DNA of 64,000 bases from Eledone cirrhosa (GCA_964016885.1 OZ024740.1:400396001-400460000); one strand, 5' to 3'; shown: positions 1-64,000, counted from the stretch's first letter. Translations and numbers: made by a program. The notes: generated by a model not told the origin, from the sequence alone.

Positions 1-314
1 GATGGATTGTAACTGTAATTCAATGGGCCAGCCTTGTCATACACTCTAGCACGTGAATCTCCCTAAGAATTATGTGGAATGTTCAGACACTTATACATTA
101 ATTCGATGAGTCGGCTGTTCCGTTGATCGAAAAACTGGACCACTCTTCATCGAAAGCATCGGAGGTCATATGTATGTATGTACATATGTATGTATCTAGA
201 TAAATAGTTATGAATTTATGAATGTATGAACGTATGCTTATATGCATATATAAATTTATGCACGTTTTTCTGATGATATTCTTTCATATATCAAGAAAAA
301 GATAGAACGATAGA

Positions 315-395
<81 letters not shown>

Positions 396-1127
396 AAGAG
401 ATACACAGATAGAGAAAGAGTAAGATCTAGATTCTAATCAAGAAACAATAGACCTGCATCGGAATTTAGCCATCTACGTAAATACGTATCTGTTTGCGAG
501 TGTTCAGGTATGGATGCAATTACATGTGTGGATCAGTATGTTTTGCGTTATATGTGCACATATACATAAGTCACTTTATCCATTCATGTGCATAGGCAGT
601 TATTACATACATATTTTACGTCTTTTTAGATTTACTGGGTGAATATTACTAAAAAAAATCCTTCCGATACCTCATGTAGGCAAACTTATCACACGGAAAG
701 TCTTTTACGGGTAGAGGTTAGTATGGGTATCTAAGAAATTTGATGTGTCTAGCTGTTTGGAGTGATGTTAAGACTCTGCCTGGCTTATCTGGGTATTAGG
801 AGAGGATATAGAAGAAATGTCCGCCATTAATTTAACAGAAGTATTATCCACCATTAATTTAGAGTGCACAGAGATTTCTGAGGATCATATTTTTCTTATC
901 CCGGTTATATTGGTTAAACTTTCCTTGATAACAATTGCATCAAATCATATATTTTTATCTATCTCTACGTATATGTATATCCCGTCAGATACCAGTGAAA
1001 CCTTCAGACTGGTGACAGAGATGTTGCTAGACTAGCATTTTCGAGGTGATGTAGGCAGGGCAAGGTATTTAATTATACCATTTTTATGTACAAAAAAGTA
1101 CAGAATAAGCACAACATACATATATGT

Positions 1128-1207
<80 letters not shown>

Positions 1208-1316
1208 GTTCGGCCGGTCCCCTGTATCATGAAAAGAAAATCTTTTTCGAGGAAATTATTTGATTTTTCTGAATTTAAAGGTTTATTAAGAACGTTGATG
1301 TTTATTTTACGTTTTG

Positions 1317-1374
1317 CCGTCTGAAGAGCTCAGGCTCTCTAAACTGATAGTCCTCAGCGAAATATGCATAACGG
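1317..1374 (+). ncRNA. Minimal hammerhead ribozyme
   Basis: ccgt-CTGAAGA-gct...agc-GAAA-tatgca-TA-acgg. Stem I is ccgt/acgg. Confidence 0.72.
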
Positions 1375-1801
1375 AGTTTTAAATAAACTGGAATTAACTG
1401 AACATGGACTCCGATCTTTTATTAATATATAATGCTCCGTCTTGTACCATTTATACAGATCGTTGAGCCATTCTATTTATCTGCTTCACAACCGACACAC
1501 TATGGTGTGATCAGCACATCCCTGTTCTGTTAATCTCTCTCTCTCTCTTTCACTCTCTCTCTCTCTCTATATATATATATAGTAATAATAAATACAAGCA
1601 CCAAAATTGAAAGAGGACTCAATAATGATTATTTATACATAAGTATATATAAACCCATAGAACAACTATTTTAGATGAACCCGCTTCGGGTGGAAGCAGA
1701 AATGTTTTGCTTAAACTTCTAATCTGCACAACTAATATATAACTATATATAAATACACACACACACACACGCGTGCGCACACGCACACGCACACACAAAC
1801 G

Positions 1802-1835
<34 letters not shown>

Positions 1836-2552
1836 GCTTGTATGTGTGTGTTTTTTATGATATATCCTCACGTTAAACTGAAAAAAATATATAATTCTAT
1901 GCTAAAAAAATAGATGTTTATTAAGGTGTTTAGAATTTTTACAAGACTTTGTACCATATTTTCTCTTTCAGTGCTCAAATATAACTAGTTTGGCGAGGAA
2001 ATTATTCATCTAAGTTATATGGTACCTAATTTATTTTATGGCTTAATGTTGTTATTGTTGCTGCTGTTCTCTAAAATGTTTATGCATTTTTGTTGGGGCG
2101 TTTGTTCTATTTCGCTTCGGGCAACATCTTGATTTTAACTTAACTGAATTGCAATTAATTAAAGAAGGACGAAATTATGTTTGACTTCTTGTTAAAATGT
2201 AGTCGTTTCAATTTCTCTGTTTTCTCTACTTCTCTCCTTTCTCTTACATATTTCCTTCTATCCTTCCTTCCTTCTTACGTTTTTCCATCTATCCCTTCCT
2301 TCCTTCTTTTTGCCCTTCCTTTCTTTCTCTTTCCTCAGAAATAATGCTTATACGTGTATCTAGCAACGAGAACGTTCCCCGAGGTACAATGTCTCAGCCC
2401 TATTCTTGATATGCCTAAACAGCCTCACCAGATTCCCTCTCTTCATCTACATATAAATACACACAGACACACAGACACAGATGCACACACATACACACAC
2501 ACACATACACCTCCCCATATATATATATGTATATATATATATTTATATATAT

Positions 2553-2583
<31 letters not shown>

Positions 2584-2636
2584 AATATATATATGTATAT
2601 ACTTACCCCCCCCCCCCCCCCTCCCACACACACATG

Positions 2637-2703
<67 letters not shown>

Positions 2704-3228
2704 CTTCCTGCCAACTGAGTATAATATACTACACTGAGTAGGTCTAATAAAAACGAATTATTTTCGTTGCTTCTACGGGATTGCTTTAAAGAAATGATCG
2801 ACAGCCATCTGCAATCTCTTTATTTTCCAAACGTTTAACTTAGCAAACTGTATCTCCCTTGCTTATTCTGATTTAAAATATTCCTAAAAGGGAAAGAGTA
2901 CCTTCTAATTGCATGTATGCATGTATCCATGTATGTATGTATGGATGTATGTATATATGTATGCATGTATGTATGTATGTATGTATGTATGTATGTATGT
3001 ATGTATGTATGGGCATTCTTCTAGGAGAAGGCAACTAAGGAAACTGGGATAACCCCGATATAAAACCTGCGGCTCAGTAGTTACCGATGATGTTGATCTT
3101 TTCTTCTTTTCGGGTTATAGCTACTGTCACCCAGAGAGTGGGATTGGCTCAGTTCACAGTCTTTCCTCACTTTAAAAAATATCTTCATGCACAGGCATTG
3201 CACGATAGAATTAATTAATAATTATTAA

Positions 3229-3373
3229 TAATTGTTTCTACTTTTGGCACAAGTCCATCAATAACCCAGTACATTACTGGTACTTTCTTTTATCGACCCG
3301 TAAGGATGAAAGGCAAAGTTAACCTCGGCGGGATTTGAACTCAGACCCTCTACCGATACTGCCAATCCACCGC
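3229..3373 (-). mobile_element. tRNA-derived SINE
   Basis: Minus strand has B box gagttcaaatcc followed by gaggttaactttgcctttcatcct...cttgtgccaaaagtagaaacaatta. Confidence 0.85.
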
Positions 3374-3464
3374 AATAATTATTAATAATGGTATATCATG
3401 CAATGGCCATACTCGATAACGAGGGGGCAGCCATCATCATCATGTATGTATGTATGTATGTATG

Positions 3465-3491
<27 letters not shown>

Positions 3492-3495
<4 letters not shown>

Positions 3496-4082
3496 CTGGT
3501 AACATGTATTCCAGTACAACCTGTCCCATGGTAGGGTCGTTGGCGACTAAACTGGCAACCCCACCAAGGCTTCTTGGTGAGGAAGGTGATTTTGGACATC
3601 TTGCAGGACTAAAAACAAAACCTGTCAAAGGGCAAAGGAGCTCTTAAGTGTCAATGGCCATCCAAAATCACCGGGAGAGATGATCCCTTAGCCTTTGTCA
3701 AGGCAGAATTCTAGGAGAAGGAAAACTCTGATATAACACCTGCAGCCCTGATGATATCCAATGATGTTGACTTGTTCTTCTTTTTGGTAAATATCATCTT
3801 GGTTAAGAGAGTGGGACTGGCTTTGTGCAGTGCCTTTGCTCACTATAAAACTTTCACGGCACAGGCATTGCTTTATATCTGGAGATCTCTCTGCACTTGT
3901 CATCACATGGTACCATGGGCCCAGCACTATGTGTCAATAATTGTCACAAGTGTAGTGTTTGAACCAGATCTTTCAAGTCGTTGACTGGACTAAAAAGTCA
4001 CACTCGTTCAGTGCATCGGTAGGGGTTCTCCTACATGGATATAAAGTAGTGGCCGTACTCGAAAACGAGTTGGCAGCCACCA
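3492..4082 (+). mobile_element. Short non-coding repeat with (TATG)n tail, possibly a non-autonomous LINE derivative
   Basis: Internal parts recur at 3011-3200(+), 7365-7585(-) and 7862-7975(-). The 3' end tggccgtactcgaaaacgag..ggcagccaccatgtatg recurs at 3404-3445. Confidence 0.6.
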
Positions 4083-4358
4083 TGTATGTATGCATGTATG
4101 TATATCTATGTGTACGTTTGCATGTATATGTATGGGTATATGGATATATGTATCTATGTATGTATATGTCATGAACCTGTATTGGAAATAGGTATTGGTA
4201 ACTACGAAAATCTATTTAACTCTGAAGGTGAGGTAACAATATATTTTCTCTTCCGCCCCCTCTCTCTCAGACACTAAATTTGCATGTACTTATAAACTTA
4301 TATACATCCCCTTATCGCACTATCTCCACAGACACACATTTATGTATATATATATATT

Positions 4359-4455
<97 letters not shown>

Positions 4456-4532
4456 ATATAGATAGAGAGAGAGAGAGAGAGAGATAGATAGATAAATATA
4501 CACAGGTGTGTATGATTGTGTATAGAAGATTA

Positions 4533-4906
4533 TATTAATAAAAGGAATTCCAACTTTGTCTGATTTACTCGTTTTATTTACAATCCTTTAAAATTTATAA
4601 TGGTATTAGAATGAAATAGTATGGTAGAATATTAAATGTTAAGAGTTAATTGATAAAGTACTTTCATGCTTTCGCAATCTTCAGGTTCATAATGTGTGGT
4701 GACAGTCAAGTTTGCAACAGTTGAAAATTGCAAACTTGACTGTCACCACACATTATGAACCTGAAGATTGCGAAAGCATGAAAGTACTTGTTCAATTAAC
4801 ACTTAACATTTAATATTCTACCATACTATTTCATTCTAATACCATTATATACTTTAAAGGATTGTAAATAAAACGAGTAAATCAGAGAAGGTTGGAATTC
4901 CTTTTA

Positions 4907-4912
<6 letters not shown>
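4533..4912. repeat. Fold-back element, ~185 bp arms with ~10 bp spacer, hammerhead in each arm
   Basis: taataaaaggaattccaac...gtcaagtttgcaa is mirrored by ttgcaaacttgac...gttggaattccttttatta with few mismatches. (TA)n follows. Confidence 0.92.
4756..4794 (+). ncRNA. Minimal hammerhead ribozyme (mirror copy on minus strand at ~4652-4690)
   Basis: tgaac-CTGAAGA-t-tgc-gaaa-gca-t-GAAA-gtac-TT-gttca. Palindromic stem III AGTACT; GNRA-capped stem II. Confidence 0.8.
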
Positions 4913-4978
<66 letters not shown>

Positions 4979-5277
4979 TATTGAAGTTTGCTTGAAGCAT
5001 TGTGGAATAATAAGGTAAATTTCTTTAAGTCGTTTGGAAGCGTCGACAATACAGATGGGTAAATCTCCGGGTAACAAGCTCCGGTGGTGGAGAGAGAGAT
5101 GTAAGCGGGTGTACGTTGAGATGCGTGGCGTGTATAAGACTGTAACGTGTAGAGGAATGAAGCAAAGAGCGTAAAGGATAAAAATAAAAATAACAACACG
5201 AGAAAGAGTTACCTTGGGAGAGATTTAATTGTCCCTATATATTTCGGATTCAAATCCATCAACGTTATATATATATA

Positions 5278-5451
5278 ACGAAGGAGGTGTGGTAAGGAAC
5301 CAGATGGACCATAACGCACCAGAGTACTCAATACTTAGGGTAGTAGAGTGGGTAATAGGAAAATGTTTAAACCCGACGGCAGAGCTCAAACCGTTTCGAC
5401 GGCTTTTTCTGGACTTCAGAAATAGCCGTCGAAACGGCTTGAGCTTTTTCC

Positions 5452-5453
<2 letters not shown>
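5278..5453. mobile_element. Family B fold-back remnant
   Basis: acgaaggaggtgtggtaaggaaccagatggaccataacgcaccagagtactc... then gagctcaaaccgtttcgacggct / agccgtcgaaacggcttgagct hairpin. TA runs on both flanks. Confidence 0.85.
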
Positions 5454-5491
<38 letters not shown>

Positions 5492-5689
5492 TATAAAATG
5501 GAATAGAATGAAATGAAATGAAATTTCTCACTCTTAGTACAGCACTTACTTAAATGTAACAAAAATATATAATGGTATTAGAATGAAATAGTATGGGAGA
5601 ATATTAAATGTAACGTTTACAAACGGACAAAGCGAGCATTATAATAAATGTTCGCTAAACTGATACGTACATATATATATGTGTGCCTG

Positions 5690-5780
<91 letters not shown>

Positions 5781-6011
5781 GCTACTGTACGTCTGTATGC
5801 ATATATGTACGTATACATACATACTTACATTTAAGTAAGTGACGTACTAAGAGTGAGAAATGAAATTTCATTTCATTCTATTCCATTTTATCGTTCTCGG
5901 TGCGCCTGGCCGACTGAACTCACTCGATATGCAAATTGGGCTGCTCAGCAGTTAATTTTCATAAGGAAAGTATATACTTTCGAACGTTCAACCATCTGGC
6001 AGAAGGGTATA

Positions 6012-6052
6012 CGGTGCTGACGATAGCTAACAAGCTTGAAACTAGTACATCG
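6012..6052 (+). ncRNA. Minimal hammerhead ribozyme
   Basis: cggtg-CTGACGA-t-agct-aaca-agct-t-GAAA-ctag-TA-catcg. Palindromic stem III ACTAGT; GUA cleavage triplet. Confidence 0.85.
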
Positions 6053-6287
6053 TTCCTGTGTCAGTGTTGAACAAAAAGGTGACGTGGTTGCCTTAACACC
6101 GTACGGCATAAATCAGGCTGTCCGTTTGTTTACAAACGGACAAAGCGAGCATTATAATAAATGTTCGCTAAACTGATACGTACATATATATATGTGTGCC
6201 TGTATGTATATATATATATATATATATATATACATGCTACTGTACGTCTGTATGCATATATGTATGTACGTATACATACATACTTAC

Positions 6288-6353
<66 letters not shown>

Positions 6354-6516
6354 TGATATATATATATATATATATATATGATATATATTCTGATATATAA
6401 ACTGATACGTACATATATATATATGTGTGCCTGTATGTATATATATATATATATATATATACATGCTACTGTACGTCTGTATGCATATATGTATGTACGT
6501 ATACATACATACTTAC

Positions 6517-6566
<50 letters not shown>

Positions 6567-6624
6567 GGGCGGTGCCCCAGCATGGCCTCAGCCGGATGGC
6601 TGAAACAGGTAAAAGAGTAAAAGA

Positions 6625-6657
<33 letters not shown>

Positions 6658-6660
<3 letters not shown>

Positions 6661-6734
6661 GGTGTCACCCAAAAATGTATACACACTTTTTTTAGAATGC
6701 TGTTGAAGAATTTATACATTCTTTGGACACCCTA
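6658..6734. mobile_element. Tiny Tc1/mariner-type MITE
   Basis: TA-cagggtgtcacccaaaaatgtata ... tatacattctttggacaccct-aTA. Imperfect TIRs with TA flanks. Confidence 0.6.
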
Positions 6735-6740
6735 TATATA

Positions 6741-6953
6741 TGAACAATACAAACAATAACTCTGCTTGAGTGGGCCATGGTGCCCAAATCGCACCAGAGT
6801 ACTCAATACTTAGGGTAGTAGAGTGGGTAATAGGAAAATGTTTGACCCCGACGGCAGACCTCAAGCCGTTACGACGGCTATTTCTCAACTCAGATAGTCC
6901 AGAAATAGCCGTCGAAACGGTTTGACCTCTGCCATCGGGGTTAAACATTTTCC
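6741..6953. mobile_element. Family B fold-back remnant
   Basis: Shares cgcaccagagtactcaatacttagggtagtagagtggg. Arms aggaaaatgtttgaccccgacggcag... / ...ctgccatcggggttaaacattttcct. Confidence 0.85.
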
Positions 6954-7776
6954 TATATATATATATATATATATCGGTTGGACAATGAAAACAAAAATGA
7001 CGAGGTTCAGTGCTTCATTAATCCATTGTTTTCAAATGTTGAAATGAATAAGGATAATTTCAATATATTGACTAATCGATAGCTGCTATATAACTCCATA
7101 CCATTGATCCTGACAAAGTATATCCATCTCTCCATATATCTTCAGAAAAATTGCTCCATGAAGGTTTATAAAGAATATAGAAGTAATACAGGACAAAAGG
7201 ACATGTAGGTGATACGCAAATAATGAATAAAAACTTGAAAGCTAAATTATAAATGAAATAAATAATATAAACAAATCTTCATACACATAATAATTGCTCT
7301 CATACACTGATATATTCATTATGGTAGAATATTATTGTATATATGTATATATAATTCTACCGCCCAATGCCTGTGCGTGAAGATTCTTTTAAAGTGAGGA
7401 AAGACTGTGCACTGAGCCAATCCCACTCTCTGAGCGACAGTAGCCATAATCCGAAAAGAAGAAAAGTTCAACATCATCGCGAACTACTGAGCCGCAGGTT
7501 TTATATCGGAGTTATCCCACTTTCCTGAGATGCCTTCTCCTAGAAGAATGCCCTGACAAAAGCTAGGAATCCTTCACTCCCAGTGGTTTAACCGCGCGAT
7601 CGGGTGTCCAGCCCGACTATATCTATGTCCCCGCGCATATACACATATATGCACACATGCATATATATATATATATATATATATCACCTTGATCACCTTG
7701 ACTGACCAGTCTGTCGGGCGCCAATCGGCGCCGCTGGTCACAGCAAGTCGTGCTGTTTTATATATATATATTTTAT

Positions 7777-7839
<63 letters not shown>

Positions 7840-7991
7840 CTTATGGACATATGTACACATTTTTGGATGGCGGTTGACTCTTATGAGTTCTTCCGCGTTT
7901 TGTCAGGTTTTGTTTTTTGTCCTGCTAGGAGTCCAAAATCACCCTCCTCACCAAGTAAACTTAGTGTGTTTGCCGATTTATATAAACACAC

Positions 7992-8032
<41 letters not shown>

Positions 8033-9456
8033 ATGTGCTCTGGGGAAGAATTATAAAATGAATTGAAAGAGGGAGCAGTTTGTGGTTGACTGTGAGAATA
8101 TTAAGGTATTTCTGATTATAAGTGTGATGATGATGGTCGTGGATACTACTACAAGTAAATTACCTCTAAAGAAATAAATTAAAGGAAACAAGGTGTTTGG
8201 TCAGAGGAGAGGAGGCAGGATGTCAAAATTCGAAATAACAGTATCATCACTAATACATATATTATAGTGTACCTTGTATTGTGTTCAGAACAGCGACGTT
8301 GGAAATTCTAATGTTGCTTTCTCTTTTGCTGTAAAAAAAACTATAACGAAGACGACAACAACATATATTTCAACTGAACATGTAGGCTGAGTAACAGTGA
8401 CGAAGTTGCCTCTGTCTCAACTATCTCACAAACCTTGTGCTATTTCTATTAAAGGGGAAAAAATCACATTCGTGAATTTATTCCTAGAGATATTGAAAAA
8501 TACAGGCTTGTGTTGCTGGTCTAGGTCTCTTCATTAGCAGCTGAACCGGGACTGATGAAGGAAAGCTACAGAAAAACAACAACAAAATCAACAGATGCAC
8601 CGACAAACAGTTATATATTTTGATAACATCTCACTAATTATATTTATCTCAATGACCTGTCAGTCATATAAATGAATAAGCGTTAAATGAAATCTGCCAT
8701 AACCAATCAAATTCACAAAAAGAATCTTTTAGGCCTAGAATTCTTAGATTTAACTGAAATTAGAACACGAACTATGCTTCCTATACGTATATTATACGGA
8801 CATATTTATCTAAGTTGGGTTATAGAACGAACACAACGAGGAAGCGAAAGAAAATAACCATAATCAAAAACAGTACTTGTTATTTGACATATCTGCAAAT
8901 GTATTCTTCAAGGAAGTCAAGTTCAATCAGGAAATATGATATTATATTGCAAGGATATTTTTCTAGTATATCGGAGAATTCAATGGTACACTTCTCTTTG
9001 TGTACTACCCCTGCACAACTAAGAACCTTCCTAACGCATACTGATGAGATTTTAGAAGAACGAAACATGCCTGACGGAGTCATTGCATCGAGCAATGATC
9101 AGAGTATTCTTCTCATCATTATATTGTCTCATTCAATTTAAACCTCGGTGCGTGATCCCATTTTAAAATAATAGTTTTCTTAATTTGGAGCTGTCTCAGA
9201 ATCAGGTCCAATAGAGTAAAACAAGTGTGCCAAGGCTGTGAAAAACCTCGAAAATTGCTCAAAATATTAAGAAATCCTTCCTTGGGGACAATTTGACCCA
9301 CATGAACCCAATAGAATCAACGTAACCTTTCAAACATGTATATGTATGTGTGTCAGTGCACTGTGTCGGTGTGAGCATGTGTGTGCGTGTGTGTGTGTGC
9401 CTTTGTGTTTCTATATGTACGGTATATGTGCGTGTGTGTGTCTGTATATATATATT

Positions 9457-9498
<42 letters not shown>

Positions 9499-9979
9499 AA
9501 GAGTGAGAGAGAGAGGGAGAGAGAGAGAGGGAGAGAGAGAGAGAGAGGGTCACATAGGGGTAGTTTCCTAGATAGGTTGATAAATGAAACTCTATTCGCG
9601 TGTAATTATGTGGAGTGAGAGAATTATCCTAAATATTTAGGGAACTATCCAGTGACGCGTAAGAAAGTTCCAGGATTTAATGTGAAAACTGACTTGTTTA
9701 ATTCATATTCATTCTCCTCGAAATACTTTCGTATTTTAAGCACTCTTGACTGATTATACACATCCATCCATATATAAATACATACAATTATACATACACG
9801 TATATATCTATATATATATATCTATATATCTATATATACGTATGTAATTGACAACGGAGAGAAAATAGTATTCAATACCGAAGTAGAATTTTGATATTAA
9901 TTTTATTAAGTCTAAATAATGAGTCTCCAGTTACCCTGGAGTTTCACCTATTTATCACAAGGTCTTGTCGAAAGCAACC

Positions 9980-11130
9980 GTCAGAACTCATGGATGTTAT
10001 CCAACCATCTTGTCGAGGGTCTAACCCTGGTTCTCCTAACCGCTGATTTTGTCCGTAAAATCTGTTCAGCAATTCTTTTCTGAGACATTCTAACTACTTT
10101 CCCGTAATAACGGAGCTGTGATCTCTCAATTCGGAGAAGTAGGGCTTCTTCCTGGAGCGTCTCTCTATCTCCATGTTACGCACTCTTTCGAGAAACATTA
10201 CTCCAAGAACCGTTCGGAGGAAACTAATTTCGACCGCTTGCATTCGCGATCGTATTTTTTCTGCCATAACCCAAGATTCATGGCCATACGTAAGGTTTGA
10301 CACGAATACCGAATTGAAGATAGAGAGTTTGACTTTTGCACCCACCTCCCTTCTTCTGATTACCGAATGCCGAAGCTGGCGCATTACTACATCAGTTTCT
10401 GTAATTCTTGATCTTAATTCAGCTGTGAACCTTCCTTACTCGGGAACACGGCCTCGATATAATTGACCTTATCCAGCTACTTCAGTGGAAATTCATTCAC
10501 ATGTAGAGTGCAATGCACAGAATTCCTTGAGAGGATGCGTCTCTCAATCATCACAGCACAGATATCTATTCAAGCCATGCAGCACACGCCATGAAGCATA
10601 TCAAGTGCATGATGGAAATCACCTTCTGACGAGTTAAATAATACCATCTTCCTCAAATTCCATCCGATTGATCCTACATCACTTCCAAACCAGCTGCTAA
10701 TATCAATCTTGTTCATGAAAATAATGAACAGGAGATTGAATGTTTTCGATTTAGCACCATTTATCCGACCACAAAAACTCGTTTATTCGTATAGAGACAT
10801 CAACGCAAGACAAAGCTGAAGATCGTTCCCATATTCATGCAGAACCTTGGAACGCGATCATATCCTTTCTCGAGGTTTACAAAACACGAGGATACCTCTT
10901 AGCAGTACTCCCACGATGTTTCAAAGACTTGCTGCAGTGTGAATATTTGTTCGACTGTGCTTTGTCTGGGGCAAAAACTACTTTGTTCATCAGCTAACTT
11001 GGACTCGATAATTACCTTACATCTCTTTGCCAGAGACTTAGCATAGACTTTACCAGAGTGTCCTAACAAGGAAATCTCTCAATAATTGCAGCAATGTTTC
11101 TTGATTTGCTTTTCGAAAATTGGCATTATC
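9980..11130 (-). mobile_element. Decayed RTE-clade LINE, RT and C-terminal part
   Basis: KLSIFNSVFVSNLTYGHESWVMAEKIRSRMQAVEISFLR (10094-10384). Upstream remnants of the VNLEKGYDRV, QSTVEQIFTL and RxISLL motifs. Confidence 0.85.
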
Positions 11131-11448
11131 ACTCCCGGTTGCCATTGCTCAGTATCCACGAGATTAGTCATCGCCCCCAGATGTACCTACTGTATATCAG
11201 AAGATGCTGTTGTGATCGTGTTTTGTTGATCCTCAATGTATTTTTCCACCTCGCAAGGATGCACCTCACTGAAGACAAGAGAGCCCTAGATGTGGTTGTG
11301 ATCACAGGCGTGGAGGAAGACGCGTTATTACGAAGTCAGGGGATGATTTGCCAGAATACTTTATTTGATGATCTGAAGTCGGATTGCAGCTTAATCCTAA
11401 AGTTCTCCCATGACTTATCTTTGGACGCCGTTATTGTCTCTGCTGCAA

Positions 11449-11728
<280 letters not shown>

Positions 11729-12476
11729 AGAAGATAATTCCCATAACACCGAATTCTTAGGAGGTGGATAGAAATATACCCTCCAGATATGAAGGGTAGC
11801 TGCAAATATACTAAACAAGCAGTCGTCCTGCACCAAATCCCACGTTGCTGTTAGTCAAGGCATATTTCCTAGCAGCGACATATGCGGGGTTATACAGAGA
11901 TAATTTACTACATGTATTTATGCATTGTAATTATTGCACCCAGGATGGTATTTACACTACCCATAAAGATGATTCTTTACTCTTGCTTTCAATATAATTG
12001 AGTCATCTACACACAACATTCCAATGAGTCATGATGTGTTACCAATTGTAATTAAAAATATTGTCACAAAGAAAAAAAGTAACAGCGAAAGAAGTAACAG
12101 CGATAATATTGAACGAAAATTAGTAGAACTTGAAAATTTTATCCGCCATCAAATGAAAACAACCGATCTGGTATTGTTGTTGTTCAGGAACACATGAAAC
12201 AGAAGACACTCATTTGACATTAATGTGCTAAAAATGCAATTTGGATACCATTTATATTAAAATTCTTCTAAATCAATTTTCTATAAAATATATCCTTTCA
12301 ATACAACATGCGTACACATATGTCTGAATGCGTGTCATTGCATATGTGAATGTATTAACGTTTGTATATATATATATACATCACTTTGTTTGTGTAAACA
12401 TGTACATATATATATATATCGCTACACGCTAGATATGTATGTATGTTGTATGTATGTATGTAAGTATATATGTATG

Positions 12477-14256
12477 TTCTTCTGGTTTTATAATTTCACA
12501 AAGTTTTACCAATAGAGAGAGAGCCGGTTTCTAAAATAGACACAAGACTCTCATTGGAATTTACACAACATCAACTAGGTAGATATGTCTGCATGCATGC
12601 ATGTGTAGATATGGATGTTATTGTATATGTGGATGTGTATGTTTTGAGTTGTATGTGTGCATGTGTATATGCTTTGTATCTGTACATGTGTATATGCAGT
12701 TATTAGATGCAACATTTTTGGAATGTTTTACATATTTTTACTGTTCCATTAATGGATTGTACTTGTAATTTCCTAACTAGTTGTGTTCTTTCTGTTCCTG
12801 TGAAGCCTTGCTTCTCAAGATTTGTATTGAGGCAGTTACTAACATATCCCAGTGCCCCAATAATCACAGGCATAAATCTGAAGGTGTAATCAGGGTGGAG
12901 TATCTGCAGATTTCTCATCAGTTCTGCATAAATATTCTCCTTTTCACTAATCTTTGATATTATATTGGCATCTGCTGGGCAGCTAATTTCTACTACTGTG
13001 CATGTTTTCTTCTCCCTGTCGCATATCATAATATCTGGTCTGTTATGCCTGCATTTTATTGGGGTTTTTACTGGAACATTCCACCAGTACTCTTTCATAT
13101 TATGTACATGGATGTATTCCACATTGTTGTAGCTTTTAATGTGTTTATTATCAGGGCTATCTTTTTTACGAACTGCATTGTACAGTGTTTTGGCCACTAC
13201 ATCATGCCTCATAGGTAGATAGTACCGCGATGACATCTTTGGGCAGCTGCTGATGACATGGGTGATATCCTCGATGTTAGTTTTGCAGAGTCTGCACTTG
13301 TTATCACATCTAGGTGTTTTGCCTGCATCCCTATCTCTTTTGTGAATCAGGTATCTCGTGCTAATCTCATGTTCTTGGATTGCAAAAGCGTATCCTTCAA
13401 AGTGGGAGCCAATATAGTGGTTGTTGGTCCAAGATAGACTACTTTCCTTATCTATATTACTCTCACTCTGGAGCTTCCTGGCAACATATCCATGCATGAT
13501 TTTTTGCTGATAGACATGCAGTTTTTCATCCATGGATTCACTGCGATACTGCTGAGCGACATCCCTGGGTGTAAGTTTTTGATTATCACACAGGGAATAT
13601 CTCTCAAGGAGTTCCTTCCCAACTCTCATGATCTTATCTGTTTCATGCAGATAGACTTGCTCGAGAAGTGGGCTCCTACGCTTCGAGGTTCGTAGAAGTT
13701 GTCGGAGAGATATGATTCGACATTCAAATGTTGTCTGGACTGATGTTAGGGCCTCTGCCTCCCTGCTTACGTTTCAAGTAAAGGCAGTCTATGTTACTGT
13801 TGATGTGGAAGGTTCCGGTGTTGTTCAGTATTTTTCGAGTTCCAACATCAACTGCTCGGATTTCGTCTATCGTCCAATTGAGTATTCCAAACGTTGGTGT
13901 TAGGACAGGCACAGCAAACACATTGTGAGCCACTGTTTTGCGCAGAGAGTTCCGATGTCCAGATCTTTCTTAATCGGGTGTAGTATTCCCTGGTTACGCG
14001 TTCTTTATTACAGATACCATTATAGGGTATGTTCTCATCTATCCCCAGGTATCTGTAGCAGTCCTCATTAGATATCGGTGAAACAGTTAGACCATTGATG
14101 ACAATGTTGCTAGATTGGGTTGTTGTTTTTCCCCACTTTACAGTCATGTATGAGCATTTATCTTGGCCAAACTCCATTCCTATATCCTTTCAGAACGTTG
14201 TAACCAGGTCAAGATTTTTATTCATCCCATCCATGTTCTTGGCATAGAGTTTCAGA
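12477..14256 (-). mobile_element. Decayed 5'-truncated R4-like RT+RLE non-LTR retrotransposon in (TACA)n/(TATG)n
   Basis: Minus-strand frames give LKLYAK..., MEFGQDKC, YRYLGIDE, LYLKRKQGGRG, CRLCKTNIEDITHVISSC, RHDVVAK, RPDIMI...EISCPAD, with frameshifts and stops. (TATG)n on both flanks. Confidence 0.88.
12703..13629 (-). pseudogene. C-terminal ZnF/RLE portion of the R4-like element ORF
   Basis: 308 aa ORF with CCHC knuckle, RHD and PD..(D/E) endonuclease motifs, ending PVIIGALG. Confidence 0.88.
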
Positions 14257-14381
14257 TGTATGTATGTATGTATGTATGTATGTATGTATGTATGTATGTA
14301 TCTATGTATGTACGTACGTACCTATGTATATATATGTATGTATCTATGCATGTTTGTATCTATGTAGGTATTTTATGTATG

Positions 14382-14418
<37 letters not shown>

Positions 14419-14604
14419 ATATGGGTGAGCAGAATACTGCTGGTTGCACATGGATAACATGTTATAAAATGAGTCCTTCATCAGTGATTTACCAAACGAT
14501 CATGGGTATTTCGTCGCATTAAAAATCATATACCTCACGTTGGAGCGATAATAACTAAAATAAGTTATTAGGACAATAGAAACGCGTAAAGCGAGTGAGA
14601 CAAG

Positions 14605-14640
<36 letters not shown>

Positions 14641-14957
14641 CATGTATGTATATTAAAAGTCCGACTCTAATGTATGCATTAATATGTACAACGTAATCTA
14701 AGACATTTACCCAAAGGGAAATTGATTTAAAACACTAAACGATATTTTTGGCATTTAACAGGTTTAACAGAAAATAGAAATATTTGCTATAAAAATGCCA
14801 ATTGGTAAGTAAGATATATACGCCGGGGAAAATATATACGATTAAAATGACCAAAACTCTATATTTAATCTGAAAACATTTTTATAATTTTATAAGAATG
14901 TTTCTTGGGAATGGTTGCTAATTTACACAAGGAATTTGTTTAAGTGTTGGCTGCAAC

Positions 14958-15015
<58 letters not shown>

Positions 15016-15399
15016 CTCTGAGGGGAATATAACTGAACAGAGATTTCCGAATGCTAAATACTGAAATAGTGAAGTTATTCAGTGTAGTTAATATGTTCAG
15101 AACGTTTCATTTAATGAGATTATCCTTGCAATTAGAAGATCGAATATTCTTAATATTTTATAAAATTTAATATCAAATAAAGAAGGTAACTATACCAAAT
15201 ATCACCATCTAATCCATTTTAGGATTATTGGAACCACTGTTCTGAATGTGTCTTATTTTTACAAGAGAACTAGTGAAAGTAGCAGGCATATTTTAATTTT
15301 GTTAGATCTCATCAGTGGATCATATTCATCTCAGTTGTCAAGAAGTAATGTTAAATATGTGGAGAGGAACAAAAAATAACAATACGGCATCGTGCTCCA

Positions 15400-16240
15400 T
15401 TTAGGTTAACAAGGGACGCGTTTAGACCTTAGGTAGATAGGCCAGTTTGAAAAATATATTGCAGTCGTCATTTCATGCCTCGAAAACTGGGGATAGGACT
15501 GCGGCCTGTCCTGGGGTGGATGCACAAAAATTGTGTATCTCGAGAATCGAAGGACAGTTCGCCGAAATCGAAGGACAGTATACCGTAACAATTAGAACCT
15601 GGAATATTACAACCCTTACAGGTAAGGAACAAATACTAGTGGATGAGTCTAGAAGCTACCTGTTAGATATAGTCGGGGTTTCCTCAACAAAGTTCCATGG
15701 CTCTAATACTGTAGATTTGGATGGAGGATGGAAAACCCACTATTCAGGTGTGGTACCAGAAATGACTGAACAGGCGGGAATAAGGATACTCACAAGACCG
15801 CGGTTGTCAGAATATGTTATGGATTGGATCCCATCGGAAGGGAGGATTTGCCTCTTACAGCTTTGGCTGAAAGATATGTTTCTGTGGGTGGTGCAAGTTT
15901 ATACACAAAACAAGGAGTCGGATTGCAGATCCTTCCTTGATGAAGTCACTGCTGCGTTAGATGTAGTTAAGACTGAGTCATATATCCTGATGAGAGATGT
16001 CAATGCACATGTTGGCACTGACCACCTGACGTGGAAAGGAGTGATTGGAAGGAAAGGCGACACCGATCCAAATACGAAGAGAGACCTTACTAGACTTCTG
16101 TTTTAGCAATGGACTCTCTATTATGAACACCTTCCAGCACAGAGACATCCATAAATATACATGGTATAAGGATAATCAGGAACAGAGATCAATATTTGAT
16201 TATATAATTGTATCTGATCTCTTCGATTCTAAGTTTTGAA
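15400..16240 (+). mobile_element. RTE-clade LINE, AP endonuclease domain (frameshifted)
   Basis: TWNITTLTGKEQILVDE...LDIVGVSST...YSGV...DVNAHVG, then LLDFCFSNGLSIMNTFQHRDIHKYTWY...DYIIVS. Confidence 0.9.
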
Positions 16241-16743
16241 CCGGAAAATATATTTTGTACAAAGGCAAAACGACAGCATTGAGTGATAATCCCTCAATCG
16301 GACACATACACATACATACACATGTATATATATATCATATATACATACATACATGCATACAAACAATGGCGGACTGACCAGGATGCCAGCTTGCCCAATG
16401 GAAGCATTGCAAGAGCCCACAGTAGCATTGCAGGGGCCACTGTAGTATTTTAGGGGCCAATGCTTTGCTTTCAAAAAATTCCTGAAATTTAAGAGAGAGA
16501 ATTTAAAAAAAACAAAAAAAAAACAATTAAACAAAAGCATTTGGTCAACCAATTCCCCAGGGAATTACTAGAAACCAAAATAAATGATAGTGCAAATAGC
16601 TTGAATATAGTGGTTGTACGTTCTACTAAATCTGAAGCTTAGTGTATACATTCCTGCATGCAAACATACATGTATAGACACACACATGCACACACACACA
16701 CACACACACATACACAAACACACACACACAAACACACACACAT

Positions 16744-16845
<102 letters not shown>

Positions 16846-17299
16846 GTATATATTTATATACTTACACATGAACTACTGACCAAATAAAATGTGGTATCAA
16901 TGGGTTAAAGACATCAGTCAAATCAATTAGTGGTGAAGGTGGTATATATATATATATATATATATATGCAAAAGTTCTATTTAAAATTGTTGGGATACAA
17001 CAAGTAAATATTTTTATAACTGATATAAAGCACTCGACAAGTTTTTGGAGTAGATATACGATATTAATAAATGGAAACTATATTTATAAAACCATATTTA
17101 TTTCATTATACATATTTCAGGGATACCACATTAAATTATGGTATGTCTTCATCAGACAAAATACAATATATAACAGTTTTACAAATAGCTTTGACGTACC
17201 CTTTTAAAATACAACCATTACTTTTGGAGGCTGTCTGGATAGTGATTTGTTTATATTATTTTAATAAGTCATAGTGTTAAGCACAATTAGAAACAGACG

Positions 17300-17689
17300 T
17301 TAAATAACAATTGCTTACCTAAAAATGTAGTGTACAATTGTAATGTTAAAACTAATTTAAATTCATTTAACTATGTTGGTTCCACCTCTACAGAATTTAA
17401 ATTTCGCTTCAATAATCATAAGAATTCTTTCACAGATCCAAACAAAAAATCTTCAACTTTGTTATCTAGGGACCTAAAACGAGATAATATTAAATATTCG
17501 ATGAATTGGAATATTATTTCATAAGCTACTCCTTTTAATTGCTCTTCAGAAAATTGTGATCTTTGTATTGAAGAAATATTCTTGATATTAAAGTCCAAAA
17601 ATTCCCTTAATTTAAGGAACAATTTATTCAGTTGCTGCAGGCATAGATTGAACTCAACGTTTAAATATAAATATAAATTTAAAATGTAG
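17300..17689 (+). pseudogene. GIY-YIG endonuclease domain of a Penelope-like element (probably Naiad-type)
   Basis: One frame reads LNNNCLPKNVVYNCNV...YVGSTSTEFKFRFNNHKNSF...STLLS...WNIIS*ATPF...CDLCIEE...LNLRNNLFSCCRH. This shows the VVY/YVG, R..NH, CxxC and CRH pattern of PLE GIY-YIG. One internal TAA. Confidence 0.82.
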
Positions 17690-18570
17690 TATAATTAATT
17701 AAGTAATTTAGTTAATATATGAAACCTGTCGATAATTCATTAGATTCCTTCACCTTTTTCTTTTTAAACTTTCTTCCTAAATATAAAAATGGATATAATA
17801 AACTACTCTAAAATGTCTATACTTCCAATGTGTTAAATAAAATATACGTAAGATAAATTTCTATACTAAATATAAGGTTATCTGTAGAATCATTGGGTTT
17901 TTTAAATCTTTTAAATTATTTTTATTTATTTGTTTTGATTCTGATAGCTTCTCATAACTTTCATAAGTCTACCCTTTCAATATCTTGATTGAGATATACG
18001 TAGGATAAATTTCTATACTAAATATATAAAACATATTATTTTAACTTAAGATACTCTATAGGCTTTTAAAGATATTTAATGCTTTGATATTTCTAGATTT
18101 CTTTTGACTCTACTGATATAGTTGTATTTCCAAAATATATTCCTTTGGTATTTTAAATTTATATTGTTATAGTTATATTTACAAGTTATAATCCTTTAGT
18201 AATATATTGATATTTGATTATCTCTATACAAATGCATATAAAGTGTTATAGGTTTTTTGTGTTTGTATATATGTCTGTATATATACATGAGCGATGCGGG
18301 AGGACGCACGCAAATATTTATTTATGCATATGTATGTATATATATCTATGTGGGTGAGAGCTATGTTGCAGATATGCATAATATTAAATACATGAATGGT
18401 AATCGTATATATGAGGACATGAATATTAATCGTATATATTTATGTATATATACTGTGAACTTTTTATAACACAAAGAATGTATATCAGTGATTAAGAGAA
18501 ATCATTTACGTTTTGTATGGCTATATTGTTGGCTTGAGTAAACATAATTTCTATTTTCAGGACGTGCGTA

Positions 18571-18601
<31 letters not shown>

Positions 18602-19218
18602 TTGTATGTCTTTGCATAAGATAATGATCTCTATAGCAAGGGTACATTTTGAATGATTTAACTCAGATTTCGGTATATTGATCTCAAGTATTTAAACTAA
18701 ACATATAGTCATTATTGAACAATGTTTAATTTCTCATATTATATATCTATGTCCCATTCATGAATATTGATATTTATATTTTTATTATTCTTTTCATATA
18801 AATTGTTAACTCAACTTAATATGACATGACGTAAAGTTTTCATTGTCTCCCCCTCTCTCTATATAGTCTATATAGTTCTCTCTCTTGAGTTTTTCTATCT
18901 GTATGATGACTTGATATCTCTCTGTTGCTTTCCTTTGTTTTTCTTATTTCTTCCTTTTTTCTTTCTTTTTTATTTCCTCCTATCTTTATTTATCTCTTTC
19001 TTTTCTCCATACATTTCTCTCTCCGATATTTTTCAAGGTTTTCTTTCTCTCTCTCCGTCTTTTTTCTTTTTTTCTTTCTCTCCGTCTTTTTCTAATTGTG
19101 CTTAACACTATGACTTATTAAAATAATATAAACAAATCACTATCCGGACAGCCTCCAAAAGTAGTGGTTGTATTTTAAAAGGGTACGTCAAAGCTATTTG
19201 TAAAACTGTTATATATTG

Positions 19219-19283
19219 TATTTTGTCTGATGAAGGCATACCATAATTTAATGTGGTATCCCTGAAATATGTATAATGAAATA
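19219..19283 (+). ncRNA. Hammerhead ribozyme in family A pseudo-LTR
   Basis: tattttgt-CTGATGA-agg.atacca...tggtat.cct-GAAA-tatgta-TA-atgaaata. 8-bp stem I with two G-U pairs. Homologous copies at ~17100-17165(-), ~28635-28700(-), ~47445-47510(+), ~55705-55770(-) and 55960-56024(+). Confidence 0.75.
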
Positions 19284-19323
19284 AATATGGTTTTATAAAT
19301 ATAGTTTCCATTTATTAATATCG

Positions 19324-19417
<94 letters not shown>

Positions 19418-19701
19418 TTATAAATTACTCCGAAGAATCCAAACCTTCGGTTTGGAGGAAACAGTTGTAGGCATAAACATGTTTTGAACAGTTCTTTGAT
19501 TCTTATAATTCATATAACTGCTCTGTAAATCATCTGATGTTATTACATTGAGCTATTTAACTTACTGGTAATAAGGTAGTAATATATTACTGCCTACCAC
19601 TATTTAGGGTTTATAAAAATATATATAACTACAAAAGGTTTTTGTATTTGCATAACCATAAATAGTATAATTAATTAATACTATATACACATATATATAT
19701 A

Positions 19702-19900
19702 TTAGAAAATGAGGGTTTTTTTACAAAATGAAAAAAAACGAGATGTCCTACACTAGTGAAAGTATAAGGAAAAAATATGAAATCGAAAATGCAACTGGAG
19801 TCTTTTGAAGATTATTTATTTGGTTCCTTTACCGGTTTCGCAGTTCTTATGCTTTTCAAAAGTAAGATTGATATGGAGGGTCTATGGTTATTCTCGCATC
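19702..19900 (-). mobile_element. Family E terminal fragment with variant hammerhead-like core
   Basis: Minus strand reads ctt-TTGAAAA-gca...tgc-GAAA-ccgg-TA-aagg at 19826-19862. Copies at 32602-32812 and 28416-28455. Confidence 0.62.
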
Positions 19901-20435
19901 TGGTTGGTGTTCCAATGTTACTTCTGTTTTATATGGAAAAAGGTGGCTCGAAATGGTAGGTTTTTAGATAAAGTAATTTGGTTGGTTGATGACTGTTATG
20001 TGAATAGGAGAGGGGCGGCGGGGGGGGGGGGGGGGGGTTCTCAGATTGTTTTTTCATATATGAGTGAAATTTGGTTGGTTGATGCAGTCACGTAAATAAG
20101 CACATCAACTTTCGCGCCAGTGTGTGTTTGAGTTTCTTTTTACTTAAAATAGTGGCTCAGAAACGTTTTTTTTATAAATGTAATTTGATTGGTTATAAAT
20201 GAAATTATGACTGTCACGTGAACAAGTACATTAAATTTCGCGCCCGTACTTTGGAATTTGTTGTAGCCATTTAGAGAATTTTGTGCCAAACAAAAGGTAA
20301 TGGTCAAGAAAAAAATGGATCGGAAGAATTGTTTTGGTTCAATGAGTATGGCTCATGTGCTGAGGTGTCAAAATTCAGACTTTCTATTGAAATAAAGAAA
20401 GTAGAGATATGTATTTTTAATTGTATGCTGGTGTA

Positions 20436-20504
<69 letters not shown>

Positions 20505-20635
20505 GAAAATGATTCTATTAGTAGAAATGTGGGAGGAAGTTATGTGTGTGTATGTGTGTGTGGGAGTATGGTTAGCATGTTAAGATGGATAGAATATATA
20601 TTTGTGTGTGTGTGTGTGAGTATAGATATAAATAA

Positions 20636-20683
<48 letters not shown>

Positions 20684-20910
20684 GATGTGTGTATATATAT
20701 ATATAGTGAGTGTGAAAGACCAAAGGTCATTATTGAAAGTCCTTGGCTTTCGCAAAATACAGATTTTTTATTCGAGAAGGTAAGATGTTTTTCCGCAAAA
20801 ATTTGATTGTACTTTTTGTTTCAAGTTATGTATTTTTCAAAAATGTTATTTATTCATTATAAAAATTAAATGACAGGTGGGCCCCCAATATTTTTAGACG
20901 TAGTCCACCA

Positions 20911-20956
<46 letters not shown>

Positions 20957-21046
20957 TATATATATACTATATATATACACTATATATACACTATATATAT
21001 ACACTATATATACACTATATATATATACACTGTATATATATATATA

Positions 21047-21237
21047 AAGAACCAATAATGAATAAATGCAAAAACAAAGAGTACATATATGCAAAATGAT
21101 CCATATGATTGTCAATCTGTCCATGCATAGATCGAATTGAGGAGGCTTCTGTTCAAATGCGATTTGGTGCAGGGAAATGGATCATTTTGCATATATGTAC
21201 TCTGTGTTTTTGCATTTATTCATTATTGGTTCTTTTC
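21047..21237. repeat. Inverted repeat, ~57 bp arms, next to (TA)n
   Basis: aagaaccaataatgaataaatgcaaaaac...aatgatccat vs atggatcattttgc...ttattggttctt. Confidence 0.85.
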
Positions 21238-22123
21238 TTTTATGTCTGTTTTTCTTTGGTATTGTTCCATGTGATGGAAATTATGACTGTGTACCAGATT
21301 GACTAATGCCTTGAATACTGTAGCTTGCCCTCCGTTCTAATGTACGGCACTGTCGTTCAATATGTGGATGGAGTAACTGTGACACTAGAACCCCTCTCAA
21401 AACTTCTTACTTAAACATCTCTCTCCCTATTATTTACTCACTTCAATCTATATTTTTTTGCTCACTTCAATCCGAATTCTCACTTGGGAAAAAAATGTTT
21501 AACTTTTAATTTCTAATTGTTCATTTTTTAATTGTTTAATTTATAATTTCTGATACTTGATTTAGGACTTTAATTTTTATTTCCAACTCTCACTCTTAAC
21601 TTACAATGTAAAACCATGATACCTAGAACTAAGTTTATTTTCCCTTTGAGTTGATGGTCAGTCGTACTGTCCACGCTTGGTGAGAGGTAGTATTATGACC
21701 TGTAAAAACTAACACTCTCCCATCCCCTCTGGCTTTCGACTGACTGCCACAGTCGTGATGGGTAGCAGTAAACTATGGTACGGGCCAGTGTGTGGCTGAG
21801 AGGGTGAACTGACTAAGCGAATTTCGTTGAAATCTGCGGTAGCTAATGGTCAACTTCCTTCGGACATGCGCATGCGCAGACCGGAGGGGGTGAATTGGTA
21901 CTCACAGGGGAACGGGTGAGAAACCCAAAAGCACGCATTTCATCCGTTCCCATGTCGATTCAATTTGGATTGCCTCGGAAACATAACCTTATTATGTAAC
22001 AAGCTGTCTGATGGTGTTACGACACTCGCACACAGAACAGTGTGGCCAGTGTCGCCATTGAAATATATATCACAGCATAATTGTTAAAGGACTTGAACAT
22101 CTGAAACTACTTCGCTTTTCCTT

Positions 22124-22151
<28 letters not shown>

Positions 22152-22175
<24 letters not shown>

Positions 22176-22978
22176 GCCAATGATTCTAAGTTTGAATCTA
22201 ACTGACATGAAAAAACATATATATAGGAATAATGTAGGCCCTAATCATACTAGATTCAAATATCATAAAGAGAGAGAGAGAGAGAGAGAGGGGAGAAGGA
22301 GGAAGGGGTGGGTGGGGATGTGGAGAAATGAGTTGCAACAGAAATGAAACATGGATTACAGGTTAAAATGTAGTCTAGACAGATGAGAAACGAAATGAGG
22401 ATGTATTTATGGAACACCCAAATGGTTTAGAAGTCGACCTTAAGTAGGGGCAATAACATTAAGAAAAACATGAATGACACAACAACACTTTGTTTAGAAA
22501 ATTTTGAAAGTAGTTTTATAAATATGAACTTTCATAAGATGTTTTTTTGTCTCTGTGGCCTAGCGGTAGGTACTAGAGACGGTGGAGATCCTGACCTTGG
22601 GTTCAATTCTGGTCAAGAGGTTCATGTAAACTTTTTCAGTTTTAATTTTACAACCAATAGAAAAAAACTGAAAATGTTTACTTGCGACTCTACTCCCGAC
22701 CAGGTTCGAACTCAGACCAGGACCACCACCGTCTATGATCCCTTGCACTAGGCTACCGAGACAGCTACAAAAGTACAATGAAAATTGATAATTATAAACC
22801 TACTTTCAATATCAAAGTTAAAAAGATTTGGTGTTGTTCATGGCTTTCCTGGAGCTATTAGTAATATTTTGCGTTGACTTGTCAATCTTCTGGGCCGTTG
22901 GTAACAACCTTATTATACATATGTGTGTTTAACGGTTGAATTAATTTAATTTGACTATTTTAGCAATAAATAAAAAAG

Positions 22979-23048
<70 letters not shown>

Positions 23049-23660
23049 GCCAATCATTGTAAGTTTGAATGTGACATGCAAAACATATATATGAATAAAG
23101 TAAGCCAAAATCATAGTAGATTCAAATATCACAGAGAAAAAACGAAAGAGGGGGGGGAGAAACGAGGTGCAACAGAAATGAAACATGGATTACAGGTTAA
23201 AATATAGTTTAGATATATGTGAAACAAAACGAGGTTGTATGGAACACTCAACTGATGTTATGGAACACTCAACTGATTTAGAAGTCGGCCTTAAGTAGGA
23301 GCAATAACATTAAGAAAAATATGAACGACACAACAACACTGTGAACATTTTGAAAGTAGGTTTATAAGTATGAATTTTCAGAAGATTTTCGTAGTTGACT
23401 CTGTGGCTTAACTGTAGGTAGGAGAGACGGTGGAGATCCTGGCCTTAGTTTCAACCCTGGTCAAGAGGTACATGTAAGCTTTTTCAGTTTTTATTTTACA
23501 AGCAATAGAAAAAACTGGAAAGGTTTACCGGGAACCCTACTCCCGACCAGGATCGAACTTCAGACCAGGAGCACCAAGTCTATGATTCCTCCAACTAGGC
23601 TACCGGGACAGCTACAAAAGTATAAAGAAAATTGATAATTATAAACCTATTCTGAAAAGT
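22152..23660 (+). repeat. Two diverged direct copies of a ~650 bp unit, each containing a pair of inverted tRNA-like motifs
   Basis: 22152-22810 aligns with 23045-23660. Each copy starts taatgccaat directly after (TA)n. Confidence 0.85.
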
Positions 23661-24678
23661 ATGCCCATACATACATACATGCCTATATATATATATACAT
23701 ATACACACACACTTATATACATACATAATAAATACATACATATATATATACACACATATATATATACACACAATTATATACATATATACATCCATTCATA
23801 CATACATACATTCATACATACACACACACATACATACATATGTATATAATGGAATCTTGGGTATATACATAAATATATACATGTATACATAAGTGTATAC
23901 ATACGTACATGTAAACTGAAAAAATACCCATACGCCCGCACTCTCAAAATATCATGAGCACAGAAATACTTTTATCACATCAACAAGAAGCACACAAACT
24001 GTTAGACTTAGACGTAACAGAAATAACATAACAGAGTATACGTTCGGCAATATGTTTCTCATTCCACTCTTTGCCAATAGAATTCACACACAAACGCTCC
24101 CTTAACTTTGCTTTTGAAATGTTTTATTTGCTGTCGTCGTCTTAGATTTTTTCTATGTTATTGTAGATTTTATGTTATTGTTTTTACTGGAGTATTTTTT
24201 TTGCTATCATTATTTTACCTTATTTCAGTTTATTTTCGCTATCATTATATTACTGTATTTTTGGTAATATTATTTTATTATTTATATGTTTTGTTCATTT
24301 GGTTTCGGTTAAGGTTCAGGTTTTCCCTTTTTATTTGTATTCTTTTAGTTTACGCTCCTACCTTTTCTTTCAATAGTCTCTCTAAAAATCTCTTTTACTT
24401 GTTCCTCCACTTCTCTTCTACAAACATTTACTTATTTATTCTTTAAATCCGTTTAACCGCAACCCTTCCACATCATTACACCTCACACACGCTCACACAG
24501 GTTTATAAAATAAAGTCACATACACATACGCACACAAGGACACTATACAAATAACACAAACACACACATACTCAGACCTACACATAGAAATACAAACGGA
24601 AAAATAAATTAAAATATAAAATAATACAAAAGCAAAAGAAAAGGAAACATAACTAAACACATAAAAATACAATTAGGC

Positions 24679-28200
<3,522 letters not shown>

Positions 28201-28399
28201 GGTAGGTCCCGGGTTGAGTCGGGGATAACCACAGTAAGTAAGGTACTCAACACATGGCAGAGTAAAATTTTTTTATTTTATAGAAGGAACTTCTACAGGA
28301 CTAGTACTGTTTCATTCAGATGAAATCTTCAGGAAGCGCTTCCTGAAGATTTCATCTGAATGAAACAGTACTAGTCCTGTAGAAGTTCCTTCTATAAAA
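28201..28399. mobile_element. Family C fold-back remnant
   Basis: ~75 bp tail plus perfect ~62 bp-arm palindrome centred at 28337/28338. Relatives at 25755-25890 and 32356-32525. Confidence 0.88.
28339..28385 (+). ncRNA. Hammerhead ribozyme (identical mirror copy on minus strand 28290-28336)
   Basis: cttc-CTGAAGA-t-ttc-atct-gaa-t-GAA-ACAG-tactagtc-CTGT-A-gaag. True hairpin stem III; GUA triplet. Confidence 0.8.
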
Positions 28400-28490
28400 A
28401 ATATATATATATATAAAGAAAAAAAGATGAAATTGAAAATGCAACTGGAGTCTTATTTAAAAATATATATATATATTTATTTTATTCACA

Positions 28491-28573
<83 letters not shown>

Positions 28574-28592
28574 ATACATATATATATATATA

Positions 28593-28906
28593 CGATATTA
28601 ATAAATGGAAACTATATTTATAAAACCATATTTATTTCATTATACATATTTCAGGGATACCAAATTAAATTATGGTATGCCTTCATCAGACAAAATACAA
28701 TATATAACAGTTTTACAAATAAGCTTTGACGTACCCTATTAAAATGCAACTATTTTTTTTGGAAGCCTTCCGGATAGTGAGTTGTTTATATTATTTTAAT
28801 AAGTCATAGTGTTAAGGACAATTAGAAAAAAATGGTTGCATTTTAATAGGGTACGTCAAATGAAATAAATATGGTTTTATAAATATAGTTTCCATTTATT
28901 AATATC

Positions 28907-28907
<1 letters not shown>
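28593..28907. mobile_element. Family A fold-back remnant (right arm internally deleted)
   Basis: Homologous to 17059-17290, followed by partial inverted copy 28835-28907. (TA)n flanks. Confidence 0.85.
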
Positions 28908-28949
<42 letters not shown>

Positions 28950-29173
28950 TATATACACACATATATATATATACATTTGTGTTCGCTTTAGTGTATGTCT
29001 GTGTGTATGCGAGTCGATGTATGTGTGTGTGTATAGATATACACGACAATTGCTCTGTGAAGTTACTTTCATTCAATCTATTGGAACTGCCCTATGGATT
29101 ATATGGGAAACGTACATGCAGCATTTAATTATTGATTGTACACACACATTAAGTTTTAAGTCCTTTCTCTCTC

Positions 29174-29543
<370 letters not shown>

Positions 29544-29688
29544 TATTCAGGCTTAAATTGCATAATTAACAGCCGGTTCTGTTCGTTCGTGTCTCGAAAT
29601 TTGCATCAGCCCTATTGATACACATACACGCGCAACCATATGCAGACATACAAACACACACTCACACGCACACATATATATATTTATA

Positions 29689-29781
<93 letters not shown>

Positions 29782-30122
29782 TAGATATAGATAAATAGAT
29801 AGATAGATAGATATATATATGTAATCTGAGTTTTTCGAATATTAATAACATTCGATTCGTTTACAATGATGAAAACAGCTTCTTTTAAGCTATGTCAGTA
29901 GAATGAGGCCCTCATTCTTGCTCTTGTGTTTGGATGTTAACAGAACTGCTGAGATAAAGGTTTCTAGGTGATTACCCTTCATCAGTGCACTTTACTGTTC
30001 ACCTGTCAACTGCCAGAGTTAGTCTACACAATTGCAAACGAATCGAATATTATTATTAATATTCGAAAAAATCATATTACATTTACTGTATTCAGCCATG
30101 TAGAGCGATAACTTGTTGTTAG

Positions 30123-30191
<69 letters not shown>

Positions 30192-30386
30192 TATATATGT
30201 ATATATATATATCTTTGTATGGGACTAAAAACGTAACTGGGCTACCATTCAGTGGTTTATCAGTGAAGCTTATAGTGGTACGAACAAGAGAATTTATGAA
30301 ATACAAAGATTTTAGTGACCAGAAAGTTGCATCAGGTCGCATCAAAGTGAAACCAAGGGACTATTGAAGAGCAGTGACTGCGGTGC

Positions 30387-30417
<31 letters not shown>

Positions 30418-30794
30418 AGACTTTTCAGTGGCTGATAATACCTACGGGCGCCACTCGAATAAGGTAATTATTTAACCCATAAATGGGGCCCTAACAGGTT
30501 CTACTATTCCGGGCCAGAGCAGACATGGGAGTTATGACAACTAACGGGTAACTCCACATTCCGCACAGTTCCAGAACTGGAGCCTTGCCACTGGATGTAG
30601 TTTAATGTCGTACCCATTTATATATATGTGTGTGTGTGTATATATATATATTTGAGAGTGGATTCTCAAGCGTGAAACAAATATTAACATTTTGTACTGC
30701 CACTCCGCTTCCACATTGTTGTTTTTTTGTTTACTGTTTCAATTATAGAATATATATACAAGCTTACACGGCCTTTACGCCACCCTATATATAT

Positions 30795-31018
30795 GGTTAT
30801 GCTTTGGGAAGGTCATGTTGCCAATAAGAAACACACGCACCTGTGCTTTCACTCCAATTTATTATAAATAAAATTTATAAATTTAATTTATAATAAATTG
30901 GAGTGAAACAACTGGTGCGTGTGTTTCTTATTGGCAACATGACCCTCCCAAAGCATAACAATATCGGTTTCAACACACGTTTTCAGATAAAGAATCTTGC
31001 TAAACAAATTCAGAAACG

Positions 31019-31020
<2 letters not shown>
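30795..31020. mobile_element. Family D fold-back remnant
   Basis: gttatgctttgggaaggtcatgttgccaataagaaacacacgcacc is mirrored by ggtgcgtgtgtttcttattggcaacatgaccctcccaaagcataac, plus ~55 bp tail. Third copy at 32975-33046. Confidence 0.88.
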
Positions 31021-31051
<31 letters not shown>

Positions 31052-32071
31052 GCTTGTCTCTGATCGTAACGAAGAGTTTATTTGAATACATATAAAATTG
31101 AGAACATTCCTCGCTAGAACTGCCACCACAAAACAACTAAATGCTCTCAATGACAGTGGTGGGCAAACATTCCTCAAAGGACAAGGACCAGCACTCTGTG
31201 GTCAATGAGAGAGACAATTCACAAGGTGGTTGACAGGCAGATGAAACAGAAAGGTCTAAAAGAGAAGGAGGACAAGAAGTATGTTGCCATGCAGATATAT
31301 ATTATATATGTGTGGGTGTGTATGTTTGCATGTATATAAACACACATAAACCCACACATATTTATGTAGGTATTTATACACACGCCTACGTATACATATA
31401 TCTATGTGAATTTTGTGTGATGTGCGCGTGTGAAAGCGTGTGTGTTTCCGTGAGTGTGTATTTAAGACTGAATGCATGAATGTATATTTATAAATTAAGC
31501 TGAGTGACTTATAAAAACATCAGTTAACTTATAGTAACAGATCTGATACCTCTAACAGGCAGATGTTCTGATAGTTAAGTTGCTTTCTCTACACAAGAAC
31601 TCGCAGTTTGTTTACCATTAACGTTAAGTCGACTTCAAGACCAGTATGGGCATCTATTTAGCACGTTGATTATATTTGAAAATGGTTTTATCGATATTCC
31701 TAAACAAACTGGCGTGAAAATCTAAACATACCAAGATTGAATGTGCTTTCCAGAATTCAAGTCTGTTTACATGTTTTGGTTTTTATCATTGGTTTAACAC
31801 TAGCAGTTAACAAGTGAGGAAGTGTGAAGTGATATAGAGAAAGAAGATAAAATAAAGTGGTGGAAAATTGAGAAGTAGAGAAGTAAAAAGCTAGAGATTA
31901 AGAAGGCAAGAAATGATGGAAGAGTAGGGAGAAACATGTAAATTTAATGAAAATGTAAAGATGTTACAAAATTCCGATTGGTGGTGAGAGGCCAGTAAGG
32001 ACATTTCAGATTGTATTCTTCCTGCGGTAGCAAATTCTATATAATAATATTTCTGTATTGGCATCTCTCGC

Positions 32072-32171
<100 letters not shown>

Positions 32172-32281
32172 ACTCTCTCTCTCTCCCACTCTCTCTTCCT
32201 CTCTCTCTCTTTCACTCTCTCTCACATATACTCTCTTTCTCTCTCTCCCTCTATATATATTTTCAAAAATATATATTCACG

Positions 32282-32323
<42 letters not shown>

Positions 32324-32355
32324 CACACACGCTCATACACGCACATTCACATAAT

Positions 32356-32525
32356 TGGTAGATTTCCAAGAGGGATCGGCGCGGCATATGACCAGAGTCA
32401 GTAAAGGCAATGAATACGTTAGTAGAGTATAAGAATCTTTGTTTTATATAGAAATGAATTCTACAGAAATAGAACTGTTTCATTCAGATGAAATCAAGTC
32501 CCGTAGAAGTCAATTCTATATAAAG
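32356..32525. mobile_element. Family C diverged fold-back remnant
   Basis: tagaactgtttcattcagatgaaatc shared with 28305-28327. Short return arm gtagaagtcaattctatataaa. Confidence 0.65.
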
Positions 32526-32578
32526 ATATATATATATATATATATACATAAATATATAAATATGTTTTTATGCGGATG

Positions 32579-32601
<23 letters not shown>

Positions 32602-32609
<8 letters not shown>

Positions 32610-33045
32610 GTGAGGGTTTTTTTACAAAATGAAAAAAAAACCCGAGGTGTCCTACACGAGTGAAAGTATAAGGAAAAAAGATGAAATCGAAAATGCAACT
32701 GGAGTCTTTTTAAAAAAAAATATATTTATTTGGTTCCTTTACCGGTTTCGCAGTTCTTGTGTTTTTCAAAAGTAGAGTTGAGATGGAGGGTTTGTGGTTT
32801 TTCTCACATCTGAGAAAAAAGGAGAGGCACAAAAACAAAGAAAAGAATCCCCAGTCACTGAAGAGGTCACAGAATGTGTGACGAAAGAACTTTGACAATA
32901 TATAAACAACCATCTGGTTGTGGAACCAACCAACCAACCGGAAATTGATAAATTCCTAAATTTATAAATTTATTATAATAAATTGAAGTGAATCAACTGG
33001 TGCGTGTGTTTCTTATTGGCAACATGACCCTCCCAAAGTATAACA

Positions 33046-33046
<1 letters not shown>
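32602..33046. mobile_element. Composite of family E end (minus) and family D end (plus) between (TA)n tracts
   Basis: 32602-32812 matches 19702-19900. 32830-33046 contains a hammerhead and matches 30886-30962. Confidence 0.75.
32854..32896 (+). ncRNA. Minimal hammerhead ribozyme (family D)
   Basis: gtca-CTGAAGA-g-gtcaca-gaatg-tgtgac-GAAA-gaac-TT-tgac. Confidence 0.78.
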
Positions 33047-33078
<32 letters not shown>

Positions 33079-33169
33079 CAGACTCTATTTCTCTCACATA
33101 CACCTCTCCCTGCACACATAAACATCTACTTTAAACATCTACACAGACACACATACACACACACACACG

Positions 33170-33270
<101 letters not shown>

Positions 33271-33281
33271 GCACGCACGCG

Positions 33282-33397
<116 letters not shown>

Positions 33398-33398
33398 A

Positions 33399-33830
33399 GA
33401 TATTAGTATTGGTGCTCTGAAATAGCGATGTATACATGAATGTTTGTATAGTATATTTGGCAATAGTGTATGTTTAAGTAAAAATATTTTGAAGATCATT
33501 CGCTATGAGCTTTAAAGTAGTGACTTATTCTCGGCAAAAGCAAAAGAGAGTGATTGACAGTCCTGTTTCTCGCTCGTTAGCGTTTATCAAGACCACTCAC
33601 TCCTTCACTTCTGTCGAAAGTTATAGAAGCTGGATTCTTATAGAATACCAGTAATATTTAAGAGCTGATTAAACAGACCGGTTGCTGGCCTTCAAAATAT
33701 TTTTACTTAAACATACACTATATTGCCAAATATATTATACATACATTCATGTATACATCGCTATTTCAGAGCACCAATACTAATACCTAATTTTTTCTGG
33801 ACCGGCAACCGCTGTTTAATCAGCTCTTTA
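33399..33830. repeat. Interleaved inverted repeats
   Basis: 33402-33494 is the inverse of 33690-33786. 33660-33688 is approximately the inverse of 33802-33829. Confidence 0.85.
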
Positions 33831-34739
33831 TATATATTAATATGCATTGTAGTAAAGGTAACACCGAGTGCAATTGTATTGCGAATGAAACGGATATCAT
33901 CATCAATACACAGACACAAACACGCGCACACGTACACACACGCACATGCACACATAACCTCCCCCCCCCACGCACGTGCACACATACCCCCCCCACACAC
34001 ACAAACACGTATATATATATATACATTGATTTCAAAAACACACCGAAGATTCAAGGCCTTCTTAAACTGACATATGTTTCTGCCGGCCTAAACTCACTCT
34101 AGGTTCATAATATTACAATTCCAAAACTTCAAAATATTAAGTTTTTTAATTTTAGAGTTTTATAACTTAACCTTCAGGTGTTGGTTCAAGGTCGGTATCA
34201 TCAAATGTTCTTTATGTCTCATCAATACTTCACATAAGTTGAAAATTCATTACTTATTTAACATTCACTATAACAACATATTACAACAACACTAAAAAAT
34301 ACCATGTATATATATATATATTCAATAAAAACACCAGGATTTTTTCATTTTGACGACTGAAAGCAGATTTATTTGCTTTCAAGAAATCACTGGTAAATGA
34401 AATAATCATCTTATGTTGTTTATTACATAAATATATATATATGAATATTCGTAGCACAGTAAATTCCTGTCCACGCTATTGGCTGCAAATTTTATCATTA
34501 TGATTTTAGTGAAAAGAAATAATCCACACGGAAGATGAAAACTAAACATCTCGGTATTAGCATATGAAATAAATATTGTTGTCAGGATATGATCTTCTAC
34601 AAAATAATCTTTCAGCATGCCATATAATTCCAAGCAATCCTTGTATGATGTATGAATGTTTGATCCCGTATTGACATACGGCGTTTTTCGGGCATTTAAA
34701 GCCTGGTGGAGCCCATTCCTCTCCAGACCTGAGTAGAGC

Positions 34740-34872
34740 AGATTTCTTCCAGAGAAAGATAGAAAGGTAAAATTGACATCGACGGGATTGAACTCCTTGA
34801 GCAGAGAGCCGGAACAAATATCAAAAAGCATTCTATCCGATGTTCTAACAACTCTGCTAATTCGCCGCCACC
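34740..34872 (-). mobile_element. tRNA-derived SINE, diverged
   Basis: Minus strand has ggcggcgaattagcagagttgttagaaca (A box) and gagttcaatcccgtcgatgtcaattttacctt. Confidence 0.7.
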
Positions 34873-35227
34873 TTGAATGATAGCTGAAACAATTTTCAGT
34901 TTGAATACCATGTGATAAAAGTTTTGTGTTAAATGTCCGACCTAGTAGAAAGACGATCAGAGAAAGCAAAGGATAGTATAGGAAGCGTGTGATACCTTTA
35001 ACATACTATAGTTTCGTATAAGTCGATGGAAATAAATTGAAAATAAACTCCGATAGAGAATGGAAAACAATAACCATAGATGATGTATCACTGACACAAA
35101 TCTTGGGAAATATTTGAAAATCATTAGGGAATATTAACTAATTTGATATATTTGAGGCAAATATTAAATATTTAAACCTATACAAAGATAAAAGAACGCA
35201 TGACAATGTAGAATTCCGGAACTGGGT

Positions 35228-35420
35228 AATAATTGTTTCTACTTTTGGCACAAGACCAGCAATTATCCAGTACATTACTGGTACTTTATTTTATCGACCC
35301 CGTAAGGATGAAAGGCAAAGTTAACCTTGGCGGGATTTGAGCTCAGAATGATAAGGGCCGTAACTCTATGCGTCAAAGCATGGCGCCCGACCCTCTACCG
35401 ATACTGCCAATCCACCACCA
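35228..35420 (-). mobile_element. tRNA-derived SINE, full length
   Basis: Minus strand has A box tggattggcagtatcggtagagg, B-box-like gagctcaaatcc, and the family core. Confidence 0.88.
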
Positions 35421-35655
35421 CTGGGTAATAATGCTAACGGTGCAACTAAACAATGAATTTTGGTAAAGGAACAAGGCTGCAAATATTGAGGAATGGTGAT
35501 AGTTAATTTTATGCTTCCATTACATAATTAATGATTATTTCTAGGCCTCGGAGCAATTAAAAGTAAAAAAAGACTCCGAAGTATTCTAACACAAATAAAT
35601 ACAGCAAAATATCCAGCCACTCAACACTGTACTTCTAGAATATTGACATAAAAGA

Positions 35656-35990
35656 TAATTGTTTCTACTTTTGGCACAACGCCAGCAATTATCCCAGCGC
35701 ATTACAGGTACTTTATTTTATCGACCCCATTGGGATGAAAGGCAAAGTTAACCTGCGCAGGATTTGAACTCAGACCTTAAATGGCCGTAACTCTGACTAG
35801 AAGAAACATTTTGGGTGGAATTAAATAATCAATTCACCTAACTCAGGTAATTGACTGGTACTTAATTTATCGACGCCGGAAAAATAAAAGGCGCACAAAT
35901 CCCAGGTGGGACTTGAACTCAACATATAAACGGACATAAATAAATACCACAAAGTTCTGCTTCCTGTGCTCAACTGATTCTTACATTCCA
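35656..35990 (-). mobile_element. Two adjacent tRNA-derived SINE copies
   Basis: Family core at 35656-35795; diverged copy with gactggtacttaatttatcgac...ttgaactc at 35845-35990. Confidence 0.78.
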
Positions 35991-37126
35991 CCAACGAGAA
36001 GTTATTTTGTGAAACAAACGAAAGAATATATGATAAAATACATGAAACAGTAACAATTCAATGGAAGAATTCAGAATAAGTTATGTAAATGGTATATTCT
36101 GTTAGGTTTCATCTTGGGATTTCCTGATAATACATTCTTATAACAACTGCTTTAATATTGCGATCTGTTATTTTCATAAGCAACCAAGTGGTACGTCTTT
36201 CTCTATTGCCGTCTTTCTACTTTCCACTGAGAAAGCATCTGTTTCGTTCATTATTCCTGAACTTTATCACCTTTCAGTTTTTCCTCTTTCATTTCCTAGA
36301 CAATTCTGTGTAATCACTTCCTTCTTTTCTGTGTATAAATAAACACACACTCATACATACATGCACACATCTATCCGTTCATTTATCCATACATACACAT
36401 ATAAATACATACACACATAAATAGGTATAGAAGTACATGTATATATATATACAAACAAATACATACATACACACACACACATATATATATATATGTATAT
36501 ATATATGTATATATATGTATATATATGTGTGTGTGTGTGAATGTATGTATATATATATATATATATATATACATGCATATATATATACATATTTATATAT
36601 ATGTGTGTGTGTATATATATATATATATGTGTGTATGTGTGTTAGTTTATAGGTGGATAGATGATTCCATGCGTGTACATATAATCATACATACAAACAC
36701 AACACACACACTCACCCTCACACACACACTCACTCACAAACATACACAATCGCATACACACACACACAAACACACATATATATTTATATATATGTGTATA
36801 TATACATGTGTGAGTGTATATGCATCTATATCCATCTATTTATATATGTATATGGGTGTGTTGATGAGTAGTGCTATATGGATAAACAATATTTATATTT
36901 TCACGCATTTCTGCAATTATTTTATTTGGAGAATTTCATAGTCCAAAGTATATTAATAGTCTTTCGACGATGACTGAAAGGTTTTCCACCCAAAATCGTA
37001 AATTTTGAATGGTTTGCTGTATTAATAGAACATAATAGAAACATATAGAGATCATATTCACATAATTATTGTTCTTTTTCCCCATTAGACCGTTAGAACG
37101 TTTATGCACACACACACACACACACA

Positions 37127-37160
<34 letters not shown>

Positions 37161-37257
37161 TATGTATATATATATACATTATTACACATTTTCATATATT
37201 TGTTCATTAATATATATATATATATATGTATAAGTATATATATATATATATATATAC

Positions 37258-37690
37258 AATATAATATATTAACAAATGGAAACTATATTTATAAAACCAT
37301 ATTTATTACATTATACATATTTCAAGGACACCAAAGCAAATTATGGTGCGCTTTCATCATATAAAATATAATATAGATCAGTTTTATAAACAAATATTGA
37401 CATACCCTTAAAGAATGCGACCATGTCGCTTCCAACCGACGTGGTCGCATTCTTTAAGGGTATGTCAATATTTGTTTATAAAACTGATCTATATTATATT
37501 TTATATGATGAAAGCGCACCATAATTTGCTTTGGTGTCCTTGAAATATGTATAATGTAATAAATATGGTTTTATAAATATAGTTTCCATTTGTTAATATA
37601 TTGTATTTTTACTCCAATAATTTGTTGAGTGCTTTATATCAGTTATAAAAATATTTGCTTGTTGTATCCCAACAATTTAAATAGAACTTC

Positions 37691-37692
<2 letters not shown>
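37258..37692. mobile_element. Family A fold-back remnant (diverged subfamily), tail on right
   Basis: Near-perfect ~170 bp arms around spacer cttccaac (37429-37436). Tail ...tactccaataatttgttgagtgc...aacttcta, then (TA)n. Confidence 0.88.
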
Positions 37693-37743
<51 letters not shown>

Positions 37744-37829
37744 TATGTATATATATATATATAAATATACATTATTACATTTCCATATATTTGTTCATTA
37801 ATATATATATATATATATATATATAAACA

Positions 37830-37974
<145 letters not shown>

Positions 37975-38129
37975 TGAGGGAGAAAAGTAAAAAATCACGA
38001 AACCACTTGGCGCCTCGGCCGGGAGTTTTTTTTAACTATCTCGATACCGACTCTGCATCTCTCCATGATATGAGTACATGATCAATGGTCTCCCCGGTCT
38101 CAGCCCCGCAGTTCCCCCTCTCTCCCCCC

Positions 38130-38291
<162 letters not shown>

Positions 38292-38545
38292 TGAGAGAGG
38301 GAGAGAGAGAAAGAAAGGGAGTATTAAAGTGTTCGCTCTAACTTACATGTATACATATAAGTATGTGTACTTTGTATAGCTATGCTGGAGCGAACAACTT
38401 TATTCAATCTATCGTTCAGGCTGAGGCGGACTACAGCCCCATATGCAAATGAGGCTAATCAGCCGATGTACATAGGCATCAAACCTCTATGAATTCACCT
38501 ACATTGAATGTCACGAGAAAGCGCGACAAGAGGAGCATTGCCTTA

Positions 38546-38737
38546 ATAGCTGTTTCTACTTTTGACACAAGGCCAGCAATTATCCTAGTGCATTACTGGT
38601 ACTTTATTTTGTCGACCCCTTAAGGATGAAAGGCAAAGTTAACCTCGGCGGGATTTGAACTGAGAACGTAAAGGGTCGTAACTCTGTACTGCAAAGCATG
38701 GCGCCCGACCCTCCACCGATACTGCCAATCCACTACC
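38546..38737 (-). mobile_element. tRNA-derived SINE, full length
   Basis: Near-identical to 35228-35420. Confidence 0.88.
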
Positions 38738-39030
38738 CTGCATCGTCTTAATAACGACCATCAGTTAGAAAGGATCGTCGGTAATTACCCCTAACCTCTC
38801 CTTCTGCTGGAACTCGCTAGATGGCGCTTTGCCATCAGCTTCTAAGATTCATAACCGAAGACTTGCAAATTTTTATTCCTATACATTCCGTATAACATTA
38901 AATATACACATACACATACACACGACATCTGTCTGAAATGGGGAAACCTGCTCCACTTCCTCCAAGCGTGAACGTAATAGAACTGAGTATTTTGGCATTC
39001 CTGTATCTGTTTTATTCTGTTTCATTTATT

Positions 39031-39195
<165 letters not shown>

Positions 39196-39224
39196 TATCC
39201 ATATCTGTACGAGTGTGCATATAT

Positions 39225-39264
<40 letters not shown>

Positions 39265-39816
39265 CGAGTTCTAATGTTGGAAAAGAACCCCATTTCGGAA
39301 GGAGTCAGGAAAGTCGATTAAACCGATCCCACTACTTGTTTGATACTTAGCTTTATCGACCCTGGAAGGATAAAAGAAAAATTGACCCTGATGATATTTG
39401 AACTTAGAACGTAAAGAGCCTGCCAATAAACCATATTAATATATAATAAAATATATTATGATTGTTTATTCCTATAACATTTATATGTAACTGATCTGAG
39501 TAAAACACTTTTCTCAAACGTGATTTTTTAAAAATCACTTTTTATCTGAAGTAGCTTGCGTAACTCTGTTTGTACATGTGCAATCTGCTATGGCAATAAA
39601 AGCGGAAGTATCAATCAAACAATTTTTTTTTGAAAGAATATATCGACTTATGTGTCATTTGAAGAAAAGGGACGAAATGAACACCATAAGATATTTTGTC
39701 CCTTTCTTTACTAATTTTGTCCCACACCGCCATTTTCATACTAATTTGTTCCTAACACTGGCAAAAGATCTCATATCTTAGCGGTACTTGTGATAACCCT
39801 CTCCACATTAAATAAC

Positions 39817-40002
39817 TAATTGTTTCTACTTTTGGCACAAGGCCAGCAATTATCCCAGTACATTACTGATACTTTATTTTATCGACCCCGTAAGGATGAA
39901 AGGCAAAGTTAACCTCGGCGGGATTTGAACTCAGAATGGCAAGGGCCGTAACTCTATGCGTCAAAGCATGGCGTCCGACCCTCTACTGATACTGCCAATC
40001 CA
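39817..40002 (-). mobile_element. tRNA-derived SINE, full length
   Basis: Near-identical to 35228-35420. A diverged copy also lies at ~39320-39420. Confidence 0.88.
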
Positions 40003-40542
40003 CAATACATACTAAGCTATTAAACTTCAAACTTCTACACGCTTGGATATCGGAATCAATGAGAAACGAAGATTTTTTAACGCATGGTATAGCCCACTCT
40101 ACTCTCATCAGTAAAAATAGTTTTTTTTAGCTTTCATTGACTCTCACTATTATATATACCGCACATACCGGAAATTATTCAGTCATAACACAACAAGTCA
40201 TAAATACGTGATCGTAACAAGGTTTTTATCTACTGAAGGTGCACTTAAACTAAATACATGGTATTCCATTGATAATTCATGTTTCCTTAGAAAAAGTAGA
40301 AAAATGAGCATCAAGATCAAACTATAGATGGCATTTCAAATATAAGGGAATTCCAAGATTTGACATCGTTTTGGATGCACTAACGAAAAACTTAAAATAT
40401 ACATATAATTCCAGTTGCACAGAAACATTTCTTTCTTTATCATTTAGAATAAATTCAAAATCTCAATTATTTAAATAGAAAGTGCAAAATATTCACTAAA
40501 TGCAGATTTATGAAAATATTCATCGAAGCTAATATTATAGAA

Positions 40543-40673
40543 TAATTGTTTCTACTTTTGGCACAAGGCCAGAAATTATAATCAGTGTATTACTGGTACT
40601 TTATTTTATCGACCTCAGGCAAAGTTAACCTCAGTGGGATTTGAACTCATAATGGCAAGGGCCGTAACTCTAT
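40543..40673 (-). mobile_element. tRNA-derived SINE, partial
   Basis: Family core with small deletion. A further diverged copy lies at ~41740-41900. Confidence 0.82.
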
Positions 40674-43439
40674 AGAATAATGGAATCCGATTATATGCAC
40701 ATTACTGTTGATGTACTTGTGCAAGTAAACACACACTTTCCTATTGTCATTTCTATTTTGCATATACCCAAAAAGTTATATCATAAGGCTGCATTAAGGA
40801 AAACACTTAAATAAAATCACCATTCAAAAGAAAACATTCCTTCAAATCACATTAGTATAAAACAATCCAACAATGGACACATTACATTATATGACGCAAT
40901 AACAACTTCAAATAGCAGACTAACATTCACAACAGCATGCCAACGCACTCAATGACGCATGCATCTAAATTCATCACAAACAAAAATCAAAATCAAATTG
41001 TAAGACACACATTTTTAAAATCTAGAACATATTTATCTTTTTTTTTCATATAATACATAAGTAATAAATATATCCCCTATCTAAACCTTCCCTAAGTTAC
41101 CGATATAATCATAGTCATATCTTCAAAAGACAGTGCTAAATGAATATATTGAACCTACTAATATATTATGCTACTCACACTCAAGCAGGAGGGTGGGCCT
41201 CTAAGTTGACACTCAAACTACGTGCAATAACAAAACCTCCGTTAAATCACACACTGGATAATCACAAACTTCACACATTTGAAGATATTAACTGATTTCT
41301 TAAATTTGCTTACTCTTCTTACTAAGAATTGAATCAAATAGACCTAATGTAAAGGCTATGCATTCATGACAAGCACAGCTTTTTATCTGAAACATACTTA
41401 CTAATAATATATTATCCAATGTTTTTCTTCAGTTAAGGTGGTAGCGTGATTAATTTGCAATTAATATTACGGATAACACCGTGTTTAAATTGTTAATAAA
41501 TTATCTGTAATCAATAATATTTTTAACAATATCATCAGCTATTCTTAATCAACACATTTCCATATATTTATGGACCTGTAACTCCTGATAGAGTCGTTTG
41601 GGTACCATATTGACATTCGGCATTTCTTGGGCATTTTTCAAATCTGGCGGAATCCATCTCTTCAGGTAAGATCATAGCAGATTTCCCCCACAGAATGAAA
41701 AAGGATAAGAGAAAGAAAGTGAGAAAGGGATATACAAGGGGGATTTATACTAGTAATAGATTGGTACTTTTTCATCAACTTGGAAAGGATGAAAGGCGAG
41801 GTTGACATCGACGGGATTTTAACTCGAAAAGCAAAGAGACGAACCGAATACTGAAAACATTTCATCTGAAGATATAACGTTCTGATAATTGGCCGATACA
41901 TTCTATATATATTAAACTCGTAATCATTATAGAAATTCATTTGTATTCGATAATTCTTATGTACATTTTAGTGTAGACACTGTGCTGTCCCCAATAATCT
42001 ACACCAAAATATATTGTATATATTTTAGGATTTTATCCTGAAAGAAAGGTTTTCTATGTACACACGAACACCTAAATTAACAGAAGAGAAAAAATGGAAA
42101 CTATGCAGTGTACCATTTGTTTTCGTGTTGAATGATGCATTGGAGTTTGTATACTACTGAATTATACCGAATAAATGACTAGATCGTTAGTCTGTGATCT
42201 AAAGGATATAATTATTTCTACTTTTTCTCTTAATAATTTTTTCTACTTAGGATTAGATATAATGTTGATATACATGATCTAAAACATGTGAGAATGTGAA
42301 ATAGTTACATTAACCATACCACTGAGTTTTACTGTCTTTGATATAACCACTGCTTTCAAATCTATGAAGTGTGTGAGTGGCATAAAACAAACTAATTTAT
42401 ATAACCTATTAGTGGACTTCTATTTAAGGCTTTCAAAGTTGTATTTACTTTAGTATTTAGTTAGCACATTTAATTATGCAGGACAACTTCCATTTGACCG
42501 GTGAGCAAAGGCAACAAAAGGTCTGGATATGTTACTGGCGATAATCAAGAATCATGTCAAAGGTACATCTGTATCTATCATGTAACATATAATAAATAGT
42601 GACATTTATAAATCAAGTAAACAATTTAGAAATGCATTTTTATTTTACACAAGCTTTCTAACTAGTTTTAAAATCTAAGCTCTTCGAAATAAGATCGCAG
42701 ATTCTAATCATCAAAAACTACAACCGTAACATGGCGCCAGTCTGTATGTCTAGAAATGATCTAAGATTACACATAATGAAACCTTCTGTACGTTAACCTT
42801 TAATTCCCAACAGAATTCATTAACATTCTAGGTGTATTTCTCTGAAATGCATTCATTTCAATAGCTTCAAATATGGAATAAAACCTATCTATTGTCATTT
42901 TATTTTGCTTTTCCGTTTTTGATATTATTCAGGCACTAGTGTGTATTAACATTTGATTTTGTTTTGTAAAATAATATTTCCTTATTTAATTCAAGTGAAT
43001 TTAGGAATGAACAATAAATATCAGATTAACATAAAACGGAAACAAATTAAAAATGTGATTGTACGTTAAATGGTTTAAATTGAGATCCTACATTGAAACT
43101 GAAACAGTTATAACAGAGAAAATTCATAAGAGCCATTTAAAATATACATATGATATTATATTCACTTTTGTACTATTATCTTGATAGTGTTACCTAATAG
43201 TAAATTCCAAGTGTTATATAATATACAATAGCGATTTACGAAATATTCGCAGGGACTTATCTGACCAATAAAATTAATTTTCGTCTTTAACATTTGAAAG
43301 TGTGTTGTCATTTAGTTTTAATTTAAACGCCTTCTCTCTATTTATATAATAATTTCAGATTAAAATATTTTCTAAATTAGGGTCTGAGAAAAGAACCACA
43401 TTTATAGCAGGCCCGTATAAGACGAGCAAAACTACAATA

Positions 43440-45040
43440 TGGAGAGAATCATACTGCATTATTCTTGATGAAGTAACTGCAGCGTTAGATGTAGTTAAGA
43501 CTGAGGCACACATAATAATGGGAGACGTCAATGAACATATTGGCTGTGACCACCGAACGTGGAATGAAGGGATTGGAAGGAACGGCTTTCCCGATCTAAA
43601 TACGAATGGAGAGACCTTATTATACTTCTGTTCTAGCAATTGACATTCTACTTCTACTACGAAGAGCTTCTTCCAGTACATCTATAAATATACATGGTAT
43701 AAGGAAATTTAGGGACAGACATCAATAACTGATTCTCTTATTGTGTCTGATTATTTCGATTCTGTGTTAGTTGTTCGTGTTAAGAGAGAGCTGGGCTGTC
43801 AATTGATCACCATCTACTTATCTGCAACTTGAGACAGCCTAAAGCCAAAGAATCCCACAAAACTGGTAGGTTCGGGTCGACCTACAGGATGAAGAAAGGA
43901 GAGTCGGTGGATAAAGTAGTCAGGACCAGGTGTGTGCATACTATTGCATGCAAATTCGGAGAACATAAACGATGACCTGTATAGTTTCCGCCTCAGATGC
44001 AGCACAGGCGACCAAATATTCACACTGTGGTAAGTCTTTCAGAAATAGTGGGTGTACTGCCAAGAGGTGTATGCTTGCTTTGTAGACCACAAAAAGGCGT
44101 ACGAACGCGTTACACGTGACTTGTTGTGGAGGATAATCCAAGAATATGAGATCGATGGACAACTTTTTGTAGCCCTGATTTCTCTATATGAATGTCCTAG
44201 TATTTGTGCCTGGATAATTGATGCTAAATCAAAACCATCCAATTTGGGAATTGGACTTCGTGGATTGACATGTCCAACCGGAGTGGAAGTAGTATCATGA
44301 CGGTCTAGTGTACTATCAGTCGGCTGGAATTTGCAGATAGGGTTCATGCCGAATGCTGCACGGCTACAATGAAAATCATTCCAGCGAAGACAGTGACGAT
44401 CGTTTTCTCAAGGAAGCCTGCGCCGTGTACTATACATATGAATGTACGATACAGTGAAGCAGGTGGAGAAGTTCAAGTATTTCCGTGCCATGTTCACAAA
44501 TGATGGAATGCAGGAGACCGAATTAAGTGCAAAATTGCAGGAGCTGATGCAGTAATGTACCAGCTTCAGGATTCAGTAATCAGAAGAAACGAGGTAGGTG
44601 TTAAAGCTAAATATTTCAATTTGCTATTCTGCCAATCCGTACCTATGGTAATGAATCTCGGCAGTGACCGAAAGAATACGGTCGCCAATACACGCGGCCG
44701 AAATGAGGTTCCTCCAAAGGGTTCTCAGACTAACGAGTGCATAGCTCGGAGATGAAAGAGTCGCTCCTGGTAGATTCGCTACTTCTCTGAGTTGAGAGAT
44801 CTCAGCTCCGTTATTCCGGTCATGTTGTTATAATATTTCAGGAAAAGAATCGCTGGACAGATTTTATCGACAAAACAATCCGACAGGTAGGCCAGGGATA
44901 GACTCCAAGCAAGATGGGTGGATAAGATCCTTGAACACGACTGGTCTCACTTGAGAATCCAGCCGGATCAATTGGAGATGGTTGCTTCTGCCAGTACCTG
45001 CTGGAAGACGTGTTTGAGTACTCGACATACACGTAAATGA
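43440..45040 (+). mobile_element. Decayed, internally deleted RTE-clade LINE (EN and RT fragments)
   Basis: 43465-43760 matches 15937-16230 at DNA level. YACFVDHKKAYERVTRDLLWRII at 44052-44300. 3' part resembles the 10094-10384 region. Confidence 0.85.
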
Positions 45041-45131
45041 AGAGGTGGATTATTCACAATCTTCCAGGAAATGTAGACAAGCATAATTTATTGCCGTATC
45101 ACCCCTGAAAAAAAAAAGACAAAAACAATAT

Positions 45132-45298
45132 AACTGTTTCTACTTTTGGCACAAGGCCAGCAATTATCCCAGAGTATTACTGGTACTTTATTTTATCGAC
45201 CCCGTAAGGATAAAAGGCAAAGTTAACCTCCGCGGGATTTGATCTCAGACCATAAAAGGCCGTAACTCTATGCTGCAAAGCATGGCGTCAGACCCTCT
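45132..45298 (-). mobile_element. tRNA-derived SINE
   Basis: Family core tgtttctacttttggcacaaggccagcaattatccc...gttaacctccgcgggatttga. Confidence 0.86.
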
Positions 45299-45534
45299 AT
45301 AATGAAATGTGCTGAGATAAGGAAAAATATTGAACTGGATAGAAAAAATAATCATTTATTGTTGCATATATGATTGTAACTGAGATTTAAATGGTTGCTT
45401 TTGGGATAGTAATATAGAGAGTCAAAGAATGGTTGAGATATTACGAAGTGGAAAGAAGAATGTGTGTATTATTTACTTATTTCTGGAGTCCTGTATAATA
45501 AATAATGTTGTTGATAGAATCGATGTAGTAGATG

Positions 45535-45610
45535 TATAGTAGTAGTAGTAGTGGTGGTGGTAGTACTAGAAGTAGTAGTAGTGGTAGTAGTAGTAGTAGT
45601 AGTTGTTGTT

Positions 45611-45648
<38 letters not shown>

Positions 45649-45877
45649 TGTAGTAGTAGTAGTAGTAGTAGAAGTAGTAGTAGTAGTAGTAGTTGTTGTT
45701 GTTGTGGTAGTAGAAGTATTAGTAGTAGTTGTTGTTGTTGTAGTAGAAGTAGTAGAAGTAGTAGTAGTTGTAGTAGTAGTAGTAGAAGAAGTAATAGTAG
45801 TAGTAGTAGCTGTTGTTGTCGTAGCAGCAGTAGTAGTATTATTATTATTATTATTAGTAGTAGTAGTAGTGGTAGTG

Positions 45878-45936
<59 letters not shown>

Positions 45937-46054
45937 TGTTGTTGCTGTGGTAGTAGTAGTAGTTGTTGTTGTTGTAGTAGAAGTAGTAGAAGTAGTAGTA
46001 GTTGTAGTAGTAGTAGTAGAAGAAGTAATAGTAGTAGTAGTAGCTGTTGTTGTC

Positions 46055-46116
<62 letters not shown>

Positions 46117-46155
46117 TGTTGTTGTTGTCGTTGCTGTAGTTGTGATTGTTGTTAT
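45535..46155. repeat. (AGT)n/(TGT)n compound microsatellite with internal duplication
   Basis: Direct reading; 45720-45840 is approximately repeated at 45950-46080. Confidence 0.95.
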
Positions 46156-46333
46156 TAAAAGATTAGTGTGATAAAGAAATCAAAGGAGAGATCTGTATTT
46201 GACTGTGTTGACACGGCCATCTGGTCTTTGTGAAGTAGGTACAGCAACAAGAACTCAGGGCGAAAGGAATATAATCATACATATAAATACATAGATATAT
46301 ACAATCATACATATTAATACATACATACTTTCA

Positions 46334-46367
<34 letters not shown>

Positions 46368-46540
46368 CACACATACACACATACATACATACATATATAC
46401 ATACGTAGATATATACATACGTACATACGCTTCAGATGAACTTGAGACAACTTAAAATTGTGCTGAACGAACAACGTTGTAAAGAAATATTCAAGATCGT
46501 CAAAGATTTTTGGTACCATTTCGAAACTAAGAGAAATAGT

Positions 46541-46610
<70 letters not shown>

Positions 46611-47229
46611 GCACACATATACACATATACATATATATACACAAACAGACAAGCACACACCCACATACGCAATAAACAAACGTTCCCACTGCCCCACACA
46701 AAACTGAATATATACAAATATTTTTTTTTCTACATAAATTTTTTATACATACATTTTGAGAAGCTTTATGAACACATTAATTAGCAATCTTACACCTAAA
46801 CACGCACACAATTGCTGGAAATACACTGAGACACATAGTACAGATCAATATTTTTTATTATTTGGACCAATTTAGAATCATTTTTCTCTAGGTTTTGCTC
46901 GCGTATGCACAGGATCATCAAACGAGACAGGTTTTCTGTCGCTGAAGAAACATTCCATATCGAGGAGGCACTAACATATGTTGAATTTATATAAATTTAT
47001 ACCCACAAACAAAGACATATAGAAAGTAGAATTGGTTGAATCAGTTCCTGCAAGTAGTAAACATACGATAATATAATATAATACTTATATATATATATAT
47101 ATATATAATAGTTATATATATATATATATAATAGTTATATATATATATATATAATAGTTATATATATATATATATAATAGTTATATATATATATATATAT
47201 ATATATAATAGTTATATATATATATATAT

Positions 47230-47549
47230 GCAAAAGTTTTATTTAAAATTGTTGGGTTACAACGAGTAAATATTTTTTAACTGATATAAAGCACTCAACA
47301 AGTTTTGGAGTAGATATACGATATTAAACAAATGGAAACTATATTTATAAAACCATATTTATTTCATTATACATATTTCAGGGATATTTATAAGGATATT
47401 TATAAATATTTATAAGGATATTTATAAAACTGCTTATATATTGTATTTTATCTGAAGAAGGCATGCCATATTTTTAATATGGTATCCCTGAAATATGTAT
47501 AATGAAATAAATATGATTTTATAAATATAGTTTCCATTTGTTTAATATC

Positions 47550-47553
<4 letters not shown>
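47230..47553. mobile_element. Family A fold-back remnant, tail on left
   Basis: gcaaaagttttatttaaaattgttggg... arm, scrambled junction of repeated gatatttataa, inverted arm ending atatcg(TA)n. Confidence 0.88.
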
Positions 47554-47588
<35 letters not shown>

Positions 47589-49261
47589 TCACTACCTCCT
47601 TACGGACACCTGAGGTTAGAACACAGAAGAGCCGAACACCCACTGTCATCAACATAGAGATGTGTAGGAAAATTGTGTGTGAAAGACAGAGAAGACGTTA
47701 TTAGAGGGAAACAAAGTAGATTGAAGGAGAAAGAAAACTGAGTTTCTGTTTTTCCATTCTGTTTCATGCGCCATATTACTTACAACGTGCCTTAAATTCA
47801 GGATGTTTGGTCATGGATTATTCTGAGATAATATGTCGTTTGATGAGTAAAATTTTGACTAAAATCCTAGTTGAATGTGAGGTTTCATTCTTATGATGGA
47901 AATCAATATTCTGTATTCTGTTTCCCTTTCTGATGTATCCAGCTTCAGGCAACTTTTACATCCTTGGTTCAATAAAATAATTATCAATTATTTCGTATTG
48001 GGATCACTGTGACATACCGCATAGGTTATTTAGACAGTGCCGATGCTGGAATTTTTACAGAACTACAAGTAATTCTCTGTTCCTGGAATCAGTGTAGGTT
48101 TGGTGGGGCATGTCAAGCTGGTTGGGCAAGATTATGTAAAGATAAGGGTTACTGTATAAGTGTGGGCCTTGTTCGACGTGGCAGCTAGTAGGACATTAAT
48201 GTAACAAAAGAAGACACTGTGGGACAAATCGGATCCTAGGGAGCTATGTATATATGTTTGTATATATGTATGTAGGTTGAATGTATGAATGTATGTATGT
48301 ATGTATGTATGTATGTATGTATGTATGTATGTATGTATGTATGTATGTATGTATGTATGTATGTATGGAAGGATGGATGGGTGTATGGTGAATGTATATA
48401 TGTAATGTATTTATATGTATATGGATGTTTTATTATTTATAGTTCTTCACAAATGGAGTCTAGTTCTAAACCAACAACAAGTCTCTTTGAAAATAATTTA
48501 CACAAAATCATATGGATTATTATGTAGATCTGCCTGCATATATTTATATGCGTAAGTTTAGATGTCATTGCATGGGTTTATCTGCACGTTTCGAATTCTA
48601 TAGATGTACACATACATATGTTTCTCTGTACAACTTCACTACTCTGTATGTGTGCATTTGTGTGTATGTATATTTGAATAGTTCCTTGTACTTATTTACT
48701 TACGAGACTGAAATATATGTACGTAACGATAAGCAATAAATTATCAAACGATGTTAGATTCATTAAAAGTCCAACCTTGTTTGTTTGTGTAATTGAAGAC
48801 ATCTTTTTAAATGTTTCCCTTATGTCGCTGGCGTCAACCTACACTCAACGAAGTTGTATCTAGGCTAAGTTATTGACATATAAAGTGGCTGTCTTTGTTT
48901 AAGCGGTCAGGAGTCATCATCCTTAGATGCTTATTATAATCTGATTTAGACTGATAAACTGTTATGTTTATTTCTATTATCTCTTACAATTTGATACCTA
49001 TATACTTACCAAATCAAAACAGGATAAACAGTTAGAGGTGAAATTCAGACATATTTGAACTTTATCACCCGACTAACTTCTGGGATATTTCAAATCAACT
49101 TCTCTCCCTACTGATGTATCCCAAAATAAATGTCGTAAACAATTTTCTTCGCCATTTCACTTTTTGTATTTGTTTTTTCTCCTGGGAGAGTGCTTTATAT
49201 TAGATTTTGGTGTTGTTGACATTTGTCTTACTGCTTGTTTGTGTTTCTTTCATTCTTTGTC

Positions 49262-49690
49262 CCCTCCTCCTCCTCCTCATCATCATCATCATCACCATCA
49301 CCATCATCATCATCATAATTACCATCCTTCTTCTTCTTCTTCTTCTTCTTCTTCTTCTTCTTCTTCTTCTTCTTCTTCTTCTTCTTCTTCTTCTTCTTCT
49401 TCTTCTTCTTCTTTACCCTCCTCCTCCTCCTTCCGCCGAGATTAGCTTTGCCTTTCATTCTTACTATCATAATCATCACCTTCATCATCATAATTACCAC
49501 GACGACGACCACCACCACCACCACCATCACGACGACGACGACGACGACAACCACCACCACCACCACCACCATCACGACGACGACGACAACAAAGACCGCC
49601 ACCACCACCACCACCACCACGAGCACTACTACCATTACAAACAGCACTTCCATCATCATCATCTTCCTCATCGTCATTACCATCACAATG
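49262..49690. repeat. Compound trinucleotide microsatellite (CCT/CAT/CTT/CAC/GAC)
   Basis: Direct reading. Confidence 0.93.
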
Positions 49691-49823
49691 ATTGTCTTGA
49701 TCATCAACTACACCAAGAATTGGACGAAATGGATTCTTACAGCAATTCTACTAATACAGTGATGAAGTGAATAACACATTAAATTACATGCCATAGAATC
49801 CCTTATTCACTATCACACGTATG

Positions 49824-49866
<43 letters not shown>

Positions 49867-49966
49867 GAACATTGAAAACAAATAAGAGGAGGTATAGTGC
49901 CTACATGGTTCATTGTTGTACGATCGTCAGAGTGTTAACGATGTACTGACTAAGCGATAGCTGTTA

Positions 49967-50030
<64 letters not shown>

Positions 50031-50656
50031 TAACGATCGTAAAATAATGGACCATTCACATATATATATAGCGATCGTAAAACAATTGACCATTTATAGT
50101 TAAAACAATGAACTAAAAATTCAAGTCATTAGAAATATACTTCACTGCTTTACGATCGTTTCTAGGTGATAATAATACATCGTACGCATATTTCGTTATC
50201 GATCTATGTAGGGTTAGTTACAAAATATCAAATAAGGAATATATTTACTTATATGTATATCATCAGCCGTTGTTAAAAGCAATGAAAATGTTATTCAAAA
50301 TCAATAGTAAATTGAGTTCTATTACCTTATTTGGAGGTGGCTGAAGAACAAACCAATCAAATGGTTTTTTGCCATATGATGTTAAGATGAAATATAACTC
50401 ACTTTAGTTGAGGTCAGACCCTATGAAAGGAATGGTTGGATGGTGTTAAAAATAGAATTACTATAAAGAACCTATAAATAAAAAGGAATTGTTATATTGA
50501 TAGTGGAATGTAGATGGTGGAGTGAAGTTTAAAAAGGAATGTAAAAATTAAATGTTGAGTTGTGTTGTATGGAATTTTTAGGTGAATATAAATAAGTAAA
50601 TATAAAATATACAGAAATAACTATATATATATATATTTATATCTATAAACATATAT

Positions 50657-51420
50657 CTTCTTCTTCTTCTTCTTCTTCTTCTTCTTCTTCTTCTTCTTCT
50701 TCTTCTTCTTCTTCTTCTTCTTCTTCTTCTTCTTCTTCTTCTTCTTCTTCTTCTTCTTCTTCTTCTTCTTCTTCGAGGGTCGTGAGGGCATATTCCTCAA
50801 ACATTCCTTCCAGGGTCCTTTTTCAGAAACCTCGCTTATGTTGTTTCTATACGCGATCTCATTCTTCCAGTCATTACTCAAGATTAATAACAACAGGTAA
50901 AGGTTGGCACGAATATCGAACTGAAGAGATTGATTTTGACATTTACATTTATCTCCCTTCTTCTAAATACCGAATGCTGAAGCTAGCGGATTACTGCATC
51001 AGTTCCTGCATTTCTTGCACTTAATTCAGAGTCCATCACCCGTTGACACGGCTCCATAATACCTGAAGATATCCACCTGCTTCAGTGGAACTCCACTCAC
51101 ATATAGAATACAAGGTGCAGTCTTCGGAGGAAGATTGTCTCATCACAGCACTGATCTTCATGCCAACCGGCATTCGGCATTAAACTTATCAAATGCATGT
51201 CGGAGATCATAATCGCATGAGTTAAGTAGTACGATGTCATCTGCAAATCCACCCTACAGATATTACACCCGCTGTCCTGATACCAATTCCAGCACGGCTG
51301 CGCATGTCAATCAACTTCATGAAGGTTATAAACAGGAGTGGTGAGAGTACACACCCTGGACGGGTCTGATTCCCACATTGAATGGTTTCGACTTAGCACC
51401 ATTTATTTAAACACAATTAC
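50657..51420 (-). mobile_element. RTE-clade LINE 3' fragment with (GAA)n tail
   Basis: DNA similarity to 10380-10770 (cttcagtggaa.t.ca.tcacat; atggtttcgacttagcaccattta). Ends WKECLRNMPSRPS, then (GAA)n 50657-50773. Confidence 0.72.
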
Positions 51421-51859
51421 TAGGACATTCCTACAGATATATCAGGACAACAACAATCTATCCTTCGATCCCACCTCCTTTCTGCGTCCACAATATCACA
51501 TGCTAATTTCTCCTTCCTTCACTTGTAATGGTCGGGGTCAAGAAACAGTCTACTAAACTGCGGGGTCTCTTGATAAGCCTTATATTGGCAAATTTGGGCA
51601 AATTTCAGTTGGGACTTTGAAGAGAAAATGGGTTTATTTTTGCTTATTATTCCTATGCATTCATAATTTGATAAATAGTTCTGATTAATTGATTATTTTT
51701 AACTCTTTTGGTCATTGAGCAAAACTGGCTAAGACGGGCACCGCACGCATAATGGATCAAGTATGATATTTGTAGAAGTTTCTTTTTCCTCTACAAATTC
51801 CTACACATTTCATACTTGACGACCTTATATATTCCTATGTATATGTGTGCATCGCATTG

Positions 51860-51903
<44 letters not shown>

Positions 51904-52108
51904 GTATATATATATATATATATGTACATGCATATATAGGCCTGGAGAGTGATGGGCTCCGCCTGGCTTAAAATGCTCTAGAAATGGTGTAGAAATGGGT
52001 ATATCAATACGGCACACCTACGACCCCCCCAGGAGCTAGTGACCATCCCATGCTATGCCATAAGCTTATGTACGATCACATACATACCAATGTATATTTG
52101 CGCATATA

Positions 52109-52143
<35 letters not shown>

Positions 52144-52240
52144 GTATATATATACATGTATATATATATATATTTATATGTATATGCATATATATACATA
52201 TTTATATGTATATGCATATATATACATATATATATATATA

Positions 52241-52376
52241 ACAAAGGAATTGTGGTAAGGAACCAGATGGACCATAACGCACCAGAGTACTCAATACTTA
52301 GGGTAGTAGAGTGTGAAATAGGAAAAAAGTATGACCCCGACGGCAGAGCTCTGCCGTCGGGGTCATACTTTTTTCA
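52241..52376. mobile_element. Family B fold-back remnant
   Basis: Same tail, then perfect palindrome gaaaaaagtatgaccccgacggcag|agct|ctgccgtcggggtcatacttttttc. Confidence 0.87.
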
Positions 52377-52431
52377 TATATATATATATATATATATATA
52401 CACATGTATATATATATATATATATATACAC

Positions 52432-52506
<75 letters not shown>

Positions 52507-52859
52507 TATACTCCATATATTTCCATATATCTTCATATATGGCTGCATATATAAAGAAAGCATTAAACATACTTGGTATGAAAACAACAGCAACAAGGAA
52601 AAGTACAACAGAGTGACTGATCTAAGCTAATTCGAAAAGCATAGACCTTACGTCATGGAATTTTTATTTTTCTATCATCGTAAATGTAGATCTTTATTTA
52701 GTTACTTTATTGTTACTATTCTTGAGCAGACCGCCTTGCTCTAACAAGCTGTTGAAACTTCTCAAACGTCTTGTAGAATCATAAAACATGAAATTTTATT
52801 AGAATTCCAGATTGAATAACATAGAATATATAATATTTATTTTACAAACAAATTAAAAG

Positions 52860-52904
<45 letters not shown>

Positions 52905-52905
<1 letters not shown>

Positions 52906-54920
52906 GTCTGCCCGTAATGTGGAAACTGTTGACGAGCATTGTGTCTGAGGAAATCTACCATCACCTCCACACAAACAACTTGTTGCCGGACGAACAGAAA
53001 GGATGCCGAAAGAAGTCACGTGGTACAAAGGACCAGTTGCTTATTGATAAGATGGTAATGGGGAATTGCAGGAGGAGACACACTGATCTTGCCATGGGAT
53101 GGATAGACTACAGAAAGGCATTTGACATGGTGCCTCATTCCTGGATCACCAAAAGCCTGGAGATCTTCAGGGTGGCAGATAACATCAGACAGTTGCTGGG
53201 CAGGAGTATGGGGTCCTGGGAGACAGAGTTGACATCAACTGGAGTATCCTTGGGAAGCGTGAAGATCAAGAGAGGTATCTTCCAGGGAGATAGCCTGTCC
53301 CCTCTGTTGTTTGTCCTTGCCCTGATGCCCTTGACCATTATGCTGCGAAAAGTGAGAGCAGGATACAAGTTGGGAAGGGGAGAGCTTACCATCAATCACC
53401 TCCTCTTCATGGACGATCTTAAGCTCTTCGGGAAAAGTGAGAAGGAGTTGGATGTGCTTGTTGACACTGTCCGTATTTTCAGCAGTGATATATGTATGCA
53501 GTTTGGTATTGGTAAATGTGGAGTCATTGTGATGAGGAGGGGTAGGTTGAGCAGAAGTAACGGGATCCAGATACCAACAGGTGAGATGATAAAGGAAATT
53601 GACTCTGAGGAAGGATACAAGTATTTGGGCGTTCTGGAGGCTGATGGCATAAAGAACAAAAAAATGAAGGAATTGTTAAGAACTGAATACATTCGGAGAG
53701 TAAGGAGCGTATTGAAGTCACATCTGAACAGCAGAAATGCCATAAGCGCAGTAAATTCCCGAGCTGTGTCTATTATTAGGTACAGTGCGGGAATTCTGGG
53801 ATGGAATGTTGCTGAACAAAAAGAAATGGATAGGAAGACTAGGAAGCTATTGACTATCTACAACATGTTCCACAAGAGGAGTGATGTCGATAGACTCTAC
53901 CTAAGGAGATCTGAGGGTGGAAGAGGTCTTATCAGCATAGAGGACTGTGTTCAGATGGAGAAAAACAACCTATACAAATACGTGACCTATAGTAAGGAGC
54001 CAATGCTCAGAGCTGTACTGAAGGAGGGGACAGTAGGCCAGGGGATACCCAAGGAGGAAATAACATCAAGGAGGAAGAGCAGCCTTAAGGGAAAATCCCT
54101 TCATAGTACCTTCTTTGAGAAAACTGAATTTAGAGATCCACAGACATGGAACTGGTTGAGAAGAGGAGACCTCAAAAAGGCTACAGAAGGAATGCTAATG
54201 GCTGCGCAGGAGCAGGCCCTCAAAACGAAGTGGTTGAAGCACCATATCTACAAGGAGGAGGCTAGCCCACTGTGCAGGATCTGTGGAGAGAGAGAGGAGA
54301 CTGTGGCTCACATTGTGTCCGAGTGTAAACACCTAGCCCAGACCCACTATAAGGGCTGGAGACACGATGTGATGGGCAGGGTGATCCACTGGCACCTGTG
54401 CAAAGTAAACAATCTACCACATTCTGAGAAATGGTATGAGCATAGGCCAGAGGCGGTGATGGAGAACAGTCAGGTGAAGGTGCTGTGGGATTTTAGGATA
54501 CAGACGGACAAAAAACTGGAACACAATAGACCTGACCTGGTGGTTGTGGACAAAGAAAAAAGATCGTGCCTGATTGTGGATGTGGCCTGCCCGTTCGACA
54601 CGAGAGTGCAAGAGAAGGAGAGGGAGAAAATTAACCGATACCAGGACCTAAAGTGGGAGGTGAAAAGGATTTGGAACTGCCATGAAGTCAAAGTGATCCC
54701 GATTGTCATAGGCGCACTGGGGACTATCTCCAAAGGTTTCCAGGGATGGTTAAAGAAAATCGGCCCCTTCACGCTTTTTGGAACGCTTCAAAAGGCATGC
54801 TTGCTTGGAACGGCAAGAACCCTCCGATACGTCCTGAATATCTGAGGCTGCAGGTAGTGGCTTGATATTCAATCCAACGGACTTTCCAGTTAACCAACAT
54901 CAATGACTGAGATTCAAGGA
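52905..54920 (+). mobile_element. 5'-truncated R4/Dong-like non-LTR retrotransposon inserted in a (TAA)n microsatellite
   Basis: Starts abruptly after (TAA)n at 52860-52904. Uninterrupted RT-ZnF-RLE frame, ~75 bp 3' UTR, then degenerate (TAA)n again from ~54921. Confidence 0.92.
52917..54845 (+). CDS. Reverse transcriptase + CCHC zinc knuckle + restriction-like endonuclease (N-terminally truncated)
   Basis: RT motifs [44 protein letters not shown]; zinc knuckle [18 protein letters not shown]; RHD; RLE motif RPDLVV...DVACPFD...K. Confidence 0.95.
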
Positions 54921-55033
54921 ATAACAATAACAATTGTAATAATAATGGTAATAATAATAATAATAGTAGTAGTGGTAGTAGTAGTATAATGGTATAATAA
55001 TAGTAGTTAGTAGTAGTAGTAGTAGTAGTATAA

Positions 55034-55069
<36 letters not shown>

Positions 55070-55180
55070 AAATAGTATTAGTAGTAGTATTAGTAGGATT
55101 ATTAGTATTCGTAGTATTCGTAGTAGTATTCGTAGTAGTATTCGTAGTAGTAGTAGTAGTATTCGCAGTAGTAGTCGTAA

Positions 55181-55218
<38 letters not shown>

Positions 55219-55219
55219 A

Positions 55220-55269
<50 letters not shown>

Positions 55270-55320
55270 ACAACAATAACAACAAAATCAGCAATAACAA
55301 CAGCAACAAAAGTAATAATG
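54921..55320. repeat. (TAA)n grading into (TAG)n and (CAA)n
   Basis: Direct reading; forms the 3' flank of the Dong-like element. Confidence 0.93.
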
Positions 55321-55437
55321 TTTTCATTGTTGTAAGGATTAATGTTTACAGAATTGGTTTGTTTATATTACCCGAAATTTCTAACTTGTTAAATAGTATT
55401 TGAAATAGTAAGAGAAATGTTACATAGACATAGCACA

Positions 55438-55495
<58 letters not shown>

Positions 55496-55505
55496 CATAT
55501 ATATA

Positions 55506-55598
<93 letters not shown>

Positions 55599-55621
55599 TT
55601 ATATATATATATATATATATG

Positions 55622-55663
<42 letters not shown>

Positions 55664-55664
<1 letters not shown>

Positions 55665-56156
55665 GATATTAAATAAATGGAAACTATATTTATAAAACCA
55701 TACTTATTTCATTATACATATTTCAGGGATACCAAATAAAAAAATGGTATACCTTCATCAGACAAAATACAATATATAAACAGTTTTATAAATAATTTTG
55801 ACGTACCCTATTAGAAGCGACCATTACTTTTGGAAGCTGTCTGGATAGTGATACGTTTATAATTATTTATAAACATATCAATATCCAGACAGCTTCCAAA
55901 AGTAATGGTCGCTTCTCATAGGGTACGTCAAAATTATTTATAAAACTGTTTATATATTGTATTTTGTCTGATGAAGGCATACCATTTTTTAATTTAGTAT
56001 CCCTGAAATATGTATAAGGAAATAAATATGGTTTTATAAATATAGCTTCCATTTATTTAATATCGTATATCTACTCCAAAAACTTGTCGAGTGCTTTATA
56101 TCAGTTATAAAATATTTACTTGTTGCATCCCAACAATTTTAAATAAAACTTTTGCA
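55664..56156. mobile_element. Family A fold-back remnant, tail on right
   Basis: ~200 bp inverted arms (55664-55865 / 55868-56068) plus tail to ...aacttttgca(TA)n. Confidence 0.9.
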
Positions 56157-56158
56157 TA

Positions 56159-56199
<41 letters not shown>

Positions 56200-56234
56200 G
56201 CATATATATATATATGCATATATATATATATATA

Positions 56235-56292
<58 letters not shown>

Positions 56293-56674
56293 TAATCGAG
56301 TATCGGAAAATCAGCTCACGAATTTACGATAAACAAAATCCGACATGAGTGGCAGAGGGCTCAATAATTCAGATAAATCAGAGCTATAACTATCGTTAAG
56401 ATACCAACACACAAAGATTATGCCTAATATCACCCGTGCAGCCGAAAAATAACGACCAGGAAGATTCGGGTCACTCAGATAAAATATCAATAAATCAATA
56501 ACTTATATGAATGTAAAAACTTACCCGGACCCACTAGAAAGGTGGTAAATCTAGCTTCTTGGGTTTCTGCTATTATGCATATATATATATATATGCATAT
56601 ATATATATATGCATATATATATATATATATATATATGCATATATATATATTTTATATATGCATATATATATATA

Positions 56675-56736
<62 letters not shown>

Positions 56737-56787
56737 CATATATATATATGCATATATATCTGTATTTATATGTATATATATATATGC

Positions 56788-56830
<43 letters not shown>

Positions 56831-56886
56831 TATATACATATATATATGCATATGTATATGTATATATATGTATATATATATATATG

Positions 56887-56970
<84 letters not shown>

Positions 56971-57445
56971 AGTAGCGAGTAGGTAACAAGTATCCATAGT
57001 TGCCAGAAAACTTAGGCTGACGGACGAGTTGTGATGTACAATTATTTTAAATCACTACAAAAATGATATAACACAAATTTGGATACAGTAAGAGAGACGA
57101 CTGTAGTATAATTTAATAATGGTGGATTGTTATTGTACAGAGAAATAATCAAAGTTATTGGGGAATCAGTCCAATAGCTTTAGTTCGGCCGCGACCTATT
57201 CTTCTAAATGAAATTGTTTTATGTGGGCAGCAGTTGAAGCAAGCATAGCGGGTATTCAATTTTCTCTTACTGGAAGGCATGTTTCTAAGTATATTCAGGC
57301 TTTCATCTTTGCATAAATAACAGTTCATCGATCTAAGTTTGATGATACTACGAGTGGGCAGGTAACATTTCAGTGTAACACGGCTTACAGCATACCCATT
57401 AAATAAAATTGATGACTTTTTCTGATGTCCGTCAATGATACACGG

Positions 57446-57490
<45 letters not shown>

Positions 57491-57686
57491 TTCATGCACT
57501 TAACATGTATGGGTGACTATTGGTTTCGAGGTCCAGTTATGGGCACCACCACGACTGTATATTGGAGGAGACACTTTTAAATTGGCCCTTCATTCGAGTA
57601 TATGCACAAACATATATATATATAATCATGGTTATATCTGCGGATGGTTATTTGCCAATATGGATACACACACATGCACACACACA

Positions 57687-57744
<58 letters not shown>

Positions 57745-58715
57745 GGGTGCATCAAAATTTACTATTTATATTAGTATAAACTTTGTTATTCAAAATTGAG
57801 ACAACCCCCCACCCCTCCCCTCTGTCCCCCCTCTCTCTCTCTCTATACATATATATATATATATGTGTGTGTGTGTGTATTTATGGTGCTCTGTAAATAT
57901 AAGCAGTGGGAAATCTTAGATTATTTCCCTTATCAACTTCATTTAAGTCTTATCATGACGTTTAAAATTGGATAAACAGAGGTTTATAATGATTAAGATA
58001 GAGATTTTCAACATCAATTCTAAACACATCTATGCTGGGTCTTATAAAGAATGATATGGGTGTGGAATGATGACTAGATTATAAACGAGACAGCAAAGAA
58101 AGAATTCTAAGTGCCTAAGATAACACAAACGCCTGTGAAAGCTATGGTTCTTCAATTATAGTGGTATACATGCATGAGATAGCTGAGTCAAGTTCAAACA
58201 AATGGTACTATTTGATTTCATGTTAGGGTAGGGGCTAAAAATCCTGCCATTTAATCTGGTTTCAAATCGCATAAAGGTCGACATCGTATTTCTCTCTGAC
58301 GTCAAAAAAATTGTATACAAATTATTTCATTTAGTGTGATATACCCCTTATATTTCAAGGTTTCGAGGTTGGTGTAATTGCTTCATTTCTCTCCTGTCAA
58401 AACCGCGTCATCCGTAACCAACCAATACGAATGAGAGTCTGGTCGTTGTTATGAGGTAGTTGCTGATCTTGCGAGCTCCACAGTACCGGATACTTCTAGC
58501 AAAATGCATCTGAAGACGTCGAAGTAGATCCTGATAATACAGAAGTCCTGTTATCTCAGCTAAAACATAATATAAAGAATATGAAATGAAGAATTCGGGA
58601 CGATTCACCTTAATCCTCATCCATCAAATCGATAATTGATATATAGGTTTATTTTTCTGACAACAGTCCTTCTCGTAAACACACACACGCACACACACCC
58701 ACACATATATATATG

Positions 58716-58754
<39 letters not shown>

Positions 58755-59377
58755 ATATCTATATCTATATCTATATATATATAGTAACTGTGTGTGTATG
58801 TATATATCTATATCTATATCTCTCTCTATATATATATATAGTAAGTATGTGTGTGTGTGTATGTATATATATATATATCTATATACTGTATATATAGTAA
58901 GTGTGTGTGTGTGTGTATATATATCTATATCTATATACTGTATATATAGTAAGTGTGTGTGTGTTTATGTAAGTGTATGGATGTATGTGTGCCTATGTGT
59001 TTCCTCCATTTCATCCATTTTCCATCTCAATTTGAGGAAACTCTCGCCAATCAAAGATGGCGGTACGTTTGGTAGGTAGTTTCATACAATTACTGGTGAC
59101 TCATTGGTGGAAGCTCACTTTAAAGCAGGTAATGGGTTAACATGAAATATTTTAAAGATAAATAGCTATTTCTCACATACATTAGCTAGATGTGGTTTTG
59201 CTAAGTTGCATAACGATTTCATATTCATCATGTAGACTAATAGCAGTTATAAATACTGTAGCTTGTTAACTATTTATCGAACGTTTTGTTTTATTATGAC
59301 TCAAAACAGGTTTGTCAATGTGTTGTGTTCAGTCACTCTCTCTCTCACTCACTCTCTCTCTCTTCTTCCGTCTGATT

Positions 59378-59476
<99 letters not shown>

Positions 59477-59517
59477 ATATATATATTATATATATATATA
59501 TACACATATATATATAT

Positions 59518-59549
<32 letters not shown>

Positions 59550-59578
59550 ATATATAATATATATAATATATATATATT

Positions 59579-59639
<61 letters not shown>

Positions 59640-59644
<5 letters not shown>

Positions 59645-59777
59645 TCTGTGTTTATAGATATATATAGGTCTGTGTTTATATATATATATAGGTCTGTGTT
59701 TATATATATATATATAGGTCTGTGTTTATATATATATATATAGGTCTGTGTTTATATATATATATAGGTCTGTGTTT
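59640..59777. repeat. Minisatellite aggtctgtgttt(AT)n, 6 units
   Basis: Direct reading. A similar aatagtt(AT)n minisatellite lies at 47100-47229. Confidence 0.93.
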
Positions 59778-62700
59778 GTGTGTAAGGAGAAAAAAAACAA
59801 AGAAAGAGAGAACAATGACCATAGCTAGGTAAATTGTGAGGTTATATATGAAGAAAAAATTGTATGTGCGAATGAGAAAGAAAGTTAAGTGAGCTAAGGA
59901 GACTATAAGAGAGAGATACTGAAAAGGAGAGAAGGAGATAGAAAAAAGAGAGAAAGTGTGAGGAAGCGATTGAGAAAAGATGGATTATTGTCCGTCTACG
60001 GTAATTGAATCATAGCATGCCTGGTTCCGTGTTATGGAAAGATATCACACTGTTTCTAACTAAGCTGACAGTGGTAATGGCATGTCTGAAGTTGATAAAT
60101 ATGACATCAATATGAACTTTGTATTGATGACTGCCAACAATCATCACAATTTCTTTATCACCTTTCTACTTTTGTCTTCTCTTTGCTTCCTGTATTTGTG
60201 TTTCTGAATTTCTATCTCTTATTCACTTGTAGATTGGCTTTGATTTACTTATCATTCGGCGTCATTTTAATCACTTCAGTGTGTCTTAACATTTCCCCCA
60301 ATAAATGCTTTCAAGAAACCACCTTCCCCATTATTTCCCACATCAATCTTTTACGTTTTTGTTACATTTAGTTCCAAATACACTCCACCAACGACTTCAA
60401 AATCGTTGTTTCGTTTTTACATTTTTTTCTCTGATAAACGTTTCCATTTAGCGTTACGATTCACAACCACCGGACTCGTTAAAAATAATAATAGACATTG
60501 TTTTTATAAGCGCAACTTCATTAGCATTAGTTTTCTATTGAAATAGATTTTATAAGGTGTTTTAAAATATCTTCTTTAAGACGTCTCTCAATGGGTGAAA
60601 TTATTCGGTTTACATTATACGGTTACTTCAGTTGAACATTCGGTCGGTTGACACCGAAGGATTTGTCAGAATTTGGCGTGTTAGTACAACAACAATTTAA
60701 ATATGATCCAACAGGAGAAGCCTTTATGTGATGCCTCTATCTCTTAGACATATCAGGTTAAGGGCTATACTATAAAAAATGGAAGAACACTTTAGATAAT
60801 GTACTTCTGGACATAGTATAGACAAACCTGTAATGTATTTTGATAATATGTCTGTGAGAGCAGACAGAACATTTGTGCCCATAATTCCTGCACAACAATT
60901 CAAAAGCACTTTAAGAAAAAATGTTCTCCTCACCATGCGACGTGAAAACCCTTATCCAATAGAAATCAAATGAAATCAAATTACTAAAATGAAACAACTT
61001 GTATATGCGTCGAGCGCTTTTTATTATTTCTAACAAAGTCCATATCATTACATCTGCTAGGACCTCAACTACCCAACCACGTAAGAAAACACTACAGAAA
61101 ATGATGATGCCATGCTAAAACACTGTACCTCACAAAAGACAATGAAGACATCTTGATGCCAATTATTTTTCAAATCTTACCCAACAAACATAAAGACGAA
61201 CACATTGGATAATATAGTTCTGCGAATACTATGCCTGACAATATTGTCACGTGTTTGTTCATAAATTAGCTTCATCAAGGATTACCTGGGGATAAACAAC
61301 AACAATTAAAGCTATTCATCTTATGTAGTTCGGATTAATAGGAATATACCACCAAAATCAATAACGACATTGGTAGCATAGTTCACATCACCAAAAAGTC
61401 AGTAAACAAGAACAGTAACTGGTACGGTAAACCTCTAGGCAGGATGTAAGTATACATTATATATATATAGTCTGAAACCCTAACCGTGTCTGTAATTAAA
61501 ATGATCATGGTTTTAAAATTTCTTTACCTCACTACGAGATCAAATCATGTAATCCTCAATGCAATGAGTCTATTACAATTCTGATGCATATGTCTATTTT
61601 TGGTAAATTAAGTAGAATACAGATTATTACATGAGAAAAACTGTTTAGTCGAAATATTTATATCAGAAACAACTCAGAAGTTTCCAATAGCACTCAATGA
61701 ATGCATCCTTATTACCAACTTAATTGACCAACTATAGAGAAATGATTGAACAAAGTAAAAACATTCATTGCAGTGCGAAATAAGGGATTCAATCTTGCAG
61801 CAAGCCAACGGATAACCTAAACCCACGTTCATTGTAATACAACGTAACATGATCTATACAATGTCCCTTAATTTCAACATATATATGCATAAACACGTCC
61901 AAGTGAAGTCGCGTAGCAACATGTACATTCACTCGCGCGGTAGTGGCGTTTGATATAACTCATGTCACTTTAAGTAACATTTAATTCTTATAATGCGGCG
62001 CACTCATGCATCACCTTGTGAAATAAGCAAGGCATAGTCGGGTGTTCTATGATATCTATACATTCTCCTCCTCAACGACAATCTATATGAATTATCACGT
62101 ATACCTAATTATCTGATTTCAGAAAATTGATAACGAGACGGTGATGGAGAGACCTCTCTAAAAGGACCGTTACTATTGAAAATTAGCTTGAATTAAGATT
62201 AAATGGAGAAGTAGAAAGGAAAGAATAGAGGAGTTTAGAGGAAAATGTACAGAAAGGAAAATGTAAAGAGACAGAGATAAAATTAATTATGTCTTCATGA
62301 ATGATAAGAAGATATAAACGCAGATTTACAAATTGATACAGAGAGAGAAAGTGAGACAAAAATAGGTAAATGAATAGGCAGATAGATAGATAAGAAAATA
62401 AGTTGACGGATTCATAGATTAATAGCTTAACGGAATAGTAGAAAATACTTAACACATAGAAAAACAGAAACTGAAGAAAGAGGAAAAGAAATAATTGGTG
62501 AACGATATGTTGTGAGTGTGTTAGCCTTTTCTATAGAGGAATATTATTAAGAAATTTAATAGATATATAAACGGACAACAAAATGGCCAAAATATGAAGC
62601 AAGCGTGAAATTTAGGCGGAGATGGCGGAATAAGATTAAAACCAAGTGTGATGTTGAGAGGGAAGTGGTGTGGGGTAAATTAAGACAATAACTGGGAATA

Positions 62701-64000
62701 AAATGCAGTGTGAAAAACGAAGAAGAAAAGAAGAAAAAGGTAATTATGGAGACAAAACTACAATGACGATGACAATGAAGAAGAAAAGCTGAAAGAAAGG
62801 ATGAAATAATAAAGAAGAAAAATGGATAAAACAAATAATGATGACGGGGATGTTGAAGGTGATGATGATGCACAAAGGCAGAAATGAACTTTATATTATA
62901 AATGAAAGACAAATAACAACACATGAGCTTATAGTTTGAAGTGGGTTGATTAAAAAACCCTCCCACAAAAATTCAAAAGAAACATAAATAATTCAAATAA
63001 ATGCAAACATATAAAATGAGGTATAGAAACGAATCAAATGTAATTTTCTAACACACTATTTTCCATACAATTCGTCTTCATAGAGTGACCAGAACTACAT
63101 TAAAACAAATTATTTAAACTACTTTAGCGGAAGGAAATGTAACATTATCACATTCACAGAAGTTAGTAATCTTCGCATTTATACTGCTCACATTTTAACT
63201 AGAAATTGAAATTAACCTGAAACTTTGCACCGTGCATTGGTGTTTTTTTATCAATGATTTTAAAATATATAGAATATTACTGAATACATGAAAACTAGCA
63301 TGGAAAATTTGATTTAAACAATAAAGTGAAGACGTAAATCCCATCCATACCATCTGGGACAACAGTGTTTTGTTACATTTGCAATGTGTCAGTCTTAGAT
63401 GTTTCGAAACACATAGTGAGCAATGAATAGCCGGAAATACAACTGATTTAGATTCTTGATTCAGAAAACAGCTGCTCACGACAGCATAGCATATACCAAT
63501 CATTTATAAAGGCGTTCTTGTCTTCATTTAGAAAATCTTACTAATTAATTCATTGATCGTCTGTGAATTTTAAAGAACACATTCAGAAGTCAATTTCATG
63601 GTGTATTCCTTACGGTGATGTCTCTCTCTAACAATAACCAGCTACGCTTGAGCTTGCTCATCAAATACACGAAGAAAATGCACCAAAGGTTGAATCCACC
63701 CACATATGTGGCCAGCTAAATCCTCCCAAAGTAGACTTCCCAGCGTTAATAAGACAAAAAATAGTTTGAGAAATGTTGTGTCTGGAAACTTGAAATATAC
63801 AACACTTTAATGCTTTTGATTTATAACTTAATCAGGGATCACATGGAGGGAAACAACAGTAACTATGAATTAATCTAAACAGCTTAATCAGTAAAATATT
63901 TTTGAATTTCTAATGGGATGGGTCGATACGTGTATTTTAGTTTTCAGGGAAAAATAAAAACTAAAGATACAGGGTCCTTAGTGGGAAAAGAAATTTAGAA

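Follow-up and report, generated by a model that had tools for sequence, protein, structure and literature searches.

Among described systems, those closest to the locus reported here are the Hydra-clade PLEs, represented in our comparison by Hydra-1/2_Amil, Hydra-1/2_Ajap, Hydra-1_Obim, Hydra-1_Crog and Penelope-n_HM/NV/SK (PMC8557442). Elements of this clade carry a C-terminal GIY-YIG endonuclease that lacks CCHH and in which CxxC and CxH flank the E and N, and they are further marked by CxCX5C, RWK, DKT, a hammerhead and (TA)n targets; for one of them, Penelope-13_HM, the annotation includes an inverted copy, itself 5'-truncated, at the 5' end (PMC8557442). Naiads are defined by an N-terminal endonuclease with CCHH and by the absence of a canonical hammerhead, with two cysteines between GIY and YIG, CX2-5CxxC and, in some, selenocysteine; they too prefer (TA)n and show inverted 5'-truncated copies and a tail (PMC8557442). 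An inverted 5'-truncated copy with a one-sided tail is standard PLE anatomy (PMC8557442; PMC3846280). In rotifers, Pen1_Av (Adineta vaga) has a 3' pLTR set off from the ORF by unique spacers of 0.9–1.5 kb, ascribed to host capture, and Pen2_Av is a 5'-truncated copy with an in-frame stop, inverted pLTR flanks and an optional tail (PMC3846280). Poseidon PAc (Anolis carolinensis) combines an AT-rich target and an upstream hammerhead with two RT start sites that bound an optional tail (PMC11167929), and non-LTR retrozymes are non-coding, with type I hammerheads from PLE ends (bioRxiv 10.64898/2026.07.22.740005).

We analysed a 64,000-nt stretch of Eledone cirrhosa DNA (GCA_964016885.1 OZ024740.1:400396001-400460000; the window), which is AT-rich with microsatellites throughout and resembles an animal genome. 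At 16968-19323 it holds the remains of what is almost certainly a Hydra-clade PLE. With the Hydra-clade PLEs this locus shares a C-terminal GIY-YIG endonuclease without CCHH, CxxC and CxH around E and N, a predicted canonical hammerhead near the 3' end and a (TA)n target, and it has an inverted copy like that of Penelope-13_HM. It differs from its Hydra relatives in the length of its tail (86–91 nt, reaching 68 nt past a bipartite motif described below, as against 37–45), in the form of that motif (ACTC..GAGTGCT), in a stop-to-hammerhead distance of 1538 nt and in retaining only the last 129 codons, with a stop among them; by eye, its hammerhead sequence is unlike any in File S2 of PMC8557442. 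It resembles Pen1_Av in its spacer and Pen2_Av in its truncation, in-frame stop, inverted flanks and tail, but the rotifer elements have ORFs of ~830 aa, a 31-bp tail and a pLTR that includes the ORF start, and the pLTRs of Pen1_Av are mostly direct (PMC3846280). Poseidon PAc is like the locus in its target and hammerhead, and like the mechanism that we propose below in its paired start sites, but it belongs to the Penelope/Poseidon clade and has its start sites within the ORF, in an AC-rich stem-loop (PMC11167929), whereas the tail at our locus is non-coding and longer. Like retrozymes, the fold-back units of the family to which the locus belongs, here called family A, are non-coding and have type I hammerheads from PLE ends; we rejected a retrozyme reading, however, because retrozymes are head-to-tail tandems (bioRxiv 10.64898/2026.07.22.740005) and all five family A loci in the window are head-to-head. 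Family A is new as a family, but its clade and its layout are both known, and it is ordinary apart from its spacer and its tail motif.

Both outer ends of the locus lie within (TA)n, at 16943..16967 on the left and 19324..19414 on the right. Reading inward from the left, an optional tail (16968..17053, minus strand), the long 3' end that has no counterpart in the sense arm, leads into an inverted 5'-truncated copy of the element's 3' end, the inverted pLTR arm (17054..17299, minus). There follow the 5'-truncated, inactivated Hydra-type endonuclease, which is the C-terminal end of the ORF (17300..17689, plus), an AT-rich non-coding spacer of 1393 nt (17690..19082, plus) and the sense arm, which is the main copy's 3' end in its short form (19083..19328, plus) and whose last 5 nt, TATAT, overlap the target. 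That overlap sets the range given for the tail, since the inverted arm extends to 16968, 86–91 nt beyond the sense arm; with BLAST end points the tail is 83 nt. BLAST aligns 17051-17299 (minus) with 19083-19331 (plus) over 249 nt at 98.0% identity (E 5e-121), and the inverted and sense arms are identical at 239 of 243 positions (98.4%). The earlier note on this DNA had placed the end of the inverted arm at 17299 and the start of a GIY-YIG frame at 17300, followed by about 1.4 kb of AT-rich non-coding DNA and a sense arm with a hammerhead on the coding strand, and all of this holds: arm and frame meet flush, with neither gap nor overlap. Within the window, a family A arm is joined to this endonuclease at this one locus. 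Seven sequencing runs contain part of 16968-18250 (best share 0.51), with no RNA run among those listed, and a 26-nt family A motif had no match in the metagenome contigs searched.

The frame from 17300 reads LNNNCLPKNVVY..YVG..CDLC..E..LN..CRH, with VVY at 17327-17335, YVG at 17372-17380, CxxC at 17555-17566, the catalytic E at 17573-17575, the catalytic N at 17609-17611 and CRH at 17636-17644, and it terminates at a TAG (17687-17689), all on the plus strand. It is interrupted by a TAA at 17522-17524, the sole in-frame stop before the TAG, which the earlier note did not mention; the column is mostly R or K in homologs and is not a selenocysteine site. What remains of the ORF is thus its last 129 codons, interrupted by a stop. 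Three residues are missing after position 57, a conserved W among them, and two after position 99; both deletions are small and in-frame, and several consensus residues have been lost as well. This copy of the endonuclease is dead, its frame broken. The damage is more than the 1.6% divergence of the arms would lead one to expect, so the template was probably defective already. The residues that define the enzyme nevertheless persist: Y12, Y25, G27, R36, H40, E92 and N104 are all present, each at least 90% conserved in an 86-sequence alignment, giving the GIY and YIG motifs and the catalytic R, H, E and N that a GIY-YIG endonuclease requires. C86, C89, C113 and H115 are present too, and a single cysteine lies between VVY and YVG.

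The Pfam profile PF01541 (GIY-YIG) matches weakly, at 15.8 bits against a curated cut-off of 22.6, and that cut-off was reached by none of ten homologs, RT-linked ones included. An AlphaFold model of the endonuclease (pLDDT 90.3) superimposes on I-TevI with Z 8.2 and an rmsd of 2.3 over 86 aligned residues, and T4 EndoII (Z 6.6) and the UvrC N-terminal domain (Z 5.4) are also among the top four structural matches, so that the protein, as modelled, would have the GIY-YIG fold. A Foldseek search with the model returned nothing at E<=0.001, the best match being I-TevI at E 0.06, and the one match in a sequence search of the PDB (E 0.62) was dismissed as chance. By phmmer, the peptide has 2844 relatives at E<=1e-3 (best 3.6e-20); none was found in viral contigs. 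Together with homologs in which RT precedes endonuclease, the clade motifs and the I-TevI-like model, these relatives bear out a PLE as the parent, as the earlier note had supposed.

That note had gone on to call the parent a probable Naiad, on the strength of a CLxxxVVY/CxxC/CRH pattern, and had raised the possibility of a selenoprotein; C-terminal CxxC and CxH are, as described in PMC8557442, marks of the Hydra clade. We examined 151 homologs, namely the best 150 of the 2844 relatives and one further sequence, P0002. CxxC..E is found in 148 of them and LN..CxH in 121, and a median of 14 residues follows CxH, the same number of codons as precedes the stop at our locus. RT and YIG motifs are both visible in nine, and in all nine RT comes before the endonuclease, with RT downstream in none of this unbiased set. 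Among 96 related loci (the best 80 of 370 metagenome matches plus 16 from genome contigs), the peptide matches 88: in 65 of these the same ORF has RT upstream, in none is RT downstream and in 23 it was not seen; CxCX5C is found in 77 of the 88, DKT in 39 and RWK/RWR in 38. These loci were retrieved using RT patterns, so they confirm the order of the domains, not the frequency of their linkage. At our locus the CxCX5C linker, RWK and DKT are absent by truncation, and no match to this family's RT was found within the window. Every Hydra mark that could outlast the truncation is there: the endonuclease is C-terminal and lacks CCHH, its E and N have CxxC and CxH on either side, a canonical hammerhead is predicted near the 3' end, and (TA)n lies at both ends of all five loci. 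The Naiad reading can point to the (TA)n target and inverted 5' copy that Naiads also have (PMC8557442) and to a weak SECIS_1 match over the hammerhead, but this scores 14.8 bits against a cut-off of 35 (E 2.9) and probably reflects the hammerhead's own AUGA..GA. None of the Naiad-defining features that could be tested is found here. The endonuclease is C-terminal, with a stop and non-coding DNA downstream; CCHH is missing; a canonical hammerhead is predicted; and CxxC stands between GIY and YIG in none of 106 sequences with a scorable GIY..YIG, the query included. The selenoprotein idea is without support because 17300-17689, the part of the ORF that remains, has no in-frame TGA: its remaining conserved cysteines are TGY and its internal stop is TAA. 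We give the Naiad reading next to no credence. Hydra-type PLE sequences also occur in genomes and MAGs labelled as bacterial (L081-L096 and P0002); these records are likely to be eukaryotic contamination, which has been noted for other PLEs (PMC8557442).

The spacer is where the locus departs most from its relatives. The 1538 nt between stop and hammerhead core compare with a median of 152 and a maximum of 515 in relatives (n=55 with a core); these come from 73 distinct endonuclease ends, of which 15 have less than 600 nt of DNA and three lack a core by pattern. Two ends without a full core (L031 and L061) have, by eye, its first half 76–103 nt after the stop. The earlier note's description of an unusually long 3' region therefore stands as a measurement; given the precedents of Pen1_Av (PMC3846280) and of one relative, L073, it is unusual but not new. 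The sequence itself is AT-rich with microsatellite-like patches, its last 240 nt are pyrimidine-rich (an 83% pyrimidine block at the end), and a 60-nt direct repeat lies inside it (17815-17874 and 17967-18026, 83%). We found no hammerhead, tail motif or coding match in it, its frames being low-complexity, and no second copy in the window; pieces of it matched the window and the 96 related loci only in a microsatellite-like way. Its host-like content and the published precedent (PMC3846280) lead us to favour capture, and the spacer is likely to be host DNA that the parent copy took up between its gene and its hammerhead end.

Two other origins for the spacer deserve weighing. It could be a native 3' UTR, which would make family A a Hydra lineage of ~3.8 kb with a 1.6-kb 3' region. 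L073 has just this form: its 803-aa Hydra-type ORF is intact and is separated by 1637 non-coding nt from a hammerhead variant, with (TA)n 45 nt after GAAA, a short-end distance. The pyrimidine-rich end of our spacer recalls T-rich sequence before the hammerhead in Hydra-1_Crog (by eye), no remnant of a hammerhead or tail was found closer to the stop, and short metagenome contigs work against seeing long 3' regions, 15 of the 73 ends having too little DNA. Yet the core lies within 315 nt in 20 of the 21 relative ends that have at least 1600 nt of DNA, L073 being the exception, published Hydra consensi are shorter than ~3 kb (PMC8557442), and the host-like microsatellite patches and lack of a second copy in the window fit a native UTR poorly, so that we consider this origin unlikely. 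We regard as more improbable still a chimera, in which the endonuclease of another Hydra family would have been transcribed by read-through, the RNA crossing host DNA to reach the end of a family A element and then being copied through family A's cis signals. The ends of PLEs are able to move sequence unrelated to them in trans (PMC3846280; PMC6431247), and besides family A the window has hammerhead fold-backs of several further families, as well as a second Hydra endonuclease that has decayed; the damage to the frame, with its two small in-frame deletions and lost consensus residues, also exceeds the divergence of the arms, but a defective family A copy moved in trans would explain that equally well. 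A chimera requires an additional step, and no remnant of another family's hammerhead or tail follows the stop. Among the ends surveyed, that of L019 had seemed to be a long 3' region of 1594 nt but was rejected, as it comprises two tandem copies with a true distance of 146 nt. L073 is of interest for two further features: its hammerhead core (L073:4051-4080) reads G3..C8 by eye, like a natural C3G/G8C rescue pair, and its RT-endonuclease linker is expanded.

At the 3' end of the sense arm, the sequence predicts a canonical type I hammerhead (19219..19283, plus), with stem I formed by 19219-19226 and 19276-19283, the core CUGAUGA at 19227 and GAAA; core and stems I-III span 19227-19275, with predicted cleavage after 19275. 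The short stem III is self-complementary, a feature described for PLE hammerheads that are thought to be active as dimers (PMC4209133), and the layout is that of the Hydra hammerheads in File S2 of PMC8557442. The inverted arm carries a copy (17107..17155, minus) that has an intact core but has lost one stem II pair and was missed by our descriptor. Across the window that descriptor had eight matches, whereas 100 shuffles averaged 0.13, with a maximum of 1. Rfam reported no hammerhead in the window at gathering level or at E<=10, and the Rfam matches that it did give there were rejected as microsatellite artefacts. Folding of the hammerhead region is no more stable than that of shuffles (z -1.1), and the structure of lowest energy predicted for it differs from the hammerhead. 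We also rejected GAAAC-CT-GTC near 17722, which resembles the 3' half of a hammerhead but lacks a 5' core.

The other four family A loci, like this one, are single head-to-head pairs. At 28585-28915 both arms are short-ended, there is no tail and the right arm is internally deleted; 37259-37689 belongs to a diverged subfamily, with the tail on the right arm and position C3 of the hammerhead core changed; 47230-47558 has its tail on the left arm; and 55656-56155 has its tail on the right arm, with arms identical at 191 of 200 positions. A tail is thus found on one arm at four of the five loci. Arm identity within a locus ranges from 95.5 to 100%: the arms of our locus match at 98.4%, as against 78–95% to other family A loci over overlaps of more than 130 nt, and the 37259-37689 locus, at 78–84% to the others over longer overlaps, has arms identical at 162 of 164 positions. 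Because arms are more alike within loci than between them, we read each locus as the product of one event, and both copies at our locus probably arose in a single insertion; gene conversion could also account for the high identity. The earlier note had seen the same layout at these four loci, in a truncation series that shrinks the middle to nothing. The head-to-head arms are indeed common to all, apart from the arm deletion and missing tail at 28.6 kb, and there is a series in the sense of independent 5' truncations at insertion, but the 5' ends are individual to each arm, and these loci are therefore not deleted versions of the 17-kb one. Inverted repeats of one sort or another occur in 21 of the 96 related loci, and L089 shares the build seen here, an inverted copy with a tail, which in its case is ~65 nt long.

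Within the tail lies the bipartite motif ACTC-N12-GAGTGCT (17029..17051, minus), 79 nt after the hammerhead GAAA, and in family A ACTC..GAGTGCT sits 79–81 nt past GAAA. Relatives have GCTC-N10-17-GAGCACT at the same distance. GAGYRCT is found in 29 of 44 distinct regions behind relatives' hammerheads, 27 times at 65–95 nt after GAAA, as against none of 44 ORF regions and a shuffle mean of 1.2, and a complementary 4-mer stands 10–17 nt upstream of it in 31 of 32 cases. In a tail alignment of 40 rows (32 chosen by motif, 4 added by eye and 4 from the window), the two halves pair in 96% of cells, compared with 10–49% when slid. The four double changes in this alignment are all from family A and so count as one event, and RNAalifold gave no consensus pairs in the motif, which makes a DNA inverted repeat as possible as an RNA hairpin. 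The position of the motif and its distance from the hammerhead mark the arm as Hydra-type independently of the protein. In the window, the bipartite motif has eight matches (shuffle mean 0.35), all in family A or in a fourth family whose short (TA)n-joined ends carry ACTC..GAGTACT (5329, 6804, 29335 and 52292, all minus).

The motif falls between two alternative 3' ends. Relatives join microsatellites either 42–59 nt after GAAA (nine ends, one of which, in L036, is by eye an internal TA run) or 90–132 nt after it (nine ends), and the motif is confined to the long class; at four of the five family A loci, one arm ends ~57–63 nt after GAAA and the other at ~147 nt. By eye, the motif also occurs twice, ~55–75 nt apart, behind the hammerhead in L012, L017, L024, L030, L032, L043, L080, L085, L087 and L088. 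Among published consensi (PMC8557442), we see it by eye in Hydra-2_Amil and Hydra-2_Ajap and twice at the 5' end of Hydra-1_Ajap, a position consistent with the tail representing the beginning of a following tandem unit. The motif goes unmentioned in the main text of PMC8557442, and we found no description of it in the literature searched, which was largely open-access. The motif likely marks where copying starts. Going further, we propose tentatively that RCTC-N10-17-GAGYRCT, ~75 nt behind the hammerhead, may be a clade-wide and apparently undescribed Hydra cis element that docks the RT-endonuclease and sets two start sites; on this same tentative reading, one site would lie just before the motif and the other 40–70 nt after it.

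For the locus as a whole, the account that we somewhat favour joins a Hydra PLE parent, capture of the spacer and priming at both ends of a cut target. An intact RT-endonuclease made elsewhere would have cut both strands of a palindromic (TA)n, and each DNA end would have primed reverse transcription on family A RNA, one start being at the short site ~57 nt after GAAA and the other at the long site ~147 nt after it, with the motif between them. One cDNA may have run for ~2 kb, through the spacer into the endonuclease, and the other for 332 nt, after which the unfinished ends would have been joined at 17299/17300; at the other four loci, the same event would have ended with both cDNAs halted within ~250 nt. 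Two-ended cutting and priming are suggested here by analogy with PLE biochemistry: a purified PLE, its protein of the Poseidon clade and not Hydra, cleaves AT-rich DNA on both strands, extends both, and begins copying at two sites on the RNA between which the tail lies (PMC11167929). An alternative with the same parent, which we consider less likely but a serious rival, is that the inverted arm arose by self-priming or by a one-strand fold-back, and that trimming by the endonuclease left the one-sided tail. Self-priming on an antisense template has been proposed (PMC3846280), tails have been ascribed to endonuclease-mediated resolution (PMC8557442), and the junctions at 37.4 and 55.9 kb are near-palindromic. 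At the 17-kb locus, however, each arm has sequence missing from the other, and a target-primed cDNA folding back on itself could not gain a tail from beyond the point where it began, and yet it is the more truncated arm that bears the tail at three of the four tailed loci. A simple target-primed fold-back is therefore insufficient, and such a model would work only with later trimming or an antisense template.

Other parts of the window hold related material. A second hammerhead fold-back family lies between (TA)n runs at 4535-4910, its head-to-head arms 94% identical and each with a CUGAAGA core and a short stem II; a third (28276-28399) is a perfect 124-nt fold-back whose two arms each carry a hammerhead; and a lone hammerhead with a CUGACGA core (6017-6047, plus) sits in a short insert between microsatellites. 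Around 57150-57400 (minus) lies the C-terminus of a second Hydra-type endonuclease, in a much more advanced state of decay (CYLC..E..LN..CPH; only a profile matches, and weakly, at E 0.03–0.06). At 15441-16106 (plus), a stop-free frame of 221 codons looks like a piece of a LINE AP-endonuclease. Other fold-back or inverted pairs lie at 21047-21234, 22501-22812, 23348-23658, 29364-29485, 30796-30959 and 33398-33788; scans of all of these except 23348-23658 found no hammerhead core.

Taken by itself, the locus carries little weight, being dead repeat DNA of a described clade and layout, but it gives a Hydra-clade PLE parent to five hammerhead fold-backs in the window that would otherwise be anonymous. 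The part worth keeping is the tail motif with its two classes of 3' end, which can serve as a DNA tag for Hydra-clade ends that lack an ORF. How PLEs form inverted ends and one-sided tails is left open in PMC8557442 and PMC11167929, and a motif with a natural double change offers a target for mutagenesis. If our reading of the motif is true, priming of both ends of a cut (TA)n at those sites would yield fold-backs with one-sided tails, and any RNA ending in a hammerhead and this motif could carry kilobases of upstream host DNA.
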